Shown in pieces: positions 1 to 64,000 of a stretch of 64,000 nt of DNA. The notes beneath the pieces were generated by a model. The model did no database searches and had not been told where the DNA came from. It was given only the letters and a program-made list of their open reading frames with translations. How positions within the stretch are numbered: the stretch's first letter is position 1; each line of letters starts with the position of its first letter. The position numbers were made by a program, and so were the translations under genes. Origin of the DNA: a virus; the IMG/VR virus record IMGVR_UViG_3300010370_000028, positions 71,390-135,389 of that record; one strand, written 5' to 3'.

Positions 1-687
1 GACCCTTGGGTAGTTGGTAGATCTTCTGATGGTAGAGTTTTACAAAATAGCTTTTCATATATTGAAAATTGGTATAACTCTATTAATATTTTAAGAATTC
101 AAGCTCGTATATTTCATGATAATTTAGATGATGAATTTATAAATAAATATACTACTGATAAAATTAAATTTGTCAGAGTAGAACCATCGGATTATTCTAA
201 TAATGATTGGAGATTTTTTTGTTACAGAAATTATTTAGAAGATAATAAATTTGACTGTATATTTTTAACAGACTGTTCTGATGTAATTGTTGTTAAAGAA
301 CCCTCTGATATTTTAAAAGAATATCCAGATAAAGATTTTTTTATATGCAAAGATAGTATATTATTAAGCGAATTTCCATACTTACAACTACATCAACAAG
401 CTAATTGGAATAATTATATTTGGTTTTCAATAATGCAGTCAAGGCTTGATTTAATAAATATGGGTGTTATTGGCGCTAATTATAATAACATGCTTTTATT
501 TTTAAATAAATTTTGCGAAACAAGAATTAAACTTGGTAATCCAGAATTTAATTCTGATATGTGGACTGGTCAATATGTATTTAGGGATATTTTATCAGAT
601 AAATCTTTATTAATTGGTCATCCATTTACTAGTAATTTTAAAAAATATGAAAATGATAGAAAGGATGTATTTTTTATTCATAAATGA
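1..687 (+). CDS. Putative GT-A-fold glycosyltransferase (5'-truncated by window edge)
   Basis: Frame 1 is open from base 1 into the 433..687 ORF; FLTDCSDV resembles a DxD-type motif; lies in a GT cluster. Confidence 0.55.
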   Translation, partial: DPWVVGRSSDGRVLQNSFSYIENWYNSINILRIQARIFHDNLDDEFINKYTTDKIKFVRVEPSDYSNNDWRFFCYRNYLEDNKFDCIFLTDCSDVIVVKEPSDILKEYPDKDFFICKDSILLSEFPYLQLHQQANWNNYIWFSIMQSRLDLINMGVIGANYNNMLLFLNKFCETRIKLGNPEFNSDMWTGQYVFRDILSDKSLLIGHPFTSNFKKYENDRKDVFFIHK

Positions 688-1601
688 AAATTTGTTTTAT
701 AGCTCCTGGAGAAATAGAGATACCACCAAATGGTTGGGGCGCTCTTGAAACTGTTGTTTGGAATCAATCTCAAGAATTAAAAAAATTAGGTCATGATATT
801 TTTGTTATTAATGAAAAAAGTCGAGACATTACATTTAATGAGATAAAAAAAATAAATCCAGACATTATTCATCTTCATTATGGATCACACTACGAATTAA
901 TGCCATTATTTAATTGTAGAAAAATAGTCACCAATCATGATGGAAGTTTTAAAAACTCAGCTGTATTTCATGATACAGTCATTCGTTCATATTTATATGA
1001 TTGTGAATTTTTTTGTCTTAGTGAATATGAAAAAAGATTTTTTTTAAATTTAGGAATTTCTCCTAAAAAAATTAAAATAATGCAGAATGGAGTAGAGTAT
1101 TCTAAATTCAATAAAAAACTAGAACCCGTCCATCCACAAAAATCTATTTGTATAGGAAAAATTGACGCTCGAAAAAGACAAAGTAAACTCCAATTAATGA
1201 ATGCTGGAGTAGATTTTGTTGGATCTGTAGCCGATCCTAATTTTAATGTTAACTCAAATTATCTTGGATCATGGACTCGTGAACAAATTTTTCAAAATTT
1301 AACAGAATATGGAAATTTTGTTTTATTATCTTCGTCTGAAAATTGTTGCCCACTAGTTTGTTTAGAAGCTATGAGTGCTGGTTTAGGAATTGTTATTTCT
1401 GAAGCTTGTACAGAAAGTGTTGATTTATCTAAAAAATTTATAACTTTAATTCCCGAAGACAAAATTAATGATAAAAAATTTATTATAAAATCTATTAAAG
1501 AAAATCGTGAATATTCAATTCTTAATAGAGAAGAAATTATTAAATATGCTTCAACTAGAGATTGGAGTGAAATTGCTAAATATTATAATTCATGCTTATG
1601 A
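684..1601 (+). CDS. Glycosyltransferase family 4 (GT-B)
   Basis: IPPNGWGALE N-terminal motif; C-terminal ENCCPLVCLEAMSAG (E-x7-E). Confidence 0.85.
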   Translation: MKICFIAPGEIEIPPNGWGALETVVWNQSQELKKLGHDIFVINEKSRDITFNEIKKINPDIIHLHYGSHYELMPLFNCRKIVTNHDGSFKNSAVFHDTVIRSYLYDCEFFCLSEYEKRFFLNLGISPKKIKIMQNGVEYSKFNKKLEPVHPQKSICIGKIDARKRQSKLQLMNAGVDFVGSVADPNFNVNSNYLGSWTREQIFQNLTEYGNFVLLSSSENCCPLVCLEAMSAGLGIVISEACTESVDLSKKFITLIPEDKINDKKFIIKSIKENREYSILNREEIIKYASTRDWSEIAKYYNSCL

Positions 1602-2371
1602 ATAAATTAGGAATTTTTTTTACATGTTTTGATGAACTAGAAGCTACTAGATTTTCTTTAAATATTTTAAAGAAGGTATATCCAGAAATTAAAATTAGAT
1701 TATTTTATGAAAGTAATGTAAATTTTAAATTTTTAGAATCTGAAATAAGTAATTTAAAATGTTCTCAAGAAGAAGACACCATGAGTGATTATCTTGGTAT
1801 AGAATACCATAATTATCTTTCCGATAAAGATCAATTTGCAATTAAAAGAGCCTCCTTAGCAGTAATTAATAGATTAAAAAAATCAATACCATATCTTAAT
1901 AGCGAATACATCTTAATGATGGACCCAGATGCTATAGTTCGTGGCCCTCTTACAATACCAGAAAACGCTGGTTTACTTGGTTGTAGAATTAATACTCATA
2001 TTTGGGCGCTTGAAAAATTAAACAATACACTTAAAAAATATGGTGGAATTGAAATAACAGCCTGGGGAGCAACTCCAGCTATTTTTAATGTTAAAGATTT
2101 TTTAATTGGTTGCGATATATTATTAAATACTCCAAATCTTTTAGATGATTTATGCAAATCATTTTATTGGTTCTGCGCTCACGATATATTACTGGCTAGT
2201 ATTTTTTCTTTAATAGGAAAAGAAGAAACTTTTAATCCTGAATTATTACAATGTGGATCTGTATCAAATTGGAGAGAACACAACCACCCTCTTTTACATC
2301 AGTTCAGAGAGCATTATCCACGAAGAACTTCAAAATATAAAATAAATGAAAAAAACTGTAGTAATAACTAA
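1598..2371 (+). CDS. Putative GT-A glycosyltransferase
   Basis: YILMMDPD DxD motif; ATGA overlap with the upstream stop supports the 1598 start. Confidence 0.6.
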   Translation: MNKLGIFFTCFDELEATRFSLNILKKVYPEIKIRLFYESNVNFKFLESEISNLKCSQEEDTMSDYLGIEYHNYLSDKDQFAIKRASLAVINRLKKSIPYLNSEYILMMDPDAIVRGPLTIPENAGLLGCRINTHIWALEKLNNTLKKYGGIEITAWGATPAIFNVKDFLIGCDILLNTPNLLDDLCKSFYWFCAHDILLASIFSLIGKEETFNPELLQCGSVSNWREHNHPLLHQFREHYPRRTSKYKINEKNCSNN

Positions 2372-3290
2372 TCACAAAAATAAAGAATGTGGTGTTTACC
2401 AATATGGAAAAAGATTTTCTTCTATTTTACTAAATAGTGAATCTAGTGAATATGAATATCATTATTTAGAGCTAGATAGTAAAGAAGAATTTTTTCAAAA
2501 AATTTCCGCAATATCTCCAGATATTGTTGTGCATAATTATTTAAATATAACAATGCCTTGGTATGATCTTGATTGTTTTAATTTATTAAAGAATAATAAT
2601 ATACCGCAAGGCTTAATTGTTCATAATATTGGATATTTAAATATATTTGATTTTTTTCTTCATCAACATCCGTTTTATCCACAAAATGATGTAAACCATC
2701 CAATTCCACGTCCTTTATTTAAATATAATTCTGTTTTAAGAGAACCAAGAAAAATCCCCAAAATTCATACTTTTGGTTTTGCATTTTTATGTAAAAAATA
2801 TGAAAACATAGTAGAAATTATTAATAATTCTTTTGATGAAGCTGAAATTAATATGCACTTAACAATTTCTAAATTTTTTCCCAATGACGATGAACTAAAT
2901 GAAATAAAAAAAATATGTAACTCTAAAATTACAAAAAATGGTATAAAATTAAATATCACATCTGACTTTAAATCAGATGAAGATATATTAGATTTCTTAG
3001 ATAATGCCGATTTAAATATTTTTCTATATAAAAATTATGATAATTATAATGGTATTTCATCCGTAATAGATTATGCTTTATCTGTTAAAAGACCCATTGC
3101 TGTTTGCAAAAGCAATATGTTTTCTCATATTAATAATATTTCACCATCAATCTGTATAGAAGACTCTAGTATTCAAAAAATTATAGAAAATGGAATAAAA
3201 CCATTAGAACATTTTTATGACATGTGGAGTAATAAAAATTTTGTTGAATCATTAGAGCAAACATTTAACATATATACAAATACAAAATGA
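2346..3290 (+). CDS. Putative GT-B glycosyltransferase
   Basis: CGVYQYG N-terminus, TFGF...KKYE and SSVIDYALSVKRPIAV motifs typical of GT4-like proteins. Confidence 0.6.
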   Translation: MKKTVVITNHKNKECGVYQYGKRFSSILLNSESSEYEYHYLELDSKEEFFQKISAISPDIVVHNYLNITMPWYDLDCFNLLKNNNIPQGLIVHNIGYLNIFDFFLHQHPFYPQNDVNHPIPRPLFKYNSVLREPRKIPKIHTFGFAFLCKKYENIVEIINNSFDEAEINMHLTISKFFPNDDELNEIKKICNSKITKNGIKLNITSDFKSDEDILDFLDNADLNIFLYKNYDNYNGISSVIDYALSVKRPIAVCKSNMFSHINNISPSICIEDSSIQKIIENGIKPLEHFYDMWSNKNFVESLEQTFNIYTNTK

Positions 3291-4513
3291 ATATTTTAAA
3301 TTTAGGCAGTTTTTATGTTTCTGATTTTTTGAATCAAAATGAAAAATTAGATAGTAGATCTAAATATCCATTGGATCTAATTTTAGATGAAGAAATTGGT
3401 GCTGTTAAATTAACAGAGGCTCCACCGCATAATCAAATGTGGGGTAAATATTGGTATCGTTCTGGCACAAATGCTTCAATGAAAAATGAGTTAAACAGCA
3501 TTGTTAATGAAGTATGTTCAAGAATAAAATATAATAAAAATGATATTTGGCTTGATATTGCATGTAATGATGGAACTTTATTATCATTTGTTCCTAATGA
3601 ATTTATTAAATTAGGTATTGATCCAGCTGATGATTCTTTTAAAAATGAATCATCTAAAATTGCCAATGTAATAGTTCAAGACTATTTTAATTTAAATTCC
3701 TATGAAAAAACTGGTTATGGAGAAAAAAAATGCAAAGTAATTACGACAATTGCAATGTTTTATGATCTTGAAAAACCAAGCGATTTTATAAAAGATATAG
3801 TAAACGTTCTTGACGATAATGGTGTTTGGGTTATACAATTATCATATACTCCTCTTATGTTGAAACAGCTTGCATTTGATAATATATGTCATGAACATTT
3901 TTATTATCATTCTCTTAATAGTTTGAATAAATTGTTTCAAAAGCACTCTTTAAAAATTGTTGACGCAAATCTTAATGATGCAAATGGAGGCAGTGTTAGA
4001 GTATATATACAAAAAGAAAAAGCCTCAATTACATCATATGCAAATGCTCCATTAAGAGATGTATGTAATTTTCGTGTAGATAGTCTTTTAAAATATGAAA
4101 ATGATTATTTTGATATTTCAAATCCGCAAAACTGGAATGTATTTTTTGAAAACATACAAAATTTAAAGGAGCAAACAGTTTCTTTTATAAAGTCTGAAAA
4201 ATCAAAAGGTAAAATTATTGGTGGTTATGGAGCTTCCACAAAAGGTAATACGCTTTTACAATTATTTAATTTAGATCATACTTTAATTGACTTTATAGCA
4301 GAAAGATCTCCTTATAAATTTGGTTTAAAAACTATTGGCACAGAGATACCAATTATTTCAGAAGAAGAAATGAGAAAAATTAAACCAGATTATTTATTAG
4401 TTTTACCTTGGCATTTCATAAATGAATTTATCGAAAGAGAGAGCGAATTTTTAGAAAATGGCGGTAAATTTATTGTCCCATGTCCTAAGTTTGAAATCAT
4501 AGAAAAATCTTAA
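3287..4513 (+). CDS. NDP-sugar C-methyltransferase
   Basis: LDIACNDGTLL SAM motif, FDNICHEH, GYGASTKGNT, LLVLPWHF. Confidence 0.88.
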   Translation: MNILNLGSFYVSDFLNQNEKLDSRSKYPLDLILDEEIGAVKLTEAPPHNQMWGKYWYRSGTNASMKNELNSIVNEVCSRIKYNKNDIWLDIACNDGTLLSFVPNEFIKLGIDPADDSFKNESSKIANVIVQDYFNLNSYEKTGYGEKKCKVITTIAMFYDLEKPSDFIKDIVNVLDDNGVWVIQLSYTPLMLKQLAFDNICHEHFYYHSLNSLNKLFQKHSLKIVDANLNDANGGSVRVYIQKEKASITSYANAPLRDVCNFRVDSLLKYENDYFDISNPQNWNVFFENIQNLKEQTVSFIKSEKSKGKIIGGYGASTKGNTLLQLFNLDHTLIDFIAERSPYKFGLKTIGTEIPIISEEEMRKIKPDYLLVLPWHFINEFIERESEFLENGGKFIVPCPKFEIIEKS

Positions 4514-5130
4514 TGAAAAATATTGAATATTATTCTCAATCAAATCAAGATAAATGGGTTTGTGAATATTTAAATTTTAAAACTAATGGATATTATTTAG
4601 ACATTGGCGCTTATGATGGCGTACAAACAAGCAATACATTTGTTTTAGAAAAGTATTTAAATTGGAATGGTATTTGTATAGAAGCAAACAAGTATATATT
4701 TCAAAATTTAATTCAAAATAGAAAAAGTATTAATATAAATGCTGCAATTTTAGATTATTGTGGAACTTGTAATTTCTCAAATGATTCTGTTTCTGCAAAT
4801 ATTAATGATGATTGTGTCGATTGTTATACTTTAGATTTTGTTTTAGAAAAAAATAATGCCCCATCCATAATTGATTATATGTCTATAGATATTGAAGGAT
4901 CTGAATTTGATGTGTTAAAAAATTTCAATTTTTCAAAATGGCAAATTAACATGATTACACTTGAACATAATTTGTATTTAAATGGAGACTTTAATAAAAA
5001 TAGACTATATAAATTATTAACTGATAACGGATTTGAGAGAGTGGTTGAAGATGCTGTATGTTTAGATGAACATCCATCTGTTTTTAATCAACCTTATGAA
5101 GATTGGTATATCAATAAAAAAATATTATAA
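4513..5130 (+). CDS. FkbM-family methyltransferase
   Basis: YSQSNQD, LDIGAYDG...SNT, IDYMSIDIEGSE. Confidence 0.88.
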   Translation: MKNIEYYSQSNQDKWVCEYLNFKTNGYYLDIGAYDGVQTSNTFVLEKYLNWNGICIEANKYIFQNLIQNRKSININAAILDYCGTCNFSNDSVSANINDDCVDCYTLDFVLEKNNAPSIIDYMSIDIEGSEFDVLKNFNFSKWQINMITLEHNLYLNGDFNKNRLYKLLTDNGFERVVEDAVCLDEHPSVFNQPYEDWYINKKIL

Positions 5131-5131
5131 A

Positions 5132-6193
5132 ATGAAAAAGGTTTTAATAACTGGGGTAACTGGACAAGATGGAAGTCTTATGGCAGATTTTCTTTTAAGA
5201 GAAACTGATTGCATTATTATTGCTGGTGTTAGAAGGCTAAGTGTAAAAAATTATGAAAATATTCAACACCTTCTTGATAATCCAAGATTTAAATTAATTG
5301 ATCTTGATATTACAGATCAATCCAATATTGATAAAGTGGTTCGTGATGAAAGTCCTGATTATTTTATTAATTTTGCTGCAAATTCTTTCGTTGGTAATAG
5401 CTGGACAATGCCAGCGAGTCATTTTACAACAAATTGTCTTCCAGTTTTATATCAATTAGAATCAATAAGAAAATACGTACCTAATTGTAGATATTATAAT
5501 GCTGGCTCTTCAGAAGAATTTGGTGATGTTGTCACAGTACCGCAAAATGAAGAGCATCCACTAAGACCACGTAGCCCATATGGAGCAGCAAAAGCTTCAG
5601 CTAGACATTTAGTTAAAGTTTATCGAGAGTCATATAATCTTTATGCGATTCAGGGTTGGTTGTTTAATCATGAAGGAATAAGAAGGGGTGAAGAGTTTGT
5701 AACTCGTAAAATTACTAAAAACGTTGCTCGTATTAAATACGCTATAGAAAATAAATTAACTTTTGAGCCATTAAAACTTGGCAATCTAGAAGCAAGAAGG
5801 GATTGGAGTGATGCCGAAGATTTTATTGAAGGTGTATGGTTAATGCTCAATCAAGACGAACCAAAAGAATATGTGCTATCCTCAAATGAAACTCATACAA
5901 TTAAAGAATTTGTAGAATTAGCTTTTAAAGCCGCTGGTATTGATGGAATTTGGGTTGGCGAAGATTTAGAAACTTTATATTTATTACCTAATTATTTGAC
6001 TGATTTTACTGATATAACACAATTAAAATTAGTTGAAATTGATGAAAAATTTTATCGCCCCGCTGAAGTTGATCTTCTTTTAGGTGATTCAACTAAGGCT
6101 CGTCAAGAACTTGAATGGCAACCAAAAACATCTTTTAAAGAATTAGTTGACAAAATGGTTAGCCATGATATACTCAAGCATGGCAAAGTCTAA
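5132..6193 (+). CDS. gmd: GDP-mannose 4,6-dehydratase
   Basis: LITGVTGQDGS, SSEEFG, PRSPYGAAK, LFNHE, FVTRKIT, YRPAEVDLLLGD. Confidence 0.95.
   Translation: MKKVLITGVTGQDGSLMADFLLRETDCIIIAGVRRLSVKNYENIQHLLDNPRFKLIDLDITDQSNIDKVVRDESPDYFINFAANSFVGNSWTMPASHFTTNCLPVLYQLESIRKYVPNCRYYNAGSSEEFGDVVTVPQNEEHPLRPRSPYGAAKASARHLVKVYRESYNLYAIQGWLFNHEGIRRGEEFVTRKITKNVARIKYAIENKLTFEPLKLGNLEARRDWSDAEDFIEGVWLMLNQDEPKEYVLSSNETHTIKEFVELAFKAAGIDGIWVGEDLETLYLLPNYLTDFTDITQLKLVEIDEKFYRPAEVDLLLGDSTKARQELEWQPKTSFKELVDKMVSHDILKHGKV
6147..6174 (+). promoter_or_regulatory. sigma70-like promoter of the replication operon
   Basis: TTGACA-16 nt-TATACT, 5 nt before ATG 6180. Confidence 0.7.
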
Positions 6194-6530
6194 AATTAAC
6201 AAAAAACATATTCTTGCCAAATTGACGCTTGTCCCACTAAAGGATAAGCGTTTATTTTATATGCGTGAAATGAAATTTTTAAATATCTTGTGTGAAAGAT
6301 ATTCTTTGGAGTTCATGAATGCAATGACTTTTGATAAAAAGCTAGATTCATTAGCTTATTTAGTTAGCGATAAGCTAAAAGACACCCTAGATCAAAAATT
6401 TAGAGCTTTTAATTTTAAGGTTGACTATTCTCGCTATGAGCAGTATCATATTGGGGATAAGGTTGGAGATGATCCAGTTGTGGAGAAGAAGAAGGTAACA
6501 ATTAAACATTTTTTAAATGAGCAAAACTAA
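6180..6530 (+). CDS. Hypothetical protein
   Basis: ORF directly after the promoter, overlapping the recA-like start. Confidence 0.65.
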   Translation: MAKSKINKKHILAKLTLVPLKDKRLFYMREMKFLNILCERYSLEFMNAMTFDKKLDSLAYLVSDKLKDTLDQKFRAFNFKVDYSRYEQYHIGDKVGDDPVVEKKKVTIKHFLNEQN

Positions 6531-7650
6531 AGATAAAGAAGTAAAAAAATCAACGGATGTTTTAGATTCGTTTTTAAAACAGAATCAGAGTGACCATTAT
6601 AATTTTGAAGAATCAATTGATTATAAAATTTCAAGTGGTTCTCTTCAGTTAGATCTTCATTTGGGTGGCGGTCTTGGACCTGGTTTACATAGATTTGTTG
6701 GCATGAATGAAGGCGGCAAAACTTCTGCCGCACTTTCTTTTATGAAAAACTTCTTGGAAAAAATCCCAAAAGGTAAGGGTTTTTATATTAAGGCTGAAGG
6801 TCGTCTCTCCAATGAAATGATGGAGAGATCTGGGATTAAATTTGTCTTTTCAGCTGAAGAGTGGCAAGAGGGAACCTGTTTTGTATTTGAAAGCAATATT
6901 TATGAAACTGTAGTTGATGTAATGCGTCAGCTTGTTGCTAAAAATGATGAAGGTAACCTGTACTATTTCCTTCTTGATTCGGTTGATGGGCTTATCTCCA
7001 AAGGAGACTTAGATAAGAGCTTTGAAGACTCTAATAAGGTTGCTGGTGGAGCGGTTATTGCCGCCAATTTCATGAAGCGTCTTTCTATTGGATTGGCAAA
7101 GCGTGGGCATATGGCAGTCTTCATTAGTCAAGTAAGGGCCGATATTAAATTAGATCCATATTCTAAAGCTCCAGTTCGTCAGACTACAGCAACTGGTGGT
7201 AACGCCCTTCTTCACTTTGCTAACTGGATTCTTGAATTTGAGCCTCGACATAAAGGAGACTTAATTCTTCAAAACCCAAGTGATACTAAGATTGATATCA
7301 ATAACAACCCAATCGTTGGGCATTTTGCTAAAGTTACTGTTAAGAAATCACCAATTGAGAAAACTAATTTAACAATTGCCTATCCTATCAGATATGGACG
7401 CACTAATGGTAACTCTATATGGATTGAAAAAGAGATTGTTGATATGCTTTATGTTTGGGAGTTTATCAATAAAAAGATGTCTTGGATTACTATTACAGAA
7501 GAATTTAAAGAACTCTTAGCAGAGAATAATCTGGAACTCCCAGAAAAAATTCAAGGAAATGAGAATCTATTTAAATTAATTGAAGAAAACAAAGATCTTT
7601 TATCTTTCTTGATTTCTTATTTTAAGAAGACTATTAATAATGAAATTTAA
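6517..7650 (+). CDS. RecA/UvsX-like recombinase
   Basis: ISSGSLQLD, Walker A GMNEGGKT, Walker B LLDSV, FISQVR, TGGNALLHFA. Confidence 0.9.
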   Translation: MSKTKDKEVKKSTDVLDSFLKQNQSDHYNFEESIDYKISSGSLQLDLHLGGGLGPGLHRFVGMNEGGKTSAALSFMKNFLEKIPKGKGFYIKAEGRLSNEMMERSGIKFVFSAEEWQEGTCFVFESNIYETVVDVMRQLVAKNDEGNLYYFLLDSVDGLISKGDLDKSFEDSNKVAGGAVIAANFMKRLSIGLAKRGHMAVFISQVRADIKLDPYSKAPVRQTTATGGNALLHFANWILEFEPRHKGDLILQNPSDTKIDINNNPIVGHFAKVTVKKSPIEKTNLTIAYPIRYGRTNGNSIWIEKEIVDMLYVWEFINKKMSWITITEEFKELLAENNLELPEKIQGNENLFKLIEENKDLLSFLISYFKKTINNEI

Positions 7651-8047
7651 AACCATAACTGGCTCTGAAACAACTTTAAAAAATGCTAAAAAATATTTAA
7701 TTAATTGGAATAAACCAAGCCGAAGTAAGTTTCAAACATCTGTCAAAAATTTTCTTAAACCCTATTGGTTTAATGATATTGTTTTTGAGGAATTTAAAAT
7801 AGTTGGAACTCGACTTTCCTATGATTTTTATAATGCAAATAAAAGAATAGCGATAGAAGTTCAAGGCGCTCAACATACAAAATATGTTAAATTTTTTCAT
7901 GGAAGCCGTCTTAATTATTTAGATCAATTACGTCGAGATGAAAAAAAATTGAAATTTTGCAATGTAAATGATATAACATTGATAGAAATTTACCCAAACG
8001 ACATAATTGATGAAAAATTATTCGAATCTTTTGGAGTTATACTGTAA
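7640..8047 (+). CDS. PD-(D/E)XK endonuclease (Vsr/DUF559-like)
   Basis: LSYDFY...IAIEVQGAQH...RDEKKLKFC. Confidence 0.75.
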   Translation: MKFKTITGSETTLKNAKKYLINWNKPSRSKFQTSVKNFLKPYWFNDIVFEEFKIVGTRLSYDFYNANKRIAIEVQGAQHTKYVKFFHGSRLNYLDQLRRDEKKLKFCNVNDITLIEIYPNDIIDEKLFESFGVIL

Positions 8048-8059
8048 AGATATAAAAAT

Positions 8060-8317
8060 ATGTCAGAAATCAATCCAGACTCTCTCCCCCAATTTAAAAT
8101 ACCAAATAATATTATCAACCAACTGTTCGAATTAACAGGTGGCGCTGAGAAATTTAAAGGTTTAATATTCGCTTGTGCTACAGAAGATGGCAATCCTCTA
8201 ATTTATACTAAATATGATAGTCAAATGACAGAACTTGCCTTGCGTAAGGCTGTAGAATGTTATTTGCAGAATCTAGATGAACAGGAATTTTTGAATTCTG
8301 ACGAAGACTATGATTGA
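8060..8317 (+). CDS. Hypothetical protein
   Basis: ORF in operon, acidic C-terminus. Confidence 0.6.
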   Translation: MSEINPDSLPQFKIPNNIINQLFELTGGAEKFKGLIFACATEDGNPLIYTKYDSQMTELALRKAVECYLQNLDEQEFLNSDEDYD

Positions 8318-8342
8318 CACGCCCAATTATATGTGTTAATCT
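8314..8342 (+). promoter_or_regulatory. sigma70-like promoter of helicase
   Basis: TTGACA-17 nt-TAATCT, 8 nt before ATG 8351. Confidence 0.6.
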
Positions 8343-8350
8343 CTCATTAG

Positions 8351-9862
8351 ATGATTTATAATTACGAGTTAGAGAAACAATTACTTGCCGCCTTAATTAA
8401 GGAGCCAGAGAGCTATTCTGAAGTAGCTAATTTCATAAGCTCAAAAGATTTTTATTCCGAAGATAGTAATCTTCATGGAACAATCTTTACTATAATCAAA
8501 CAATCAATTGATTCTGGGGAAGAAATTGATGAGGTTATTATTGCCCAGCGTGTTAGTTCTTTGGGTTTGTCATTTGAAGATCGGGTTAATCCATCTGACT
8601 ATATTAGATCTCTGGCTATGAGAAAAGTCCCCAAGGGGAACTTAGTTAAAACTGCTAGGGAATTAAAAAAATTTACAATTAGAAGAGAGATCTTTGAATC
8701 CGCTCAAGAGATTGCCAAGCGCATGAAAAGCATTGGCTCTGAATCTTCTTATACAGATATTATTGAATCTGCAGATTCTGCTTATAACTCAAAAATTAAT
8801 CTATATGAAATTGGCAATGATATGCCAGAAAACATATATGATGAAATGGAGTTTATCGTTGAAGATCGTGGCAACAATCCTGTTGTTGAATTTGGCATGA
8901 TGGGGCCACATAAGAAGGTTAATGAAATCTATGGTTCACTTCTTAGACCAGGAAATATTACAGTTGTTGTCGCTCGATCTGGCGTTGGTAAAACTCAATT
9001 TTGTATGGATTACAGCACCAAAGTTGCCATTAAGTATGGTATTCCAGTACTTCACTTTGATAATGGTGAAATGAGTAAGGAGGAGCTTATTATGCGTCAG
9101 TGTGCCGCTCTATCTGGTGTTCCTATGCACTTGATTGAAACTGGTGAATGGAGACGTGCTGGTAAAGAAGTTGTAGATCGCATTAGGGCTGTTTGGCCAA
9201 AGATCAAACAAATGAAGTTTTATTACTATAATGTTGGTGGCATGGATGTTGATTCTATGATTAAAACATTAAAAAGATTTTATTATGGTAAAGTTGGTAG
9301 GGGTAATCAAATGATCTTTTCATTTGACTATATTAAAACAACATCAGAATCTGGCGGCGGTAAAAATGAATGGCAGGTTGTTGGAGAGATGGTTGACAAG
9401 TTTAAAAAATGTGTGCAAAAAGAAATCTTGCACGAAGGTAATCCAATTATCCCAATGATTACTTCTGTTCAATCTAACCGAAGTGGTATTACTAATAACA
9501 GAAACTCTCAGAATATTATTGACGATGAAAGTATTGTATCGCTTTCTGATAGGATTACCCAATTCTGCTCCCACATGTTTATTCTTAGAAATAAAACTGC
9601 AGATGAAATTGAAACTGAGGGTAGAGCATTTGGCACTCATAAACTGATTAATGTTAAAGCTCGACATCTTGGTAAAGATATTGCTGGAGCAGTTGAGCCA
9701 GTAAGAATTGGTGATACTCTTAGAAAGAATTTTATTAATTTAGATTTCAAAAATTTTGCAATTACTGAGAAAGGTGATCTCAGAGATATTTCAAGGTTTA
9801 TGGATGGAAACGCAGATTTAGAAGATGATAATGAAGACGATGACCTCCCAGACTTCAATTGA
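8351..9862 (+). CDS. dnaB: Replicative DNA helicase (DnaB family)
   Basis: N-terminal DnaB domain; ARSGVGKT, GEMS, FDYI, SVQSNR, VKAR. Confidence 0.92.
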   Translation: MIYNYELEKQLLAALIKEPESYSEVANFISSKDFYSEDSNLHGTIFTIIKQSIDSGEEIDEVIIAQRVSSLGLSFEDRVNPSDYIRSLAMRKVPKGNLVKTARELKKFTIRREIFESAQEIAKRMKSIGSESSYTDIIESADSAYNSKINLYEIGNDMPENIYDEMEFIVEDRGNNPVVEFGMMGPHKKVNEIYGSLLRPGNITVVVARSGVGKTQFCMDYSTKVAIKYGIPVLHFDNGEMSKEELIMRQCAALSGVPMHLIETGEWRRAGKEVVDRIRAVWPKIKQMKFYYYNVGGMDVDSMIKTLKRFYYGKVGRGNQMIFSFDYIKTTSESGGGKNEWQVVGEMVDKFKKCVQKEILHEGNPIIPMITSVQSNRSGITNNRNSQNIIDDESIVSLSDRITQFCSHMFILRNKTADEIETEGRAFGTHKLINVKARHLGKDIAGAVEPVRIGDTLRKNFINLDFKNFAITEKGDLRDISRFMDGNADLEDDNEDDDLPDFN

Positions 9863-10907
9863 TCCAACGCAGATACAATCAACACTAGAGAGTATTGGTT
9901 ATAAACTATTAGATTTTGGGAATCATTGGAGAACTAATGCCCTTTATCGAGGAGGTGATAATCAAACATCAGTAAGAATTTATAAAAATACTGGAGTATG
10001 GACAGATTTTGTTAACGGTTCGAAATCTTTGCCATTCGAAAAACTATTACAATTATCACTTAATTCAGATCCTAAAAAACTAAAAGATATACTCAGCTCT
10101 CTTAAAAAATCTGATGAGTTTGTATATACACAGAAAGAAACTATAGAAATGGAAGAAATATATCCAGAATCAATGTTGGAAAAGCTTTTCCCAAATTATC
10201 TTTTTTATACTAAAAAGGGTTATAGCGAAGATACTTTAAAGTTTTATAAAACTGGTCTTGCTGGCGCTGGTAAGATGTATCGTCGTATGGTATTTCCTAT
10301 CTATAATGAACATGGTCAAATTATAGGTTTTAGTGGAAGAAGAATTGATGATGATGCAGTACAACTTCCAAAATGGAAGCATCTTGGCAAAAGGAGAAAT
10401 TGGGTATATCCAGCGATGATACCACAGGAAGAATCTATTGATTCAATTATTAAAGAAAAACAAGAAGTTGTTCTGGTTGAAAGCATTGGTGATAGTATGG
10501 CACTTTATGAAAGCGGTATTAAAAATAATTTAGTGACCTTTGGTATTGGTTGTAGTCCATCAATTATTAATTACTTAAATTCATTTCCAATTAAAAAAAT
10601 TATTATTGCTACTAATAATGATTTCCAATCTGCCGCCAATCATGGATACAATGGTGCTGTTAAAATTTTAATGTCATTGCGTAAATATTTTGATTTTGAT
10701 ATGCTTGAAATTAGACTGCCGCCAGAACCATTTAATGATTTTTCTGATGCATATCAAAATGGATTTAATCTTAAAAATTGGTATAATCAAACTATAGACA
10801 AAGACCAATACATCGACAATTTAAAAAGTTATGTTAAAAGATATCTTAACTTTTTTAGTCAAAAGGATGTCGCGGGTTTAATCAAAATACTAGAACATCA
10901 TGAGTGA
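9831..10907 (+). CDS. DNA primase (DnaG-like, TOPRIM)
   Basis: RRMVFPI...IIGFSGR, VVLVESIGD, ATNND, NDFSD; start uncertain (9825-9840). Confidence 0.85.
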   Translation: MKTMTSQTSIDPTQIQSTLESIGYKLLDFGNHWRTNALYRGGDNQTSVRIYKNTGVWTDFVNGSKSLPFEKLLQLSLNSDPKKLKDILSSLKKSDEFVYTQKETIEMEEIYPESMLEKLFPNYLFYTKKGYSEDTLKFYKTGLAGAGKMYRRMVFPIYNEHGQIIGFSGRRIDDDAVQLPKWKHLGKRRNWVYPAMIPQEESIDSIIKEKQEVVLVESIGDSMALYESGIKNNLVTFGIGCSPSIINYLNSFPIKKIIIATNNDFQSAANHGYNGAVKILMSLRKYFDFDMLEIRLPPEPFNDFSDAYQNGFNLKNWYNQTIDKDQYIDNLKSYVKRYLNFFSQKDVAGLIKILEHHE

Positions 10908-11943
10908 ACCTAAGACACCTCTTTCAGCAAGTAGAATTAAAACAGTACAATCGTGTAGTTGGTTGTATTGGGCTAAATATCATTTGAATCTTCCAGATCC
11001 ATCTAATGATGGTGCAAAGAGAGGTTCCATTTGCCATTTAATTTTTGAATTGCTTGGCGAGAAAAATCGTCGTGATATATATAAATCAATTTTAAAAAGT
11101 AAAGATGTTTTTTCACATAGCGGAATCAAACGTTTGATTTTGAAACATGCAAAAAAACTTCAAGTTGATGATAAAGAAAATATTGAGTCTATTAAAGAAA
11201 TGATTCTCAATGGACTTAATTATGATTTTTATGGAGATACAGGTTCAAAACCAACAGAAGCATTATCTGAAAAAGATTTTGAAATTACCGTTAACGATGA
11301 AGAGCGTGATGTAAAATATAAAATTAAAGGATTCATTGATAAACTCTTTTTATATAAGAAAAATAAATACGCTTTAATTAGAGACTTTAAAACAAGTAAG
11401 AAAAAATTTATCGGTAAAGAGGTGACTGATAATCTGCAAGATTATATGTATAGTCTTGCTGTTAAACATTTGTATCCAGAATATAAGAAGCGCGAAAGTG
11501 AATTTTTATTTCTTAAATTTGATCTTGATAAAGATCTGTTAGAGAAATCTGATGGTGCGATTCGTATGGAATCAATTAGTGATGATGATATTGAAGGTTT
11601 TGAATATCAACTGACAGCAATTCAAGATTACATTGACAATTTTTCCGAAAATGATGCAATGGGTAATTTTGCGGCAAGTCAACCTTATCCAACTGACAAA
11701 TCTTTTAGTGGACCACTTCAGTGTGGTTTTGCAAAAGAAAAAGGTCAATTAAAAGTTGATGGCACTTTAATGTGGCATTGTCCAGCTAAGTTTGCTTTTG
11801 ATTATTATGTTATTTTAAATCAAGATGGGCAAGCAATTAAATCTTATTCTGAAGAAGAATTTTCAGAATCTCTTGTGCCAGATGGGTTTACTTTTGAGAA
11901 AAGGTTTTATGCTGGATGCCCAAAGCATCAAAAAACATATTGA
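10900..11943 (+). CDS. PD-(D/E)XK exonuclease (RecB/Cas4-like)
   Basis: LSASRIK..C, GSICH, KGFIDKL...IRDFKTSK, NLQDYMY, C-terminal Cys cluster. Confidence 0.85.
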   Translation: MSEPKTPLSASRIKTVQSCSWLYWAKYHLNLPDPSNDGAKRGSICHLIFELLGEKNRRDIYKSILKSKDVFSHSGIKRLILKHAKKLQVDDKENIESIKEMILNGLNYDFYGDTGSKPTEALSEKDFEITVNDEERDVKYKIKGFIDKLFLYKKNKYALIRDFKTSKKKFIGKEVTDNLQDYMYSLAVKHLYPEYKKRESEFLFLKFDLDKDLLEKSDGAIRMESISDDDIEGFEYQLTAIQDYIDNFSENDAMGNFAASQPYPTDKSFSGPLQCGFAKEKGQLKVDGTLMWHCPAKFAFDYYVILNQDGQAIKSYSEEEFSESLVPDGFTFEKRFYAGCPKHQKTY

Positions 11944-11968
11944 CCTTTATGTTTATATGCGCTATGAT
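11940..11968 (+). promoter_or_regulatory. sigma70-like promoter of the polymerase genes
   Basis: TTGACC-17 nt-TATGAT, 7 nt before ATG 11976. Confidence 0.65.
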
Positions 11969-11975
11969 TTAGTGC

Positions 11976-12737
11976 ATGATCCCACTTTTTAAATCTACTC
12001 TTTCAATTGGTAAGAGTATTCTGACATTAGAAGATCCGTCTGATCAAAGAGATGATGGTCCAGATAGTATTTTTTCAATCGCTTTAGAAAATGATTTAAA
12101 GCAGGTTGTTCTTGTAGAAGATTCAATGGTTGGATTTCTTGAGGCATTTAAGAAATGTAAAGATAATAATTTGCAGCTTGTTTTTGGATACAGATTTATC
12201 TGCTGCAATTGTTTTGAGAATAATGACTCATGTCATAAATTAATAGCATTTGCTAAAAACGATGATGGCTGTAAAGATTTGAATAAATTTTATAGCGCTA
12301 TCAATACTCAATTTAATGGAAGAATTGATGCTGAGAATTTACAAAAACTTTGGACAGATAACCTCTTGTTAGTTGTTCCTTTTTACGATTCTTTTATCTA
12401 TAACAATCAATTATATTTAGGTAACTGTATTCCAGATTTTGGATCAATTAAACCAATATTTTTTATTGAACGTAATAACCTTCCTTTTGATCATGTTATA
12501 GAGAGGGCTGTTTTAAACTTTACTGAAAATGGCAACAAGTATGAAACTAAACTTGCGAAGTCAATTTATTATAAAAATAAGTGTGATGTTGAGGCTTTGC
12601 AGACTTATAAAATTCTTTGTAACCGTTCTTTCGGTAAACAAGCTACACTATCTTCTCCTAATTTAAATCATTTTGGGAGTGATGAATTTTGTTGGGAATC
12701 ATTTAAAGAATATGAAGGAGAACTTACTACGATTTAA
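11976..12737 (+). CDS. Stand-alone PHP domain of DNA polymerase III alpha (degenerate metal site)
   Basis: Matches the DnaE N-terminus (KSTLSIG, VLVEDSMVGF, LVFG, LIAFAKNDDGCKDL) but lacks the HxH ligands. Confidence 0.75.
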   Translation: MIPLFKSTLSIGKSILTLEDPSDQRDDGPDSIFSIALENDLKQVVLVEDSMVGFLEAFKKCKDNNLQLVFGYRFICCNCFENNDSCHKLIAFAKNDDGCKDLNKFYSAINTQFNGRIDAENLQKLWTDNLLLVVPFYDSFIYNNQLYLGNCIPDFGSIKPIFFIERNNLPFDHVIERAVLNFTENGNKYETKLAKSIYYKNKCDVEALQTYKILCNRSFGKQATLSSPNLNHFGSDEFCWESFKEYEGELTTI

Positions 12738-13344
12738 AAATAAACAAAAGTATCTTATCTTTGATACTGAGACTGAAGGCTTGAATCTTATTAATTCAAG
12801 ACCTTGGCAGATTGCTTGGATTACTGCTGAAGGTAAAAATATCAAATCTAAAAATGATAGATTTATCAAATGGGATAATCTACAAGTATCAGAAGGTGCA
12901 GCAAAGATAACAGGATTCTCCGAAAGAATTTATGAAGATCGTGCTGAAGACCCTAAAAAGGTTTGGGCTGATTTTTCAAAATATCTTTATGATCCAGAGT
13001 ATTTGATTATTGGTCAAAATCTTCTTGGATTTGATGTTTACATGATTAATATTTGGAGAAAGCTGATTGGACTTAATAGCGACTATTCTTATGTAGATAG
13101 AATTATTGATACTAAATCTCTTGCAACGGCTATTTTCAAAAACATCTTACATGATGAACAGAATAAAACTTCTTGGCAGTATAAATTACTAAACCATAAA
13201 GAAAAAGGTCTTAAAACATCTCAAGGAACACTATTAAAACATTATAATATTCCTCACGATCCTAAAAAGCTTCATGATGCTCTCTATGATATTGAGATGA
13301 ATTTCCAAATTTTCCAAAAACAAATTTACGATATCGAAATATGA
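12712..13344 (+). CDS. DEDDh 3'-5' exonuclease (Pol III epsilon-like)
   Basis: IFDTETEGL, GQNLLGFD, IIDT, LHDALYD. Confidence 0.9.
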   Translation: MKENLLRFKNKQKYLIFDTETEGLNLINSRPWQIAWITAEGKNIKSKNDRFIKWDNLQVSEGAAKITGFSERIYEDRAEDPKKVWADFSKYLYDPEYLIIGQNLLGFDVYMINIWRKLIGLNSDYSYVDRIIDTKSLATAIFKNILHDEQNKTSWQYKLLNHKEKGLKTSQGTLLKHYNIPHDPKKLHDALYDIEMNFQIFQKQIYDIEI

Positions 13345-15899
13345 ACACTTTAATCGAACCTTATAAAACACCATGTCCAGTTGGAGTTAAACTTCCAAAA
13401 ATTCATATTGAAAAAAAACATTATGATCTTTTGGGATGCTCTTCAGACACAAGCAATTTCAACTTTTTAAGAAAGCTTTGTTTTAAGGGGGTGCAAGAAA
13501 AAGGTATTGACCAACTTTCTAATAAACAAGTTTATTATGATAGATTATCAATGGAGCTTTCAGTTCTTAATGATCTTGGCTTTATTGATTATATTCTTCT
13601 AAATTGGGATATTTTAAATTTCTGTCATGAAACTGGTGTTCCTACTGGTGCTGGACGTGGTTCGGCGGCAGGATCTTTGGTTTTGTATGTAATTGGTGTT
13701 ACTAATATTGATCCAATTAAATATGATCTGTTTTTTGAAAGATTTGTTTCTAAAAGTCGTGCCAGAAAAATTGAACATAATGGTGAAACGTTTCTTGATG
13801 GATCTCTACTAGCAGACGTTGATAATGATATTAGTTATGATCGCCGCCAAGAAGTTATTGATTATATCAATCGCAAGTATCAAGGTAGAACTTCAAAAAT
13901 TCTTACTCTAAATACTCTTAGTAGCAAACTTTGTATTAAAGAGTGTGGTAAGATAGTTGGAGAAATGTCTGAATCTTCTGTTAATGAAATTAGCGATATG
14001 ATCCCTAAAAAATTCGGTAAAGTTTTCAAGCTTGAGCAAGCTTATTCAGAAAACGAAAACTTTAAATCATTTGCAAATAAAAACAAAAAGATTTACCGTA
14101 TTGCTAAAAAGATTGAGGGGCTTGCGAAAAATACAGGAGTTCATCCATCTGGAATTGCAATTAGTTTCTATGAACTAGATGAAATTATGCCAGTTCAAAC
14201 TACTGGCGAAGATGCTATTGTTTCTGGATATGATATGAATAATGTAGCAGAATTGACTGTTAAGTTTGATATTCTAGGACTCCGCACTCTTTCTGTTATT
14301 CACGATGTTTGCTCTCGTATTGGAGTCAAAGTAAATGATATTGATTGCGATCATGAATCAATTTATGCTGCTTTGCAAACCCTGCAAGCTCCACAAGGAT
14401 TATTCCAAATTGAAGCTGATACTAACTTTAGAGTTTGTCAAAAAATTGCTCCTAAAAATCTAGAACAATTATCTGCTGTTGTTGCAATTGCAAGACCTGG
14501 TGCATTGGACTTCATGGATAGGTATGCAGACTATGCTAGAAATGGTCAGTTCCAATCTGTTCATCCATTTTTTGATGATATCTTGAGTTATACTGGTGGT
14601 ATTCCTCTTTATCAAGAGCAGTTGATGAAAATGGCTGTTAAGGTTGGCTTTAGTCTTGATGAATCTGAACAATTGCGCCGAATTGTTGGTAAGAAAAAGG
14701 TTGATCAAATGGGCGCTTGGAAACAAAAGATTGAAGATAAAATTAAAGAGAATAATCTAGATTCTGCTGTTGGAGATGTGCTTTGGAAAGTCGCTGAAGA
14801 CTCAGCAAACTATTCATTCAATAAATCTCACAGTATTTCTTATGCCTATCTTGCGGCTATCACTGTATATCTTAAATTTAATTATCCACAACAATTCTTT
14901 TTGAGTCTGCTTAAATACGCTCAATATGAGCCAAACCCTCATGAAGAAATCAATAAAATTGTCCAAGAGCTTCCTTATTTTGATATTAAACTACTTCCAC
15001 CAGATCTGTCAAAATCAGATATTGATTTTAAAATTGAAGATAAAAACATTAGATACGGTCTTAATTCAATTAAAGGAGTATCAACAAAGGTTTTAGAATC
15101 ATTATTAGAGTTTAGAGAACAGAGCTTTGTAAACAAATATGAAGTCTTCCTAGCTGCAAAGCAAGCTGGATTGAATATTGGCGTTCTATCAGCACTAATA
15201 CAGGCTGGTGTTCTTGATTCCTTTGTTTCCAAAGATCGTTGCAGGTTAGTTTTAGAGGCTCAAACATTCAACATACTAACTGATAGAGAAAAACGAAATA
15301 TGGTTTCGTTGGGGGAAAAATATAATTATGATATTTTGAATACTATAGCAGACTGTTCAAAACAAGAACTTGTTGGTGATGATAATAAAAGAATCTTCTC
15401 CGAAAAGAGATTTAATACATTTAAAACTAAATATCAACCATACAAAGAAATTTATGAGAAAAATCATAAGCATTTAAAATTTGCCAATTGGTTCTTTGAA
15501 ACTAAATTGCTTGGTTACAGCTATTCTTATAATGTCAGAGAAATTTTTAAAAATGAGGTTGAGGGCAGCTTGATTTCTTCAAACGATATCTCTAAGATTG
15601 AAGAAAACCAAACAGTTAAATTTGTTGGCACTGTTTCCGATATTATGACCAGAACCAGCGCTAATGGCAATAAATATGCAAGAATGGATGTTTATGATGA
15701 TCTTGGCAAGTTGACCATCTTATTAATGGACTCTGAGCGAGAAGGTAGATTGACAAATTACCTAAACTCTGGTAAGATCCTGCCTAAGAAAGACTCGATT
15801 GTGATCATTTCTGGCAAAAAGAATAGAGATATCGTTTTCGCTGATAAACTCTCTCTTTTAGAAGAAAAGATTTACATGAAGCTCTCAGAAATTAAATAA
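13341..15899 (+). CDS. dnaE: DNA polymerase III alpha catalytic core (no PHP domain)
   Basis: GAGRGSAAGS, LFFERF, DVDND, KFDILGL, YQEQLM, YSFNKSHS, C-terminal OB fold. Confidence 0.93.
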   Translation: MNTLIEPYKTPCPVGVKLPKIHIEKKHYDLLGCSSDTSNFNFLRKLCFKGVQEKGIDQLSNKQVYYDRLSMELSVLNDLGFIDYILLNWDILNFCHETGVPTGAGRGSAAGSLVLYVIGVTNIDPIKYDLFFERFVSKSRARKIEHNGETFLDGSLLADVDNDISYDRRQEVIDYINRKYQGRTSKILTLNTLSSKLCIKECGKIVGEMSESSVNEISDMIPKKFGKVFKLEQAYSENENFKSFANKNKKIYRIAKKIEGLAKNTGVHPSGIAISFYELDEIMPVQTTGEDAIVSGYDMNNVAELTVKFDILGLRTLSVIHDVCSRIGVKVNDIDCDHESIYAALQTLQAPQGLFQIEADTNFRVCQKIAPKNLEQLSAVVAIARPGALDFMDRYADYARNGQFQSVHPFFDDILSYTGGIPLYQEQLMKMAVKVGFSLDESEQLRRIVGKKKVDQMGAWKQKIEDKIKENNLDSAVGDVLWKVAEDSANYSFNKSHSISYAYLAAITVYLKFNYPQQFFLSLLKYAQYEPNPHEEINKIVQELPYFDIKLLPPDLSKSDIDFKIEDKNIRYGLNSIKGVSTKVLESLLEFREQSFVNKYEVFLAAKQAGLNIGVLSALIQAGVLDSFVSKDRCRLVLEAQTFNILTDREKRNMVSLGEKYNYDILNTIADCSKQELVGDDNKRIFSEKRFNTFKTKYQPYKEIYEKNHKHLKFANWFFETKLLGYSYSYNVREIFKNEVEGSLISSNDISKIEENQTVKFVGTVSDIMTRTSANGNKYARMDVYDDLGKLTILLMDSEREGRLTNYLNSGKILPKKDSIVIISGKKNRDIVFADKLSLLEEKIYMKLSEIK

Positions 15900-15916
15900 T
15901 AATTGTGTAAAAATAT

Positions 15917-18319
15917 ATGATGGAAATTGATAGTTTTAACTTGACTCCAAAAGCAAAATTAGCCCTTAAAGATGCTAAAGAATTTGCTAACCGCAATAAT
16001 CATTCTTTGATTAATAATTGCCATGTTTTATATGGGTGTTGGAAGAATATAAACTCTTCTTTTATTAATTTTGCTGATTTAATGGGTGTCACTCTCAATA
16101 CAGAAAAGTTGAGTGAAATTATCTTAAAATTCGCTAAAAAATATACACTTTTATTTACGGCAAGCTCTCATAATGATGTTTGGGATAATGAAATTCAAAA
16201 CGCTATTAAAAAAGCTAAAGAATTTGCAGACGATCATGAGAACTTTTATATTGGAATTGAACATCTTTTGTTTGGTGTTTTAGAGTGTAACGAAAAATTT
16301 CTTGAATTCCTGCTTAAGAATGATGTTGATTATGAACACCTTAAAGAAGTTATTCACGAATTTATTGTCGGTAAAACCTCAGAACCACCGCCAGCAGAAA
16401 AGGAAGCTACCCAAGTTAAGAAAACTAAAACCAAAGCTATTGAAGCTTATTGCACTCTTTTAAATGACTTGGTTCAAAAAGAAGATTATCAGATAATTTC
16501 TGGTAGAGATAAAGAAATTAATAATATTACTGAGATTCTTTGTAGGAAAACCAAAAGTAATTGCTTGCTTCTTGGTGAGCCAGGAACTGGTAAAACGGCA
16601 ATTGTTGAAGGTCTTGCCCAAAAAATTAATTCAAATGAATGTTCAGAAGTATTAGCCAATAAAAAAATCTACGCTCTTGATCTTAGCTTAATGATTGCTG
16701 GTACTAAATATAGAGGACAGTTTGAAGAAAGGTTTAGCAATTTTCTTGAAGAAGTTAAAGAATTAAAAGATACTATTATCTTTATTGATGAAATTCATGT
16801 GATGGTTGGCGCTGGTAGCTCCGAAGGATCAATGGATGTTGCTAATATGTTGAAGCCAGCATTGGCTCGTGGAGATATTCGTTGCATTGGTGCTACTACG
16901 TACTCAGAATATAAAAAATTCTTTGAGAAAGATGGTGCTTTGTCTAGGCGTTTTGATATTATAAAGGTTGAAGAGCCTAACAAAACTCAAGTTTTTGAAA
17001 TGGTGAAAGCATCAATTGATTCATTTGAAAACTATCATAATGTTGAATACTCTGATGAGCTTATTGATTTAACTATAGATCTTTGCGGCAAGTATCTGCC
17101 TAATAAAAGATTTCCAGATAAAGCTTTCGATGTGATTGACCAAACATGTTCAAAAGTAAAAATTAAAAAAATTAAAAGACCCTCAAAGGCTTTAAAAACC
17201 GAAAAAGAATTAAAAGCAATCTTAGATTCTTCAGAAGAAGATTTTTCTCAAGAAGCTCAAATTCAATGTGCGTTATTGATGGATAAATATACGGCAATTA
17301 TGCAAGATTGGATGTATAGGGTAGCTAAAACAAAATTCAAGATTACTAAAGATGATGTTTATGAAGTTATTGCGAATAAAAGCAATGTTAATGTTAATAC
17401 GATTAAAGAGTCTGCCAACAATACTTTTGCTTCATTCAAAGATAATCTAAAATCAAAAATCTTTGGTCAGTCAGAAAATATTGATAAAATTTATGATACT
17501 TTAGCTTGTGCCAAAGCTGGATTTAATAAATCGAATAGACCTATTGCCAATTTCTTTTTTGTTGGACCAACAAGTGTTGGTAAGACATTTGCCGCAAAAC
17601 AAATTGCAAAAGAATTTTTTGGTAATGAATCTAGCATATTGCAGATCAATATGAGTGAATATCAAGAACAGAATTCAATTTCTAAACTAATTGGAACTAG
17701 CGCTGGTTATGTTGGATTTGAAGAAGGTGGTCTGTTAACGGAGTTTGTCAGACATAATCCTAACAGCGTTATCTTATTTGATGAAGCTGAAAAATGTCAT
17801 AGAAGTATCTTAGATCTATTGCTTCAAATTTTAGATGAAGGTTGTATCAATGATAATCTTAATCGAAAGATTGATTTTACCAGCTGCGTTATAATTCTAA
17901 CTAGTAATATTGGGGTTAAAGAGTCTGAAACAAAATCAATGGGCTTCATTCAGCCAGAAATCAATCATACTAATTCTTATAAAGAGTCTGTAAGAAAACA
18001 ACTACGCCCAGAACTTGTTGCTAGAATTGATGAAATTATTGTTTTCAACTCTTTGGGTAATATGGAATTTGCAAAAATAGTCAATGAACGAATTGATCAA
18101 ATTAAAAATAATTTAAAATCTAAAGAAATTAAAATATCAGTTTCTAAAGACTGTATTGACTATATTGTCAGCAAGTTGAGTAGTGATTTCAATGCTAGAT
18201 CTTTAAATTCAATTATTCGCTCAGAGATTGAAGTTCCAATTGCAGATTTAATTATTAAAAAATCAGATTTGAAGAAAATTTCAATAAAAGTTGTTGACAA
18301 GTTAATTAAAGTGTGCTAA
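15917..18319 (+). CDS. ClpA/ClpC-like AAA+ ATPase
   Basis: Clp N repeats, GEPGTGKT, IFIDE, GPTSVGKT, ILFDE, SMGF ClpP-binding-like loop. Confidence 0.92.
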   Translation: MMEIDSFNLTPKAKLALKDAKEFANRNNHSLINNCHVLYGCWKNINSSFINFADLMGVTLNTEKLSEIILKFAKKYTLLFTASSHNDVWDNEIQNAIKKAKEFADDHENFYIGIEHLLFGVLECNEKFLEFLLKNDVDYEHLKEVIHEFIVGKTSEPPPAEKEATQVKKTKTKAIEAYCTLLNDLVQKEDYQIISGRDKEINNITEILCRKTKSNCLLLGEPGTGKTAIVEGLAQKINSNECSEVLANKKIYALDLSLMIAGTKYRGQFEERFSNFLEEVKELKDTIIFIDEIHVMVGAGSSEGSMDVANMLKPALARGDIRCIGATTYSEYKKFFEKDGALSRRFDIIKVEEPNKTQVFEMVKASIDSFENYHNVEYSDELIDLTIDLCGKYLPNKRFPDKAFDVIDQTCSKVKIKKIKRPSKALKTEKELKAILDSSEEDFSQEAQIQCALLMDKYTAIMQDWMYRVAKTKFKITKDDVYEVIANKSNVNVNTIKESANNTFASFKDNLKSKIFGQSENIDKIYDTLACAKAGFNKSNRPIANFFFVGPTSVGKTFAAKQIAKEFFGNESSILQINMSEYQEQNSISKLIGTSAGYVGFEEGGLLTEFVRHNPNSVILFDEAEKCHRSILDLLLQILDEGCINDNLNRKIDFTSCVIILTSNIGVKESETKSMGFIQPEINHTNSYKESVRKQLRPELVARIDEIIVFNSLGNMEFAKIVNERIDQIKNNLKSKEIKISVSKDCIDYIVSKLSSDFNARSLNSIIRSEIEVPIADLIIKKSDLKKISIKVVDKLIKVC

Positions 18320-18333
18320 TATCTATTCACAAT

Positions 18334-18549
18334 ATGAATACTACTAATCAAAACAAGATTGTTAAGGCTATGCGTAATAGCCGTGGTCGTTTCTTCGGTC
18401 TTACTACTAAGACTGGTGATAGTATCAATGCTCAGTTCGTTTCTGAGTCTCCAAGCTACGTAACTGTATACGACAGAAATCGTTATACTAATCGTAAGCT
18501 CGCTAAGACAAGCTTGGCTGGACTTTCAATGGGTACAGTTCAAGTCTAA
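18334..18549 (+). CDS. Small hypothetical protein with its own promoter and terminator
   Basis: TTGACA(18294)-17 nt-TAATAT upstream; strong terminator downstream. Confidence 0.7.
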   Translation: MNTTNQNKIVKAMRNSRGRFFGLTTKTGDSINAQFVSESPSYVTVYDRNRYTNRKLAKTSLAGLSMGTVQV

Positions 18550-18567
18550 TATAAAAATCCAACAATG

Positions 18568-18599
18568 GAAAAACCCCAGCTGAAAAGCTGGGGTTTTTC
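18568..18599. terminator. Bidirectional intrinsic terminator
   Basis: GAAAAACCCCAGCT-GAAA-AGCTGGGGTTTTTC between convergent genes. Confidence 0.9.
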
Positions 18600-18602
18600 T
18601 TT

Positions 18603-18851
18603 TTATAGATATGTATGACTTTTTAATTGAGCGTTAGATGCTCTATCATATGTGCCGTCACCCCAAAATATCATAGACTTATAATTGCTTTGAGAAAAAG
18701 TTAAAGTAATTGAAACTATTGATGGCATTTCATCAAATGTCCAAAAACCTGTTGTTGGAATTGGTGGCCAAATATATTCATCCCCCAAATATACATATTT
18801 GGCAAATTCATTGCCAATTTTAATTTCATCTGCATTATTTAAAATACTCAT
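18603..18851 (-). CDS. Small tail-fibre-associated protein
   Basis: IKIG..YVYLGDEYIWP motif and a WGDG...HTY fragment; tail module context. Confidence 0.5.
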   Translation of the reverse strand: MSILNNADEIKIGNEFAKYVYLGDEYIWPPIPTTGFWTFDEMPSIVSITLTFSQSNYKSMIFWGDGTYDRASNAQLKSHTYL

Positions 18852-19060
18852 TCTACAATAATATAAAGCGTATCTGAATTTGGCGTTAATGCATCATATT
18901 CATTTTGAGTTACTTTTTGAATAGAATTTACTCCAGCATTATTATAAATAAAATTTTTACCGCTAACTTGAGGGACTTTTTCAAAATCTACATCTCCTAA
19001 AATATTTTTTGTATAAATACTATCAGAAATTAATTCGTATACTGTAAATCGGTTGCTCAT
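18848..19060 (-). CDS. Small tail-fibre-associated protein
   Basis: TQNEYDALTPNSDTLYII motif recognised from siphophage tail-fibre proteins. Confidence 0.5.
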   Translation of the reverse strand: MSNRFTVYELISDSIYTKNILGDVDFEKVPQVSGKNFIYNNAGVNSIQKVTQNEYDALTPNSDTLYIIVE

Positions 19061-19089
19061 ATTTAATATAAATTAATTTATTAATAATT

Positions 19090-19458
19090 CTACTCTATAT
19101 CATTACCAACATATGATTCTGGTTCAGACAATGGTTCTAAAGCTACAACGCCATCTGCAATAGTATATACTCTTGCTGCTCCTACCTTAGCTCTTACACC
19201 TGGTGCTTGTACTGCATCAAGTAGAGAATTGATTGATGTAGCTGCATTTTCATGTATACCAAATATCTGCTCAAACTTATTTGTGTTTACTAATTCTTGT
19301 AAACATTCAAGTAGTTGATCTTCTGGCAAACCCCAAACAGCATCATAGGCAACATTAAGAGTATTAGCAGTATTTTGTAATGCTAGTGTAGCTTTAGATA
19401 CTCGCTTTTCGAGATTATCTAAGTTTATTTGTAGTTGTGTTTTATCTGTTATATTCAT
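19090..19458 (-). CDS. Hypothetical protein (possible fibre chaperone)
   Basis: Directly downstream of the tail fibre gene. Confidence 0.55.
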   Translation of the reverse strand: MNITDKTQLQINLDNLEKRVSKATLALQNTANTLNVAYDAVWGLPEDQLLECLQELVNTNKFEQIFGIHENAATSINSLLDAVQAPGVRAKVGAARVYTIADGVVALEPLSEPESYVGNDIE

Positions 19459-19464
19459 AATGCT

Positions 19465-22400
19465 TTAAAATCTTAATGAGTTCCAATTTGAAGGTGGTGT
19501 CCATGATGAACTATGAGTTACTTTTTCATGTATATAGTCAAGATATAATTCCTGTCTTGTAGAATATGTAAAATTGCCCCAAGCAAATCCTAATTTTTTT
19601 GAAGCTCCAAGAGTATGCAAAGTGTTTACATTTGTCCATGTATTATATGGAGCTTGTGAAAGATTTATATCACCACTACTATATAATACAACATTGTCTC
19701 TTTTAATAATAATATTAATATAATTTGTGCCACTAATGTTTTGATATTTATATGTAATATTAATCCACTTATTTAAATATGGCGCAAAATCAAACCCAGT
19801 GTCTACATAATTTACATTGCTTAATGTAGTTGTAAATGTAAACGGAGTAGCGCCTGTACTTGAGTGTGCTGCAATATATAAATTAGTATTACCAAATAAA
19901 CCTGGACTGTATAATAATCCTCCTCTTAGAGCTTGATCACCACCACCAGTTCCACCCCAAGGAACTGGACCAATTTTAAAATATTGTTGAGTGCCAGAGG
20001 CTGTGTTTAACATAAATCTAAATGTTATTTCAGTACCTGAGATAAGATCTGAGTTTAAGCAACGGGCTAAACCGAAATGTAGCGCTTGGTTACTTGCAGT
20101 TGGACCTCTAACCAACAACGCTCCATTCCATGTATATCTATCATTGCCAGTAAATCCGCCACCAGGACTAATAGTATTTCCAAATAATTGTGATGGAGCT
20201 AAAGTAGGAGTCCCAGACGCTGTTCCAAAATTTAAAAGTCCTGCTGAAACAGCATCAAGATACTTATCAAAATCTTCAAATTGTTCTGTTGTGTGTAAAA
20301 GCGTGTCAGTCGTAACTGGATTTTTTTCTAAATATCTAACATCACCAATTACTTTTGTAATTATACTACCATCACCACCATTAAGTGTTTGGTTGGGTAT
20401 AGTGTTTTGATCACCGTATAATATAGCGTCATCTTGAATTATAACTGTACCGTTTACTTCAAGAGCAGCTATTGGTGTAACTGTTCCAATACCAACTCTA
20501 TTACTACTGCTATCGACAAATAAAACATTTGTATCTACTGCAAGATTACCAGTTGTATTTATATCACCTTGAATATTAACATTTCCAGTTACATTAATTC
20601 CAGTGGCAAATGTTTTAACTCCACTTATTACTTGAGAACTTGTCAGGCTTACATATCTCTCATCAGCTATACCAGTTGTTAAGAATGAGCCTGTTGATGA
20701 AGTAGTAACATAATTTGATAAATCTACGCCAGTTATATAACCGCTTGGATTATTTGCTGCATAAAAATTACCAGTTTGTGAATTAGTAATAAAGTTACCA
20801 GTTTCTGATTTTAAAACATAATCTCCTGTCACACTGTTTAGTGTAGTAATTTGTACTTGTAAACTTCCACTTATTCCAGTCACTTGTTCATAAGCGGCAA
20901 TAGTATTCAAGATGCTTAAATCACTAGCTCTAGTTCCAATACCAAATTTAAATTTATCAGAATGATCAAATCCAATAATTGCGCCAGAATCATTTATTCC
21001 AGTAAGTCCAGAACCAGTAACAAAGAAAATACCACCATCAACTGCTCCACCAGTTAAGTTGAGCATTATATAATTACTAGCAATATTTGTATTAGTTGTA
21101 TTAACTATTGTTTCAAGACCTGTAACATATAAATTATTAATGTACACCCTATCATGGAAAGTTTTATCTCCAAGGATTGTTTCTGCGCCAGTTGTATTTA
21201 CATATCTAGACTCAGATTCATCTTTTGTATAGTAATTGCCAGAAAATGATAGATCAACTCCAGTAATATAGCCAGAAGGATTAGAGTTTAGATAAAAAGA
21301 ACCTGTTTGATTATTAAGGGTAGTAATTTGGGTCTGTAATTCACCACTTATTCCTGTTACATAAGTTTGAGTAGCGTATGAAGAAAGATCTATGCCTGTT
21401 ATAAATCCACTTGGATTTGAATTAGAGTAAAATTGACCAGTTTCATTTTTATTAACATAATCATTTAAAACTCCAGTGCTTAAAGATTCACCTTCTAATA
21501 AAACTCCCGTTCCACTTACAGTTGGGCGGGTAGTAAAATTTTTCACACCACTAATAGTTTGTGGTCCAGATGTTAATACGAATGCGGCAGAAGAACCAAC
21601 GTCTGGTATAGTATATGTGCGATTTGCATTAATTGACGGAACATGAATAAATATTGAATTACCACCATCACCAGTTTTTAATGCAATTTGGTTTAAATCT
21701 AACCTTATAATTGGACCACTATCAAAAGTTTTTTGGCCACTAATTATTTGATTTCCAGTTATAAAAACAGCATTTCCAGTAATATAACCAGAAGGATTTG
21801 TTCTTGGATAAAATTGACCCGTCTCTGAAATTAAAACAACGCCAGTTGTACTTACTGTTGGACGAACATTAAAATTCTTGGTCCCACTTATAGTTTGATT
21901 CCCAGTTGTGAAAACAACATTGGTTAAATTACTACCAAATTGACCTGTTTCTGAAGTTAAAATGACACCAGTCCCATTGACTGTCGGACGAGTAGTAAAA
22001 TTTTTAGTTCCATTTATTGTTTGATCTGCAATTGTATAAACAACATTACTTAATCCAGTGATATAACCAGAAGGGTTACTTCTTGGATAAAATTGACCCG
22101 TCTCTGAAACTAAAACAACACCAATTGTGCTTACTGTTGGACGAACATTAAAATTTTTAGTTCCACTTATTGTTTGGTTTCCAGTTGTGAAAACAACATT
22201 AGTTAAATTAACTCCCGTTATAAATCCAGAAGGATTTGAACTAGCATAAAATTGACCAGTTTGACTATTAGTAATAAACTCGCCAGTTTGATTATTAGTA
22301 ACGAAATTGCCAGTTTGACTATTAGTAATAAAATTACCAGTTTCAGTTGGTCTGACAACATTACCAGTTATTAAATTTAAATATTCGCTAGAAGTAAGGT

Positions 22401-22719
22401 GATAAAATTGATTTTCAGATCCGCCTTGTAAACCAACTAATAAATTATGATCAATTTGATCATTACCACCATTAATATGAGTGGCCGCATGTGGAACTAA
22501 ATCTCCAGCACTTATATCAAAACTATTTTCATCAGTTCCAATATTAACTATTGTTGAAGTTGATGAAACCTCAGATCCAATAAAATCACCATCATTAATT
22601 CCAATGTCAATATTTGTTGAAGTTGGAGAAACTATTGACTCAATAGAAGTACCATTATTAACCCCAATATCAATATTTGTCGAAGTTGATGTTGTTACAG
22701 ATATACTTGTATCACTCAT
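19465..22719 (-). CDS. Tail fibre / repeat-rich virion protein
   Basis: Repeats TGNQTISGTKNF, NPSG(F/Y)ITG, TGNFITNSQ; RVGIGT-like motif; beta-rich C-terminal domain. Confidence 0.75.
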   Translation of the reverse strand: MSDTSISVTTSTSTNIDIGVNNGTSIESIVSPTSTNIDIGINDGDFIGSEVSSTSTIVNIGTDENSFDISAGDLVPHAATHINGGNDQIDHNLLVGLQGGSENQFYHLTSSEYLNLITGNVVRPTETGNFITNSQTGNFVTNNQTGEFITNSQTGQFYASSNPSGFITGVNLTNVVFTTGNQTISGTKNFNVRPTVSTIGVVLVSETGQFYPRSNPSGYITGLSNVVYTIADQTINGTKNFTTRPTVNGTGVILTSETGQFGSNLTNVVFTTGNQTISGTKNFNVRPTVSTTGVVLISETGQFYPRTNPSGYITGNAVFITGNQIISGQKTFDSGPIIRLDLNQIALKTGDGGNSIFIHVPSINANRTYTIPDVGSSAAFVLTSGPQTISGVKNFTTRPTVSGTGVLLEGESLSTGVLNDYVNKNETGQFYSNSNPSGFITGIDLSSYATQTYVTGISGELQTQITTLNNQTGSFYLNSNPSGYITGVDLSFSGNYYTKDESESRYVNTTGAETILGDKTFHDRVYINNLYVTGLETIVNTTNTNIASNYIMLNLTGGAVDGGIFFVTGSGLTGINDSGAIIGFDHSDKFKFGIGTRASDLSILNTIAAYEQVTGISGSLQVQITTLNSVTGDYVLKSETGNFITNSQTGNFYAANNPSGYITGVDLSNYVTTSSTGSFLTTGIADERYVSLTSSQVISGVKTFATGINVTGNVNIQGDINTTGNLAVDTNVLFVDSSSNRVGIGTVTPIAALEVNGTVIIQDDAILYGDQNTIPNQTLNGGDGSIITKVIGDVRYLEKNPVTTDTLLHTTEQFEDFDKYLDAVSAGLLNFGTASGTPTLAPSQLFGNTISPGGGFTGNDRYTWNGALLVRGPTASNQALHFGLARCLNSDLISGTEITFRFMLNTASGTQQYFKIGPVPWGGTGGGDQALRGGLLYSPGLFGNTNLYIAAHSSTGATPFTFTTTLSNVNYVDTGFDFAPYLNKWINITYKYQNISGTNYINIIIKRDNVVLYSSGDINLSQAPYNTWTNVNTLHTLGASKKLGFAWGNFTYSTRQELYLDYIHEKVTHSSSWTPPSNWNSLRF
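21782..22210. repeat. ~150-bp imperfect direct repeat inside the tail fibre gene
   Basis: ATATAACCAGAAGG...GTTAAATTA at ~21782-21931 and ~22061-22210 (offset 279 nt = 93 codons). Confidence 0.8.
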
Positions 22720-23048
22720 TTTGTAGAGTTTTTAATTATATAAACTGGACCTTCCAATAATTTATCTGGACACTGCCCAGATTTATCTGCATATAAATCC
22801 CAATAAGATGGAGCTAAATCAAGATTTTGTGTTTGAGTTCCATTTAAACTAATTTTTGCAATACCACCAGTTATATTTACAATTTCTGTATTAAAAACAG
22901 CTTGAAGTGCATCATCAAAATTTCTACGTATTTGCCCTGTAAGGGTAACTCCACTTAAATTATATATTCCGCCATTTTGTCTAATGGTAAGGGTTAAGTC
23001 GTAACAAGCCCTTTGTTCAATAGTTATCCCAGTATATGCAGCACTCAT
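22716..23048 (-). CDS. Virion adaptor protein (BppU-N-like)
   Basis: ITIEQ..YDL, YNLSG..LTGQIR, YWDL, LLEGPV pattern; upstream of the tail fibre. Confidence 0.6.
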   Translation of the reverse strand: MSAAYTGITIEQRACYDLTLTIRQNGGIYNLSGVTLTGQIRRNFDDALQAVFNTEIVNITGGIAKISLNGTQTQNLDLAPSYWDLYADKSGQCPDKLLEGPVYIIKNSTK

Positions 23049-23057
23049 CAAAGATTA

Positions 23058-23465
23058 TTACACCCAATCCACCTCTTCTGGAAGATATTTACACGTGAGT
23101 TCTTCTCCTATTTTTATATTTCTTACAGCAAAATAGGTATCAGTATTTAAATCATGATATAAATTAGGCTCTTCTGAGTGATTTACATAGTAAGATGGAT
23201 TAATTTTATTAATTGGGCAATCTATCCAAAAACCATGATCGTTATGATTGCACATTTGTTTGATATAACCAATAATCTCCTCATCTATATTATCTACCTC
23301 AAGCCATTGGATAAATTGGTTTGTATTTGTTGCAAATACAATGTCTTCTTTTTCAATATTTGTAATCGCAAAAACCCCTACGCCAGCCCCATTAATTTTA
23401 CTTGGAGCTAGTTTTACAATGGTTTTATCAAAGAGTTCCTGTAATATTTGTTTTTTGAGGTTCAT
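23058..23465 (-). CDS. SET-domain protein (putative lysine methyltransferase)
   Basis: SKINGAGVGVFA, YVNHSEEPN, RNIKIGEELTCKY. Confidence 0.88.
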   Translation of the reverse strand: MNLKKQILQELFDKTIVKLAPSKINGAGVGVFAITNIEKEDIVFATNTNQFIQWLEVDNIDEEIIGYIKQMCNHNDHGFWIDCPINKINPSYYVNHSEEPNLYHDLNTDTYFAVRNIKIGEELTCKYLPEEVDWV

Positions 23466-24081
23466 TGGTAAATTCTGTCATATAACTATAATCTGTATAT
23501 TGTACTCTTTTATTTTCAACACTATATACAGTTAAATCTATTTTATATCCTGGATTTTTATCAATTGAAGTGTCAACCCAAGCGTCATCATGCCATATAA
23601 TTCTATTATTTGGGTAAGCATAAAAGTTGCCATTATCCATTTTAAATAGATGAGCGCATTTATGTTCTGGGGTTTCTGAGAAATTTGTATCAAGTATAGC
23701 TTTATTTTCCCAACCCCAATCTAAAGTAAACATATATTCACCCCATTCCTTTTGGCCCTTTGGATTGATGAGTTTAGCCTTTAATCCTTTCAACCTTGTT
23801 CTAACCTGAACATCAACATATGGGCTGAAACAATCCCAATACATTGCGTGTTCAAGTGGTACTGGATCACATTCTTTCCAGCAGAATGCTGTAATTGGGC
23901 GGCGAGTCCAATTTACGCCATTTGTTAAAAAAGCTTCAAAAAGTGGTACTCTTTTTTCAATTGAGGCTACTGAATGAACATCGCAAGGAGTATATTCACC
24001 ATGCCCCTTTTCATGATTAAAAAGATACTCGTTTCTTATTAAACAAGTAATAGTAGGAATATTGTGATTAAGATAGGACAC
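23428..24081 (-). CDS. Conserved hypothetical phage protein
   Basis: SYLNHNIP...HGE...WDCFS...PEHK...PNNR; likely GTG start at 24081, 8 nt after GTGTAA. Confidence 0.7.
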   Translation of the reverse strand: MSYLNHNIPTITCLIRNEYLFNHEKGHGEYTPCDVHSVASIEKRVPLFEAFLTNGVNWTRRPITAFCWKECDPVPLEHAMYWDCFSPYVDVQVRTRLKGLKAKLINPKGQKEWGEYMFTLDWGWENKAILDTNFSETPEHKCAHLFKMDNGNFYAYPNNRIIWHDDAWVDTSIDKNPGYKIDLTVYSVENKRVQYTDYSYMTEFTNEPQKTNITGTL

Positions 24082-24134
24082 TATTAATTTTACACAAAAA
24101 AACAATAGAAATCTAATTTTTAGTTATTAGTATC

Positions 24135-24614
24135 ATGCATATGTTTACGCTATATAAGCCAAATTCTAAAAATACTGGATGCGCCTTTTCATTTAAAATT
24201 GGAACTCATGGTAAAGATAAAGAACCCTGCATTTATGTAAATGCAATCCAACAACATTCTTGGAATGAAAAAACAAAAAATGGTTCATTCTCTGAAAATG
24301 CTAAAAATCCAGATAAAACAATTACTTTTAAATTAAATGAAGTCGAGGCTGCTGGTTTAATTTATGCTGTTTCTGAATATGTCGAATATAAGGCATTTCA
24401 TTCCTATGAAGATAATAAAACAACTATTAGCTTCAAACCATATACAAAACAAGATGGAACTAAAGCATTCTCTCTTAGTGTTGTAAAAAACTCAGCACTT
24501 AAATTTGGCATGGGATTTGAAATGTCTGAAGCTTATCTTCTCAAATCTTTTTGTGAAAAGATTCTTAATGAACTATTTGAATATCGTATTAGCAGTCAAA
24601 AACAAAACAACTAA
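24135..24614 (+). CDS. Putative Whirly-like ssDNA-binding protein
   Basis: Duplicated beta4-helix pattern resembling plant WHY proteins (FKLNEVEAAGLI, FH, DGTKAFSLSV, SEAYLL). Confidence 0.55.
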   Translation: MHMFTLYKPNSKNTGCAFSFKIGTHGKDKEPCIYVNAIQQHSWNEKTKNGSFSENAKNPDKTITFKLNEVEAAGLIYAVSEYVEYKAFHSYEDNKTTISFKPYTKQDGTKAFSLSVVKNSALKFGMGFEMSEAYLLKSFCEKILNELFEYRISSQKQNN

Positions 24615-24616
24615 TC

Positions 24617-26506
24617 ATGCGCAAAAAAACAATATTAATTCATAGCAATTTTTGTCGAGCCTTTACTGGTTTTGGTAAAAATAAAAAAAATATTTTACGA
24701 TATCTATTTAAAACAGGCAAGTATAATATTGTTGAATTAGCCAATGGAATGCACTGGAATGATCCAGTTACACAATTTGTTCCTTGGAAATGTTATGGAT
24801 CGTTACCCGATCAACAAAAGCTATCTCAAATTACAGATCCTACTCAACAACGAGCGGCGGGTTATGGAGCTGAAATGATTGATCATGCAATCAAAGAAAT
24901 TAAACCCGATATCTATCTAGGAATTGAAGATATTTGGGCGTTTCAAGGTTTTTATAATAAACCGTGGTGGAATAAAATTAATTCTATGGTTTGGACTACT
25001 CTTGATAGTCTTCCGATTCTAACTGAAGCAGTTGACTCCGCACCAAAGATTAAACATTATTATGTTTGGGCTTCATTTGCAGAAAAAGCAATGAAAGAAA
25101 TGGGTTATGATCATGTAAAAACTTTACGTGGCAGTTTAGAAACAGAAACATTTTATAAGTTTGATGAAATTAAAAGAAAAGTTTTGAGGCAAAGTCATGG
25201 ATTAAGTAATGAATTTATTATTGGTTTTGTTTTTAGAAATCAATTAAGAAAAAGTGTTCCAAATATTTTAGATGGATTTAAACTTTTTAAACAAGACGTA
25301 CCTAACGCTAAACTTCTTTTACATACCCACTGGTCTGAAGGTTGGGATATTCCAAGACTTTTAGAAGAAAAAGAAATTAATCCAAATGATATTCTTACTA
25401 CTTATTTTTGTAAAGCGTGTGAATCTTATGAAATTAGACCGTTCACTGGTCAAGAACAGAATTGTAGAAAATGTGGTTCTGAAAAAACAGTTAATACAAC
25501 TAATATTGGACACGGAGTTTCAGAAGAGCAATTGAATGAAATTTACAATTTAATGGATGTATATTGTCATCCATTTACCAGTGGTGGACAAGAAATCCCA
25601 ATTCAAGAAGCCAAACTAACAGAATTGATTACGCTTGTAACAGATTATTCTTGTGGCGAAGATTATTGTAATGAAGATAGTGGTGGCTTACCATTAAGTT
25701 GGGCTGAATATAGAGAACCTGGAACTCAATTCATTAAAGCTTCAACTTATCCAGAAAGCATTCATCAACAACTTCTTAAAGTATATAATATGAACCAAGA
25801 AGAAAAAGAATCTTGGGGTAAAAAAGCAAGACAGTTTGTTATTGATAATTGCTCTGTAGAAGTAATTGGTGGCGAGCTTGAAAAAATATTTGATTCAATG
25901 CCCGAAGTTGATTTTGATTTTGATTTTGATGGTCCATCTAGAAATCCAAATTACTCTCCACAGAAACAATTTAACGATCCATTTGAATTTGTTATTGATT
26001 TGTATGTAAATATTTTACATGAAAAAGCTGATAAGAATAATTCTGGCGTAAAACATTGGGTGAAAATGTTACAGGGTGGATTAAAGCCAGATGATCTTAT
26101 TAAACATTTTCAAAATGTAGCAAAACAAACAATGTCTCAAAAGCCGATTGACTTTGCTGATGTTTTAGATAAAGATGACGAAGGTAAAAGAATTGCTGTT
26201 GTAGTCCCACAGTCTGAAACTGATGTTCTTTTAATTAACGGATTAGTCAAGAACTTAAAAAAACTATACCCGCAACATAATATTTATATCATAACTCAAC
26301 CGCAATATTTTGAATATATTGAAGATAATGTTAATATACATAAGTGTGTCGCTTATGCACAATCAATTGATAATCCAATGGTGCTAGAAGGTGCTGGACA
26401 ACATAAAGGATATTTCGATCTAGCATTCTTCCCAACATACAATACTCAAAGACATTTAAATTACATTCATAACGGTAAAGATAAAACACAATTCACATTA
26501 GCATGA
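24617..26506 (+). CDS. Multidomain GT4 glycosyltransferase with Zn-ribbon insert
   Basis: TGFG, RNQLRK, CKAC...CRKC, YNLMDVYCHP..GGQEIPIQEA; C-terminal GT9-like fragment. Confidence 0.8.
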   Translation: MRKKTILIHSNFCRAFTGFGKNKKNILRYLFKTGKYNIVELANGMHWNDPVTQFVPWKCYGSLPDQQKLSQITDPTQQRAAGYGAEMIDHAIKEIKPDIYLGIEDIWAFQGFYNKPWWNKINSMVWTTLDSLPILTEAVDSAPKIKHYYVWASFAEKAMKEMGYDHVKTLRGSLETETFYKFDEIKRKVLRQSHGLSNEFIIGFVFRNQLRKSVPNILDGFKLFKQDVPNAKLLLHTHWSEGWDIPRLLEEKEINPNDILTTYFCKACESYEIRPFTGQEQNCRKCGSEKTVNTTNIGHGVSEEQLNEIYNLMDVYCHPFTSGGQEIPIQEAKLTELITLVTDYSCGEDYCNEDSGGLPLSWAEYREPGTQFIKASTYPESIHQQLLKVYNMNQEEKESWGKKARQFVIDNCSVEVIGGELEKIFDSMPEVDFDFDFDGPSRNPNYSPQKQFNDPFEFVIDLYVNILHEKADKNNSGVKHWVKMLQGGLKPDDLIKHFQNVAKQTMSQKPIDFADVLDKDDEGKRIAVVVPQSETDVLLINGLVKNLKKLYPQHNIYIITQPQYFEYIEDNVNIHKCVAYAQSIDNPMVLEGAGQHKGYFDLAFFPTYNTQRHLNYIHNGKDKTQFTLA

Positions 26507-27669
26507 GTCATTTAGTAGAAGAATACGCAAAAAATCTTGGTGTTAAAATTGCAAAACCAACTGTAGCAAAACACTTTTATCCATTATTAGCTGATAAATA
26601 TATTACTATTTATTGTGAATCCACCATTGAATCTAAAAAATATTATTATTTTAATATTGTTATTGATTTAATTAAAAACTCTTTAAATAAATTTGGTATT
26701 AAAATTGTACAGCTTGGGGCTAAAGAAAATGGAATTATACCCAATGTTGATGTTTGTTACGGTGATTTAACTTTTAAGCAAAATGCTTATATTTTATCAA
26801 AGTCTTTATTGCATATTGGTGTAGATAATGTTTTTTCCCATTATGTTAGTAGTTTAAATATTCCATTAATTTCTATTTTTGGTAATATATACCCAGAAGT
26901 TTCAGATGGGTTCTGGTCCTCAAAAGATAGAAAAGTTAATATTAAATCTCCTTGGTCTGAAAAACCATGTTTAAATTTAGTTGATCCAGAGAATTCAATA
27001 AATAAAATTAAACCAGAACTTATTGCTCAATCAATTTTAGATCAATTAAAAATAAATGGTAAAGTAAATATCAAAACAAGACATATCGGAAATTCTTTTA
27101 AAGATAAAATAATGGAAGTTGTTCCGAACTTTTTTCAACCATATCAAGAACTTAAAGACCAAATAATTTATTTAAGACTTGATTATGGTTTTGATGCTAA
27201 TTATTTTATGCAATGGTGTCAATGGTGCAATGTATCAATTTTTACTGATAAAATTATTCCATTAGAAATTATAAATAAAATTTACCCCAAAATTAAAAAT
27301 CTATCTTTTATTTTAAATAAAGAAAATAATTTAGATGATTTCTATATTAGAAATTTAAAGTCTAAAAAAATAAATTTTCAAATTTTAGTTAAAGAAGAAG
27401 ATCAAGTAGCTGAAATTCAAGAAAAATATTTTGAAGTTCAAGTCCGTCCATATAAAACTCTTAAAAAAGAAGATATGAATGACGAATTTTTGAATATTAA
27501 AAATACTTTTTTCACATCTGGTAAAACTATTTTATCCAATGGTAAGAGATACCCAAGTAAGCATCATTGGCAAAAAGATGAAAATATTATTGACAAAAAT
27601 CTAAATATAGTGGAAGATGATGTCTTCTACGAAGAATTAAACCATTATTTTATTTATGAGCGAATCTAA
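26503..27669 (+). CDS. GT9 (heptosyltransferase-like) protein
   Basis: IVQLG, LHIGVDNVFSH, IPLISIFG, INKIKPE. Confidence 0.7.
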   Translation: MSHLVEEYAKNLGVKIAKPTVAKHFYPLLADKYITIYCESTIESKKYYYFNIVIDLIKNSLNKFGIKIVQLGAKENGIIPNVDVCYGDLTFKQNAYILSKSLLHIGVDNVFSHYVSSLNIPLISIFGNIYPEVSDGFWSSKDRKVNIKSPWSEKPCLNLVDPENSINKIKPELIAQSILDQLKINGKVNIKTRHIGNSFKDKIMEVVPNFFQPYQELKDQIIYLRLDYGFDANYFMQWCQWCNVSIFTDKIIPLEIINKIYPKIKNLSFILNKENNLDDFYIRNLKSKKINFQILVKEEDQVAEIQEKYFEVQVRPYKTLKKEDMNDEFLNIKNTFFTSGKTILSNGKRYPSKHHWQKDENIIDKNLNIVEDDVFYEELNHYFIYERI

Positions 27670-28417
27670 AAAAACAACTCCATTTGGGAAATATAAGCGT
27701 AATCAACACGGACTTCTCGATGGAGTTAATTATGAATTTAATGAAGATGGCTCAATTAATTGGAGGGCTATGATTAAGCCTGAATTCCTTTATCCAAATA
27801 AAGATTGGTTTGAGGGTAGGAGGCAGCAAGTTCCAACTTCTATTGAAGGCTTAAATGATAAGCAGTTGCTTATTATGTTGGGCGGTATTAAAGAGCTTGC
27901 GAAATTACGTGGATTTAACAATGTATCATATACGATTTCTCACATTAGCGAAGATTATGTTGTAGCAAAATGCCAAATCTCTTGGATTGGAAATTATGAA
28001 ACAGATGATAGAGTTATTATTTTTGAGGATGTAGCTAATGCAACCGCTGATAATACTGATGATTTCTGTATTAAATTCCTAGAGACAATTGCATGTAATC
28101 GTGCATTTGTCCGTTGTGTGCGTAACTTTTTGAATATTCATATTGTTGGTGCAGATGAGATTGATAAATCAAAGAATAGGGTTATTGATCTTGGAGACGT
28201 GCTTGTGTCTACAGCAATTCCAGTTACTCCACAAGGAGCTTTAGAAAAAGCTGTAAATGAAAAACTTAAAATTAATTCTTTCGAAGATTTTAAAGAATAT
28301 CTTAGAACTTTATGGATTTCTGAAAAATATAGAAATGAAGAAGCTAAAAATTGGAATTCATTTAAAGACGTTCCAGCTAAAGAATCTAGAATATTATTAA
28401 AGATTATTAATTCATAA
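27656..28417 (+). CDS. Putative ssDNA-annealing protein (Rad52/Sak-like)
   Basis: GGIKELAKLRG and ETIACNRAFVRCVRNFLNI...ADEI resemble Rad52-like annealase motifs. Confidence 0.45.
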   Translation: MSESKKTTPFGKYKRNQHGLLDGVNYEFNEDGSINWRAMIKPEFLYPNKDWFEGRRQQVPTSIEGLNDKQLLIMLGGIKELAKLRGFNNVSYTISHISEDYVVAKCQISWIGNYETDDRVIIFEDVANATADNTDDFCIKFLETIACNRAFVRCVRNFLNIHIVGADEIDKSKNRVIDLGDVLVSTAIPVTPQGALEKAVNEKLKINSFEDFKEYLRTLWISEKYRNEEAKNWNSFKDVPAKESRILLKIINS

Positions 28418-28418
28418 A

Positions 28419-29498
28419 ATGAATTTTAAAAATTTATTAAAAAATAGATTTTATATTTACCCCGCAAAAGAATTTATTATTGAGGGTGAGAGCTTTAATA
28501 TTGTTGAAAATATTTTAAAAAACGCTGAATTTTCTTGTGATTTGGAAAATAATATTGAGTTTTTAGATTCAAACTATGATTATGATGTTTTTAAATTTTC
28601 AATTTCCGAAAGAAGCTTTATTTTAAAATATTCATTAAATGATCCCAGTGATTTATTGAAAAATGAATTTAACTTAATTTCAGATATTGAAAGTGACTTA
28701 ATTCAAAAACCATATAAAAATAATACTTTTAAATATGGTGATTATATTTCTTATTCAATTTACTCATTTGAAGAGGAGCCTTCTTTTAAAGAAACTGGGT
28801 ATTCAAATTTTCTAAAAAATTTAGATGTATTTTATAACTGTTTTTCAACTTATAATAAAAAATCAATTTCGAAACTTAATATAGATGATTATATAATTAA
28901 TTTTTTGAATAATCATAAAATAGAAAATTTAACAATCCACGAAATAGAAACTATTAAAAATACACTAGATTTAGATTTAATAAATTCTTTTTTAAATAAT
29001 ATAAAAGCCGAAATAAAGTATTATTTATCTCAAGTAAAAAATAACAATAAGTCATTATGTCACGGCAACTTAATTGCTTCTAATATTTTAGATGGCGGTG
29101 AATATTTTAAATTTATTAATTTTATTAATGCTTTTAATTCACATGAGTATTATGATCTTTGTGATGCATTTTTTAATTTTAAACTCCCTATCTCTTTTGA
29201 AAGAGATTATTTTTTCAACTTCTTAAAATTTAAAGGAAGTAAATTTGAATTGGAGGAGTGGGAATTATATAAAAACTATTATAATATAATAATAAGAAAA
29301 AAATTAATTGAATATATATTTGCTTTAATTTATGAAAAATATGTATTATTTTTTAATAGACCAATTAAAATATATTCCACAGTAAATGATTTTAGTTTAA
29401 GTTTAGATCATTTTCTCAAAGTACCAGAATTTAAGAAAAATTATAAATATATTGCTGACCTATTCTCTTCGTTAATTTTAGAAAATGAATCAAATTAA
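28419..29498 (+). CDS. APH/choline-kinase-fold protein, catalytic Asp residues replaced
   Basis: FILK, LCHGNL..SNIL, FINF, YDL. Confidence 0.65.
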   Translation: MNFKNLLKNRFYIYPAKEFIIEGESFNIVENILKNAEFSCDLENNIEFLDSNYDYDVFKFSISERSFILKYSLNDPSDLLKNEFNLISDIESDLIQKPYKNNTFKYGDYISYSIYSFEEEPSFKETGYSNFLKNLDVFYNCFSTYNKKSISKLNIDDYIINFLNNHKIENLTIHEIETIKNTLDLDLINSFLNNIKAEIKYYLSQVKNNNKSLCHGNLIASNILDGGEYFKFINFINAFNSHEYYDLCDAFFNFKLPISFERDYFFNFLKFKGSKFELEEWELYKNYYNIIIRKKLIEYIFALIYEKYVLFFNRPIKIYSTVNDFSLSLDHFLKVPEFKKNYKYIADLFSSLILENESN

Positions 29499-29937
29499 AA
29501 GAATTACAAATCCAGAAGAATTTAATTTAATGATTAATGATTTAAATGATCTTTTTTCAGAAGAAAAGGGGCATATATTTTTAGAGCATGATGCAGAATC
29601 AATTAAAAGATTTTTTTCTAATCAACTTATTTTAAATTGGGATTTTTTTGTTTGGGCTAATTTTAATGGTGAAAGTTATGATGCAATGATAGCTTTTACT
29701 AATGAAAAAAGTATTAAATTTAATTGTAAATTGTTTAATGAATATCTTTGGTTATCTAAAAATCCAAAAGTTGGATATCGCTTATTCAGAGAAGCCATTA
29801 AGTTTGCTAGGGAAAAAGATTTTAAATATATACTAATGTCTACAGTCACAAATAATCCTAAACATGAAAAAATCAAAAATTTTTACAAGAGAATGGGATT
29901 TCTTAAAGATACAGAAACATATATAGCAAGATTATGA
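29485..29937 (+). CDS. GNAT-fold acetyltransferase
   Basis: EYLW...KVGYRL...NFYKRMGF. Confidence 0.7.
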   Translation: MNQIKRITNPEEFNLMINDLNDLFSEEKGHIFLEHDAESIKRFFSNQLILNWDFFVWANFNGESYDAMIAFTNEKSIKFNCKLFNEYLWLSKNPKVGYRLFREAIKFAREKDFKYILMSTVTNNPKHEKIKNFYKRMGFLKDTETYIARL

Positions 29938-30137
29938 ATAATAAAAAAGCAAAACAAATTAGAAAAATTATTTCTCCAACCGACGAAATAAGTAGAAGAA
30001 ATTATCGTAGAGCGAAAAAAAAATATAATAAGCTATCGCAAGATGCTAGACCTATTTTTTTAGAAAAGTTATCTGAATTATTTAATTCAAATAGCAGTTC
30101 TTTGAATTCTAAAGAATCCAGTGGGTTCAACATTTGA
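29934..30137 (+). CDS. Small basic hypothetical protein
   Basis: ATGA-coupled ORF ending the operon. Confidence 0.55.
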   Translation: MNNKKAKQIRKIISPTDEISRRNYRRAKKKYNKLSQDARPIFLEKLSELFNSNSSSLNSKESSGFNI

Positions 30138-31220
30138 AACGCTTAAATAAATATAGGAATTGGTATTTTCAAATAAATATTCAATTCCTATATTATTATT
30201 AATAGCATACTCACTTACAAATATTCCAGATTTTCCTTCATTAGCTGATTCACTAATTGTTACTTTTAAATCAGATGATGTAACTGATCCATAAGCGTCT
30301 ACTATTTGAGTTAGATAAGATACTGTTTTATAGTTATTTTTTTCAAAAATATCAATTATATACTTATCTTTTGTCGGTATTTCCCCACTAATTGATTCTG
30401 TTTTTGTTATTTCAACAACATTAATAGGTTGGGATATAATAGTTGATTGATCAGTTATTGGAGTTTGAGCTAAACTTATATTTTCTATATAAAATGGCTT
30501 GCCAGATCCTAATGTAGAATATGGAACAATAGCAAAATTATAATTTGTATCATATTCAATATTTGGGGGTTTACTTAAAGTAATATTATTTAAATCTGCA
30601 AATTCAAAAACATTATTTGATTGTATTAAATTATTAAAATTAAATTCTGGCAAGCTCGCAGTTTCTGATTTAACAGCATAAAATGCTACTTTTTCTAATT
30701 TAATATATCTAGCATCATTCTGTAATGAAATATTAAAATTTATACTTTCTTCAATTCTATTTATAGTATCATCAGTTTCTATAGAGCCTGTTATAGAATA
30801 GTTTCTGTAGCCAGATCCATCAATTACTTTAACTCCAGAAATTTCAGGAACATTTCCATATACATAATATTCGGAAACATATATTTCTGGATTAAAATTA
30901 TTACTTATTTTAGCTCTTATTCCAAAATCTTTTTGATATTCACCAAATATAGATTTATTTTCAGCTTCATCAAAAGTTATTGAAATGTTAGCTGATGTTG
31001 CATATTCTGGTAATACTGTATTTCCGTTAATATCTAATACATCAAAAGTTACATCTTTTACAAATGCATTACTTCTAAAAGATTGTGTGTTTTCTATTAA
31101 ATTACTTTTATTATCTAATATTGAAAAGTAAAAAGTTACATCTTTATTTAAATGAACTCCACTCCCTATAGCTATGCCATCTAGAGTACCAGTATCATAA
31201 TTTGCATCAAATTCAAACAT
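30087..31220 (-). CDS. Tail-associated protein (FN3-like)
   Basis: YNFAIVPYSTLGSG FN3-like motif; follows gpJ. Confidence 0.55.
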   Translation of the reverse strand: MFEFDANYDTGTLDGIAIGSGVHLNKDVTFYFSILDNKSNLIENTQSFRSNAFVKDVTFDVLDINGNTVLPEYATSANISITFDEAENKSIFGEYQKDFGIRAKISNNFNPEIYVSEYYVYGNVPEISGVKVIDGSGYRNYSITGSIETDDTINRIEESINFNISLQNDARYIKLEKVAFYAVKSETASLPEFNFNNLIQSNNVFEFADLNNITLSKPPNIEYDTNYNFAIVPYSTLGSGKPFYIENISLAQTPITDQSTIISQPINVVEITKTESISGEIPTKDKYIIDIFEKNNYKTVSYLTQIVDAYGSVTSSDLKVTISESANEGKSGIFVSEYAINNNIGIEYLFENTNSYIYLSVSNVEPTGFFRIQRTAI

Positions 31221-31233
31221 ATTATTTTTTATA

Positions 31234-34200
31234 TTAAATTGCTTTAACCATTGCTACTATAGGTGAAGACAAATCATCTGGATTTGAATTTTCTAATCCT
31301 ATAAATTTCCTAGCTGTTGAGAAAAATGAATTGTATTTTAATGGATTTTTGGAAACTACCTGTGCTTTAAATGTCCATAACCCTTGATCATTTAATCCAG
31401 AATAATATATTTTATATGGACCAGTATCAGTACTTGATGTTTGAATAATTTGTTCATTAAAAAATCCTATATTTGGATTTTCTAAAGAAATAGAATATGT
31501 TAATCCAGCTTCTTTTAATGGTGCATACCATTCTCCAACTAAAGAAAAATCTGTTTCATTTCTACTTGAGAAATCTAATGTTACATTTTCTGGAGAAGAG
31601 TACGCATCAACAACTTTAAACAATGTAGAATTATATTGTTGTTGTGAACCTTCTATATAAACATCATTTTCTATAACAGCCCATTTACCACTATCATATT
31701 TAGTAGCCACCAAACTATATTCATTGGAACTATTTTCTCTAATTGATATGACTTTATATATTTGGTCTTGTGTATTTTTAACTTGTAGTCTATATGTAGA
31801 TCCAGGTTCAATAATATTTAATAAATTTAAATTAAAATTGGATGAATTTAAATATACAATTGATCCATTACTTATTTCAGTGTCAGAAGATAATGGAGAA
31901 ACACCACTAACAGAATATGTTGTTATTTGTCTATTATTTTGAGTTCTAATTTCATCATCATGAATTCCAGCAACGCTATTTTGTCCACTTAAAACACCAG
32001 TCCAATTTGTGCCTCTAAAGACATAGGATGGAGAAGCTTGTTGTAAAGCTCCTCTTCTATCTGGGGTTGTTGGTAAATATGCATAAAGATTATTTATATC
32101 TTGTACCCCGTCATCAGTTATTTCTGAAATATATTTTTCTCCACCAGTTATAAACGGTCCAGACATTGACATTACCCATCCACTTAAACTAAGATCATAA
32201 TACCAACAGCGATTTGATTCATATCTATCTACATAAATAGCATGTTGATAACCTGTTGTTTTATAAATATCTTCTGGTAGATATTGTTTTGAATATTTAG
32301 AAAATTGGAAAACCCTATCTTTTGTCCACCCCAAATTAGCATTTGAAATTTGAAATTTATCAATCCTTCTTCTTTTTTCATCACCAAGTCTTTCTAATTC
32401 AGCAGCTGTTTTATATCCAGTAGGAGTATAAACTGTTATTTTATTCTCAACCGAAAGTAAACTTACTGGATTATCTAAAGTTAAAGCTCTATTCACTGGG
32501 TCAATATCAAGTATTCTACCATAATTAGTAGTTCTACTTTTCATTTCATCTTCAACAATAATTAAATCTCCTGGCCTACATAATAATGCTTCTGGTCCAG
32601 TTGTGAATTCAACGCCTTGATTTTCTTTGGTTGTTTGCCATATAACGTGTTGGCCTATTCTTCTAGCCATCGATTTAGATGTTACACCAAATGTATTAAC
32701 TACAGTTTTTGCATAACCTCTATATCTTATATCATCCTCATCTTTTACTACTTCTATTTTTGTTTTAAAGTTATCTAATTTATCTACATAAGCAACTTCA
32801 ACAACATTAAAAGATTCGTCTTTTTTATTGTTTGTGTAGTTAAAAAATCCATTTTTAACATTTGAGTTAGTAAATAATGCTATAGGTTCACGGGGTCTAT
32901 CATCACTAAAATGTAATTCTGAGTTAGAGAAGAAAACATTTCCTCTAAATAAACTTGTAATAGTATTAATTGCATCAAAGATTTTAGTCGTTTCATTAAA
33001 CATAATGTTGCAAGAAAATCTTGGTTCAAGTCCACCATAAAGATCTTTAACTCCAATAAATAAACCATCATCATTAACTGCATCGCAGTATCTTCCTATT
33101 TTATAAATTTCCCAAATATTAATAGATGAATCTTCTAAATATTCACCTAAACCATATCTAATATTTGTTAATATATCGTATAAAATCCAAGCTGGATTAT
33201 CTGTCCAACCTAATTTTAAATCGCCATTCCAATCTCCCTTGTAAACAAGTTTATCTTCAATTTCAGTTGCATTATATGCAGCAATTGATTGGTAATATCT
33301 TTTATCCTTATTAGGAAATCTTTCTCTTAATGGAAAATAATTAGATGGTATTAATATTTTTTTCAATCTGCAATCAAAACTTCTATTAGGTATTGAAGTA
33401 AAATTTCTAGCATCTATTTTACTTCCAACTATCGCTGAAAATGGATATGAGAAATTAAATGGGACTATTTCTGTTATTTTATTTACATGAAGCTCTCTTC
33501 TTATTAATACTGAATTAGTTTCTGCAGATACTTTATATACTTTAACATATCTTTTTGCGCCTTTTAATATTAAATCATTAGTTAAAGCTGGTAATGTTAT
33601 TTTTTTAGATGGATTATTATCACCAGCATTAGTTGGATTTCCAACATATGGGCCTTTACCACGGAATGTACCATCGACTGTGTAGTTAGCTTTATATGCG
33701 CCTTTTTCTTCAAAATATTTATTTTCTTGATTACCCAAATCAATTAAAACTGGAGATTCAATTAGTCCAACTATTTTAAAATCTCTAATAATGGTTGAAT
33801 TAAAATTTCTATCTACTACATATCCAGTTTCAACTCTCATTTGAAGAATTGCTGGTATTTTCGTACCAGGTTGATCTTTTATTTTTTCATCGCTTTGTTC
33901 AGAAAGAACCATTGGAGTCGAAAGCATGTCACTTAATTGTTTTATTTCTATTGTGACAATGATTTCTTCAACATCTGGATTTTCAACATAATAAGTATAA
34001 GGAACTGGATCTTCATTAAAAGCCTCTAAGGTATTATGAAATTTCGTATTTCCAGCAATACTACCATCTCCTTTTTTATAACTTCTTATGTCTTGTCCAC
34101 CTTCTCCATTAACTTTAAGAGTTAAACTTGGAGTGCCACCAACCTCAGTATCACCAAGATTAGAACTATAATGAGAAGATGGCGATACATCTAGCATTAA

Positions 34201-36423
34201 ATTTTTAGCTGGATTAAATTTTCTTACTGTACCATCTTTTCTAAATGGTCCAGTTAATTTATAATTTGCTTCAGTATCAATTGGAGTACTATTAAAAAAT
34301 GCGAGTGGTTTTTGATCTTCTTCGCCGTTTCTAAATTCATTTAATATATTATTAAAATTATACTTATTAAGAACAAATCTAATAAATGATCTATCAAACT
34401 TTAAATTAAAAGCAGTTGTTAATGATTTAGCAATACCCTGTCTATTTAAATACGTTTTATATATTTTCATTTCATGCCGAACATCATATTTAGATTTTTT
34501 AGCATTCTTTTGAAATATTTCTGCAGAAGCAGCTGCAGCAGCCAATCTTCCAATAAAATTATCCATATTTATGGATACATCTATATTAGCATATGATACC
34601 GCGTTTGATACCCAACTAATTAAACCATCATCTTTTAAACAATCATCGAAAGAAATAGCAATAAATCCATATACATGACCCGTATAAAGAGGATTTGTTG
34701 GATCTAAATTTGTTTCCCATTTTGTTCTAGGTATTAAACATGTATAAACATTCATACCTTCTAAACTTCTGACATTATCAATATAGAAACTAGCTTCTTT
34801 ATCATCTATTTCTACTTTTCTATCAGCAATAGTAGCCGTGCTTTTTAAAAAACTAATTGGATTACCATCGCCCCTAGCACCAATTGTATATATCAAGAGG
34901 GGTTCTTCATATCTTGTGTAATCAGTATATGTTTTATTTATATTTGAAGATTTTTTTACTACATTTATAATATTTTGTTGTTCAATTTTTTTTATGTTTA
35001 ATAAAACTTTATTAACATATTCTTTTTCAAAAAGTAAATTTTCATTTTGAAGTTGAGTTAGCAAATTAGTTAATTCATTTTTCCACCAATATATATTATA
35101 AGGTTCATTGGGGCCATATGCTGTTGCATTTCTAAAATGAAGTTGGAATCTATTATTAGTTCCAGCCCATACATAAGATGGTGGACCTCCATCTGGATAT
35201 TCATTTTTTCTCATTTGTCCTTTCGCAAGTAATGCGGCTAATACAAGATCTTGTCTATCAAGTTTTTGAGCATTATCTATTGGTGTCCAATCAAATTTTA
35301 TACCTTCTAATACTTCCTCTTGTTGATCAATTTGTTTTTCATATTTTGCAATTTCATTAAAAGCTCCAAGTTTTTCTAATTGCTTTTCTAATGATTGAAT
35401 TCTTGCGGTAAAATCTTTTATTATTTTTTGAGACGCAGCAATTTCTTTATTTTTATTTTTAATATTTTGTTTTTGTCCTTTGGGTATTGCTTTTAGTTCT
35501 TCGTTTAATCGATTTAATGTTAATTGTTCTGTTTGTCTTTTTTGAACTAAAATTTCTTGACTATCTTCTTTACCATCAATATCTAAAGCAGCAACTTCTT
35601 TATCTAATTTAGCAATTTTGCCATTTAATTCCTTTATTTTTGCTTTAATTTTATCTATTTCATTTTGTTTATTGGTACGAGCTTTTTTATTAGCTTTGTT
35701 ATTTGGCAGTGCATCAAGTTCTGATTGTTTAGCTCCTAAAGCAACCTGTTGAATATCCCTATCTTCTATTAAAACATTTCTATCAATAAGCTTTTGAACG
35801 AATTTTTTTCTAGTTTCATTTTCTTTATTATCAACTTTATCTATCTTTTTCTTTAATTCGTTTATGGTTTTTTGTGTTTTTTTGTATTTTTCATCTAATC
35901 CATCTGCTCTTATATATGAAATTGTTTCAGTTACTGATGTTAAAATGCCAATATTTTCTTTTGCTGATGTATGTGGAATCGCTTTCTGACCATTAACATT
36001 ATCCCATAAATTTTTAGCTTTTGCAGGATTAATTACTTGAGCATTATTTTCATCATATACTGCTTGGAAAAAATTAAGTAGTGGAAGAAATGTTGCATCT
36101 GAAGATGGAATATCTCTAAATGGATTTGCTGTTGCTGTTGATGAACCATCATTGTTAACAGAGCTTATTGGTGTATCGTCTAAATATATAGCTTGTAATA
36201 TATTGTCATTAATTACTTTTTCACCTTGTTGATTAACTAAACCTTCAATTGGTCCATCACAAATCAAATCAACTATTTCAGCAGAAGAATAAGATGGATA
36301 ACTTTTATATTTTCCATATACAGGTGGGTCTAATCTTGGTGGATCTGGTGGTGGACCAGAAGAAGAAGATTTGGGTTTTTTACCCGCACCCATTAATGAT
36401 ATTTTTTTAATAAAGTGTTTCAT
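31234..36423 (-). CDS. Tail tip / host-specificity protein J (lambda gpJ-like)
   Basis: DLICDGPIEGL, YPFSA, WTDNPAWILYD, YCD, EPRFSCN, CRPGDLI. Confidence 0.9.
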   Translation of the reverse strand: MKHFIKKISLMGAGKKPKSSSSGPPPDPPRLDPPVYGKYKSYPSYSSAEIVDLICDGPIEGLVNQQGEKVINDNILQAIYLDDTPISSVNNDGSSTATANPFRDIPSSDATFLPLLNFFQAVYDENNAQVINPAKAKNLWDNVNGQKAIPHTSAKENIGILTSVTETISYIRADGLDEKYKKTQKTINELKKKIDKVDNKENETRKKFVQKLIDRNVLIEDRDIQQVALGAKQSELDALPNNKANKKARTNKQNEIDKIKAKIKELNGKIAKLDKEVAALDIDGKEDSQEILVQKRQTEQLTLNRLNEELKAIPKGQKQNIKNKNKEIAASQKIIKDFTARIQSLEKQLEKLGAFNEIAKYEKQIDQQEEVLEGIKFDWTPIDNAQKLDRQDLVLAALLAKGQMRKNEYPDGGPPSYVWAGTNNRFQLHFRNATAYGPNEPYNIYWWKNELTNLLTQLQNENLLFEKEYVNKVLLNIKKIEQQNIINVVKKSSNINKTYTDYTRYEEPLLIYTIGARGDGNPISFLKSTATIADRKVEIDDKEASFYIDNVRSLEGMNVYTCLIPRTKWETNLDPTNPLYTGHVYGFIAISFDDCLKDDGLISWVSNAVSYANIDVSINMDNFIGRLAAAAASAEIFQKNAKKSKYDVRHEMKIYKTYLNRQGIAKSLTTAFNLKFDRSFIRFVLNKYNFNNILNEFRNGEEDQKPLAFFNSTPIDTEANYKLTGPFRKDGTVRKFNPAKNLMLDVSPSSHYSSNLGDTEVGGTPSLTLKVNGEGGQDIRSYKKGDGSIAGNTKFHNTLEAFNEDPVPYTYYVENPDVEEIIVTIEIKQLSDMLSTPMVLSEQSDEKIKDQPGTKIPAILQMRVETGYVVDRNFNSTIIRDFKIVGLIESPVLIDLGNQENKYFEEKGAYKANYTVDGTFRGKGPYVGNPTNAGDNNPSKKITLPALTNDLILKGAKRYVKVYKVSAETNSVLIRRELHVNKITEIVPFNFSYPFSAIVGSKIDARNFTSIPNRSFDCRLKKILIPSNYFPLRERFPNKDKRYYQSIAAYNATEIEDKLVYKGDWNGDLKLGWTDNPAWILYDILTNIRYGLGEYLEDSSINIWEIYKIGRYCDAVNDDGLFIGVKDLYGGLEPRFSCNIMFNETTKIFDAINTITSLFRGNVFFSNSELHFSDDRPREPIALFTNSNVKNGFFNYTNNKKDESFNVVEVAYVDKLDNFKTKIEVVKDEDDIRYRGYAKTVVNTFGVTSKSMARRIGQHVIWQTTKENQGVEFTTGPEALLCRPGDLIIVEDEMKSRTTNYGRILDIDPVNRALTLDNPVSLLSVENKITVYTPTGYKTAAELERLGDEKRRRIDKFQISNANLGWTKDRVFQFSKYSKQYLPEDIYKTTGYQHAIYVDRYESNRCWYYDLSLSGWVMSMSGPFITGGEKYISEITDDGVQDINNLYAYLPTTPDRRGALQQASPSYVFRGTNWTGVLSGQNSVAGIHDDEIRTQNNRQITTYSVSGVSPLSSDTEISNGSIVYLNSSNFNLNLLNIIEPGSTYRLQVKNTQDQIYKVISIRENSSNEYSLVATKYDSGKWAVIENDVYIEGSQQQYNSTLFKVVDAYSSPENVTLDFSSRNETDFSLVGEWYAPLKEAGLTYSISLENPNIGFFNEQIIQTSSTDTGPYKIYYSGLNDQGLWTFKAQVVSKNPLKYNSFFSTARKFIGLENSNPDDLSSPIVAMVKAI

Positions 36424-37160
36424 TATTCGTTTAAAAGTTGATTAATTCTACTATCTATAACAGATCTGCCTTGTGACCAATTGTCTTTAAGATCAGCAAC
36501 TGATGAAGCACCTTGACTCATTATATCTGCTCTTATAGAGTCATCTGCTTTAACATTATTAAATCTGATGTTCATTGGATAGGAATTTACTGTCGATTGT
36601 ATAATTAAAGACCCAACTCTTAACCTACCATATCCAACTGGTACAGCGCTTCCTTGTGAAGCTAAATTAGTTCGCGTATTGAATGCAAAAGATTGATCCA
36701 TACCTGATGCTGTTCCAACTACTGATTCAGGTTTAGCAACAGATGGCCCACCTGCTTTTTTTGCTATCATAGCTTGTACACCAGCACTTATTAATCCAAC
36801 TCCGATTCCAACAAATATACTAGCCGCAGTTGCACCAATAGCCGATGCGCCCAAAACACCAACGCCTAATGCCACAGCTCCGACAGCTACAGCAGCCACA
36901 CCCTGCCCTACAATAACTGGCACTACATCAATTTGTTTTGGCGGTCTTTCTAATTCTTCTGCACTTAAATTTTTGATATTTTTATTATTTACAATAATTG
37001 CAAAATTTAAACCTTCATTTAATAATTCAGATAACCTATTACGAAAACTTTTTTTATTACAACTCAATGCGTCAACAAGTTCTTTTGGTTTCCTAAGTTT
37101 CATTTCAAAACTTTCACCAAATTCAAATTTTAAAATACCATGTAAATTAATTGTTGTCAT
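36423..37160 (-). CDS. Tail assembly protein I (lambda gpI-like)
   Basis: INLHGIL...FG, IDVVPVIVG, Gly/Ala hydrophobic stretch, QGSAVPVGYGRLRVGS. Confidence 0.9.
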   Translation of the reverse strand: MTTINLHGILKFEFGESFEMKLRKPKELVDALSCNKKSFRNRLSELLNEGLNFAIIVNNKNIKNLSAEELERPPKQIDVVPVIVGQGVAAVAVGAVALGVGVLGASAIGATAASIFVGIGVGLISAGVQAMIAKKAGGPSVAKPESVVGTASGMDQSFAFNTRTNLASQGSAVPVGYGRLRVGSLIIQSTVNSYPMNIRFNNVKADDSIRADIMSQGASSVADLKDNWSQGRSVIDSRINQLLNE

Positions 37161-37570
37161 ATTGTTTTCTTAAACCTTGTAATTCTTTTTACATTATAAT
37201 CCTTGTTTTGTGGCTCGTAATAGTTAAATTTTCTACTATTTATCGAAAAAACTAAAAATGGAACACAAGTAAGTTCCGACATTTTAATATCAAATTCTGA
37301 AAAAGTCTCATCTCCAACAATATGACTATGAAAAATTGCTATTATATCATAATCATTTTTAAATTTTAAATAATTATTTGGATCTATTAAAAAGTAGCTA
37401 CTTACATCTTTAGCAAGATTTTTTTCAATATGAGCTACATAAGCTTTATCAAAAATATCATATCCCAAAAATCCACATATTTCAGAATTTAAATTTAAAT
37501 CTGAATGTTTGATTATAAATTCTTTTACTTTATCTAAAGATTTATTCTTAATTTCCGTATCCATATCCAT
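37157..37570 (-). CDS. Tail assembly protein K (JAB/MPN domain only)
   Basis: EICGFL, IFHSH...FSEFD; located between gpL and gpI. Confidence 0.85.
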   Translation of the reverse strand: MDMDTEIKNKSLDKVKEFIIKHSDLNLNSEICGFLGYDIFDKAYVAHIEKNLAKDVSSYFLIDPNNYLKFKNDYDIIAIFHSHIVGDETFSEFDIKMSELTCVPFLVFSINSRKFNYYEPQNKDYNVKRITRFKKTI

Positions 37571-40500
37571 ATGTTCCTGGGAATCCACCGAAAGGTAAAT
37601 AATAGTTTGGTTGTTTTGTGTATGTATAATTTCTATTAATAGAAGTGCTGTATGTATTTATTAAATTAGTGTTACCTATTCCAGTTATAGAAATCTCTCT
37701 TTTTAAATCTCCATTTGGCCATTGACCACTTTCATTTATCCATTTGTATGTTCCTCCTCTTTCTGGCAAAATTCCAGTATAATAATCTTGCCACCATCCG
37801 ATGAGATTTCCAGTAATATTTAATCCAGCTCTACCATCTGTTGGTAATTCAATAAATTTTCTTGGTAATTTAGCATTTGGTGCTGAGAAAATATCATTTG
37901 ATAAATCTCTTCTTAACCATTGTTTTTCAGTATCTGTTAAAGCTCTATCCCAAATAGCTAATCCATGATAATTTATTGGTGATGTATAACTATTACCTCT
38001 AGTATCAGCAGTAGTAATATTCGTATATACTTTTACTTTTACAGGTCTTTCTAATATGTAAGATTTAATAGTTGCTATATTTAGATGTGCATCATCCCAA
38101 GCGCCTTTACCATTTGGTCCAACAAAAGATGAATTGAATGCTACTGAATAAGCATAATGCTGCCCCCCTACAGTTATGGCATTATTTGGTTCACCAATTG
38201 ACCAATTATTAAATAAACCACTAACAGCACCACCACGTGTAGCGACACCTGTATAAAATAATGTTTCATCTATCCACCTCCAATCTCCCTCTTTTCCTGT
38301 ATCAGTTCCACCAATCCAACATGGATTTATATTCATTAAAGCTTGATTAGCATAATATACATTATCCCAATCTTCTTTAATTTTCGGACAGAATAATCTT
38401 CCTCCTCTTAATTCCGCATCTGCTTTAGCTTGAGGCCATGTTAAAGCTGTTGATTTAACTACTACTTCTGATGTTGGAGTAGTGTTTGTAACGTTAGTGC
38501 TTCTATAAATTATTTTTAATGTAATAAAAACATTATCACCACTAATACTAATATTAGTAATTTCTCCACCTAATTTAATATTATCATGAGTATATTCATA
38601 CTCTATATAATCTCCAACTTTCCATGAATTAAAATTTATACTTGGATGGTGTGATTTTCTAAATGCTGGTGATTCAATTGACCAACCATCTTCACCAACA
38701 TTTAAATTTGTAAAACTTACAGAGTTTAAAAATTCATCAAATTGACTTATTATTTGCTTGCCTCTTGGACCGTTAAAACCATTTCTATTGACACCATTGT
38801 TATCACTAGTTAAAGTGCTTGTATAATACCAATCAGTTACTCCTAATCTAAATTTTGTTGAATAATCTGGATCTCCAGGATTTTTATCATGATTTTTTTG
38901 ATGTAAAAAATGTGAAAATGTGAATTTTTGATTAGCTGGTAATGTGTATATTGCTGATCCTTCCCCAGCTGTATTAATTAATGAGATTTTAATATAACCA
39001 CCATCTTTTTGTGTATCTTTACCCTCCATTAAAAGAAGGTTATAAGTATTAACACCAGTTACAATATTATTAGGTGTTGATATCCATTGCAAATCACTAA
39101 CTTTTATATCAGCTTGGTTTTCAAACATCCAAGGGTATTCAATAATATAACCATTAGCAAAATTACCTTCTTGCACATCATCCCATTTTTTATAAGCATG
39201 AATTCCAGGCACAGGATATGAATCATTACCATATATCTGCATATAGTCTTGACCAGGTTGGGGGATTTGTCTAACCCCAGCTGTATTAACACCATCATTT
39301 GGTTCTTGGAAAAGAGAGCTTAAATTACTAGCAATAAAATTCCAATTTTGATAACCTTGTTTTACATATTCACCATTAATCCACCTAAAATTACCTTCCT
39401 TAGCTACATCATGACCACCAATCCATTTACTACCATTAAAGATTGGAACAATATTATTTTTTTGTTCAGTATTCAAGACCGCCAACCTACCACCAAGTGA
39501 TTGCGCTTCAGTAGATGCTGCAGCCCAAGATATAAGCGCTGGCTTTTCTACCACTGCAAATCTAGGAGTAGTATCTATGGTAGGACTTGAGTTTGCAGTT
39601 ACTCTTATTTTTACTTTTATTAAAGTATTATCTACTGTTTCATAATCGGGAAAAAGTGGTCGATGTTTAGCTTGAAAATTGGTTGTATCTATTTGTTTAG
39701 TAATGCTATTTTTATTAATTATACCAACTCCAGCTTGAATATTAGCGATGCTAGTACCTTCAAATTTTATTGAATAATTTTGACTACTATTAATTTCAGT
39801 TATTATACCTTCTATACTATGATTTTTATAATATCCTTTAATAAAATCTCCAACCTTCCAAGATCCAGCTTCTTGATTAAAAAATAGTAATTCTTTTATT
39901 TGTCCAATACTTATTTGAGATAAGTTAATTGAATTAGTTGATCCTTCGTAAACGCCATAAGCGCCATTAAGATAATAACCGTTACTATCATAACCAACTC
40001 GATTGAGTGATCCAATTTCTTCGAATCTTGGGTTAGATGAATTTCCTTGATTTATAGTGCTGAAAACTTGCACAAATTTTTCATTATGAAGATAATATAA
40101 TAAACTTCCTCCCCAATAACTACCTGTTTTTATAGTTGAGAAAACCGTTTGAACATTATTAGGTAAGCCCGTTGTACTAATCCATGCTGCTATAGTAAAA
40201 TCTTTATCTATAAATGATGTTAAAGAATCTTCTTGTTGTAAATATTTCAATCCGTTAGTGGATGGGCTTGCGCTTGATGAAGCTAAAACTTGTGTATTTA
40301 AATATTTTTCCTCTATAGAATAGACATCTGATACAGTTTTACTAATGGTAGTTTTATTAAATCTTTTTTTACATGCTGTAATATTTTTTGCGCATTCGTC
40401 TTTTTTCCAATATAGTGGACCAGAACTTGACCACGGTGCTGTATTTTGATTTGCAGTATGATCTTGAGAACATACATAATAGGTTTCTTGAAATTTTGCA

Positions 40501-41252
40501 GTTTTCTTTAAATAGTTTTCAGTTAAATTAACTCTTCTATTAACACTCCAAACCATGTCTCCTTTTTTATAAAAAGTGCCATTTGTCCATTCTAAAAGAT
40601 TATATTGATCTTGAATCAAATAATTAATTAAACTAGTATTACTTATGGCTAATTGATTATTATCCTTATCAAATAATTCAGCGCCCTCATATCTACAACC
40701 GTATCCTCTATAATTAAAACTACAATAATTTGATAGAATTATTCTATTGTTTAAATGCGCACCATCTATATCTAAAGCGGTTGTTAATTCTAATTCTACA
40801 AATAATCTATTTTCCGCTGTCTTTTGAGCAACTATATAAGTGTCGTTACTAATTTCGGCTGAAGAGTCTGCTTCTCCCCAAGGATTTCCACCATCAAAAT
40901 TATCATCATCTAAAAATTTTGCAAAAGTTCTTTTTCTAACTATTCTAGCATGTTGCAAATCTTTATTATTAGCTAGAATATCAGTCATAATAAAGTCTTT
41001 ATTAGATATTCTAATTTTTGGTCTTACTAATCTATTGCTAGTAGATAATTCAAACCCTTCGGTTTCAACTGGCATTGGCAAATATTCAGTACCTTGCCAT
41101 ATAATAGGTTGTTGAAAATTAGAGCCAGGGTGAAAAGCTAAAAATAAATTTTCTTTATCAACAATATTGAAATATAATAGATAAAAATCTAATATAGCAG
41201 AAGGTTGAAATTCAACCAAACTTCTAGCTACTTTATCTTGACCTTTCCCCAT
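37548..41252 (-). CDS. Minor tail protein L (lambda gpL-like) with LamG and C-type lectin insertions
   Basis: WQGTEYLPMPVETEGFE, RKRTFAKFLD, CSFNYRGYGC, DECAK...CKKRF, terminal LPFGGFPG. Confidence 0.88.
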   Translation of the reverse strand: MGKGQDKVARSLVEFQPSAILDFYLLYFNIVDKENLFLAFHPGSNFQQPIIWQGTEYLPMPVETEGFELSTSNRLVRPKIRISNKDFIMTDILANNKDLQHARIVRKRTFAKFLDDDNFDGGNPWGEADSSAEISNDTYIVAQKTAENRLFVELELTTALDIDGAHLNNRIILSNYCSFNYRGYGCRYEGAELFDKDNNQLAISNTSLINYLIQDQYNLLEWTNGTFYKKGDMVWSVNRRVNLTENYLKKTAKFQETYYVCSQDHTANQNTAPWSSSGPLYWKKDECAKNITACKKRFNKTTISKTVSDVYSIEEKYLNTQVLASSSASPSTNGLKYLQQEDSLTSFIDKDFTIAAWISTTGLPNNVQTVFSTIKTGSYWGGSLLYYLHNEKFVQVFSTINQGNSSNPRFEEIGSLNRVGYDSNGYYLNGAYGVYEGSTNSINLSQISIGQIKELLFFNQEAGSWKVGDFIKGYYKNHSIEGIITEINSSQNYSIKFEGTSIANIQAGVGIINKNSITKQIDTTNFQAKHRPLFPDYETVDNTLIKVKIRVTANSSPTIDTTPRFAVVEKPALISWAAASTEAQSLGGRLAVLNTEQKNNIVPIFNGSKWIGGHDVAKEGNFRWINGEYVKQGYQNWNFIASNLSSLFQEPNDGVNTAGVRQIPQPGQDYMQIYGNDSYPVPGIHAYKKWDDVQEGNFANGYIIEYPWMFENQADIKVSDLQWISTPNNIVTGVNTYNLLLMEGKDTQKDGGYIKISLINTAGEGSAIYTLPANQKFTFSHFLHQKNHDKNPGDPDYSTKFRLGVTDWYYTSTLTSDNNGVNRNGFNGPRGKQIISQFDEFLNSVSFTNLNVGEDGWSIESPAFRKSHHPSINFNSWKVGDYIEYEYTHDNIKLGGEITNISISGDNVFITLKIIYRSTNVTNTTPTSEVVVKSTALTWPQAKADAELRGGRLFCPKIKEDWDNVYYANQALMNINPCWIGGTDTGKEGDWRWIDETLFYTGVATRGGAVSGLFNNWSIGEPNNAITVGGQHYAYSVAFNSSFVGPNGKGAWDDAHLNIATIKSYILERPVKVKVYTNITTADTRGNSYTSPINYHGLAIWDRALTDTEKQWLRRDLSNDIFSAPNAKLPRKFIELPTDGRAGLNITGNLIGWWQDYYTGILPERGGTYKWINESGQWPNGDLKREISITGIGNTNLINTYSTSINRNYTYTKQPNYYLPFGGFPGTYGYGYGN

Positions 41253-41289
41253 ATCTTATGTTACACTTTTTTTATAATAAAAACTGGAA

Positions 41290-41751
41290 ATGAAATTTAA
41301 ATTAATAAAAGAACCAACTGAAGAATTATTTAATATTTTTAAGCTTTATTGCTTAAAATCAAAACCTTTTGATTTTTGCGAATTACCTTCAATGCAAATG
41401 AGAATTTTTAAAATAAGAGAATATTTTGATAATTTATTTAAAAATTGTGAAGTTTACACCGCTGAAGAAGATGAAAAAATTTTAGGTTTTGGTGGATTTA
41501 GACCCATAGGAGATAATGTTAATGCAGATTTTGCGGTTGGTCTTAATAATATTTTAACATTTAAGGAAATATCTAAGGTTTTTGCTGATTTTAGAGAATT
41601 TTACAAAAAACAAAACCCTCAAATAAAAACATTTAGTGGCGAAATTTACCGCACTTACAAAGCAGACTCTTATTTAAAATTTATTAAAAGATACATGAAA
41701 CCCTCAAAAATAGATCTTGACGGGGAAAGAATTATGGTGTATTTTGACTGA
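41290..41751 (+). CDS. Hypothetical protein, possible GNAT fold
   Basis: VYTAEEDEKILGFGG strand pattern. Confidence 0.5.
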   Translation: MKFKLIKEPTEELFNIFKLYCLKSKPFDFCELPSMQMRIFKIREYFDNLFKNCEVYTAEEDEKILGFGGFRPIGDNVNADFAVGLNNILTFKEISKVFADFREFYKKQNPQIKTFSGEIYRTYKADSYLKFIKRYMKPSKIDLDGERIMVYFD

Positions 41752-41752
41752 G

Positions 41753-42271
41753 ATGTTTTACAGAAATAAATACGATGTAACTGGTGAATGCTCAAATATG
41801 GGTGGTTCTGCCGAAGAACAATTCAAAGAAATTGCGGAAAGACTTGGTAATCAAGTAACTAAATCAACTTTTAGAGAACAGATTAGCCATATTGATTTCC
41901 ACGTCCTTAATCAAAAGGGTGAAAAATACACAGTCGATGTAAAATCAAGAAAAAAAGTCAAAAGAAAAGACGACAATATCAACGATGAGCTAATTTGGAT
42001 TGAATTTAAAAATGTTCAAGGGAAAAATGGTTGGCTTTATGGGGCGGCAAATTTCATCGCCTTTGAAAGAGAAAATTCTTTTTTAATCGTTAGTCGTCCA
42101 GCATTGGCAAAATTGTGTGAAAAAATTGTTGACTTGACCGAAATTAATGTTAAGATTAGATATCCTCTTTACAAAGGATACCAGAGATACGGTCGCAAAG
42201 ACCTTCTTTCTTTGATTAAAGTCGAAGACATTACAGATAACTTAAAACATATTATATGGGAGAAAAAATAA
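41753..42271 (+). CDS. PD-(D/E)XK nuclease-like protein
   Basis: HIDF...VDVKS, WIEFKNV.G..GWL; promoter TTGACG(41717)-17 nt-TATTTT upstream. Confidence 0.7.
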   Translation: MFYRNKYDVTGECSNMGGSAEEQFKEIAERLGNQVTKSTFREQISHIDFHVLNQKGEKYTVDVKSRKKVKRKDDNINDELIWIEFKNVQGKNGWLYGAANFIAFERENSFLIVSRPALAKLCEKIVDLTEINVKIRYPLYKGYQRYGRKDLLSLIKVEDITDNLKHIIWEKK

Positions 42272-42513
42272 CAAAAAATTGCAGGGTCATCGGTACAAAC
42301 GATGCCTTTAAAAATCTACAAAGTCAAAGCGATGAAAATTTTACGCTAGTTAATTTGGCAGATTCTGTACACGAATTGATCTTTCAAGATCAAAAATATC
42401 TTTTTGACATTAAAGGAGTGATCTTTACTAAAGAAAACACAATTATTTTGACAGGTTTTCTTAGTGACGATACTCAACAAGTAGGTAAAATAGCGGTCGA
42501 GCTTTTTAATTAA
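42256..42513 (+). CDS. Hypothetical protein
   Basis: ORF in operon. Confidence 0.55.
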   Translation: MGEKITKNCRVIGTNDAFKNLQSQSDENFTLVNLADSVHELIFQDQKYLFDIKGVIFTKENTIILTGFLSDDTQQVGKIAVELFN

Positions 42514-42671
42514 AATGAATTGGAACTTATTTATTTATTCTGTGATTTATTTAATTCTGCAAATTTTCGTTTATAATAATTAAAATATGATTTTTTATTT
42601 TATCATAATTTTATGCTTGACCTTTTTTCTTATAGAATCTATTGTAGAAACAATTCAAAAGCAGAAACAGC

Positions 42672-42950
42672 ATGAGTACAAAATTAGAAAAAACTACTAC
42701 CAATACTCAAGTTCATTCAATCAAAAAAGCGATTGAAAAAACTAGTAGCGCCCAACTTGACGCTTTGTGGGCAATCTTAAAATATAAAGAAATTGGTATT
42801 TACCGAAAAGTTCAGTGTATTAGTGATATTCTTAATATCTCTCTCGATGATATGATGAATGAGCTTCCTCAAAGTGAGGGTCGTCTTTTAGATAAGCAAA
42901 CTCGCAAGATTATTCACAATGCTCTGATTGAAAGATCTAACAATAAATAA
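42672..42950 (+). CDS. Hypothetical protein
   Basis: ORF after TTGACC(42617)-17 nt-TATTGT. Confidence 0.6.
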   Translation: MSTKLEKTTTNTQVHSIKKAIEKTSSAQLDALWAILKYKEIGIYRKVQCISDILNISLDDMMNELPQSEGRLLDKQTRKIIHNALIERSNNK

Positions 42951-42958
42951 TAACACAA

Positions 42959-43159
42959 ATGACACAAAATAAAGAAGTGGTGTATCGCGTATACGATAAT
43001 AAAAACAATTATCAACAATCATATAGCGCAAAGCTTGACAAAGCTTTTAATTGGGCTAGAGATTGCGCGAATAGAACCAACGGCAAAGTTCATGAGGTAA
43101 CTCTTGAAGATGGCAAGGAAGTATCGTCAAAGATTATTTACGATAAGTCTGAAAAATGA
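42959..43159 (+). CDS. Hypothetical protein
   Basis: ORF in operon. Confidence 0.55.
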   Translation: MTQNKEVVYRVYDNKNNYQQSYSAKLDKAFNWARDCANRTNGKVHEVTLEDGKEVSSKIIYDKSEK

Positions 43160-43380
43160 AAATAACTGCAGAGTTTGATTTAAAACTATCTGAGGAATCT
43201 AAAAAACAAGTTTTTTATTCTTTGATGTATGAAAAATTTGGCTTCCATAAAGATTTTTTTATACAAGGTGCTTCTATCTATGAGATGAGGGAGAATGGCG
43301 TTTCTCAAGAACCTTATCTTATAAAGAAGGCTAGTCCGCTCGACATGTGTATTTTCGAAATTTTTAAAAAATTAAAATGA
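43156..43380 (+). CDS. Hypothetical protein
   Basis: ATGA-coupled on both sides. Confidence 0.55.
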   Translation: MKITAEFDLKLSEESKKQVFYSLMYEKFGFHKDFFIQGASIYEMRENGVSQEPYLIKKASPLDMCIFEIFKKLK

Positions 43381-44027
43381 TTAAGGTTGAATTTATTGAC
43401 AAAATGGGGTCAGATCTTTCTGTCGTTAATGCGGCGAGAGTATCTTTCAATAAGAAGTCTGGCTACAACGAAGATGGAACATTCAAAGAAGGTGATGAAA
43501 GACTTATTGCTTTCTTAGCAAGAGAAAATCATTGGACTCCATTTGGTCATGCTTCACTTTCATTTCATATCAAAGCTCCAATTTTTGTTGCTAGACAACT
43601 AGTAAAACATACAGTTGGACTTGTATGGAACGAGGTAAGTCGCCGCTATGTAGATTCAGAACCAGAAATTTTTTATCCAGATAATTGGCGTAAAAAGAAT
43701 GAAGATAAAAAACAAGGATCTCATGAAGATCAATTTGTTGATGTATCTTTTGCTGATGATTGTAGTATTTATGCGAGTTGTGAAATTGCAGTAGCAACAT
43801 ACAAAAGTCTTCTTGCTGCTGGTGTTTGTGCCGAACAAGCTAGAATGGTTTTACCGCAAAATATTATGACAGAATGGTATTGGTCTGGATCTCTTCATGC
43901 TTTCGCTCGTGTTTGTAACTTGCGTTGCAAAAAAGATACACAAAAAGAAACTAGAGATGTTGCAGATCAAATTGATCAAATCGCAAAAGAACATTTTCCT
44001 GTTAGTTGGAAATATTTGAGACAATGA
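43377..44027 (+). CDS. thyX: FAD-dependent thymidylate synthase
   Basis: VNAARVS, HWTPF, RQLVKH...NEVSRRY, EQARMVLP, TQKETR. Confidence 0.95.
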   Translation: MIKVEFIDKMGSDLSVVNAARVSFNKKSGYNEDGTFKEGDERLIAFLARENHWTPFGHASLSFHIKAPIFVARQLVKHTVGLVWNEVSRRYVDSEPEIFYPDNWRKKNEDKKQGSHEDQFVDVSFADDCSIYASCEIAVATYKSLLAAGVCAEQARMVLPQNIMTEWYWSGSLHAFARVCNLRCKKDTQKETRDVADQIDQIAKEHFPVSWKYLRQ

Positions 44028-44596
44028 AAGTAGTTACCTCGCAGTGTAAAACAACACTCTTGCTTAATAATGCTTGGCAACCAATTAATGCTATTACAGC
44101 GAGAGCCGCATTCTCACATTTATTGAAGGGACATATTACTGCTCTTGATAAAAACAATAATGTGTTTCATTCTTTAGATAGATGGAATAAAGACGCTGAG
44201 TTTTATGAAGATCAACCTGTATTAAGAAGTGCCAAAGGTGTTTGGCCTATTCCAACTGTTATTATTGTAACGAGTAAGTTTTTTCGCCGCCCAAAGAAAA
44301 AGAAATTGACTACTTTGGAGATGGCAAAGATTTATAACTTTACTTGTCAGTATTGTTTAAATAAATTTAAAATTGCTGATTTAACAATTGATCACATCAA
44401 CCCCAAAAGTAAAGGTGGTACAGATGATCATGAAAATAGAACTTTAGCTTGCAAACCTTGTAACACAAGAAAGGCTAGTAAGTTTCCATTTTTTAATGTT
44501 AAAAATGAACCAGTAGCCGCACCAGAAATTCCTGCTTTGATGTTGAATACGAGTAAAGTTAGAAGAGAGTGGGAGTATTTTTTGGGTTCTGTGTAA
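44024..44596 (+). CDS. HNH endonuclease (McrA-like)
   Basis: LLLNNAWQP, CQYC, TIDHINPKSKGG, N..LACKPCN..K. Confidence 0.88.
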   Translation: MKVVTSQCKTTLLLNNAWQPINAITARAAFSHLLKGHITALDKNNNVFHSLDRWNKDAEFYEDQPVLRSAKGVWPIPTVIIVTSKFFRRPKKKKLTTLEMAKIYNFTCQYCLNKFKIADLTIDHINPKSKGGTDDHENRTLACKPCNTRKASKFPFFNVKNEPVAAPEIPALMLNTSKVRREWEYFLGSV

Positions 44597-44603
44597 ATCT
44601 CTG

Positions 44604-44631
44604 TTGACAAAAACACAAATTTGATTAAAAT
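44604..44631 (+). promoter_or_regulatory. sigma70-like promoter of the RNA/tRNA array
   Basis: TTGACA-16 nt-TAAAAT. Confidence 0.7.
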
Positions 44632-44638
44632 AAAAATT

Positions 44639-44834
44639 GAAGGTAGTAAACGCCAGAAGTTACTAAGGTCCGAAAGGGAGATTGGGTTGAGATAAACCCA
44701 CTAATTAGAAAGTTTTATATACTTTTCCTTTAGAGGGGTTAAAGGGCTTCATGCCCTGTATCAATATGTAAATGATTTGCAAAAAACCTGCATGTGCGGG
44801 TGAGTAATGAAATGTATATTGATCGCCTCTCTAA
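44639..44834 (+). ncRNA. Unassigned structured RNA(s)
   Basis: Stems TAGTAA/TTACTA, TGGGTT/AACCCA, TTAGAGGGG/CCTCTCTAA, AGGGC/GCCCT, ATCAATATG/TATATTGAT, ACCTGC/GCGGGT; no ORF. Confidence 0.55.
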
Positions 44835-44851
44835 TAGGCATCAATTTTCAT

Positions 44852-44937
44852 GGGTAGATACCCAAGTGGCTAAAGGGGGCAGACTGTAAATCTGCTGATG
44901 TATGTCTACGTTGGTTCGAATCCAACTCTGCCCACCA
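44852..44937 (+). tRNA. tRNA-Tyr(GTA)
   Basis: Cloverleaf, CT-GTA-AA loop, long variable arm, encoded CCA. Confidence 0.95.
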
Positions 44938-44942
44938 TTTTC

Positions 44943-45016
44943 GCGGGATTTGTATAATGGTAATACGCCATCCTTCCAAGTTGGAGTCATCAGTTCGATT
45001 CTGATATCCCGCACCA
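44943..45016 (+). tRNA. tRNA-Gly(TCC)
   Basis: Cloverleaf, CT-TCC-AA loop, CCA. Confidence 0.93.
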
Positions 45017-45020
45017 ATTT

Positions 45021-45463
45021 TTCCCTGCCATTGTAGGCTGAGATCCTGCAATGAGCGAGTTGACAGAGAGCGGGTTAGCAACCCGATGATGTCAAACGTA
45101 ATCCGACACAAATTAAAGTAGGCTTGGAGTCGCTACCAAGATGAAATAGTCACTGTGTTTCTTCAAATTGATCAAAGCTGCGCTTGGTTAATTAATCGGT
45201 AGTGGGGAATATTCGTATCATGCACGAATTAAAATATGTCATGACGCAGCTAGGTGTGGTTCCTAGATAGCCACAGCCCTTGGCGAGTGTGACAGCAATC
45301 TGTTATGGGCAAATCATTTTCTATGTTTTTTCTATTGTGGTCTTTATCGCCCGAAGTATGTTGGGAAAGCAGATTGGAAATCTCCGACGAGCCTCTACTA
45401 GCAGAAAAGTGACAGAAGGATAAACGAGTGGTGTCTTGGACCGAAGCTTCTTCAGCAATAGAA
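45021..45463 (+). ncRNA. Unassigned structured RNAs within the tRNA array
   Basis: Three folded units (45021-45209, 45211-45310, 45330-45463) with nested stems and G-U pairs, GC-richer than the flanks. Confidence 0.65.
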
Positions 45464-45475
45464 AGTTTTTTTAAC

Positions 45476-45497
45476 TCCAAAGTAGCTCAGTTAGTAG
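45476..45497 (+). pseudogene. Truncated tRNA 5' fragment (Asn-like TCC start)
   Basis: TCCAAAG-TA-GCTC-AGTTAGTAG = acceptor 5' strand plus D-arm start; interrupted by the HNH ORF. Confidence 0.65.
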
Positions 45498-46035
45498 TAT
45501 TTAAATTTATTAATTTAAGTCTTTTTCTAATAGATGTTTCAGAAACATTTAAAATTTTTGAAATTTTTATATTTGATAAATTTTGTTTCTTTAATTCAAG
45601 AAGGTCTTTATCTGTAAATTTTCTTTTGTTATTATTATAACAAAGTGTGCAATAATTTGCGCTTGGATCTTTTTGATTACCACAAACACATTTTCTTTTA
45701 TTAGTTATTATTAATTTTTGCTCTTTTAAAAAATCATCATTAAATTGATAAAAATTTGTTGGTAAATCAACATAATTATTATGCACTTCTCTATGACAAT
45801 TTGCACAAAGTAAAATACATTTTTTCAATTCTGGTACGACAACATTATCCCAACTTTTTGGATTTGCGCGAATATTTGCTAATCCAATATCTTTTTTAGA
45901 TGGATCTAAATGATGAAATTCTAAAGATGCATTGCATTTGTTGTAACCGCAAATCTGACAACATCCACCCATACACTTAATCATTTTATCTTTATTATTT
46001 TTTCTCCACTCTTTTACTTTTTCTTTACTCATCAT
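45487..46035 (-). CDS. HNH homing endonuclease with C-terminal Zn ribbon and HTH
   Basis: GGCCQICGY, LEFHHLDP, CILLCANCHREVH; CVCG..CTLC; NIKISKILNVSETSIRKRL. Confidence 0.88.
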   Translation of the reverse strand: MMSKEKVKEWRKNNKDKMIKCMGGCCQICGYNKCNASLEFHHLDPSKKDIGLANIRANPKSWDNVVVPELKKCILLCANCHREVHNNYVDLPTNFYQFNDDFLKEQKLIITNKRKCVCGNQKDPSANYCTLCYNNNKRKFTDKDLLELKKQNLSNIKISKILNVSETSIRKRLKLINLNTTN

Positions 46036-46074
46036 GTAATAATAAGTTTTTAAGTTCGAATTTCAAATTAAACT

Positions 46075-46102
46075 TTGACAAAAAAATATTTTAACATATA
46101 AT
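46075..46102 (+). promoter_or_regulatory. sigma70 promoter restarting the tRNA array after the HNH gene
   Basis: TTGACA-16 nt-TATAAT. Confidence 0.8.
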
Positions 46103-46117
46103 AAAACATAATTTTAA

Positions 46118-46192
46118 TGTAGAGTGGCAGACTAGCAATGCATTCGCCTGTTAAGCGAAACTATGTGGGAGCGTAACCCACCTCTACAGCCA
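46118..46192 (+). tRNA. tRNA-Asn(GTT), atypical D/T loops
   Basis: TGTAGAG/CTCTACA acceptor, TTCGC-CTGTTAA-GCGAA, G73, CCA; T-loop AGCGTAA. Confidence 0.85.
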
Positions 46193-46198
46193 TTTTTA

Positions 46199-46273
46199 GC
46201 CGATTTAGCACAGTGGTAGTGCAACTCATTTGTAATGAGTAGGTCGTTGGTTCGAATCCGACAATCGGCTCCA
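46199..46273 (+). tRNA. tRNA-Thr(TGT)
   Basis: Canonical cloverleaf, CCA. Confidence 0.95.
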
Positions 46274-46279
46274 TTTTTT

Positions 46280-46356
46280 CGGGATGTAACTCAGCTTGGT
46301 AGAGTGCTGCGTTTGGGACGCAGATGTCGCATGTTCGAATCGTGTCATCCCGACCA
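46280..46356 (+). tRNA. tRNA-Pro(TGG)
   Basis: Canonical cloverleaf, CCA. Confidence 0.95.
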
Positions 46357-46359
46357 TTA

Positions 46360-46432
46360 GGGGGTATAGCTCAGTTGGTAGAGCGTTAGCTTTGCAAGCT
46401 AAATGTCTGGGGTTCGAATCCCCATGCCTCCA
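46360..46432 (+). tRNA. tRNA-Ala(TGC)
   Basis: G3-U70, canonical cloverleaf, CCA not encoded (CAA). Confidence 0.95.
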
Positions 46433-46440
46433 CAATTTTT

Positions 46441-46514
46441 CGCACGTTGGCAGAGAAGTCATGCAGTGGTCTGCAAAACCGCATAGTCCAGAGCGTTACT
46501 GGAACGTGCGTCCA
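46441..46514 (+). tRNA. tRNA-Cys(GCA), atypical D/T loops
   Basis: CGCACGT/ACGTGCG acceptor, U73, CCA; T-loop AGCGTTA. Confidence 0.85.
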
Positions 46515-46516
46515 AA

Positions 46517-46589
46517 GGGGAGTTAGCACAGCGGTGGTTGCGTCTGCTTTACACGCAGAATGTCGGGGGTTCGAATCCCTCACTCCCTA
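46517..46589 (+). tRNA. tRNA-Val(TAC)
   Basis: Cloverleaf, TT-TAC-AC loop, no CCA. Confidence 0.92.
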
Positions 46590-46592
46590 TTT

Positions 46593-47903
46593 TTATCTAT
46601 TTATTTCTTCCCAATCTAAAGAACCATAAGCAGTTTCTGAAGCTGTACTTGCGGCAATAGCAAGAGTAAGTTCTGTTGAGGTATTAGTAAATGGATTTCT
46701 TTCTAATTGAAATTTAAGAAGTTCGCTTTTTGGCAAATCAATCTGTGATGATGACTGATTACTTGAACTTATAAACCCTTTTGCTACGACTAAACCACCA
46801 GAAATTGTAGTGCCATCAAGTTTATATTCTACAGCTGAATCGGTTCCAGCAGATACCCAAGTACCATTTGTTGTTGTACCATTCTTAATCAATCTCCATT
46901 CACATATTGATGTATCTACAGTCAATGCGGAAGCGGCAGATGGAACAACTATTGCATCTAATTTATCAGATTTCAATCTTAATGAAACTAAAGGATAAAA
47001 AATACCAGCATCAGTTAAAGATTTAGCGCCAGTTATCGGCGTTCCAATTGCCTGTTGAGTTCCTCTTAATTCATAACCACCCTCAGACATAACAGTTGAA
47101 CATATTTGCTTTAATGTTCCAGATGTAGATAAATTTCCGACATTAAAAATTTCATATCTTAATGGAAGACTTGCGGTTTTTAAATATGTTCCTTGTATTT
47201 GATTAGCATGATGGAATGAATGAGCTAAAATAAATTTACCATCAATTACAAACCCTGCTCTAATTGTTCCTGCACCAAGCCACTCCATGTCATTCCAAAA
47301 TATTTGAGACTTTGTTGAATCTAAAGTATATTGAGAATAACCACTTCCATTTAATTTATCTCCATTCCATTCAGATTGCGGCACTTTAATTTCTATTGGA
47401 CTTCCGCTAATGGAAGTTCTTTTAACTAAATTTAATACAGAACCGCTTTGTTCTATAAAAACACCATCCGCAGAACCAAAATATCCAATTCTTTGTACAA
47501 GATTTGTTTGTGGTGGAGACATTGTAAATGTACTAAGTGACATTAAAGATTTTCCAGGTTGGTAAGGGAAAACTTTTCTCGTTTCTCTATAAATATAGCA
47601 ACCAGAACCAGTCGAAATATTTAAATCCATTAAACCTTGATTTTGATTAAATGTTGCATTGCCTGTACCACCAGTTGCGGTTGCCCACAATCCATTGTCA
47701 GCATATCTATGACTTGAATCAAATAAAGTGAATGGTTCAGATATTCTTAAACGACCAAAACTATCGAAACGAGTTTCTTCAAAACCAAGATCTCCCTTTT
47801 CTATTGGTCTATAATGATCATTATATTTATCATATAAAAAAGGAATCTGTCCTGCCGTATGGGATAATTGTCCAAGATTCTGGAATGTATATTGGTCTGC
47901 CAT
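46593..47903 (-). CDS. Putative virion structural protein (beta-rich)
   Basis: DSFGRLRISEPFTLFD, YQPGKS, EWLGAG motifs; GTGTAA upstream. Confidence 0.65.
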   Translation of the reverse strand: MADQYTFQNLGQLSHTAGQIPFLYDKYNDHYRPIEKGDLGFEETRFDSFGRLRISEPFTLFDSSHRYADNGLWATATGGTGNATFNQNQGLMDLNISTGSGCYIYRETRKVFPYQPGKSLMSLSTFTMSPPQTNLVQRIGYFGSADGVFIEQSGSVLNLVKRTSISGSPIEIKVPQSEWNGDKLNGSGYSQYTLDSTKSQIFWNDMEWLGAGTIRAGFVIDGKFILAHSFHHANQIQGTYLKTASLPLRYEIFNVGNLSTSGTLKQICSTVMSEGGYELRGTQQAIGTPITGAKSLTDAGIFYPLVSLRLKSDKLDAIVVPSAASALTVDTSICEWRLIKNGTTTNGTWVSAGTDSAVEYKLDGTTISGGLVVAKGFISSSNQSSSQIDLPKSELLKFQLERNPFTNTSTELTLAIAASTASETAYGSLDWEEINR

Positions 47904-47985
47904 TCCATTTATTTACACTTTTAATTCGAAAATTGTCTGAAATTCACCTTGACTCTGAGTAAATTCATGCTATGCTAATAACATA

Positions 47986-48375
47986 ATGAAGCTGTACATT
48001 GAAAAATGGGTGACTGAAACAATCTGGACTGGCAAACTTACCAGCATTGATACAGAACTTTTGAGAGAAAGATTCGATAATCTTAAAGAACTTTCTGACG
48101 AAGAGATTATTGAAGAATTGCAAAACAATGATTACCTATATGATCTAAATTATATTCTTGATGATGTCGATGCACTTCATGCCGAAAACTCAAGTGCAGA
48201 AAAATCTCTCGATTATCAAGTTGACATTCATACAAGTGATGATATAATGGATAAACTTGAGTGGAGAGCTTGGTATAGAGGATGTAGAGAATTTCCACGC
48301 TCAGATAAACTTGAGTATGAAAAAGAAAAATTTATTGAAATGATTCCAGAAATAAAAGGTTTTGATATGATTTAA
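47986..48375 (+). CDS. Acidic hypothetical protein
   Basis: ORF after TTGACT(47949)-16 nt-TATGCT. Confidence 0.65.
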   Translation: MKLYIEKWVTETIWTGKLTSIDTELLRERFDNLKELSDEEIIEELQNNDYLYDLNYILDDVDALHAENSSAEKSLDYQVDIHTSDDIMDKLEWRAWYRGCREFPRSDKLEYEKEKFIEMIPEIKGFDMI

Positions 48376-48387
48376 AAGATTTTAAAT

Positions 48388-48465
48388 GCGCGGGTAGTCC
48401 AACAGGTAGGAGACAAGTGACTTAAAATCACTACAGTATGGGTTCGAATCCCATTCCGCGTACCA
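48388..48465 (+). tRNA. tRNA-Leu(TAA), short variable arm
   Basis: AGTGA-CTTAAAA-TCACT, GGTTCGAATCC, CCA. Confidence 0.9.
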
Positions 48466-48478
48466 ATTATAAAATAAC

Positions 48479-48550
48479 ACACCTATAGCTCAATGGCAGA
48501 GCATGGTTCTCATAAAACTGGGGTTATTGGTTCGAGTCCAATTGGGTGTA
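48479..48550 (+). tRNA. tRNA-CAT (Met or Ile2)
   Basis: ACACCTA/TGGGTGT acceptor, CT-CAT-AA loop, no CCA. Confidence 0.88.
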
Positions 48551-48553
48551 TTC

Positions 48554-48910
48554 TTATTGTGAGCCATGATGCACTTCCATATGGCAATTACAACAAAGCA
48601 ATTGACATTTTGAAGCTTCATCTAAAATATAATCTATTCTTCTATTTGATAAACTTCTTATATCTAATTGAAAAGACTTAGTTGATGGATCTAAATGATG
48701 AAACGATAAAGCGGCTAGAGATTTATTATAACCACAAATTTCACAACAACCACCTTTCATTTTAATTAATTCTAATTTACGATCTTTCCCTCTTTTTTGT
48801 TGAGCTTGATAATTTTGATGTTTATGATTAGCAGTAGATTGTTTGCATTTAATAGAACACCATTTAGTTTGATTTCCCGATAAATTTGATTGACAATTTT
48901 GACATTTCAT
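48554..48910 (-). CDS. HNH homing endonuclease with N-terminal Zn finger
   Basis: CQNC...WCSIKC; GGCCEICGY, LSFHHLDP, CQLLCCNCHMEVH. Confidence 0.88.
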   Translation of the reverse strand: MKCQNCQSNLSGNQTKWCSIKCKQSTANHKHQNYQAQQKRGKDRKLELIKMKGGCCEICGYNKSLAALSFHHLDPSTKSFQLDIRSLSNRRIDYILDEASKCQLLCCNCHMEVHHGSQ

Positions 48911-48955
48911 ATAATATTATACACCAATTATGAAATAATTCATAATCTTTTTAAA

Positions 48956-49028
48956 CCTCCGTTAACTCAATCGGCAGAGTACTCTCTTTATAAGGGAGAA
49001 GTTACTGGTTCAAGCCCAGTACGGAGAA
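48956..49028 (+). tRNA. tRNA-Ile(TAT)
   Basis: CTCTC-TTTATAA-GGGAG anticodon arm, ACTGG-TTCAAGC-CCAGT T-arm, C1xA72 mismatch, no CCA. Confidence 0.8.
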
Positions 49029-49044
49029 TTCTTTTCCCAATAAC

Positions 49045-49209
49045 ATGAAAGTAACAATCGAAATCAACGGTGAAAAATTTGAAGCAGAAGGTAATTATAT
49101 TCCTACTGTTTTAGATGAGGTTTTGCATGAGGCGGGAATTCTAGAAGAAGAAGAGAATGTTTTCTTTTTAGATAAAGGTCAGCAAAAGAATTATTATAGG
49201 TATTGTTAA
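49045..49209 (+). CDS. Small hypothetical protein (54 aa)
   Basis: MKVTIEINGEKFEAEG...RYC fills the gap between two tRNAs; below ORF-track cutoff. Confidence 0.5.
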   Translation: MKVTIEINGEKFEAEGNYIPTVLDEVLHEAGILEEEENVFFLDKGQQKNYYRYC

Positions 49210-49212
49210 ATG

Positions 49213-49303
49213 GGGTAGATGGCTGAGTTGGTCTAAGGCGCTCGACTTGAAATCGAGAGAGGTTTAATCGCCTCCGTGGGTTCGAATCCTACTCTACCCG
49301 CCA
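49213..49303 (+). tRNA. tRNA-Ser(TGA)
   Basis: Long variable arm, G73, CCA. Confidence 0.95.
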
Positions 49304-49350
49304 TTTTTATATTTTAAAAATGTGTATATACACATATAATATAAAAGACA

Positions 49351-50217
49351 ATGGCGCAAAGAAAAATCTCTTTAAGACCCTATAAAGGTGCTGGATCAGT
49401 TACAAATATTACCTGCGGTGTTAGTAACCCAAAGGTTGGTGGATCTATAGATCTTTCTCCATTTGTAAATTTAGTTACTTTTGTTTGTGATTCAAATGAT
49501 ATCACTTCTCTTACTGGTTATGAAGATAAAGAAAAATTAGAAACTTTATCATTTTTTAGTAATAAAATTGTTGGCCCTCTTCCAAATATTAGTCAACTCA
49601 AAAAATTAAGACTTTTTAACTGTTATCGTAATTTACTTGTTGGTAATTTTCCAAGTGTTGGTGGATTAGTTAATTTAGAAACAATTAACTTTTATGAAAA
49701 CTATACTCTTTCTGGACCAATACCCGATTTAACTGGTTTAACTAAATTAAAAGTTTTAAGTTGTTATAGAAATTCTCTTACTGGATCTATTCCAGCAAGT
49801 ATAAATGCATCATCTGGTTTAGAAACTTTCAACTGTTACGAAAATCAACTAACTGGACAAATTCCAAATGTTAGTAATTTAAGTAATTTGAAATTTTTTA
49901 GGTGCTATTCAAATCAGTTAAGTGGATCTATCCCAGACCTTAGCAATTTAACTAGTTTACAAATTTTTAACTGTGCTGGTAATCAATTAACAGATTATGT
50001 TGGAGGTACAATTTCAAATACTATACAAATAGTTCAAATACAAAATAATTCTTTAAATTCTTCGGCTGTAGATAGATTCTTGGGGGCTTTAGTAGCTACT
50101 AATACAACAGGTAGAACTTTATATATGGGTGGAACAAATTCACCACCAACTTCTGTAGGAAATGGATATTTATTAGATCTTGCAGGTAGGGGTTGGACTA
50201 TAATAATAGTCAGTTAA
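49351..50217 (+). CDS. Leucine-rich repeat protein
   Basis: Tandem 23-24 aa LxxLxxFxCxxNxLxGxIP repeats. Confidence 0.88.
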   Translation: MAQRKISLRPYKGAGSVTNITCGVSNPKVGGSIDLSPFVNLVTFVCDSNDITSLTGYEDKEKLETLSFFSNKIVGPLPNISQLKKLRLFNCYRNLLVGNFPSVGGLVNLETINFYENYTLSGPIPDLTGLTKLKVLSCYRNSLTGSIPASINASSGLETFNCYENQLTGQIPNVSNLSNLKFFRCYSNQLSGSIPDLSNLTSLQIFNCAGNQLTDYVGGTISNTIQIVQIQNNSLNSSAVDRFLGALVATNTTGRTLYMGGTNSPPTSVGNGYLLDLAGRGWTIIIVS

Positions 50218-50221
50218 TTTT

Positions 50222-50470
50222 ATGAAAGCGTACTCAAATCAAATAGTCTCAGAAAATTTTGAACCATTTCCAAGTGGACTTCAAACCACAAGTGACGAAT
50301 GGTGGTTTATTTATAATTTAGAAAATAAAGAAGTTGTTTCAAAACCTATGCAATGTTCTGCACTCGCTTATAGTCCATTTACAATAGTAGTTGCGGATAG
50401 TTTAGAAGAGTGCGAACAATACATATCTACTAACGGACTTTCATCTCCAGAATATTTAGAAGAAAATTAG
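50222..50470 (+). CDS. Hypothetical protein
   Basis: ORF following the LRR gene. Confidence 0.55.
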   Translation: MKAYSNQIVSENFEPFPSGLQTTSDEWWFIYNLENKEVVSKPMQCSALAYSPFTIVVADSLEECEQYISTNGLSSPEYLEEN

Positions 50471-50496
50471 TGTAATAATATAAAAGAAATAATAAT

Positions 50497-50964
50497 ATGC
50501 CTCTTCCAAAACCAAAAAATAAGGAAAAAAGGAGCGACTTTATTGGTCGTTGTGTATCTGAAGTAGCAAAAGATCCAAAGTTTAAAGATAACAAACAAAG
50601 AGTTGCTATTTGCTATACCCAATTCAAAGAAGCAAAAGCCTCTGCAGATGGTGTAGTTGCTCTTGCTAATGATGATGAAATGCTTTTATTTTCAAAATCA
50701 GCTCAAGAAGTAGGTTTAAATGCGCCAGAGATGGAAGATGAAACTCCAGAAGAGGAACTTTTAGAAACAAATAAAGATCTTTATGGAATGGCAGTTGGTT
50801 CAATCACTTCAATTAAAGCTCATGCAGATAACATTTTAAATGCTTTAAATGATCCAAAGGTTCAAGAAAACCTTACAGAAACATGGATGCAGGGAAAACT
50901 TGCCATTGCTGAGGATTATTTGGTTACTGTTCATAACTATGTTATGTTCAATAAAGAAGACTAA
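50497..50964 (+). CDS. Conserved hypothetical phage protein
   Basis: MPLPKP...FIGRC...QRVAICY N-terminal motif. Confidence 0.7.
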   Translation: MPLPKPKNKEKRSDFIGRCVSEVAKDPKFKDNKQRVAICYTQFKEAKASADGVVALANDDEMLLFSKSAQEVGLNAPEMEDETPEEELLETNKDLYGMAVGSITSIKAHADNILNALNDPKVQENLTETWMQGKLAIAEDYLVTVHNYVMFNKED

Positions 50965-51026
50965 GGGTGCGTTATTGGTTTCGACATGACATTGGTCGTG
51001 GACGGGGTTCGAATCCCCAGCATCCA
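50965..51026 (+). ncRNA. Minimal tmRNA-like RNA (tRNA-like domain only)
   Basis: 5' GGGTGCGTTATTGGTTTCGAC and 3' GGACGGGGTTCGAATCCCCAGCATCCA match tmRNA termini; G3-U70, A73; joined by a 6-bp hairpin. Confidence 0.75.
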
Positions 51027-51067
51027 CTTTTTTATTTCTTAAATGCTTTTTTCGTGTAAAAAGATAC

Positions 51068-52732
51068 ATGGGACCAAGATATCTCCAAGCACAAATACAC
51101 GCCGATTATTCTACAGGATCAAGTGCTTGGTCTGACTATAGAAGTCAAATTAAATCAATGTATGATTTATCTAACTCAAAAGAAGATTTTAATGATCATT
51201 TGATCCGTGAATATAATAGAAAAATTGATAGATTAAATAAAAAACAGATATTATATATTTCACCATTTGATGCGGGTTATAGATTTATTGGTGATACTAT
51301 AAATGAACCATATATATTTGATGGTCTTATTGCTTATTGGAAACTAGATGAAACCAGTGGAACTCGTTATGATTCATACGGGGATTATCATCTTAGTAGT
51401 TATAGAATTGATAGTGACACTGGAGTAGTTGGTAATAGTGCAGTTTCAAATTCTGATGGATCATTTCCCGCTCCAAATTTACAAATTAAACCATCTCCAT
51501 ATGACTCAGTTGGGGCAAGTTGGAGTTTATCTTTTTGGATGTCAACAAATGACGATGTGAGTGCGGAAACTAATCAAATGTTTCCAAATGCTTGGGCTAA
51601 TTGTTGTTTATTTAGAATTCGTACAATCAGCGGAGTTCCAACTGTTGAAGGTTCAGTTTGGCACGATCCTATAGGTATGAATCAGCCTACATTAACTGAT
51701 GTGAGCAAATCTGGGGTTTATGGCGGTGGATTTGTTCATGTCGCTATAACCCATGATTTACCAATAAAAACAATACGTGTATATTATGATGGTGTTGAAG
51801 AACATATGTTTGTTTATAATACTACTCTTTGTGGTGTAAGTCCTCTAAATGGATTTGAAAACGATATTCTTTCCATGTTTGCTGGAGATTATTATGGTAG
51901 TAACTATGGTGGTGCTGGTAAATTAGATGAAGTTGGAATTTGGGGACGCGCTCTTGAAGCGAGCGAAGTTTCTACACTTTATAACAATGGTAATTATAAT
52001 TATCCTAATAATCCATTTAATTTATTAGATAATCTTATTGCTTATTGGAAATTAAATGAAACAAGTGGGACTCGCTATGATTCACATGGAAGTTATGATC
52101 TTATTGAGTATGGTAGTGGAGAAATTGAAAGTGGTGGAGGAGTAATAGGCAATAGCGCAATTCAAAATAATCTTGGTGAAGGAGTAAGCTTATACATAGC
52201 GCCATCTCCATATGATTCCGTTAATTCTAGTTGGAGTTTTTCTTTTTGGATGTCTACCAATGATAATGGCGATGATACAAATCAAGTATTTCCAAATGCT
52301 TGGACTAATTGCTGTTTATTTCGCATTAGAACTCTTGATGGTGACGCATATCAAACAGTTGAAGGTTCGTTCTGGCATGATCCTATAGATGTAAATGAGC
52401 CTACATTCACTGATGTAAGCAAATCTGGGGTTTATGGTGGTGGATTTGTTCACGTTGCTGTAACACACGATCTTGCAACAAAAACGGTACGTGTATATTA
52501 CAATGGTGTTGAAGAGCATGTTCTTGTTTATAACACTACTCTTTGTGGTGTAAGTCCTCTATATGAACTTGAAAATACAATTCTTTCAATGTTTGCTGGA
52601 GATATTAATGGTACTGGTTATCCTGGGCCTGGTAAATTAGATGAAATTGGTATTTGGGAGCGTGTACTTCAACCCGTTGAGATTTTGGCACTTTATAATA
52701 ATGGTGATGGAATTACTTACGAAGATTTTTAA
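51068..52732 (+). CDS. Virion protein with two LamG/concanavalin-like domains
   Basis: Two copies of LIAYWKL.ETSGTRYD...SFWM...HVA.T...LDE.GIW.R.L...E...LYN. Confidence 0.85.
   Translation: MGPRYLQAQIHADYSTGSSAWSDYRSQIKSMYDLSNSKEDFNDHLIREYNRKIDRLNKKQILYISPFDAGYRFIGDTINEPYIFDGLIAYWKLDETSGTRYDSYGDYHLSSYRIDSDTGVVGNSAVSNSDGSFPAPNLQIKPSPYDSVGASWSLSFWMSTNDDVSAETNQMFPNAWANCCLFRIRTISGVPTVEGSVWHDPIGMNQPTLTDVSKSGVYGGGFVHVAITHDLPIKTIRVYYDGVEEHMFVYNTTLCGVSPLNGFENDILSMFAGDYYGSNYGGAGKLDEVGIWGRALEASEVSTLYNNGNYNYPNNPFNLLDNLIAYWKLNETSGTRYDSHGSYDLIEYGSGEIESGGGVIGNSAIQNNLGEGVSLYIAPSPYDSVNSSWSFSFWMSTNDNGDDTNQVFPNAWTNCCLFRIRTLDGDAYQTVEGSFWHDPIDVNEPTFTDVSKSGVYGGGFVHVAVTHDLATKTVRVYYNGVEEHVLVYNTTLCGVSPLYELENTILSMFAGDINGTGYPGPGKLDEIGIWERVLQPVEILALYNNGDGITYEDF
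51320..52705. repeat. Intragenic tandem duplication (~708 bp unit)
   Basis: Near-identical DNA blocks starting ~51320 and ~52028. Confidence 0.85.
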
Positions 52733-52767
52733 AATAGCATTTTTTAAAAAATAATTTATAATATAAT

Positions 52768-53397
52768 ATGGAATTCAAAGGCAAATCAGATCTAGTAAAA
52801 AAAGTACAAAAATCTTTGGGTTTAAAAGTAGATGGAGAGGATGGTCCTATGACATGGAATGCAATATTAAATAAATTAGGTGTTGTTTCACAAAGTGAAA
52901 CTGAAACAAAAAAAGGAACACTCGCCGAAAAACTTGTAGCACTAGCTAAAAAAGAAGTTGGTGTTGAAGAAATTAATGGTACAAATTGTGGACCAAGAGT
53001 AAATGAATACAAATCAGCAACTTGGTTAGACTCAACAAAATCGTGGCCTTGGTGTGCAGCTTTTATTTGTTGGTTATTTAGAGAAGCAATGAAAGATAGC
53101 AAGTATACTTTCAAAAGACCACAGACTGCTGGTGCTTATGATTTTGAAAACTGGTGCAGAGAACAAGATAATAGTGTTCTTTTAAAGAAACCTCATGGCG
53201 GCGATATTAAAGCGGGTGATATAGTTATCTTTACCTTCTCACATATTGGTTTGGCAATTAGTGAACCAGATGAGTCTGGCTATGTTACAACCATCGAAGG
53301 AAATACAGATGGTGTTGGATCTCGTGAAGGTGGTGCAGTTTTAATTAAAAAACGTAAACTTTCTTCAATTAGAAGTAGAATTCGTGTTTCAGTTTAG
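52768..53397 (+). CDS. Endolysin: peptidoglycan-binding + CHAP amidase
   Basis: VQKSLGLKVDG.DGPMT; PWCAAFI, AGDIVIF..SHIG, TIEGNT. Confidence 0.88.
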   Translation: MEFKGKSDLVKKVQKSLGLKVDGEDGPMTWNAILNKLGVVSQSETETKKGTLAEKLVALAKKEVGVEEINGTNCGPRVNEYKSATWLDSTKSWPWCAAFICWLFREAMKDSKYTFKRPQTAGAYDFENWCREQDNSVLLKKPHGGDIKAGDIVIFTFSHIGLAISEPDESGYVTTIEGNTDGVGSREGGAVLIKKRKLSSIRSRIRVSV

Positions 53398-53411
53398 TGT
53401 AAACTGAATTT

Positions 53412-53564
53412 ATGACCGAATTAATTCTAGCACTAATAATGGGGTATTTTATTGGTTTTTTTCACCGCAAAGGTATTGAAGCAAGAAGGCGAGAAAAGCT
53501 AAAAGATCTTTTAAATGAATTAAAAGCTAAAGCTAGAAAAAATAGATCAGAAAAAAATATTTGA
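53412..53564 (+). CDS. Small membrane protein (50 aa), possible lysis accessory
   Basis: MTELILALIMGYFIGFFHRK N-terminal TM followed by basic tail; GTGTAA 9 nt upstream. Confidence 0.55.
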   Translation: MTELILALIMGYFIGFFHRKGIEARRREKLKDLLNELKAKARKNRSEKNI

Positions 53565-53595
53565 CATTTATTTCTATTTGGTTTATTCTAATTGA

Positions 53596-53964
53596 ATGAA
53601 TGCAAAAACCTTAATCTTGGCATTTTTATTTCTTACAAATAATTTATTTGCAAATAATTATGTCGCACGAGTTACTTACTATTGGGGGTGTACAAATACA
53701 TCAACTGGAAATAAACCTATTTCTGGAAAAACAATTGCAGTAGACCCAAAAGTCATTCCTTACGGATCAAAAATTTTCATTCCACAAATGGGTAAAACTT
53801 TTTTAGCTCATGATACTGGCGGCGCTGTTAAATCTCGTTTAGCTTCAAGAAAATTAGGTAGAAATAATATTGTTGTTGATATTTTTTGTTCATCAAAAGC
53901 ACAAGCTCAACAATACATTAAAAAGTATCCAATGTTCATGCCAATTAAAATTATTAAAAAATGA
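53596..53964 (+). CDS. 3D-domain (MltA-like) cell-wall protein with signal peptide
   Basis: TIAVDPKVIPYGS, AHDTGGA, VVDIF. Confidence 0.85.
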   Translation: MNAKTLILAFLFLTNNLFANNYVARVTYYWGCTNTSTGNKPISGKTIAVDPKVIPYGSKIFIPQMGKTFLAHDTGGAVKSRLASRKLGRNNIVVDIFCSSKAQAQQYIKKYPMFMPIKIIKK

Positions 53965-54114
53965 ATTTTGAAGATATTGTAGTTTTTTTAGCTTTTGTTC
54001 TTTACTTAATCGTAGGGATAAGTTATCTTATTAAAGGTGAATATGCTTGGTCACTTGTGTGGATAAGTTATTCAGTAGCAAATTTGGGATTAATTTTAGC
54101 CGCAAATAAATAAA

Positions 54115-54834
54115 ATGGGAATGTTCGATTATATAACAGTAGAAACAACTCTTCCAGAGTTGCCAGAAGCAATCGTCGCATATTGGGGTGGCAAGGCGAG
54201 TGATGTCGTCTTTCAAACAAAAGATACTCCAAACCAAGCAATGTCATATTATAAAATTGATGATGCTGGATTGCTATGGGTCAAAAAGGTTGAAGGTCGC
54301 TGGGAAGGCGGCAAAGAGGTTGCAGACGATGCACCATTTAGCGAAAAGATGGCTTCATTTGGTCACTTTGTAGTTGAACACGAGTGGTGGGAAGAAACAA
54401 ACTTTACAGGAGCAATTAACTTTTATGAAGGTTATAATCATCCCGACTATCAATCTCCAGATTCTGATTATGATAGCGATGAGTGGAGAAAATTTGTATC
54501 GGGTTGGATAGAATATTGCGCATTATTTTCGGGTGGCATGATCGTTGAAGACGTTCAACTCACAAAGCATACTCCTCCTAAGAAATATTCTGATGAAGAA
54601 TACGCCGAAAAACAAAAAGAATGGGCGGCTGATCGAGCAAAGTGGGAAGCTTCTTTTAAAGAAAATCGTAAAAAATATCCTAGTGCCGAACAAAAACTTA
54701 TTGACAATATTGAAAGAGAGGCTAAACTTGCTACTGCAATTGTTGACGAACAAGACTTGTCAAATGCGCTTTCTAATATTAAAATTTTAATTAGAGAATA
54801 TAGAGAAAAACATGATAGATGGTATGAGCAATAA
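54115..54834 (+). CDS. Conserved hypothetical phage protein
   Basis: MGMFDYI...FQTKD...FTGAINFY...WIEY.A.F..G pattern. Confidence 0.7.
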   Translation: MGMFDYITVETTLPELPEAIVAYWGGKASDVVFQTKDTPNQAMSYYKIDDAGLLWVKKVEGRWEGGKEVADDAPFSEKMASFGHFVVEHEWWEETNFTGAINFYEGYNHPDYQSPDSDYDSDEWRKFVSGWIEYCALFSGGMIVEDVQLTKHTPPKKYSDEEYAEKQKEWAADRAKWEASFKENRKKYPSAEQKLIDNIEREAKLATAIVDEQDLSNALSNIKILIREYREKHDRWYEQ

Positions 54835-54929
54835 ATTGTATACATTTCGCGGCAAAATCTTTGAATGTAGTGAAAAAATCATTAGGCAACTAAATCTTGC
54901 CTTAGCATATAATCAATCAAAAGAACGTT

Positions 54930-55136
54930 ATGAAGAAGTTAAATCAGATACAACAACTAAAAGTAGAAGCTGCAAAGGAAGCGATAGTTAAGTTGCAGGA
55001 AGCTGAAGAAATTATTTACTCTAGTCTTGTTAATGAGATTGGTGAAGATAACGATTGGCTTTATGATTATGTTTTTAATTGTGCATCCGATGATGATTCT
55101 TATACTTTAAGAGTAAAAAATGAAATTTTTGAATAA
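54930..55136 (+). CDS. Hypothetical protein
   Basis: ORF track. Confidence 0.55.
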   Translation: MKKLNQIQQLKVEAAKEAIVKLQEAEEIIYSSLVNEIGEDNDWLYDYVFNCASDDDSYTLRVKNEIFE

Positions 55137-55139
55137 TTT

Positions 55140-55271
55140 ATGTTAAAAACAGGACAAAAAACAAACGAAAAAACTGGTAAAAAACGCAAGGGAATTCATG
55201 CTAAAACCAAGACTTCTCACCTAAAACAGTCTAAAAATTATAAAAAACCCTATCGTGGGCAAGGTAAATAG
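55140..55271 (+). CDS. Small basic peptide ending YRGQGK (43 aa)
   Basis: MLKTGQKTNEKTGKKRKGIHAKTKTSHLKQSKNYKKPYRGQGK. Confidence 0.65.
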   Translation: MLKTGQKTNEKTGKKRKGIHAKTKTSHLKQSKNYKKPYRGQGK

Positions 55272-55284
55272 TGTAATATAAGAT

Positions 55285-55491
55285 ATGAACTTTGAATTCA
55301 TAACACAATTAGTCATACCTGTATTACAAGCCAATCCTTACTTTGGTGTTTTTACAGCAGTTGTAGCTTTAGCTTCTGCGGTTGCCGCAGTTACTCCAAC
55401 CCCTAAAAAGGGAAGTGTTCTTAGCAAAGCTTATAAAGTCGTTGATCTCCTCGCTCTTAATATCGGTAAAGCAAAAGACAAAGGCGAATAA
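55285..55491 (+). CDS. Holin-like membrane protein
   Basis: TM helix, TPTP, LALNIGKAK motif; GTGTAA 8 nt upstream. Confidence 0.6.
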   Translation: MNFEFITQLVIPVLQANPYFGVFTAVVALASAVAAVTPTPKKGSVLSKAYKVVDLLALNIGKAKDKGE

Positions 55492-55539
55492 GTCTAAAAA
55501 AAACCTTGACTGCCAAAATTATTTGAATATAATGGAGGC

Positions 55540-55674
55540 ATGATGGAAGAAATCGATAGACTAGAAGGGGCATTTGACCGTTTGCAGGATCAATATGCCG
55601 CACTTAGGAAGGATGTTGAAAAAACAATCGCCACTCTTCAACAAATGATTGAGGAGGAGCAAGAAGAACAATAA
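55540..55674 (+). CDS. Small acidic coiled-coil protein (44 aa)
   Basis: TTGACT(55506)-16 nt-TATAAT upstream and a terminator downstream. Confidence 0.6.
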   Translation: MMEEIDRLEGAFDRLQDQYAALRKDVEKTIATLQQMIEEEQEEQ

Positions 55675-55678
55675 TAAT

Positions 55679-55709
55679 AAAACTGTACCCCGAAATGGGT
55701 ACAGTTTTT
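55679..55709 (+). terminator. Intrinsic terminator
   Basis: AAAACTGTACCC-CGAAAT-GGGTACAGTTTTT. Confidence 0.85.
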
Positions 55710-55722
55710 CTTTTTTAAAAAT

Positions 55723-55935
55723 ATGACAATGTATTATTTAAGAGAAGTAAATCCAAATCTTGGTAAAGAAATAACAATTGATTTTAATGAATCTATCGAT
55801 TCCATTAAGAAAAAATTTGACAAATATTCCACAGAGAATCCTCAGATTAAATATAAAATTCTTAAAAAAGAAGTGGTCACATCGACTATTTGCGAATCAG
55901 AGAATTCTGAGCAATTTTTATTCTCTTTTGTTTAA
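55723..55935 (+). CDS. Hypothetical protein
   Basis: ORF track. Confidence 0.5.
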   Translation: MTMYYLREVNPNLGKEITIDFNESIDSIKKKFDKYSTENPQIKYKILKKEVVTSTICESENSEQFLFSFV

Positions 55936-56038
55936 AATCCGCACGATATGTCAAGCAAGACTTGACCTATTACGAAAAATTCAAACAAGGTCAAAAAAAT
56001 CTTGACCCCAACCGTATTTGCTGTAAACTGATTTCACT

Positions 56039-57931
56039 ATGAAAACTGCCGTTATTGCTTCCCCAATTATTGCATCAGAAAACATGGAAAGTTCCGTAAT
56101 GGGAATGGACTCCGTTGGTATGGATCTTGCCACATACTTTATGCGTGACAAGATTTACTCAAACAAGATTCGCGCAGTTGTGCGTGAGTATCTTTGTAAT
56201 GCCGTTGATGAACATGTTAAATTTGATATTGATCAACCTGTTCAAGTAGGTCTGCGTTCTGAAAACAACGAAGTTGTTTTTTATGTTCGTGATCATGCTA
56301 AAGGTCTTGATGAAGATGGTGTTCGCAACATCTTTGGAATGTATTTCCGTAGCACAAAATCCAAATCAAACGATTCGATTGGTGGTTTTGGAGTTGGTTC
56401 AAAAGCAGGTCATTGCTACAATGATACATTTTTTGTTACCTCATATTTTAATGGTAAAAAAAGCGTGTATACTTGTATGCTTGGTGCTGGTGATTCTGGC
56501 GTTCCAGTTGGTCACATTTACAAAGTAGATGAGTGTGAAACCAAAGAAAGTGGTTTGGAAGTTTCTGTGCCAGTAAAGTATAGAGATTATACTTCTTTTG
56601 AAGAGGAGATTGATTTTTTTATTCATAATTCTCCTCACAATATTGAATGTAAAATCTTTGAGCGTGAAATTTATAAACCAAATAAATTGGTTAATTCCAT
56701 CGAATTCGATGGTTTTAAAATCCGACTGCTAAAAACTAAAAACGAAAGTTATTCTTCTGGCAGTATTATTCTGCAAATGGGTGGAGTGACATATGGTAAT
56801 ATCGGCATTTATGAATTTGACTTCAAAGTTAAAGCGGGTCATGAGCTTTGTGTTGATATTCCAATTGGTTCAATGACTATTCCGATCAGTCGTGAATCTT
56901 TCGAAGAAACACCTCAAAACAAAAATGTTATTAACCGCATTAAAGAAATTCTTCAAGAACTTGCTGACAAGGATCTTGCTCAATTTAAAACCAAGGGTAC
57001 TCTTGAAATCTTGAATGATGTTCTTGGTGGAATGTGGAATGGAGAGTATGAGGGAGATATTTTCTCATGCCGTACACAAAGTCTTTTTAAAGATGTTTGG
57101 AGTGTTGTCGGTAGTTCTCGTAAGCTATTTGATTCAGATGCGACTGAAAAGAATGGCAAGCCAGTTCTTGTAACGATTCCAGACAATCACAACTCAGATT
57201 ATTGGCTTACGAAAGTGAGAAACTTTGCAAAAGATAATAATGAAAATTATTTTGTTGTTTGTGAAAGCAAGTTCTCTTCCAGAGATATCAACCCACAAAA
57301 AATTCATGACGCTTTGACTGTCATTTCTGCCAAGAAAATCAAATATCCCAAAGCTAAAAAGAATAATAAACTTTTTGCGGTTTATGATGCTCATAACAGA
57401 AAGATTGGTGAGATGGCTCCCCTTGAACTTCATAACCATGCTCGTAAAATACTTCAACTTCCATTGGCAGATACCGAAGAGGAAGCTGTAGAACAAAACG
57501 AGGAATACTTTTCTGATATTGAAAAATGCAATCTTGAATCTTTTTCGATAGGAATTAAGAGTTGTAGCACTCGTATTTATAAATGCAATTCAACAGTCTT
57601 TGTTAGTGAGATGACTAAGCTTGGTTGGCTACACAATGTTTCCGAAAAGTTTAACGACATTCGTAAAAAAATCGAAGAAGCTAAACAAGAAAGATACAAA
57701 AGAATTTCTACGATTAATAACTGCATTAAAAGTTGGCTAATTTTTTCAGAAAAGACTCAAGAAGGAATTAAAAAATATAAAAATGCCCTGCGTATTCAAA
57801 ATGTGTGGGAGAAAATTAGCAAAGAAGATTCTTTCCGTAGCAAGATCATCAAATCTCTTGATTCTGGTAGCTACTATTCTTCACCCAAGTATTCTCGTGG
57901 AGAATTCAGAAAGATCATGAACATGAAATAA
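56039..57931 (+). CDS. rIIA: rIIA-like protein (GHKL ATPase N-domain)
   Basis: KIYSNKIRAVVREYLCNAVD, VRDHAKGL, YFRSTK..SND.IGGFGVGSK; adjacent rIIB. Confidence 0.88.
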   Translation: MKTAVIASPIIASENMESSVMGMDSVGMDLATYFMRDKIYSNKIRAVVREYLCNAVDEHVKFDIDQPVQVGLRSENNEVVFYVRDHAKGLDEDGVRNIFGMYFRSTKSKSNDSIGGFGVGSKAGHCYNDTFFVTSYFNGKKSVYTCMLGAGDSGVPVGHIYKVDECETKESGLEVSVPVKYRDYTSFEEEIDFFIHNSPHNIECKIFEREIYKPNKLVNSIEFDGFKIRLLKTKNESYSSGSIILQMGGVTYGNIGIYEFDFKVKAGHELCVDIPIGSMTIPISRESFEETPQNKNVINRIKEILQELADKDLAQFKTKGTLEILNDVLGGMWNGEYEGDIFSCRTQSLFKDVWSVVGSSRKLFDSDATEKNGKPVLVTIPDNHNSDYWLTKVRNFAKDNNENYFVVCESKFSSRDINPQKIHDALTVISAKKIKYPKAKKNNKLFAVYDAHNRKIGEMAPLELHNHARKILQLPLADTEEEAVEQNEEYFSDIEKCNLESFSIGIKSCSTRIYKCNSTVFVSEMTKLGWLHNVSEKFNDIRKKIEEAKQERYKRISTINNCIKSWLIFSEKTQEGIKKYKNALRIQNVWEKISKEDSFRSKIIKSLDSGSYYSSPKYSRGEFRKIMNMK

Positions 57932-57970
57932 TTATTGACAAAACAAACAACCTAACCTATCATAAATAGT

Positions 57971-58957
57971 ATGAAGTACATCATTAATGCCGCTGGAATC
58001 GTGTTCTTTCATCAGAACAAACCAATTAAAATCGACAAATCATCGCCCCAATATTTGCGTGTTGTAAAGGCTTTTGATTTGCCAGAAAGTGAACAAGAGC
58101 AAGCTATTCTTGAAATCTTGGATCAAACCGCAGGTAACTTTGAGCGAGATGGTTTTAAAATCACTCCAGATGAAGTCATCTATAACAACGAAGTAATGCC
58201 GCGAGCATTAGCAGATAAGATTCGTGCAATTGCACAGGAAGGTTTGCCAGTTTCTATTTTCGCAAAATTCTGGGATAATCTTCAACTCAATCCTTCTGCA
58301 AATTCTGTTCGTGAATTGTATGACTTCCTTGCTTATAAGGAATTGCCAATTACTGAAGATGGATACTTCCTTGCTTACAAAGGTCTAACCAAAGATGGTT
58401 GGTCGATCTCTGGGAACAAAGAAACCAAAGTTCTCAAGGGTAAGGTAGACAATGCTGGTAGAATCTTTAATGGTCTAAACGAAGAAATTGAAGTTCGTCG
58501 TTGGGACGTTGATGACAATCGTCAACATCATTGTTCATACGGACTCCATGTTGGATCTCTCGACTACGCACAAGGTTTTGCCCAAGGGCAAGTTGTGGTT
58601 GTAAAGGTTAATCCAAAAGATGTTGTTAGCGTTCCAGAGGATTGTGATTGTCAAAAGTGCAGAGTTTCTGCTTATAAGGTTATTGATATTTTCTCGCAAG
58701 AGATTGAATGTCCAGTATGCGATGAAGATGGTGAGGAAATTATCAATGAAGATCAAATCGAATACAATGAATTTGAAACCCGAATCGATAATTATCTTCG
58801 TAGAAAGTATGGACAGCAAGATCTTGTATCTGTTCGTGCAATTCAAAACTCTTTTTCTCCAGAGTATCCATCAAAGGTTCGTGTGCTTGATGCACTCAAT
58901 ACCCTTGATTATACTTGGATTAAAGATGAAGATGGGAATGAGCAAGTTCTCATCTAA
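57971..58957 (+). CDS. rIIB: rIIB-like protein
   Basis: FWDNLQLNPS, LPITEDGYFLAYK, CSYGLHV, VNPKDVVSVP.D..K.RV..Y. Confidence 0.92.
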   Translation: MKYIINAAGIVFFHQNKPIKIDKSSPQYLRVVKAFDLPESEQEQAILEILDQTAGNFERDGFKITPDEVIYNNEVMPRALADKIRAIAQEGLPVSIFAKFWDNLQLNPSANSVRELYDFLAYKELPITEDGYFLAYKGLTKDGWSISGNKETKVLKGKVDNAGRIFNGLNEEIEVRRWDVDDNRQHHCSYGLHVGSLDYAQGFAQGQVVVVKVNPKDVVSVPEDCDCQKCRVSAYKVIDIFSQEIECPVCDEDGEEIINEDQIEYNEFETRIDNYLRRKYGQQDLVSVRAIQNSFSPEYPSKVRVLDALNTLDYTWIKDEDGNEQVLI

Positions 58958-58975
58958 TAATAACGGTGGCAATAA

Positions 58976-59003
58976 GCAGGAGGGGTTGGGGAACCCCTCC
59001 TGC
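58976..59003 (+). terminator. GC-rich 12-bp hairpin after rIIB (probable terminator)
   Basis: GCAGGAGGGGTT-GGGG-AACCCCTCCTGC followed by ACATCTTTTT. Confidence 0.65.
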
Positions 59004-59017
59004 ACATCTTTTTGAGT

Positions 59018-59350
59018 ATGGCTAAAAACGATATTACAGGAGACGAAATCAAATCAAAAGCCCTTTCAAAACAAGGAAGGGAAAATTACGACTTTATTTT
59101 TAGAAAAAAACAAATGAAACCAAATTATAAATTAGCAAGCGCAACTTGGTGTGGACCATGTTCAGCATTGAAATCTCGTATCGCAAAAGAAGGTCTTTCT
59201 GTTGAGATTGAAGATATGGATGATAATCCAGACTTTTTTAAGAATTTTAATATCAAATCTGTTCCACAGTTGGTTGTTTTCAAAGAGGAATCTTTTGAAA
59301 CTATTTCTGGTTCTGAAGATATTATTAAATTTATTAAAGAAAATCAATGA
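59018..59350 (+). CDS. Thioredoxin/glutaredoxin-like protein (alternative start 59114)
   Basis: WCGPC, IKSVPQL. Confidence 0.8.
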   Translation: MAKNDITGDEIKSKALSKQGRENYDFIFRKKQMKPNYKLASATWCGPCSALKSRIAKEGLSVEIEDMDDNPDFFKNFNIKSVPQLVVFKEESFETISGSEDIIKFIKENQ

Positions 59351-59577
59351 ACGATGACCTAATTAAAATGGATGGCTACGATGATTGTATTGTTGGTGTA
59401 GTCGAAAGATTTGGTCAAGATTCTTATTTTATCTATGATAAAGATTTAGTTCTTGAAAAACTTCAGAAAGATGGTATGTCTTATGAAGAGGCACTTGAGT
59501 ATTATGAATATAATCAACTTGGCGCTTATGTTGGAGAAAGAACACCTGCATTTTTAATTAGAGATTATGAGCTATAA
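59347..59577 (+). CDS. Conserved hypothetical phage protein
   Basis: DGYDDCIVG...EEALEYYEYN..GAYVGERTP. Confidence 0.7.
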   Translation: MNDDLIKMDGYDDCIVGVVERFGQDSYFIYDKDLVLEKLQKDGMSYEEALEYYEYNQLGAYVGERTPAFLIRDYEL

Positions 59578-60013
59578 TTTGTTTTTAGATGATCTGAGAA
59601 AACCAGAACACGCTTATATTTATCCCAAGCGTAATGGTGCTGGCTTGATCATTGAAACACAAAGTTTAAAATATGTTTCTAATGTTCAGAATGATGATTG
59701 GATTGTAGTAAGAAACTATGATGACTTTGTTAAAACAATAAAAGAAAAAGGATTGCCAGATGTTGTAAGTTTTGATCACGATCTTCATGAAGAACACATT
59801 AAACATTATTATAGTGTCACAGAAAAAACTGGTATTATTGAATACGGCAATCTAAAAATTAAAACTGGCAAGCATTGTGCAGAATATTTTGTGCAGAAAT
59901 GCCAAAAACTAAAACCAAAAAATTTACCAGAAGTTTTTATTCATAGCGCCAATAAATGGGGTGTTGAAGAAATTAAAAATGTATTAAAACAAATCTACAA
60001 CTTTTATGATTAA
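59567..60013 (+). CDS. Cyclic-phosphate-processing receiver-like domain protein
   Basis: LFLDDLR, VSFDHDL, KTG..CA, IHSAN..G. Confidence 0.75.
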   Translation: MSYNLFLDDLRKPEHAYIYPKRNGAGLIIETQSLKYVSNVQNDDWIVVRNYDDFVKTIKEKGLPDVVSFDHDLHEEHIKHYYSVTEKTGIIEYGNLKIKTGKHCAEYFVQKCQKLKPKNLPEVFIHSANKWGVEEIKNVLKQIYNFYD

Positions 60014-60530
60014 GAGGATATTCCAAGACTTGGATGAATGCATTCTTCATACATTTGCAAATGCAATGCCCTATGAAGGTGAAAAGTATGTTGAGTTTGA
60101 ATTAACTGACGACATGCATATTTATCGTAGCGTGATTCGTCCTTGTGCAAAAGAACTTTTTGAATATTATAATAGTGTTGTAGGTAAAGATAATGTTTAT
60201 ATTCTTACGACTGCAACTCGTGATTATGCTCATGCATTAAATCGTCTTGGTGAATTTGGTTTGGATGAGCATCATATTTTTACACGCGAAGATATTCAAC
60301 AATATAAAGTATCATGGGGTTGGGATGGTGAAGGTGTGACTCCATTGCCGATTGCTGATAAAGATAATGTGCTTATTGATAATCTGCCTCCTCGCTATAA
60401 TGAAGTAAAGATGAGTATGATGGGTATCGTCACTAAAAACTATTATCAGACTCCAGAATATTATGGAAACAATTTGAGTGAAGATAATTTCTTAGCAGGA
60501 ATCAAAAAGTTTATTGAAGATAGACGATGA
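60006..60530 (+). CDS. HAD phosphatase (FCP1/NIF-like)
   Basis: DLDECILH, IRP, ILTTATRDYA, LIDN. Confidence 0.75.
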   Translation: MIKRIFQDLDECILHTFANAMPYEGEKYVEFELTDDMHIYRSVIRPCAKELFEYYNSVVGKDNVYILTTATRDYAHALNRLGEFGLDEHHIFTREDIQQYKVSWGWDGEGVTPLPIADKDNVLIDNLPPRYNEVKMSMMGIVTKNYYQTPEYYGNNLSEDNFLAGIKKFIEDRR

Positions 60531-60805
60531 AATATAAAATTACAATTAGCGAAGGATGTACAGCATTCTATACTGAAATCAATGAAAAGATTGTTGGTGG
60601 TGAGTATGAACCTACACGCTTTCCAGAAGAAGAAATTGACGAACTTATCGACTATCTTTGCGAGCGATTCAAAGAAGAGCGCAAGCAGGGTACTGTACTT
60701 CTCGACGATTTAATTAAATGCTTTCAACCAGACAGTTGGCGCTATGATGAAGAGTTTTGTGATCAATGTGGAGATACTGTAAGCACCCAAACTTGGGAAT
60801 TGTGA
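60527..60805 (+). CDS. Hypothetical protein
   Basis: ATGA-coupled; C-terminal CDQCGD. Confidence 0.6.
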   Translation: MKYKITISEGCTAFYTEINEKIVGGEYEPTRFPEEEIDELIDYLCERFKEERKQGTVLLDDLIKCFQPDSWRYDEEFCDQCGDTVSTQTWEL

Positions 60806-60849
60806 ATTTTATTGTTTACAAAGGATAGGAACTTTGGTATAATAGTCAT

Positions 60850-61047
60850 ATGAACAACCTAAGTCCGCTTGAAATTAACAACCTCATCGAATATGAGAAG
60901 TTGCGTAGTTTTGTCGAACTCGTGTCAAACGGCAAACGACCAGACGGCACTTATAACTATTGCCGCGAAGCATTAGAAAAGAAAGCACAACAACTACTAG
61001 AAGAATTAAAAGAAATTAAAAATGAAGCTTTGGAGCATATGGGCTAA
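60850..61047 (+). CDS. Hypothetical protein
   Basis: TTTACA(60815)-17 nt-TATAAT 6 nt upstream. Confidence 0.65.
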   Translation: MNNLSPLEINNLIEYEKLRSFVELVSNGKRPDGTYNYCREALEKKAQQLLEELKEIKNEALEHMG

Positions 61048-61177
61048 AGCAATGGGATCAAAGATCAGTGACAATGATCGTGAGTCTGACATTGCTGCAA
61101 TAGTAAGAACAATTTTTTGGATTGTAAATTTAATTACGTGCTTTTTTATTATTGCAAATACACTAAGACATTGGTAG
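61022..61177 (+). CDS. Small membrane protein (51 aa)
   Basis: MKLWSIWAKAMG...ITCFFIIANTLRHW with one TM segment. Confidence 0.6.
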   Translation: MKLWSIWAKAMGSKISDNDRESDIAAIVRTIFWIVNLITCFFIIANTLRHW

Positions 61178-61186
61178 AATATAATT

Positions 61187-61405
61187 ATGAATATAAAATA
61201 TAAACATCCATATCCACCTATTGATCCCCAAGATGAGAAACTTTATGATATTGAGTTGCATGACGGAACCTGTATAGAAGGAGTAGAGTACTGGTGTTTT
61301 GGTGACGGATTTATATCTCATCCACGCAAAGAAAGAAGAGAGATGGTTGATTATCATATTAGTGATATTATTTCATTTCAATTAAGTGAAAAGGAACAAA
61401 AGTAA
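61187..61405 (+). CDS. Hypothetical protein
   Basis: ORF track. Confidence 0.5.
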   Translation: MNIKYKHPYPPIDPQDEKLYDIELHDGTCIEGVEYWCFGDGFISHPRKERREMVDYHISDIISFQLSEKEQK

Positions 61406-61579
61406 AATATGAATAAAAAACCTAAAGTCACTTATGAATGCTCGTGTTTAAAATACGGAGTTTTGAGAAGTGCTTGCAGAGGACCACAGGGTTGCCAAGC
61501 TGACAGAGATCGTGAAGCGTATGAAGCGTATTTGGAATCAAAGAAACAAAAGCGTTGGGTTTGGAAAAAACAATAAAAT

Positions 61580-62464
61580 ATGATTATGACAGATGAAATT
61601 ACATATTTTTTGCAACGAGGTGATGTCTCGTTGAAAGAAAAATTTGCTGTAAAAAACTTAAATCTGTCATCTGTGTTTTGTGGATATGACGATATTGCAG
61701 ATTGTTTCAACAAATTAAGTATTTTAAATAACATTCCGCAAAATTATATTCCAGTAGGATCAGTAGAGTTTATCAACAAATATGCCGACAATTTTGGAAT
61801 TGATTTGCCAGAAAACATTTCATATCCAGAATGTTTGCAAAAATACTTAAAAAGAGATTTAAGAAAAGGAATTTTTATTGCCGCAAACGACTATGAATTT
61901 GTCAAACCTCAATCTACAAAAATATTTACTGGAGCAATTAAAAAAGATTTAAAGGAAAATGTCGTTGATTGTGAACCAGTTTGGATTTCTGAACCAATGT
62001 CTTTTGATGCTGAATTTAGATATTATGTAGTTGATGGTAAAATAGTTGGTCACTCTCGCTATGATGACTTTGAAAATGATTTATGCGCAGATGAAAACGT
62101 TGTAAGACAAATGATTTGTGACTATACAGATCAACCAGTAGGTTATTCAATAGATGTCGGAATAAACAGCGATAACGGTGAAACTGTTTTGATTGAAGTA
62201 AATGATGGTTGGGCATTAGGTTTATATCCTTGGGGAAATATGAGCAATGAAAGTTACGTAGATTTGATTACAAAAAGATGGAAGCAAATTATTGAAAAGA
62301 AAAAATTGGTGAAGTATCAACAGGAAATTTTAAATACTCTCGATAATGTAGATCAGTTTAGATTATGCAATAGTCGTTTTACATACAGCAAAAGTGAAGA
62401 GTATTATAGAAAACTTATAAAAGAATTTATCAAGGAAGAAACTACAATAAAGGAACTCAGATAA
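61580..62464 (+). CDS. ATP-grasp protein (R2K/DUF4343-like)
   Basis: PVGSVEF, YPECL, FVKP..TK.FTG, EFRYYV, SIDVG, LIEVNDGWALG.Y. Confidence 0.8.
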   Translation: MIMTDEITYFLQRGDVSLKEKFAVKNLNLSSVFCGYDDIADCFNKLSILNNIPQNYIPVGSVEFINKYADNFGIDLPENISYPECLQKYLKRDLRKGIFIAANDYEFVKPQSTKIFTGAIKKDLKENVVDCEPVWISEPMSFDAEFRYYVVDGKIVGHSRYDDFENDLCADENVVRQMICDYTDQPVGYSIDVGINSDNGETVLIEVNDGWALGLYPWGNMSNESYVDLITKRWKQIIEKKKLVKYQQEILNTLDNVDQFRLCNSRFTYSKSEEYYRKLIKEFIKEETTIKELR

Positions 62465-62467
62465 AAC

Positions 62468-62665
62468 ATGATTATGACAACTGTACCTGACAAAGCAAAT
62501 TTAAAAAGCATCAATAAATATGATTCTTTGACTCAACTTATGATTCTCAAAGACATTTGTAATCGCATCCATATTGCGCGAAACATTACACTGTCACAAG
62601 ACTCTATAGTTGACAATTTAGAAAAAATCGATAGACTGTTCAGAGACGATGAAAACTGGAATTGA
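62468..62665 (+). CDS. Hypothetical protein
   Basis: ORF track. Confidence 0.5.
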   Translation: MIMTTVPDKANLKSINKYDSLTQLMILKDICNRIHIARNITLSQDSIVDNLEKIDRLFRDDENWN

Positions 62666-62954
62666 ATTTGTGTCTGATCTCACCGAAGCAGAGATGCGTC
62701 AACTGCTGTTTGATATCTACGAGCGAGTGCCAATTGCTGATGAAGATCTTTCTTACTCAGCATTGCCAGATAAGATCACTCGTGTTGTCAATGAAGCACA
62801 TCGTCTCTTTAAACTGGAAGAGGCAGTGACAGCATATATTGTTGAAGAATGTAATAATGGAGATATTGGTGTTCAAGACCCAATTAACTTTTTGCTTGCA
62901 TCTCATCGTATGCTGAGATATAATCTACACGATACTTGGAAAGAAGAATATTGA
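62649..62954 (+). CDS. Hypothetical protein
   Basis: ORF track. Confidence 0.6.
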   Translation: MKTGIEFVSDLTEAEMRQLLFDIYERVPIADEDLSYSALPDKITRVVNEAHRLFKLEEAVTAYIVEECNNGDIGVQDPINFLLASHRMLRYNLHDTWKEEY

Positions 62955-63019
62955 TATGAGCGTATTAGATGAAGTTTATACGCCTATGCTTGGTGGATAT
63001 CAAAATAAAGAAGAATAAC

Positions 63020-63262
63020 ATGAAAGAATATATGAAAATTGATTTAGAGTATAAAGATGTTGGTGATTTCCCCCCATCTTCTGTTAAGGAGATTATCGAA
63101 AAACTTCAAAAACTTCCACAAGATTTACCTTGTTATATTCGTCCAAAATATTTTGGAACTATAAAACCATATTATGACGTTCCGTTTAATATAAAAGGTA
63201 TTTCTAAAATGGAACCATTTGAACATGGAGTAAATAAAGAACATATAACTTTTTTGGTATAA
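63020..63262 (+). CDS. Hypothetical protein
   Basis: ORF track; start uncertain (62969 or 63020). Confidence 0.5.
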   Translation: MKEYMKIDLEYKDVGDFPPSSVKEIIEKLQKLPQDLPCYIRPKYFGTIKPYYDVPFNIKGISKMEPFEHGVNKEHITFLV

Positions 63263-63269
63263 TAGACCC

Positions 63270-63863
63270 ATGAGCATACTAGATGAAGTTTATACACAGA
63301 GTCCTTGGAGGGTTTTTAAAAGCCCTTCATTGCTATTCAATAGTTTTTATTGGTTAGATGTAAGATATAATATTAGTGCATACTTCAACCCTCGTCAAAA
63401 ATGGTTGACAAAGACTATTCCTAATCGTTGGTGTGATAAGACATCTCTTATTCCTCATTTGCTTTTTACCTGTCTCGTTCACTATGTAGAAGAAGAAAAG
63501 GGTCTACAAGATGAGTATGATTACACTGAAGATCTTAAAGCGGGTTATGTCTCACAAGAGTATGTAGACAACGTGATGACTACAGATCGTGAACTCCGTG
63601 AGATTTATAATTATATTAAAATTGAACGACCAGATCTTGTAGAACAACATGAAAATTCATATCCAACACCAAATAACAAAGCGTGTGATTTCTTTATCAA
63701 AGGTGCTGACGGTCACTATACAATGAGAAGTTGTGAAGATCTTTATGGTTTTCCATATGAAGAAGCGTATGCTGAAACTCATCGTCTTGAAGCACTGCTT
63801 GAAGAAAAAGATATGTGGGCAATGAAGACTATAATCAAACACTATCAAAAAATGTGGACATGA
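63270..63863 (+). CDS. Conserved hypothetical phage protein
   Basis: WCDK...LVHYVEEE...KMWT pattern. Confidence 0.65.
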   Translation: MSILDEVYTQSPWRVFKSPSLLFNSFYWLDVRYNISAYFNPRQKWLTKTIPNRWCDKTSLIPHLLFTCLVHYVEEEKGLQDEYDYTEDLKAGYVSQEYVDNVMTTDRELREIYNYIKIERPDLVEQHENSYPTPNNKACDFFIKGADGHYTMRSCEDLYGFPYEEAYAETHRLEALLEEKDMWAMKTIIKHYQKMWT

Positions 63864-64000
63864 AAAAATTTAGAATTATTAAATATCATAATAAACACAC
63901 CAAGCAAACTTTTTATAAAATTCAGGAACGAATTTTTTTCTTATGGTGGGAACTAGGTAATTTTAAAAAGAGAGAAATCTATGAAACAATAGAAGAAGCA
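63860..64000 (+). CDS. Hypothetical protein (3'-truncated)
   Basis: ATGA-coupled; MKKFRIIKY...IQERIFFLWWE open to window end. Confidence 0.5.
   Translation, partial: MKKFRIIKYHNKHTKQTFYKIQERIFFLWWELGNFKKREIYETIEEA

Follow-up and report, generated by a model that had tools for sequence, protein, structure and literature searches.

An HNH endonuclease gene and an atypical tRNA-Asn gene in place of most of a canonical tRNA-Asn gene in a phage tRNA array

What became of the tRNA-Asn gene of this lake phage? In the window analysed here, by which we mean the whole stretch of 64,000 nucleotides, a tRNA-Asn gene begins and then breaks off, and is followed by an HNH endonuclease gene on the opposite strand and by a second, complete tRNA-Asn of unusual shape. 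The preliminary description of the locus read this as an element that is aimed at the tRNA-Asn gene and supplies its own replacement. That reading depends on what relatives without the endonuclease carry at the same position, on whether the second tRNA and the enzyme appear intact, and on how other arrangements of the same parts could have arisen.

Anatomy and alleles of the locus

The resident tRNA-Asn remains as a stub on the plus strand (45476-45497), consisting of the acceptor 5' half, the D stem and some D-loop-like bases. It is a tRNA fragment, as had been proposed, and not a chance match: over bases 1-16 (45476-45491) it agrees at every position with the start of the intact canonical tRNA-Asn of relatives that lack the HNH gene. 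The match to the intact genes of contigs L017-L021, L030 and L031 stops exactly at 45491, and homology with HNH-less alleles picks up again at about 46177-46189. What we observe in the window is a replacement, in which tRNA-Asn positions 17-72 are swapped for 697 bases (45492-46188) that hold an antisense gene for a 182-amino-acid HNH protein, back-to-back promoter-like sites and an odd tRNA-Asn(GTT), here called the substitute. The HNH stop codon does lie inside the D stem of the stub (plus-strand TCA at 45487-45489), so that the tRNA fragment itself supplies the stop and the four codons before it. The preliminary description had placed the stub, the HNH reading frame, GTTCGAAT, CTTTGA and the promoter-like site correctly.

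Both flanks are shared with HNH-less relatives. On the left, a conserved non-coding block (45326-45475, plus strand) lies 5' of the tRNA-Asn site and is a likely left homology arm for recombination; window positions 45326-45491 are 97.0% identical to the HNH-less contigs L017, L019, L020 and L021. On the right, a spacer and tRNA-Thr(TGT) (46193-46273, plus strand), common to all alleles with the junction, form a likely right homology arm, and positions 46177-46273 are 94.8% identical to HNH-less contigs. The tRNA-Thr is called both by ARAGORN and by Rfam (73.1 bits). A putative tRNA-Cys further on (46440-46514) is a cloverleaf by eye only, with Rfam silent even at E <= 5. We also considered whether the GC-rich upstream sequence (45014-45500) is a known or unusually stable RNA, and rejected the idea, as it matches no Rfam family and its fold stability is ordinary (z -0.06).

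A 34-base pattern from the upstream block retrieved 12 viral contigs, of which 4 carry the cassette, 5 a canonical tRNA-Asn with tRNA-Thr beginning 6 bases further, 2 a tRNA-Asn with an intron and 1 a different variant. A 30-base pattern across the junction between the tRNA-Asn end and tRNA-Thr retrieved both allele types from metagenomes, with 2 cassette and 5 canonical alleles among 7 contigs. No record in the GenBank phage collection covers at least 80% of positions 44800-46700. The HNH gene is present in the window and in 5 contigs and absent from 12 contigs with shared flanks, and the linkage that we observe between it and the odd tRNA-Asn is strict: each of the 5 other contigs with the HNH gene has the odd tRNA-Asn, and all 12 without the gene lack it. 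The preliminary description had expected HNH-less relatives with an intact TCCAAAG...GTT...CTTTGGA tRNA-Asn and no atypical one, and seven contigs of a single genotype are of exactly this kind; five further HNH-less contigs hold other tRNA-Asn alleles at the same position. A second canonical allele is exemplified by L025. The outcome that would have refuted its reading, an atypical tRNA-Asn already present in HNH-less relatives, was not met in any of the 12. L022 and L023 carry a group I intron in this same tRNA-Asn gene (RF00028, 72.2 bits).

The sample of lineages is small. The HNH-bearing contigs amount to about four genotypes, and the seven contigs with canonical allele 1 are identical over the compared stretch (six of them were aligned). 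In one lake sample (run X14) a cassette contig occurs together with a contig that joins 45491 to 46188, an observation of both alleles in one place. The apparent coexistence rests on that single contig, with 30 bases on its shorter side and a minimum likeness of 88%, and the joint is borderline.

The acceptor half of the stub varies among HNH-bearing contigs, reading either TCCAAAG or, in L009 and L010, TCCGATT, and the two versions equal two resident alleles, canonical allele 1 and that of L023, respectively. The cassette is otherwise common to both. To judge from these sequences, the two versions are compatible with variable co-conversion tracts or repeated invasion, and also with later crossovers.

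The substitute tRNA and the adjoining spacer

The substitute tRNA-Asn(GTT) occupies 46118-46192 on the plus strand, with the tRNA at 46118-46189 and an encoded CCA up to 46192. The preliminary description took it for an intact tRNA-Asn(GTT) with atypical D and T loops, and the Rfam tRNA model (RF00005) agrees: the alignment spans model positions 1-71 of 71 with anticodon GTT and scores 46.8 bits (gathering threshold 29, E 6e-8). In that alignment the D loop is ACTAGCA and the T loop is AGCGTAA, and both the canonical D-loop GG and the T-loop TTCRA are missing; in overall structure the molecule is still a tRNA. Because of these non-canonical loops, ARAGORN does not call the gene. By conventional tRNA numbering of the Rfam alignment, the elbow would have A54 and U58 for T54 and A58, and A18 and G55 for G18 and psi55.

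The substitute is the only tRNA-Asn among the 11 Rfam tRNAs of the window. Its anticodon loop, CTGTTAA, is the same in the canonical and odd alleles, and a G directly precedes the encoded CCA; the identity elements of E. coli AsnRS are the GUU anticodon and discriminator G73. Other tRNAs of the same genome retain canonical D and T loops, so the target of the enzyme cannot be defined by loop sequence alone. A tRNA-Cys-like gene in the HNH-less contig L024 shares the odd D-arm and T-loop design, which means that the design did not arise solely within the cassette.

The spacer between the HNH gene and the substitute holds two promoter-like sites. One, TTGAAA-16-TATTAT, faces the HNH gene (46039-46066, minus strand; 10 of 12 consensus matches). 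The other is of the sigma-70 type, TTGACA-16-TATAAT (46075-46102, plus strand), and ends 15 bases 5' of the substitute. The latter matches the consensus at 12 of 12 positions and is the top site in 44600-46700, which bears out the earlier claim of a consensus promoter ahead of the odd tRNA, as a sequence match only. It is retained in L009-L011; L008, read by eye, has TTGAAA and TATAAT. The region scanned contained no terminator-like sites, so a promoter of the cassette's own is perhaps unnecessary.

Within the same spacer, GTTCGAAT (46054-46061, plus strand) had been noted as T-loop-like, and it is likely a T-loop relic of the tRNA first split by the HNH gene. The window has 10 copies of GTTCGAAT against 1.72 expected, 7 of them within tRNA T loops; this copy is on the strand of the stub and in the right order relative to it. 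By simple arithmetic, the odds of finding it by chance on the right strand of an 82-base spacer are about 0.001, which is what makes a relic likely. The same sequence had also been suggested as an operator for autorepression, and for this we found no support: its counterpart in L008 reads GTTCGGAT, which disrupts the palindrome, so the operator idea gains nothing.

CTTTGA, described as a near-complement of the stub's TCCAAAG, is indeed located at 46073-46078. We do not accept it as an acceptor relic, a role that is doubtful because CTTTGA forms part of the -35 box, and it is the same in L009 and L010 despite their TCCGATT stub. A relic carried within the cassette need not covary with the stub, however, and the possibility is left standing.

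The HNH gene and its family

The HNH gene lies at 45487-46035 on the minus strand and encodes an N-terminal zinc-bound HNH domain, a Cys4 ribbon in the middle and a C-terminal helix-turn-helix. It matches phrog_35854 'HNH endonuclease' (E 6e-35) and Pfam PF21368 at 23.3 bits, barely above the cut-off of 23; the match to PF13391 is under cut-off. Its matches are to HNH families only, none being to a GIY-YIG domain, so that for all its likeness to SegB in proposed mode of action it lies outside the Seg group. The His...Asn...His motif is present, framed by two CxxC zinc pairs. In an alignment of 40 family members, the invariant residues C26, C29, H41, H42, C77, C80, H81 and H85 are all kept in the window's enzyme, as is N79, which is found in at least 90% of the members. 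A structure model has a pLDDT of 90.1. A Foldseek search of the PDB with this model gave no match at E <= 0.001, and the weak top entries (E 0.02-0.8) are nearly all HNH nucleases, such as Cap5, McrA, Gme HNH, T5 SciA and Cas9 HNH; a profile search of PDB sequences gave no hits. No intron family matched in 44600-49600 (Rfam, E <= 1), and the reading frame runs antisense to the tRNA as a gene in its own right, outside any self-splicing intron or intein.

Sequence comparison indicates that the gene is intact and under purifying selection. Its dN/dS is 0.09 against L008 and 0-0.05 against L009-L011; all 6 differences from L009 and L010 are synonymous, and against L011 there are 4 synonymous changes and 1 non-synonymous change. 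Selection is seen on the substitute as well: between the window and L008, 51 of 549 bases of the HNH gene are changed, versus only 1 of 75 in the substitute. The stub, in contrast, is decaying, with 6 of 24 bases changed. The corresponding figures are 16 of 82 for the spacer between the HNH gene and the substitute, and 1 of 81, a value as low as that of the substitute, for tRNA-Thr with its spacer. The GC content of the HNH gene is 0.20-0.30, versus 0.31-0.38 in adjoining coding DNA.

The enzyme is a member of a large phage family that adjoins tRNA genes, above all tRNA-Asn. A tRNA lies within 1.5 kb at 72 of 79 homologous HNH loci. At 24 of 56 dereplicated loci the nearest tRNA is tRNA-Asn, where 8.3 would be expected, and none of 100,000 permutations reached 24. 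The clade of the window's enzyme has 40 entries, 29 of them linked to tRNA-Asn; the family tree was built by a quick method from 110 columns only, and 34 of its 63 forks are open. The family is scattered widely through the tRNA arrays of unrelated phages. Some members (L066, L095 and L109) adjoin two tRNA-Asn genes, and long variable arms occur in 14 of 39 tRNA-Asn near the family, versus 16 of 260 tRNAs of other normally short-armed isotypes. The tRNA stubs at L056, L058 and L065 were read by eye. A blastn-short hunt for stubs at 63 homologous loci was insensitive, missing the positive control, the stub of the window itself.

A second HNH gene, encoding 118 amino acids, lies between tRNA-Met and tRNA-Ile(TAT) (48554-48910, minus strand). 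Its product is 51% identical to the 182-residue protein over 76 residues and falls in the same PHROG families. It is absent from L009-L011, where the neighbouring tRNAs also differ, and in the tree it has a long branch and is unplaced (HNH2). Its sequence and position mark it as a separate insertion of the same family.

Origin of the cassette and comparison with known systems

The explanation that we favour, with a probability of roughly 65%, is that a free-standing HNH homing-endonuclease cassette overwrote positions 17-72 of tRNA-Asn(GUU) and brings with it a full replacement gene for tRNA-Asn(GUU), the substitute. During co-infection of a cell by a phage with the HNH gene and a relative without it, the enzyme would nick or cut the canonical tRNA-Asn gene, and repair would copy the cassette out of the HNH-bearing genome. 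The left arm would be the 5' end of the tRNA gene and the upstream non-coding block, and the right arm the discriminator, CCA, spacer and tRNA-Thr. Since every stem and both conserved loops of the substitute depart from the canonical gene, it should escape cutting; since it retains the anticodon, G73 and the U1-A72 pair, Asn decoding should persist. Its promoter-like site would allow the substitute and the tRNAs after it to be transcribed in spite of the antisense insert. By bringing its own tRNA, the element could occupy a useful gene without costing the phage the function of that gene. The intact HNH gene, the purifying selection on it, its patchy presence and the family's tie to tRNA-Asn fit an element aimed at the tRNA-Asn gene, and this part of the preliminary interpretation is supported. 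Cleavage of the HNH-less allele is inferred from the junction inside tRNA-Asn and from that family tie, and loop-based immunity, use of the promoter and charging with Asn are inferences as well. So is the cut site, and in the absence of enzymology it could sit elsewhere, for instance in the spacer or in tRNA-Thr.

The T-loop relic in the cassette suggests an origin in two steps, with the HNH gene landing in one of two Asn genes, and not a unit built as cleave-and-replace. Its location means that the 3' part of the split tRNA once stood upstream of the odd tRNA. This also favours a more incidental history, in which an ancestor had a canonical and an odd tRNA-Asn in tandem and the HNH gene inserted into one of them or recombined it away; the odd tRNA would then have no evolved part in immunity or rescue, and the target of the enzyme need not be tRNA-Asn DNA. 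The family members that adjoin two tRNA-Asn genes and the odd design outside the cassette in L024 are on the side of such a history, but neither the odd tRNA-Asn nor a tandem pair is seen at this position in any of the 12 HNH-less contigs, the tRNA-Asn enrichment of the family is hard to explain without Asn-directed targeting, and the two stub alleles point to recombination at the tRNA-Asn gene on more than one occasion. We consider it rather unlikely.

Less probable again is that the odd tRNA-Asn evolved mainly to evade host tRNA-cutting nucleases, with the HNH enzyme spreading or amplifying it. Anticodon nucleases usually attack the anticodon loop, which is the same in both alleles, the window has one copy and no amplification, and the analysis turned up no defence system directed at tRNA-Asn; the excess of long variable arms in tRNA-Asn near the family would nevertheless be in keeping with evasion. 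So would the precedent of SegB, which is reported to drive amplification of phage tRNA genes that neutralise tRNA-cleaving defence and to be widely associated with tRNA genes (PMC13096335). The remaining alternative is that the HNH protein has been domesticated and is no longer selfish: it might, for example, regulate or process the tRNA operon, binding GTTCGAAT as an operator by means of its helix-turn-helix. We find this hardly tenable: the helix-turn-helix is present and GTTCGAAT falls within the promoter-like site facing the HNH gene, but the gene is patchy among close relatives, with both alleles in one sample, has a low GC content and retains all catalytic and zinc residues, the putative operator is altered in L008, and the family is strewn across the tRNA arrays of unrelated phages.

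If a homing cassette is the right reading, a further step is possible, which we offer only tentatively. The rewired elbow of the substitute may be an evolved disguise at the DNA level, in which three-dimensional contacts are kept and the two sequence blocks read by homing nucleases that cut tRNA genes are erased, and isotype-specific HNH lineages may be natural cleave-and-rescue drives. Were this so, such lineages would be a main cause of odd phage tRNA shapes, meaning swapped T loops, long variable arms in tRNA-Asn and introns. The locus also offers a possible explanation for structurally odd phage tRNA genes, tRNA-Asn especially, which tRNA finders often overlook, and provides naturally occurring tRNA scaffolds whose altered elbows may not have cost them their function. 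The idea could be put to the test in cultured phages of Sinorhizobium: phiM12, phiM7 and phiM19 encode an enzyme with 43% identity over 92% of its length, and in phiM12, the one among these whose locus was inspected, its gene and a tRNA-Asn gene meet tail to tail.

Of the systems known, SegB of phage T4 is the closest. Like the window's enzyme, SegB is encoded among phage tRNA genes, with which it is widely associated. Its preferred site is inside the T2L tRNA-Asn gene, T-loop motif included (PMC2330249), so that it cuts tRNA-Asn of relatives without SegB, and homing swaps the recipient tRNA region for that of the donor; it also drives amplification of a tRNA-Tyr gene against Septu (PMC13096335). 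SegB is a GIY-YIG enzyme whereas ours is HNH, T4 keeps no stub of the cut gene whereas the window does, and the SegB system has no structurally rewired tRNA such as the cassette carries. To our knowledge, the T4 donor region is without any tRNA-Asn and hence without a like-for-like substitute.

Intronless homing beside a resistant target allele is represented by T4 SegF, SegG and MobE (PMC2330249; PMC2790892). There too the endonuclease gene adjoins the gene cut in relatives, flanking markers are co-converted, and the linked allele is spared by sequence differences; the target is a protein gene, and the linked allele is a few substitutions away. In the window, in contrast, the gene affected is an RNA gene, most of it is deleted, and an independent gene of different build is supplied that has the same tRNA as its product and a promoter-like site of its own. 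Group I introns, some of which encode homing endonucleases, occupy the anticodon loops of tRNA genes (PMC3984707). As with these introns, a mobile element sits in a tRNA gene and its function is preserved, and the same tRNA-Asn gene is hit (L022 and L023). An intron restores the tRNA by splicing, whereas here function would be restored by a second gene; the stub of only 16-22 bases makes rejoining impossible. Among the coding genes found in the tRNA arrays of mycobacteriophages and of mycobacterial plasmids, those for HNH endonucleases are the most widespread, and they have been proposed to diversify the tRNA repertoire (PMC5966550); in the part of that article available to us, no split tRNA, linked substitute or isotype specificity is described. 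Our literature search found no described cassette of nuclease and substitute tRNA, although supplements and Pope et al. 2014 were outside its scope and may contain one.

Homing nucleases usually spare their carrier in one of two ways, through a self-splicing intron or through a slightly altered copy of the target next to them. The locus described here would be a third way in natural sequence, in which the element removes most of the tRNA gene and brings along a gene of separate build for that tRNA. The logic is that of engineered cleave-and-rescue drives. The ClvR gene drive pairs a nuclease that inactivates the wild-type allele of a needed gene with a tightly linked, recoded copy that the nuclease cannot cut and that rescues the carriers. 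It is a synthetic system that relies on Cas9 and guide RNAs, acts on animal protein genes, and spreads by killing non-carriers, not by copying itself into the cut site.

Anatomy of the cassette and its alleles

The window is a piece of an AT-rich phage genome, with its tRNA cluster at 44852-49303. The preliminary description had proposed that an HNH gene here interrupts a tRNA gene and is followed by a replacement tRNA-Asn, and every element it listed was found where it had been placed. A tRNA-start-like sequence (the stub) begins at 45476 and runs into a minus-strand ORF encoding a 182-aa HNH protein (45487-46035), whose stop codon, TCA at 45487-45489 on the plus strand, falls within the would-be D stem. 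Beyond the HNH start are GTTCGAAT (46054-46061), a promoter-like site directed toward the HNH gene (46066 to 46039; 10 of 12 consensus matches) and a perfect TTGACA-16-TATAAT site (46075-46102; 12 of 12). These are followed by the substitute tRNA (46118-46192), which has 72 bases, anticodon GTT, discriminator G and an encoded CCA. It scores 46.8 bits across the entire Rfam model and is the sole tRNA-Asn among the 11 Rfam tRNAs in the 64 kb. The absence of GG from its D loop and its AGCGTAA T loop explain why ARAGORN did not call it. The GC content of the cassette is 0.20-0.30, versus 0.31-0.38 for adjacent coding DNA.

We searched for the same locus in relatives with a 34-base pattern drawn from conserved non-coding DNA immediately upstream; it retrieved 12 viral contigs. 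Four of these (L008-L011) carry the whole cassette at 91-97% identity. Five (L017-L021) lack the HNH gene and have at the same position an intact, ordinary tRNA-Asn(GTT), called by ARAGORN, with the same tRNA-Thr as the window's 6 bases after it. Two more HNH-less contigs (L022 and L023) have a group I intron in the anticodon loop of tRNA-Asn, giving this gene a third allelic form; the intron is about 200 bases long and follows CTGT (L022:4538-4808; RF00028, 72.2 bits, E 1.5e-18 in L022). The remaining contig, L024, has a further tRNA-Asn variant and no HNH gene; it is also the closest relative genome-wide (83% over 4.9 kb). A 30-base pattern spanning the junction between the end of tRNA-Asn and tRNA-Thr found seven metagenome contigs, two with the cassette (one of them, L026, identical to the window), three with the canonical allele and two with a second canonical allele, in which the acceptor and anticodon stems are altered by paired changes. 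Judged by length, two of the seven are the same records as the contigs of L011 and L020, and our totals count distinct contigs.

Counted in this way, all five HNH-bearing contigs other than the window have the odd tRNA-Asn, and none of the 12 HNH-less contigs does. HNH-less relatives had been predicted to hold an intact canonical tRNA-Asn and no odd one, and this is exactly what L017-L021 contain. The canonical gene and the window's stub have their first 16 bases in common, and BLAST homology to HNH-less relatives (97.0% over 45326-45491) ends at 45491 and resumes at 46177-46273 (94.8%). Window bases 45492-46188 have thus taken the place of positions 17-72 of the resident gene. The number of independent lineages is small, because the seven contigs with the first canonical allele are identical over the compared stretch (six were aligned) and the HNH-bearing set comprises only about four genotypes.

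The DNA between tRNA-Gly and the stub (45017-45475, about 460 bases) is non-coding and GC-rich (0.40-0.48). It is partly conserved in relatives and is mosaic, canonical-allele contigs having about 1.2 kb of other DNA inside it; it has no Rfam match, and its folding stability is not unusual. At 46440-46514 is a tRNA-Cys(GCA)-like sequence that we read as having good stems and a T discriminator, and whose D arm and T loop (AGCGTTA) are odd in the manner of the substitute tRNA-Asn. Neither ARAGORN nor Rfam (E <= 5) called it. It is identical in HNH-less L024 (6846-6919), so the design is older or broader than the cassette. In L009-L011, tRNA-Pro and tRNA-Ala (window 46280-46433) are missing and the tRNA-Cys-like gene comes immediately after tRNA-Thr; the break falls within T-arm sequence, which suggests, from sequence alone, recombination between tRNA genes. 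In the same three contigs ARAGORN calls an 84-base tRNA-Met and a 92-base tRNA-Ile(TAT) (L009:5868-6061), apparently with long variable arms, while the window counterparts have an ordinary 72 and 73 bases with a second HNH gene between them. L022 includes a full-length tmRNA gene in its tRNA region (1823-2189; RF00023, 78.4 bits).

Constraint, recombination and origin

The HNH gene differs from those of L009 and L010 by six bases, all synonymous, and from that of L011 by four synonymous changes and one non-synonymous change. Against the most distant copy (L008), 51 of 549 bases differ, with dN/dS of 0.09. In the same comparison a single base of 75 has changed in the substitute tRNA and, similarly, one of 81 in the spacer with tRNA-Thr. 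Divergence amounts to 16 of 82 bases in the spacer that contains the promoter-like sites and to 6 of 24 in the stub. Thus the enzyme and the tRNA are constrained and the stub is not. The protein matches phrog_35854, 'HNH endonuclease' (E 6e-35), and keeps all invariant family residues (two CxxC pairs, the HH pair and H-x3-H) as well as a near-invariant Asn. Its structural model is confident (pLDDT 90.1); a Foldseek search with it gave no significant match, the weak hits being nearly all HNH nucleases. The HNH ORF takes its final four codons and its stop from the stub, and C-terminal tails are not conserved in the family, which fits an ORF that merely reads on into its flank.

In the acceptor half of the stub, the window, L026 and L011 share TCCAAAG with the first canonical allele, and L008, L009 and L010 share TCCGATT with the intron-bearing allele of L023; a 115-base upstream insert is common to L008, L022 and L023. 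The left edge of the cassette has therefore recombined with at least two resident alleles, at points no further than 14-16 bases into the gene. Such a pattern is expected from variable conversion tracts but could also come from later crossovers. Contigs from four public runs in four studies bridge the entire cassette; the runs were picked for holding it and so give no information on its frequency. One of them, X14, contains the HNH-less form, as a contig in which 45491 is joined to 46188, together with a cassette contig whose stub reads TCCGATT. The 45491/46188 joint is seen in a single contig, and its shorter side has 30 bases.

The window has 10 copies of GTTCGAAT versus 1.72 expected, and seven of the copies are tRNA T loops. 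A chance copy on the right strand of the 82-base spacer is unlikely (about 0.001 by our arithmetic). Following 45491, the D-loop-like bases are not those of the canonical allele, but they recur in another phage tRNA (L056) split by a related HNH gene. The HNH gene may first have interrupted a tRNA gene, of which a 5' stub and a 3' relic remained, with the odd tRNA-Asn lying, or being placed, directly downstream; the entire unit would later have spread to canonical tRNA-Asn sites. CTTTGA was considered as an acceptor relic and is poor evidence, since it is part of the -35 box.

The HNH family and its link to tRNA-Asn

Among 1216 candidates of similar length, 1106 are relatives of the HNH protein at E <= 0.001. 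A 99% cluster comprises 12 members from 8 contigs; all other relatives are at most 49% identical. At 79 further viral loci, a tRNA lies within 1.5 kb in 72 and within 300 bases in 65; dereplication at 90% left 63 loci, of which 56 have a tRNA. At 24 of these 56 the closest tRNA is Asn. Drawing the closest tRNA at random from those of the same flank would give 8.3 (39 of the 338 tRNAs there are Asn), and none of 100,000 permutations reached 24. At six more loci ARAGORN missed odd tRNA-Asn genes. A quick nuclease-domain tree places the window enzyme in a clade of 40 entries (SH-aLRT 91), 29 of them Asn-linked, with Ile-linked entries clustering elsewhere, and the Asn/Ile labels require fewer changes than in any of 500 shuffles. 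Seven labels were set by hand, and the tree has few columns and many open forks.

By eye, tRNA pieces are visible at the ends of other HNH ORFs in the family: in L056 the HNH gene splits a tRNA-Ile(GAT)-like gene, with an intact tRNA-Ile(TAT) after it, L058 has an Asn-like 3' stub at the HNH stop codon, and L065 a 5' tRNA stub immediately ahead of the HNH start codon. In the cultured phages phiM12, phiM7 and phiM19 the enzyme is 43% identical to the window's. The gene of phiM12, a Sinorhizobium phage, overlaps tail to tail with a tRNA-Asn (L112:1957-2077; NC_027204.1, ~94960-95080; annotated as 'tRNA-OTHER', pseudo) that has an insert of about 46 bases, containing a T-arm-like hairpin, in its anticodon loop. 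Across the 63 dereplicated loci (L033-L111), tRNA-Asn genes near the family frequently carry long variable arms: 14 of 39 have at least 80 bases without CCA, a length reached by 16 of 260 genes of the other isotypes whose arms are normally short (Fisher p 1.4e-6). Several tRNA-Asn near the family have T-loop positions 54 and 58 swapped (GGATCGTT) or the T loop GGCAGTA.

Hairpins that hide the ribosome site are known from homing nuclease genes of T4. Six loci (L034, L038, L050, L068, L073 and L075) share a conserved inverted repeat between tRNA-Asn and the HNH start, within the 80 bases ahead of the start; by eye its 3' arm has a GAGG-like ribosome site, and it looks like such a hairpin. The window cassette has none.

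Proposed mechanism and comparison with known systems

We put at roughly 65% the probability that the unit is a homing cassette. The HNH protein, whose cut site has not been shown, would cut the canonical tRNA-Asn DNA of co-infecting relatives, repair would copy the cassette into the cut site, and the linked tRNA-Asn gene, which the enzyme could not cut, would preserve Asn decoding. Because the window's other tRNAs have canonical loops, the target would have to include Asn-specific bases. It is also conceivable, though we consider it unlikely, that an HNH gene landed incidentally in one of two Asn genes. That the odd gene is a counter-defence tRNA, spread with the help of the nuclease (PMC13096335), seems improbable, and we give hardly any credence to a domesticated HNH protein.

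The cassette's design also exists with a different nuclease, as the arrangement in L022 implies: there an unrelated 254-aa HNH gene has a variant tRNA-Thr on one side and, on the other, a 3' stub from a further tRNA. This second cassette (L022:4833-5700) occupies the position of the ordinary tRNA-Thr of other relatives. Its tRNA-Thr(TGT) scores 44 bits with Rfam and is missed by ARAGORN, the end of the antisense HNH gene overlaps that tRNA, the 3' stub consists of T arm and acceptor, and a GIY-YIG gene follows (5966-6643).

In the literature, supplements not included, we found no description of a nuclease that removes the greater part of a tRNA gene and brings along its own gene for that tRNA, of separate construction and with a separate promoter. 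Nuclease genes in phage tRNA clusters are known, both as SegB and as the HNH genes of mycobacteriophage arrays (PMC5966550). T4 SegB is, by analogy, a precedent for the proposed mechanism: its preferred 27-bp site lies inside the tRNA-Asn gene of T2L and includes the T-loop motif, and its homing replaces the recipient's tRNA region (PMC2330249).

Follow-up and report, generated by a model that had tools for sequence, protein, structure and literature searches.

The window, by which we mean the whole 64,000-nucleotide stretch of viral DNA analysed here, is a low-GC part (31% GC; 25–36% per 4-kb bin) of the genome of a large tailed phage. We searched 26 of its open reading frames (ORFs) for protein families. 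The window encodes lambda-like tail-tip proteins, a DnaE-like polymerase and a DnaB-like helicase, together with RIIA/RIIB, ThyX, an endolysin and an Hsp100-like ATPase, and it carries a cluster of 10–11 tRNA genes at 44852–49303. One virion protein is 55–58% identical to proteins of T4-like cyanophages; among isolates, nothing exceeds 30% identity to the DnaE-like polymerase. The stretch occurs in sequencing runs with the labels aquatic, freshwater or marine.

At 50965–51026 on the plus strand lies a 62-nt gene, running from G1 to discriminator A73, that has the form of a tmRNA reduced to its tRNA-like domain (TLD), hereafter a mini-TLD (Table 1). It has the parts expected of a TLD (a 7-bp acceptor stem with the alanine identity pair G3:U70, A73, an unpaired D loop, a GGAC motif and a TTCRANT-type T loop), except for a G7×A66 mismatch and a T stem of only 4 bp; its acceptor/T stack has 11 layers compared with the canonical 12. 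Just 16 nt separate the two halves of the domain: a 6-bp hairpin is found where a full tmRNA has its tag reading frame, its pseudoknots and helix P2. A resume codon, tag frame and stop codon are all lacking, and ARAGORN reported no tag peptide at 50965–51026. The window copy does not encode CCA, a single C following A73. All the sequence details given in a preliminary description of the locus (the hairpin, the T arm, G3:U70, the mismatch and the missing CCA) are present.

Table 1 Features at the mini-TLD locus (window coordinates)
Feature	Coordinates	Strand	Basis and remarks
Upstream ORF, 155 aa	50497–50964	+	ORF list; TAA stop directly before G1
Acceptor stem, 5′ strand, G1–G7 (GGGTGCG)	50965–50971	+	Sequence
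Unpaired D-loop analogue, GG and closing TTCGA(C) motif	50972–50984	+	RF00023 consensus alignment
Hairpin CATGAC/ATTG/GTCGTG, 6 bp with one U·G pair, 4-nt loop	50985–51000	+	Sequence, fold
GAC linker	51001–51003	+	Sequence
T stem GGGG/CCCC (4 bp) and canonical 7-nt T loop TTCGAAT	51004–51018	+	Sequence, RF00023 alignment
Acceptor stem, 3′ strand (AGCATCC)	51019–51025	+	Sequence; A66 opposite G7, a mismatch
Discriminator A73	51026	+	Sequence; next C (51027), then TTTTTT
T-rich tail TTTTTT...TTTTTT	51028–51059	+	Sequence; next ORF starts at 51068

The minimum-energy fold of the element is exactly this cloverleaf-less structure (−22.1 kcal/mol), with a stability that is unexceptional (z = −1.65; 16 of 200 shuffles were at least as stable). 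A consensus scan of its surroundings returned 11 promoter-like sites, compared with 11.0 in shuffled sequences, and no terminator-like site; the T-rich tail is possibly the end of the transcript. The sole signal over the element in RNA libraries was one 151-nt contig from run X23 (50962–51103), and contigs cannot show transcription, ends or strand. Further RNA-library contigs comprised a second one from X23 (50506–50675) and pieces from run X24; stretches left uncovered carry no meaning. The 155-aa protein encoded upstream matched no Pfam or PHROG family and resembled only viral hypothetical proteins in the Atlas, and no hint of an RNA-binding role came from any of the three resources.

tmRNA ancestry and conservation

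The Rfam tmRNA model RF00023, which was built without the window sequence, aligned from model position 1 to 372 with 50965–51027 (22.3 bits; E = 1.5e-7 for the 201 nt searched, or about 5e-5 when scaled to the whole window). The alignment spans both termini, covering the first 26 and the last 40-odd model positions around an internal deletion of 312 positions in which pseudoknots PK1–PK4 and the long helix P2 are absent. This bears out the preliminary reading of the locus as a phage RNA with only the TLD of a tmRNA. The score lies below the RF00023 gathering score of 47 bits, which is why a whole-window search at the gathering threshold does not list the element. The preliminary description had named the Rfam tmRNA model and ARAGORN as checks: the former gave this sub-threshold match, and the latter called neither a tRNA nor a tmRNA at 50965–51026. 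RF00005 had no match there at its gathering threshold. The match kept at this position was to tmRNA, with one lower-scoring match of the same clan left out (identity not shown) and no tRNA match listed. At the level of such model alignments, our analysis shows the element to be tmRNA-derived.

We searched IMG/VR with the upstream protein and obtained 12 loci. In seven of them (L008, L009, L010, L011, L012, L013 and L014) a mini-TLD begins 0–1 nt past the stop codon of the ORF; the other five (L015–L019) have no mini-TLD downstream of it. Four of the seven, the L008 type, have a 5′ half and hairpin nearly identical to those of the window, followed by a 5-bp T stem, a paired C66, an encoded CCA and then a tRNA gene, which sits between the CCA and the T-rich tail and is lacking from the window. 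The hairpins and acceptor stems of L011–L013 are quite different from those of the window yet still paired. In L011 and L013 the two loops that build the tRNA elbow have changed in concert, the D loop losing its GG and the T loop its TTC. Hairpin loops measure 4–5 nt in the syntenic relatives, and CCA is encoded in all seven, leaving the window as the sole copy of eight without it.

The 4-bp T arm recurs in a form identical to that of the window in L001–L004, L006, L007 and L012, all seven of which encode CCA. The weak points of the window copy (11-layer stack, G7×A66 and missing CCA) are offset to this extent, its T arm being common to these CCA-encoding loci.

An alignment of 10 mini-TLD sequences, scored on a structure specified by us, had 95.7% of its cells paired, with 11 of 19 pairs changed on both sides, and its covariation score was reached by none of 500 shuffles. 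When the partner strand was slid by 1–3 columns, pairing fell to 37–60%. Compensatory changes occurred in all three helices, and the hairpin had both-side changes in 5 of 8 helix pairs. G1:C72, G2:C71 and G3:U70 were invariant in all 10 sequences, as were the tmRNA motifs TTCGAC, GGA, the T loop and TCCA across the relatives in this alignment. The element thus has homologues with compensatory base changes, the mark of a conserved gene for a phage TLD-only tmRNA, and comparative analysis shows that it is conserved and that its structure is under selection. The preliminary description had called for homologues with covariation and had reckoned with the opposite outcome, a full tmRNA at this site in relatives and a unique deletion in the window; the relatives' site instead holds mini-TLDs, and these covary. 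A covariance model that we built from the 10-sequence alignment (R1) matched the window once, at 50965–51029, with 66.6 bits.

Contigs assembled from other public runs contain variants of the same region. A DNA contig from run X3 has an L008-type T arm: through five indels and two substitutions, with changes on one strand matched by changes on the other, the 4-bp T stem becomes a 5-bp stem and C66 is restored. The same contig has no indel at the 3′ junction, and the tRNA-less tail is therefore not peculiar to the window assembly; this junction is collinear in contigs of X3, X5 and X23, which represent three runs from three studies.

Related genomes differ in what they carry. The complete 140-kb genome G001, with a polymerase 74% and an Hsp100-like ATPase 47% identical to those of the window, has one mini-TLD and no SmpB gene, full tmRNA or tyrosine integrase, so that the RNA would have to use host factors. 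In the more distant G003 (polymerase 47% identical) there is no mini-TLD but a full tmRNA of 442 nt, which scores 92.8 bits and whose tag frame ends in YALAA. The available part of G002, a fragment (68% complete) that is closest by its shared tRNA cluster, has neither a mini-TLD nor a full tmRNA, and the gene is therefore dispensable. Judged from these genome sequences, the broader lineage carries full, mini or no tmRNA genes. SmpB was found in none of the three relative records, one of which is complete, and the same was true of the tyrosine integrase PF00589. We rejected a phage attP or ssrA 3′ fragment as an identity for the element, given that the 5′ half is present and that these three records lack a PF00589 integrase.

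TLD-only genes in other genomes

We then searched IMG/VR with a pattern consisting of TTCGAC, the T-loop core and CCACCA at mini-gene spacing, and nothing else, which occurred in at least 120 stretches. Among the matches listed, 119 were read back and at least 59 proved to be TLD-only genes with a perfect 7-bp acceptor stem, the 5′ acceptor strand sitting 10–18 nt upstream of TTCGAC (chance expectation about 0.01 per match). G3:U70 was present in all 59 of these listed matches, with position 70 left free by the pattern, and positions 4–7 of the acceptor stem varied with compensation. The 59 represent, among the matches listed, 49 distinct sequences of 62–85 nt. When 56 mini-TLDs were aligned to R1, 97.6% of cells were paired, in an alignment that is itself fitted to the model; G1:C72, G2:C71 and G3:U70 each occurred in 56 of 56, pairs 1 and 2 being constrained by the pattern. 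A tRNA gene lay within 100 nt in 12 of the 56 loci.

Standard tools see these genes unevenly. For a class of about 80 nt, the mini gene is by itself enough to exceed the RF00023 gathering threshold (81.1, 74.5 and 69.9 bits); lower scores are obtained for the class of about 63–66 nt, which includes L021 (43.5 bits) and the window copy (22.3 bits). ARAGORN called 3 of the 56, one as a tRNA and two as over-long tmRNAs. We discounted the two long calls, at L120 and L032, as probable over-extensions, the Rfam match being confined to the mini gene of 83–85 nt.

A slightly stricter pattern applied to bacterial and archaeal genomes gave 2 mini-TLD-like sequences in 120 among the matches listed. The window subtype, searched with a subfamily-specific pattern for its 5′ half and hairpin, had no match in bacterial genomes, and in IMG/VR it occurred only in four contigs, all of them known from the preceding searches. 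BLAST against 50,697 phage records returned nothing useful for the 1.3-kb region or for a recurrent 66-nt mini-TLD type, and chance-level partial matches only (E ≥ 2) for the 63-nt element; no cultured relative in that search has the element in a BLAST-visible form. Collectively, these pattern searches show TLD-only genes to be common in uncultivated phages and rare among bacterial-genome pattern matches.

Candidate roles in trans-translation

Trans-translation is nearly universal in bacteria. With moderate confidence, we favour the reading that the phage has a functional gene at 50965–51026 whose product is a tag-less mini-tmRNA; presumably chargeable with alanine, this RNA would compete against host tmRNA for SmpB and stalled ribosomes and so block tagging. 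The RNA would be transcribed together with the upstream ORF, cut at G1 by RNase P, trimmed at its 3′ end and then supplied with CCA by the host CCA-adding enzyme, an addition that is plausible because 4 of the 11 tRNA genes in the window also lack CCA. Host AlaRS would charge it with alanine via G3:U70 and A73, and host SmpB would bind at the conserved D-loop/elbow motifs, after which the mini-TLD would compete with host tmRNA and titrate SmpB. Bound to SmpB and EF-Tu, the alanylated TLD could also enter stalled ribosomes and take over the growing peptide, which would receive no degradation tag because the RNA lacks a resume codon and a tag frame. Overall, tagging by the host trans-translation system would be suppressed or diverted while infection proceeds.

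Action as an SmpB decoy or through tag-less ribosome entry is plausible, and it matches the published view of such molecules: PMC4131195, in a passage citing Mao et al. 2009, describes a similar molecule that strongly inhibits tmRNA in vivo, whether chargeable or not, perhaps via SmpB titration. The strict conservation of G3:U70 and A73 suggests that charging matters, which would favour a molecule that goes to the ribosome over a sponge alone. The invariance of G3:U70 could be partly inherited instead of selected, and the 11-layer stack and G7×A66 could impair EF-Tu binding or ribosome use.

A less likely role is that of a tag-less rescue factor, in which the charged mini-TLD and host SmpB would release stalled ribosomes from truncated mRNAs of phage or host and leave the products unmarked for Clp/Lon proteolysis; translation capacity and phage proteins would then stay intact late in infection. 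The strict retention of G3:U70, A73 and the relatives' CCA, needless for a pure SmpB sponge, is consistent with rescue. So are two published observations, that TLD-only RNA with SmpB accepts peptidyl transfer in vitro (a passage of PMC3895274 citing Shimizu and Ueda 2006) and that CDS-less tmRNAs persist alongside SmpB in jakobid mitochondria and some plastids (PMC11915505), and the full tmRNA of the distant relative G003 shows that this phage group invests in trans-translation. However, a ribosome holding peptidyl-TLD would need a further release route in the absence of resume and stop codons, the in vivo outcome given for such a molecule in the cited passage of PMC4131195 is inhibition, and the acceptor/T stack of the window copy is shortened. 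Either outcome, inhibition or tag-less rescue, would fit the sequence evidence.

It is improbable that the RNA serves as an anti-defence decoy, that is, a tRNA/tmRNA mimic absorbing or misleading host factors other than SmpB; such factors might be nucleases that cut tRNA or tmRNA, or defence proteins whose RNA-binding domains resemble SmpB. The gene does reside in a phage with a large tRNA set, and published work offers two parallels: CoCoNuT restriction systems have SmpB-like OB folds predicted to bind tmRNA-like RNA (PMC10542128), and a phage anti-CRISPR complex works with fragments of t(m)RNA (PMC11662646). No result of this analysis, however, ties the element to any defence system, and conservation of the alanine identity elements speaks for AlaRS and the ribosome as partners.

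The imperfections of the window copy (no CCA, the 7:66 mismatch and the 4-bp T stem), the loss of the tRNA that follows in its nearest relatives and the lack of the gene in some relatives would all suit a non-functional remnant, either a phage tmRNA decaying after a deletion or an ssrA piece acquired as an attachment site. Several results make this quite improbable. The position is conserved and all three helices carry compensatory changes, the 4-bp T arm also occurs in seven CCA-encoding loci, and the tRNA-less 3′ junction is collinear in X3, X5 and X23. As to an attachment site, the 5′ and 3′ halves are both present, unlike in an attP core, no tyrosine integrase was found in the three relative records (one complete), and the 5′ half with the hairpin occurs in none of the bacterial genomes searched.

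Finally, an aberrant tRNA-Ala (lacking a D arm or an anticodon arm, acting in decoding or as an extra-ribosomal alanine donor, and not derived from tmRNA) would account for the alanine identity elements and the canonical T loop but is highly improbable, as the hairpin loop has 4 nt (AUUG) here and 4–5 nt in syntenic relatives and is therefore no anticodon loop, the kept match is to the tmRNA model with no tRNA match listed, the tmRNA-specific TTCGAC and GGA motifs are invariant, and both ARAGORN and RF00005 (at its gathering threshold) are silent at 50965–51026.

If the favoured inhibitory mechanism of an alanine-charged competitor is true, such genes would be natural, minimal inhibitors of SmpB–tmRNA and would offer a way into the question of what makes ribosome rescue matter to phages. 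A more far-reaching scenario, speculative and in our estimate unlikely, is that TLD-only mini-tmRNAs form a widespread, largely unannotated phage counter-measure to host trans-translation: charged with alanine, they would go via SmpB into stalled ribosomes and end ssrA tagging of phage proteins, maybe together with a phage Hsp100/Clp-type unfoldase or as bait for SmpB-like defence sensors. Full tmRNAs and mini forms with 5-bp or 4-bp T stems would be swapped within a lineage as hosts and defences change. Given the 0–1-nt spacing, the RNase P cut would in this scenario leave the upstream mRNA ending at its stop codon, itself a trans-translation substrate that the mini-TLD would protect.

Comparison with known systems

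Full-length tmRNAs are known from phages, including the mycobacteriophage Bxz1 group, Bacillus phage G and, in two-piece form, phage Melnitz (PMC4131195; PMC9004378). Like these and the tmRNA of G003, the window RNA is a phage-borne ssrA derivative; the resume codon, tag frame and pseudoknots, all retained in those molecules, are missing from it. In size and content it resembles CDS-less organellar tmRNAs, which are TLD only, about 65 nt long and presumed SmpB partners; PMC11915505 reports tmRNA genes of this kind of about 65 bp in the plastids of Mallomonadaceae. The organellar molecules replace a resident tmRNA; the window RNA arrives with a virus, and the infected cell presumably possesses a full tmRNA of its own. 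With engineered TLD constructs (Mao 2009; Shimizu and Ueda 2006) it shares the acceptor stem, unpaired D loop, short closing helix and T arm, but those are laboratory truncations of host tmRNA, and the window RNA is naturally encoded by a conserved phage gene and has an 11-layer stack.

The closest precedent corrects the preliminary description, in which no RNA of this kind was known from a phage: PMC4131195 lists 'Mycobacterium phage DS6A (TLD only)', and PMC11915505, with a virus set drawn from RefSeq, mentions the case again. Our search of full-text literature found no natural phage TLD-only tmRNA besides DS6A, and the supplements of PMC11915505 and PMC9004378 may list more. PMC9004378 counts 402 phage genomes, out of 18,146, with a tmRNA that ARAGORN detects, in a passage that does not mention TLD-only forms. 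We located the DS6A element at 28478–28560 of JN698994, where it is unannotated, starts 11 nt past the gp33 stop, encodes no CCA and scores 43.2 bits with RF00023.

The two elements are alike in several respects. Both are phage-encoded, consist of little beyond a tmRNA TLD, lie in an intergenic gap just after the stop codon of a coding sequence and lack an encoded CCA; in both, RF00023 aligns the two termini around a deletion with a score below the gathering threshold, that of DS6A being the higher. The window RNA also has the size and shape of a phage TLD-only tmRNA, a TLD of about 60–85 nt closed by a short helix. The DS6A element, however, is 83 nt long, with a longer, internally looped hairpin, a GGTCGAC D loop and a 7+5 stem geometry; it is GC-rich and belongs to an actinophage. 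The window RNA has 62 nt, a plain hairpin of 6 bp with a 4-nt loop and a 4-bp T stem, and comes from a 31%-GC aquatic phage. Only general tmRNA motifs are common to the two, and R1 did not match DS6A at E ≤ 1 or E ≤ 1e-5, for which reason we claim no common descent. By sequence comparison, the window RNA and the DS6A element are of the same kind but not close kin. The window thus adds a very reduced, structurally supported TLD-only example, from a phage lineage and habitat that differ from those of DS6A; TLD-only phage tmRNA as such was already known from DS6A, and what is new is a very compact member.

Forms of the mini-TLD and neighbouring RNA elements

Two loci syntenic with the window copy, L011 and L013, carry mini-TLDs (tag-less mini-tmRNA genes consisting of the tRNA-like domain only) in which all stems are retained despite losses in both elbow loops, the T loops reading GGCGGCT and GGCAGTT, respectively. 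This joint change in the D and T loops amounts to a coordinated rewiring of the elbow. The tRNA region of L011, from a relative phage, also contains a group I intron match.

In a second class of phage mini-TLDs, about 80 nt long, the hairpin is longer and includes an A-rich internal loop. These genes exceed the Rfam tmRNA gathering score (the curated family cut-off) on roughly 80 nt alone, and annotation pipelines may therefore call them 'tmRNA', missing the absence of the coding part. One of them, in an unrelated viral contig (L120), lies approximately 100 nt downstream of a Pistol ribozyme match; another, in L025, is followed by a tRNA run that includes a tRNA-Sec-like match. A full-length tmRNA was found in G003, a distant relative of the window phage (47% polymerase identity), with an unusually long tag peptide, EAEYIFNNADEFLAGFEEESYALAA, as predicted by ARAGORN.

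The tRNA cluster and an Hsp100/Clp-type ATPase

CCA is encoded in 7 of the 11 tRNA genes of the window and absent from the remaining 4, so the host must supply CCA on some phage tRNAs. HNH endonuclease ORFs occupy the edge and interior of the cluster, which also holds a virion structural protein gene whose product shares 55-58% identity with proteins of T4-like cyanophages.

Elsewhere in the window, a DnaE-like polymerase gene immediately precedes that of an Hsp100/Clp-type ATPase. The two genes adjoin likewise in G001, a complete relative genome, where the ATPase is 47% identical to that of the window. The presence of a Clp-type unfoldase and a tag-less tmRNA in one phage is suggestive of a putative link between them.

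Coordinates of features in the window and other viral loci
Feature	Location	Strand	Details
Full-length tmRNA	L139 (G003) 1501-1942	-	442 nt; 92.8 bits
Syntenic mini-TLD	L011 3485-3556		D-loop GG, T-loop TTC both gone
Syntenic mini-TLD	L013 3484-3555		D-loop GG, T-loop TTC both gone
About-80-nt mini-TLD	L025 3031-3110		above RF00023 gathering score
About-80-nt mini-TLD	L120 5905-5987		above RF00023 gathering score
About-80-nt mini-TLD	L032 3234-3318		above RF00023 gathering score
Pistol ribozyme match	L120 6093-6154	-	51.9 bits (gathering score 34.5)
Group I intron match	L011 931-1132	+	59.3 bits (gathering score 50)
tRNA-Sec-like match	L025 3199-3273	+	37.3 bits (under gathering score 47)
Hsp100/Clp-type two-ring AAA+ protein	window 15917-18319	+	800 aa; Pfam AAA, AAA_lid_9, AAA_2, ClpB_D2-small; PHROG 'ATP-dependent protease'
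HNH endonuclease ORF	window 44006-44596	+	edge of tRNA cluster
HNH endonuclease ORF	window 45487-46035	-	interior of tRNA cluster
Eleventh tRNA	window 46118-46189	+	Rfam, 46.8 bits; no ARAGORN call
tRNA 3' ends without encoded CCA	window 46432, 46589, 48550, 49028		Ala, Val, Met-CAT, Ile-UAU
Virion structural protein gene	window 46593-47903	-	within tRNA cluster
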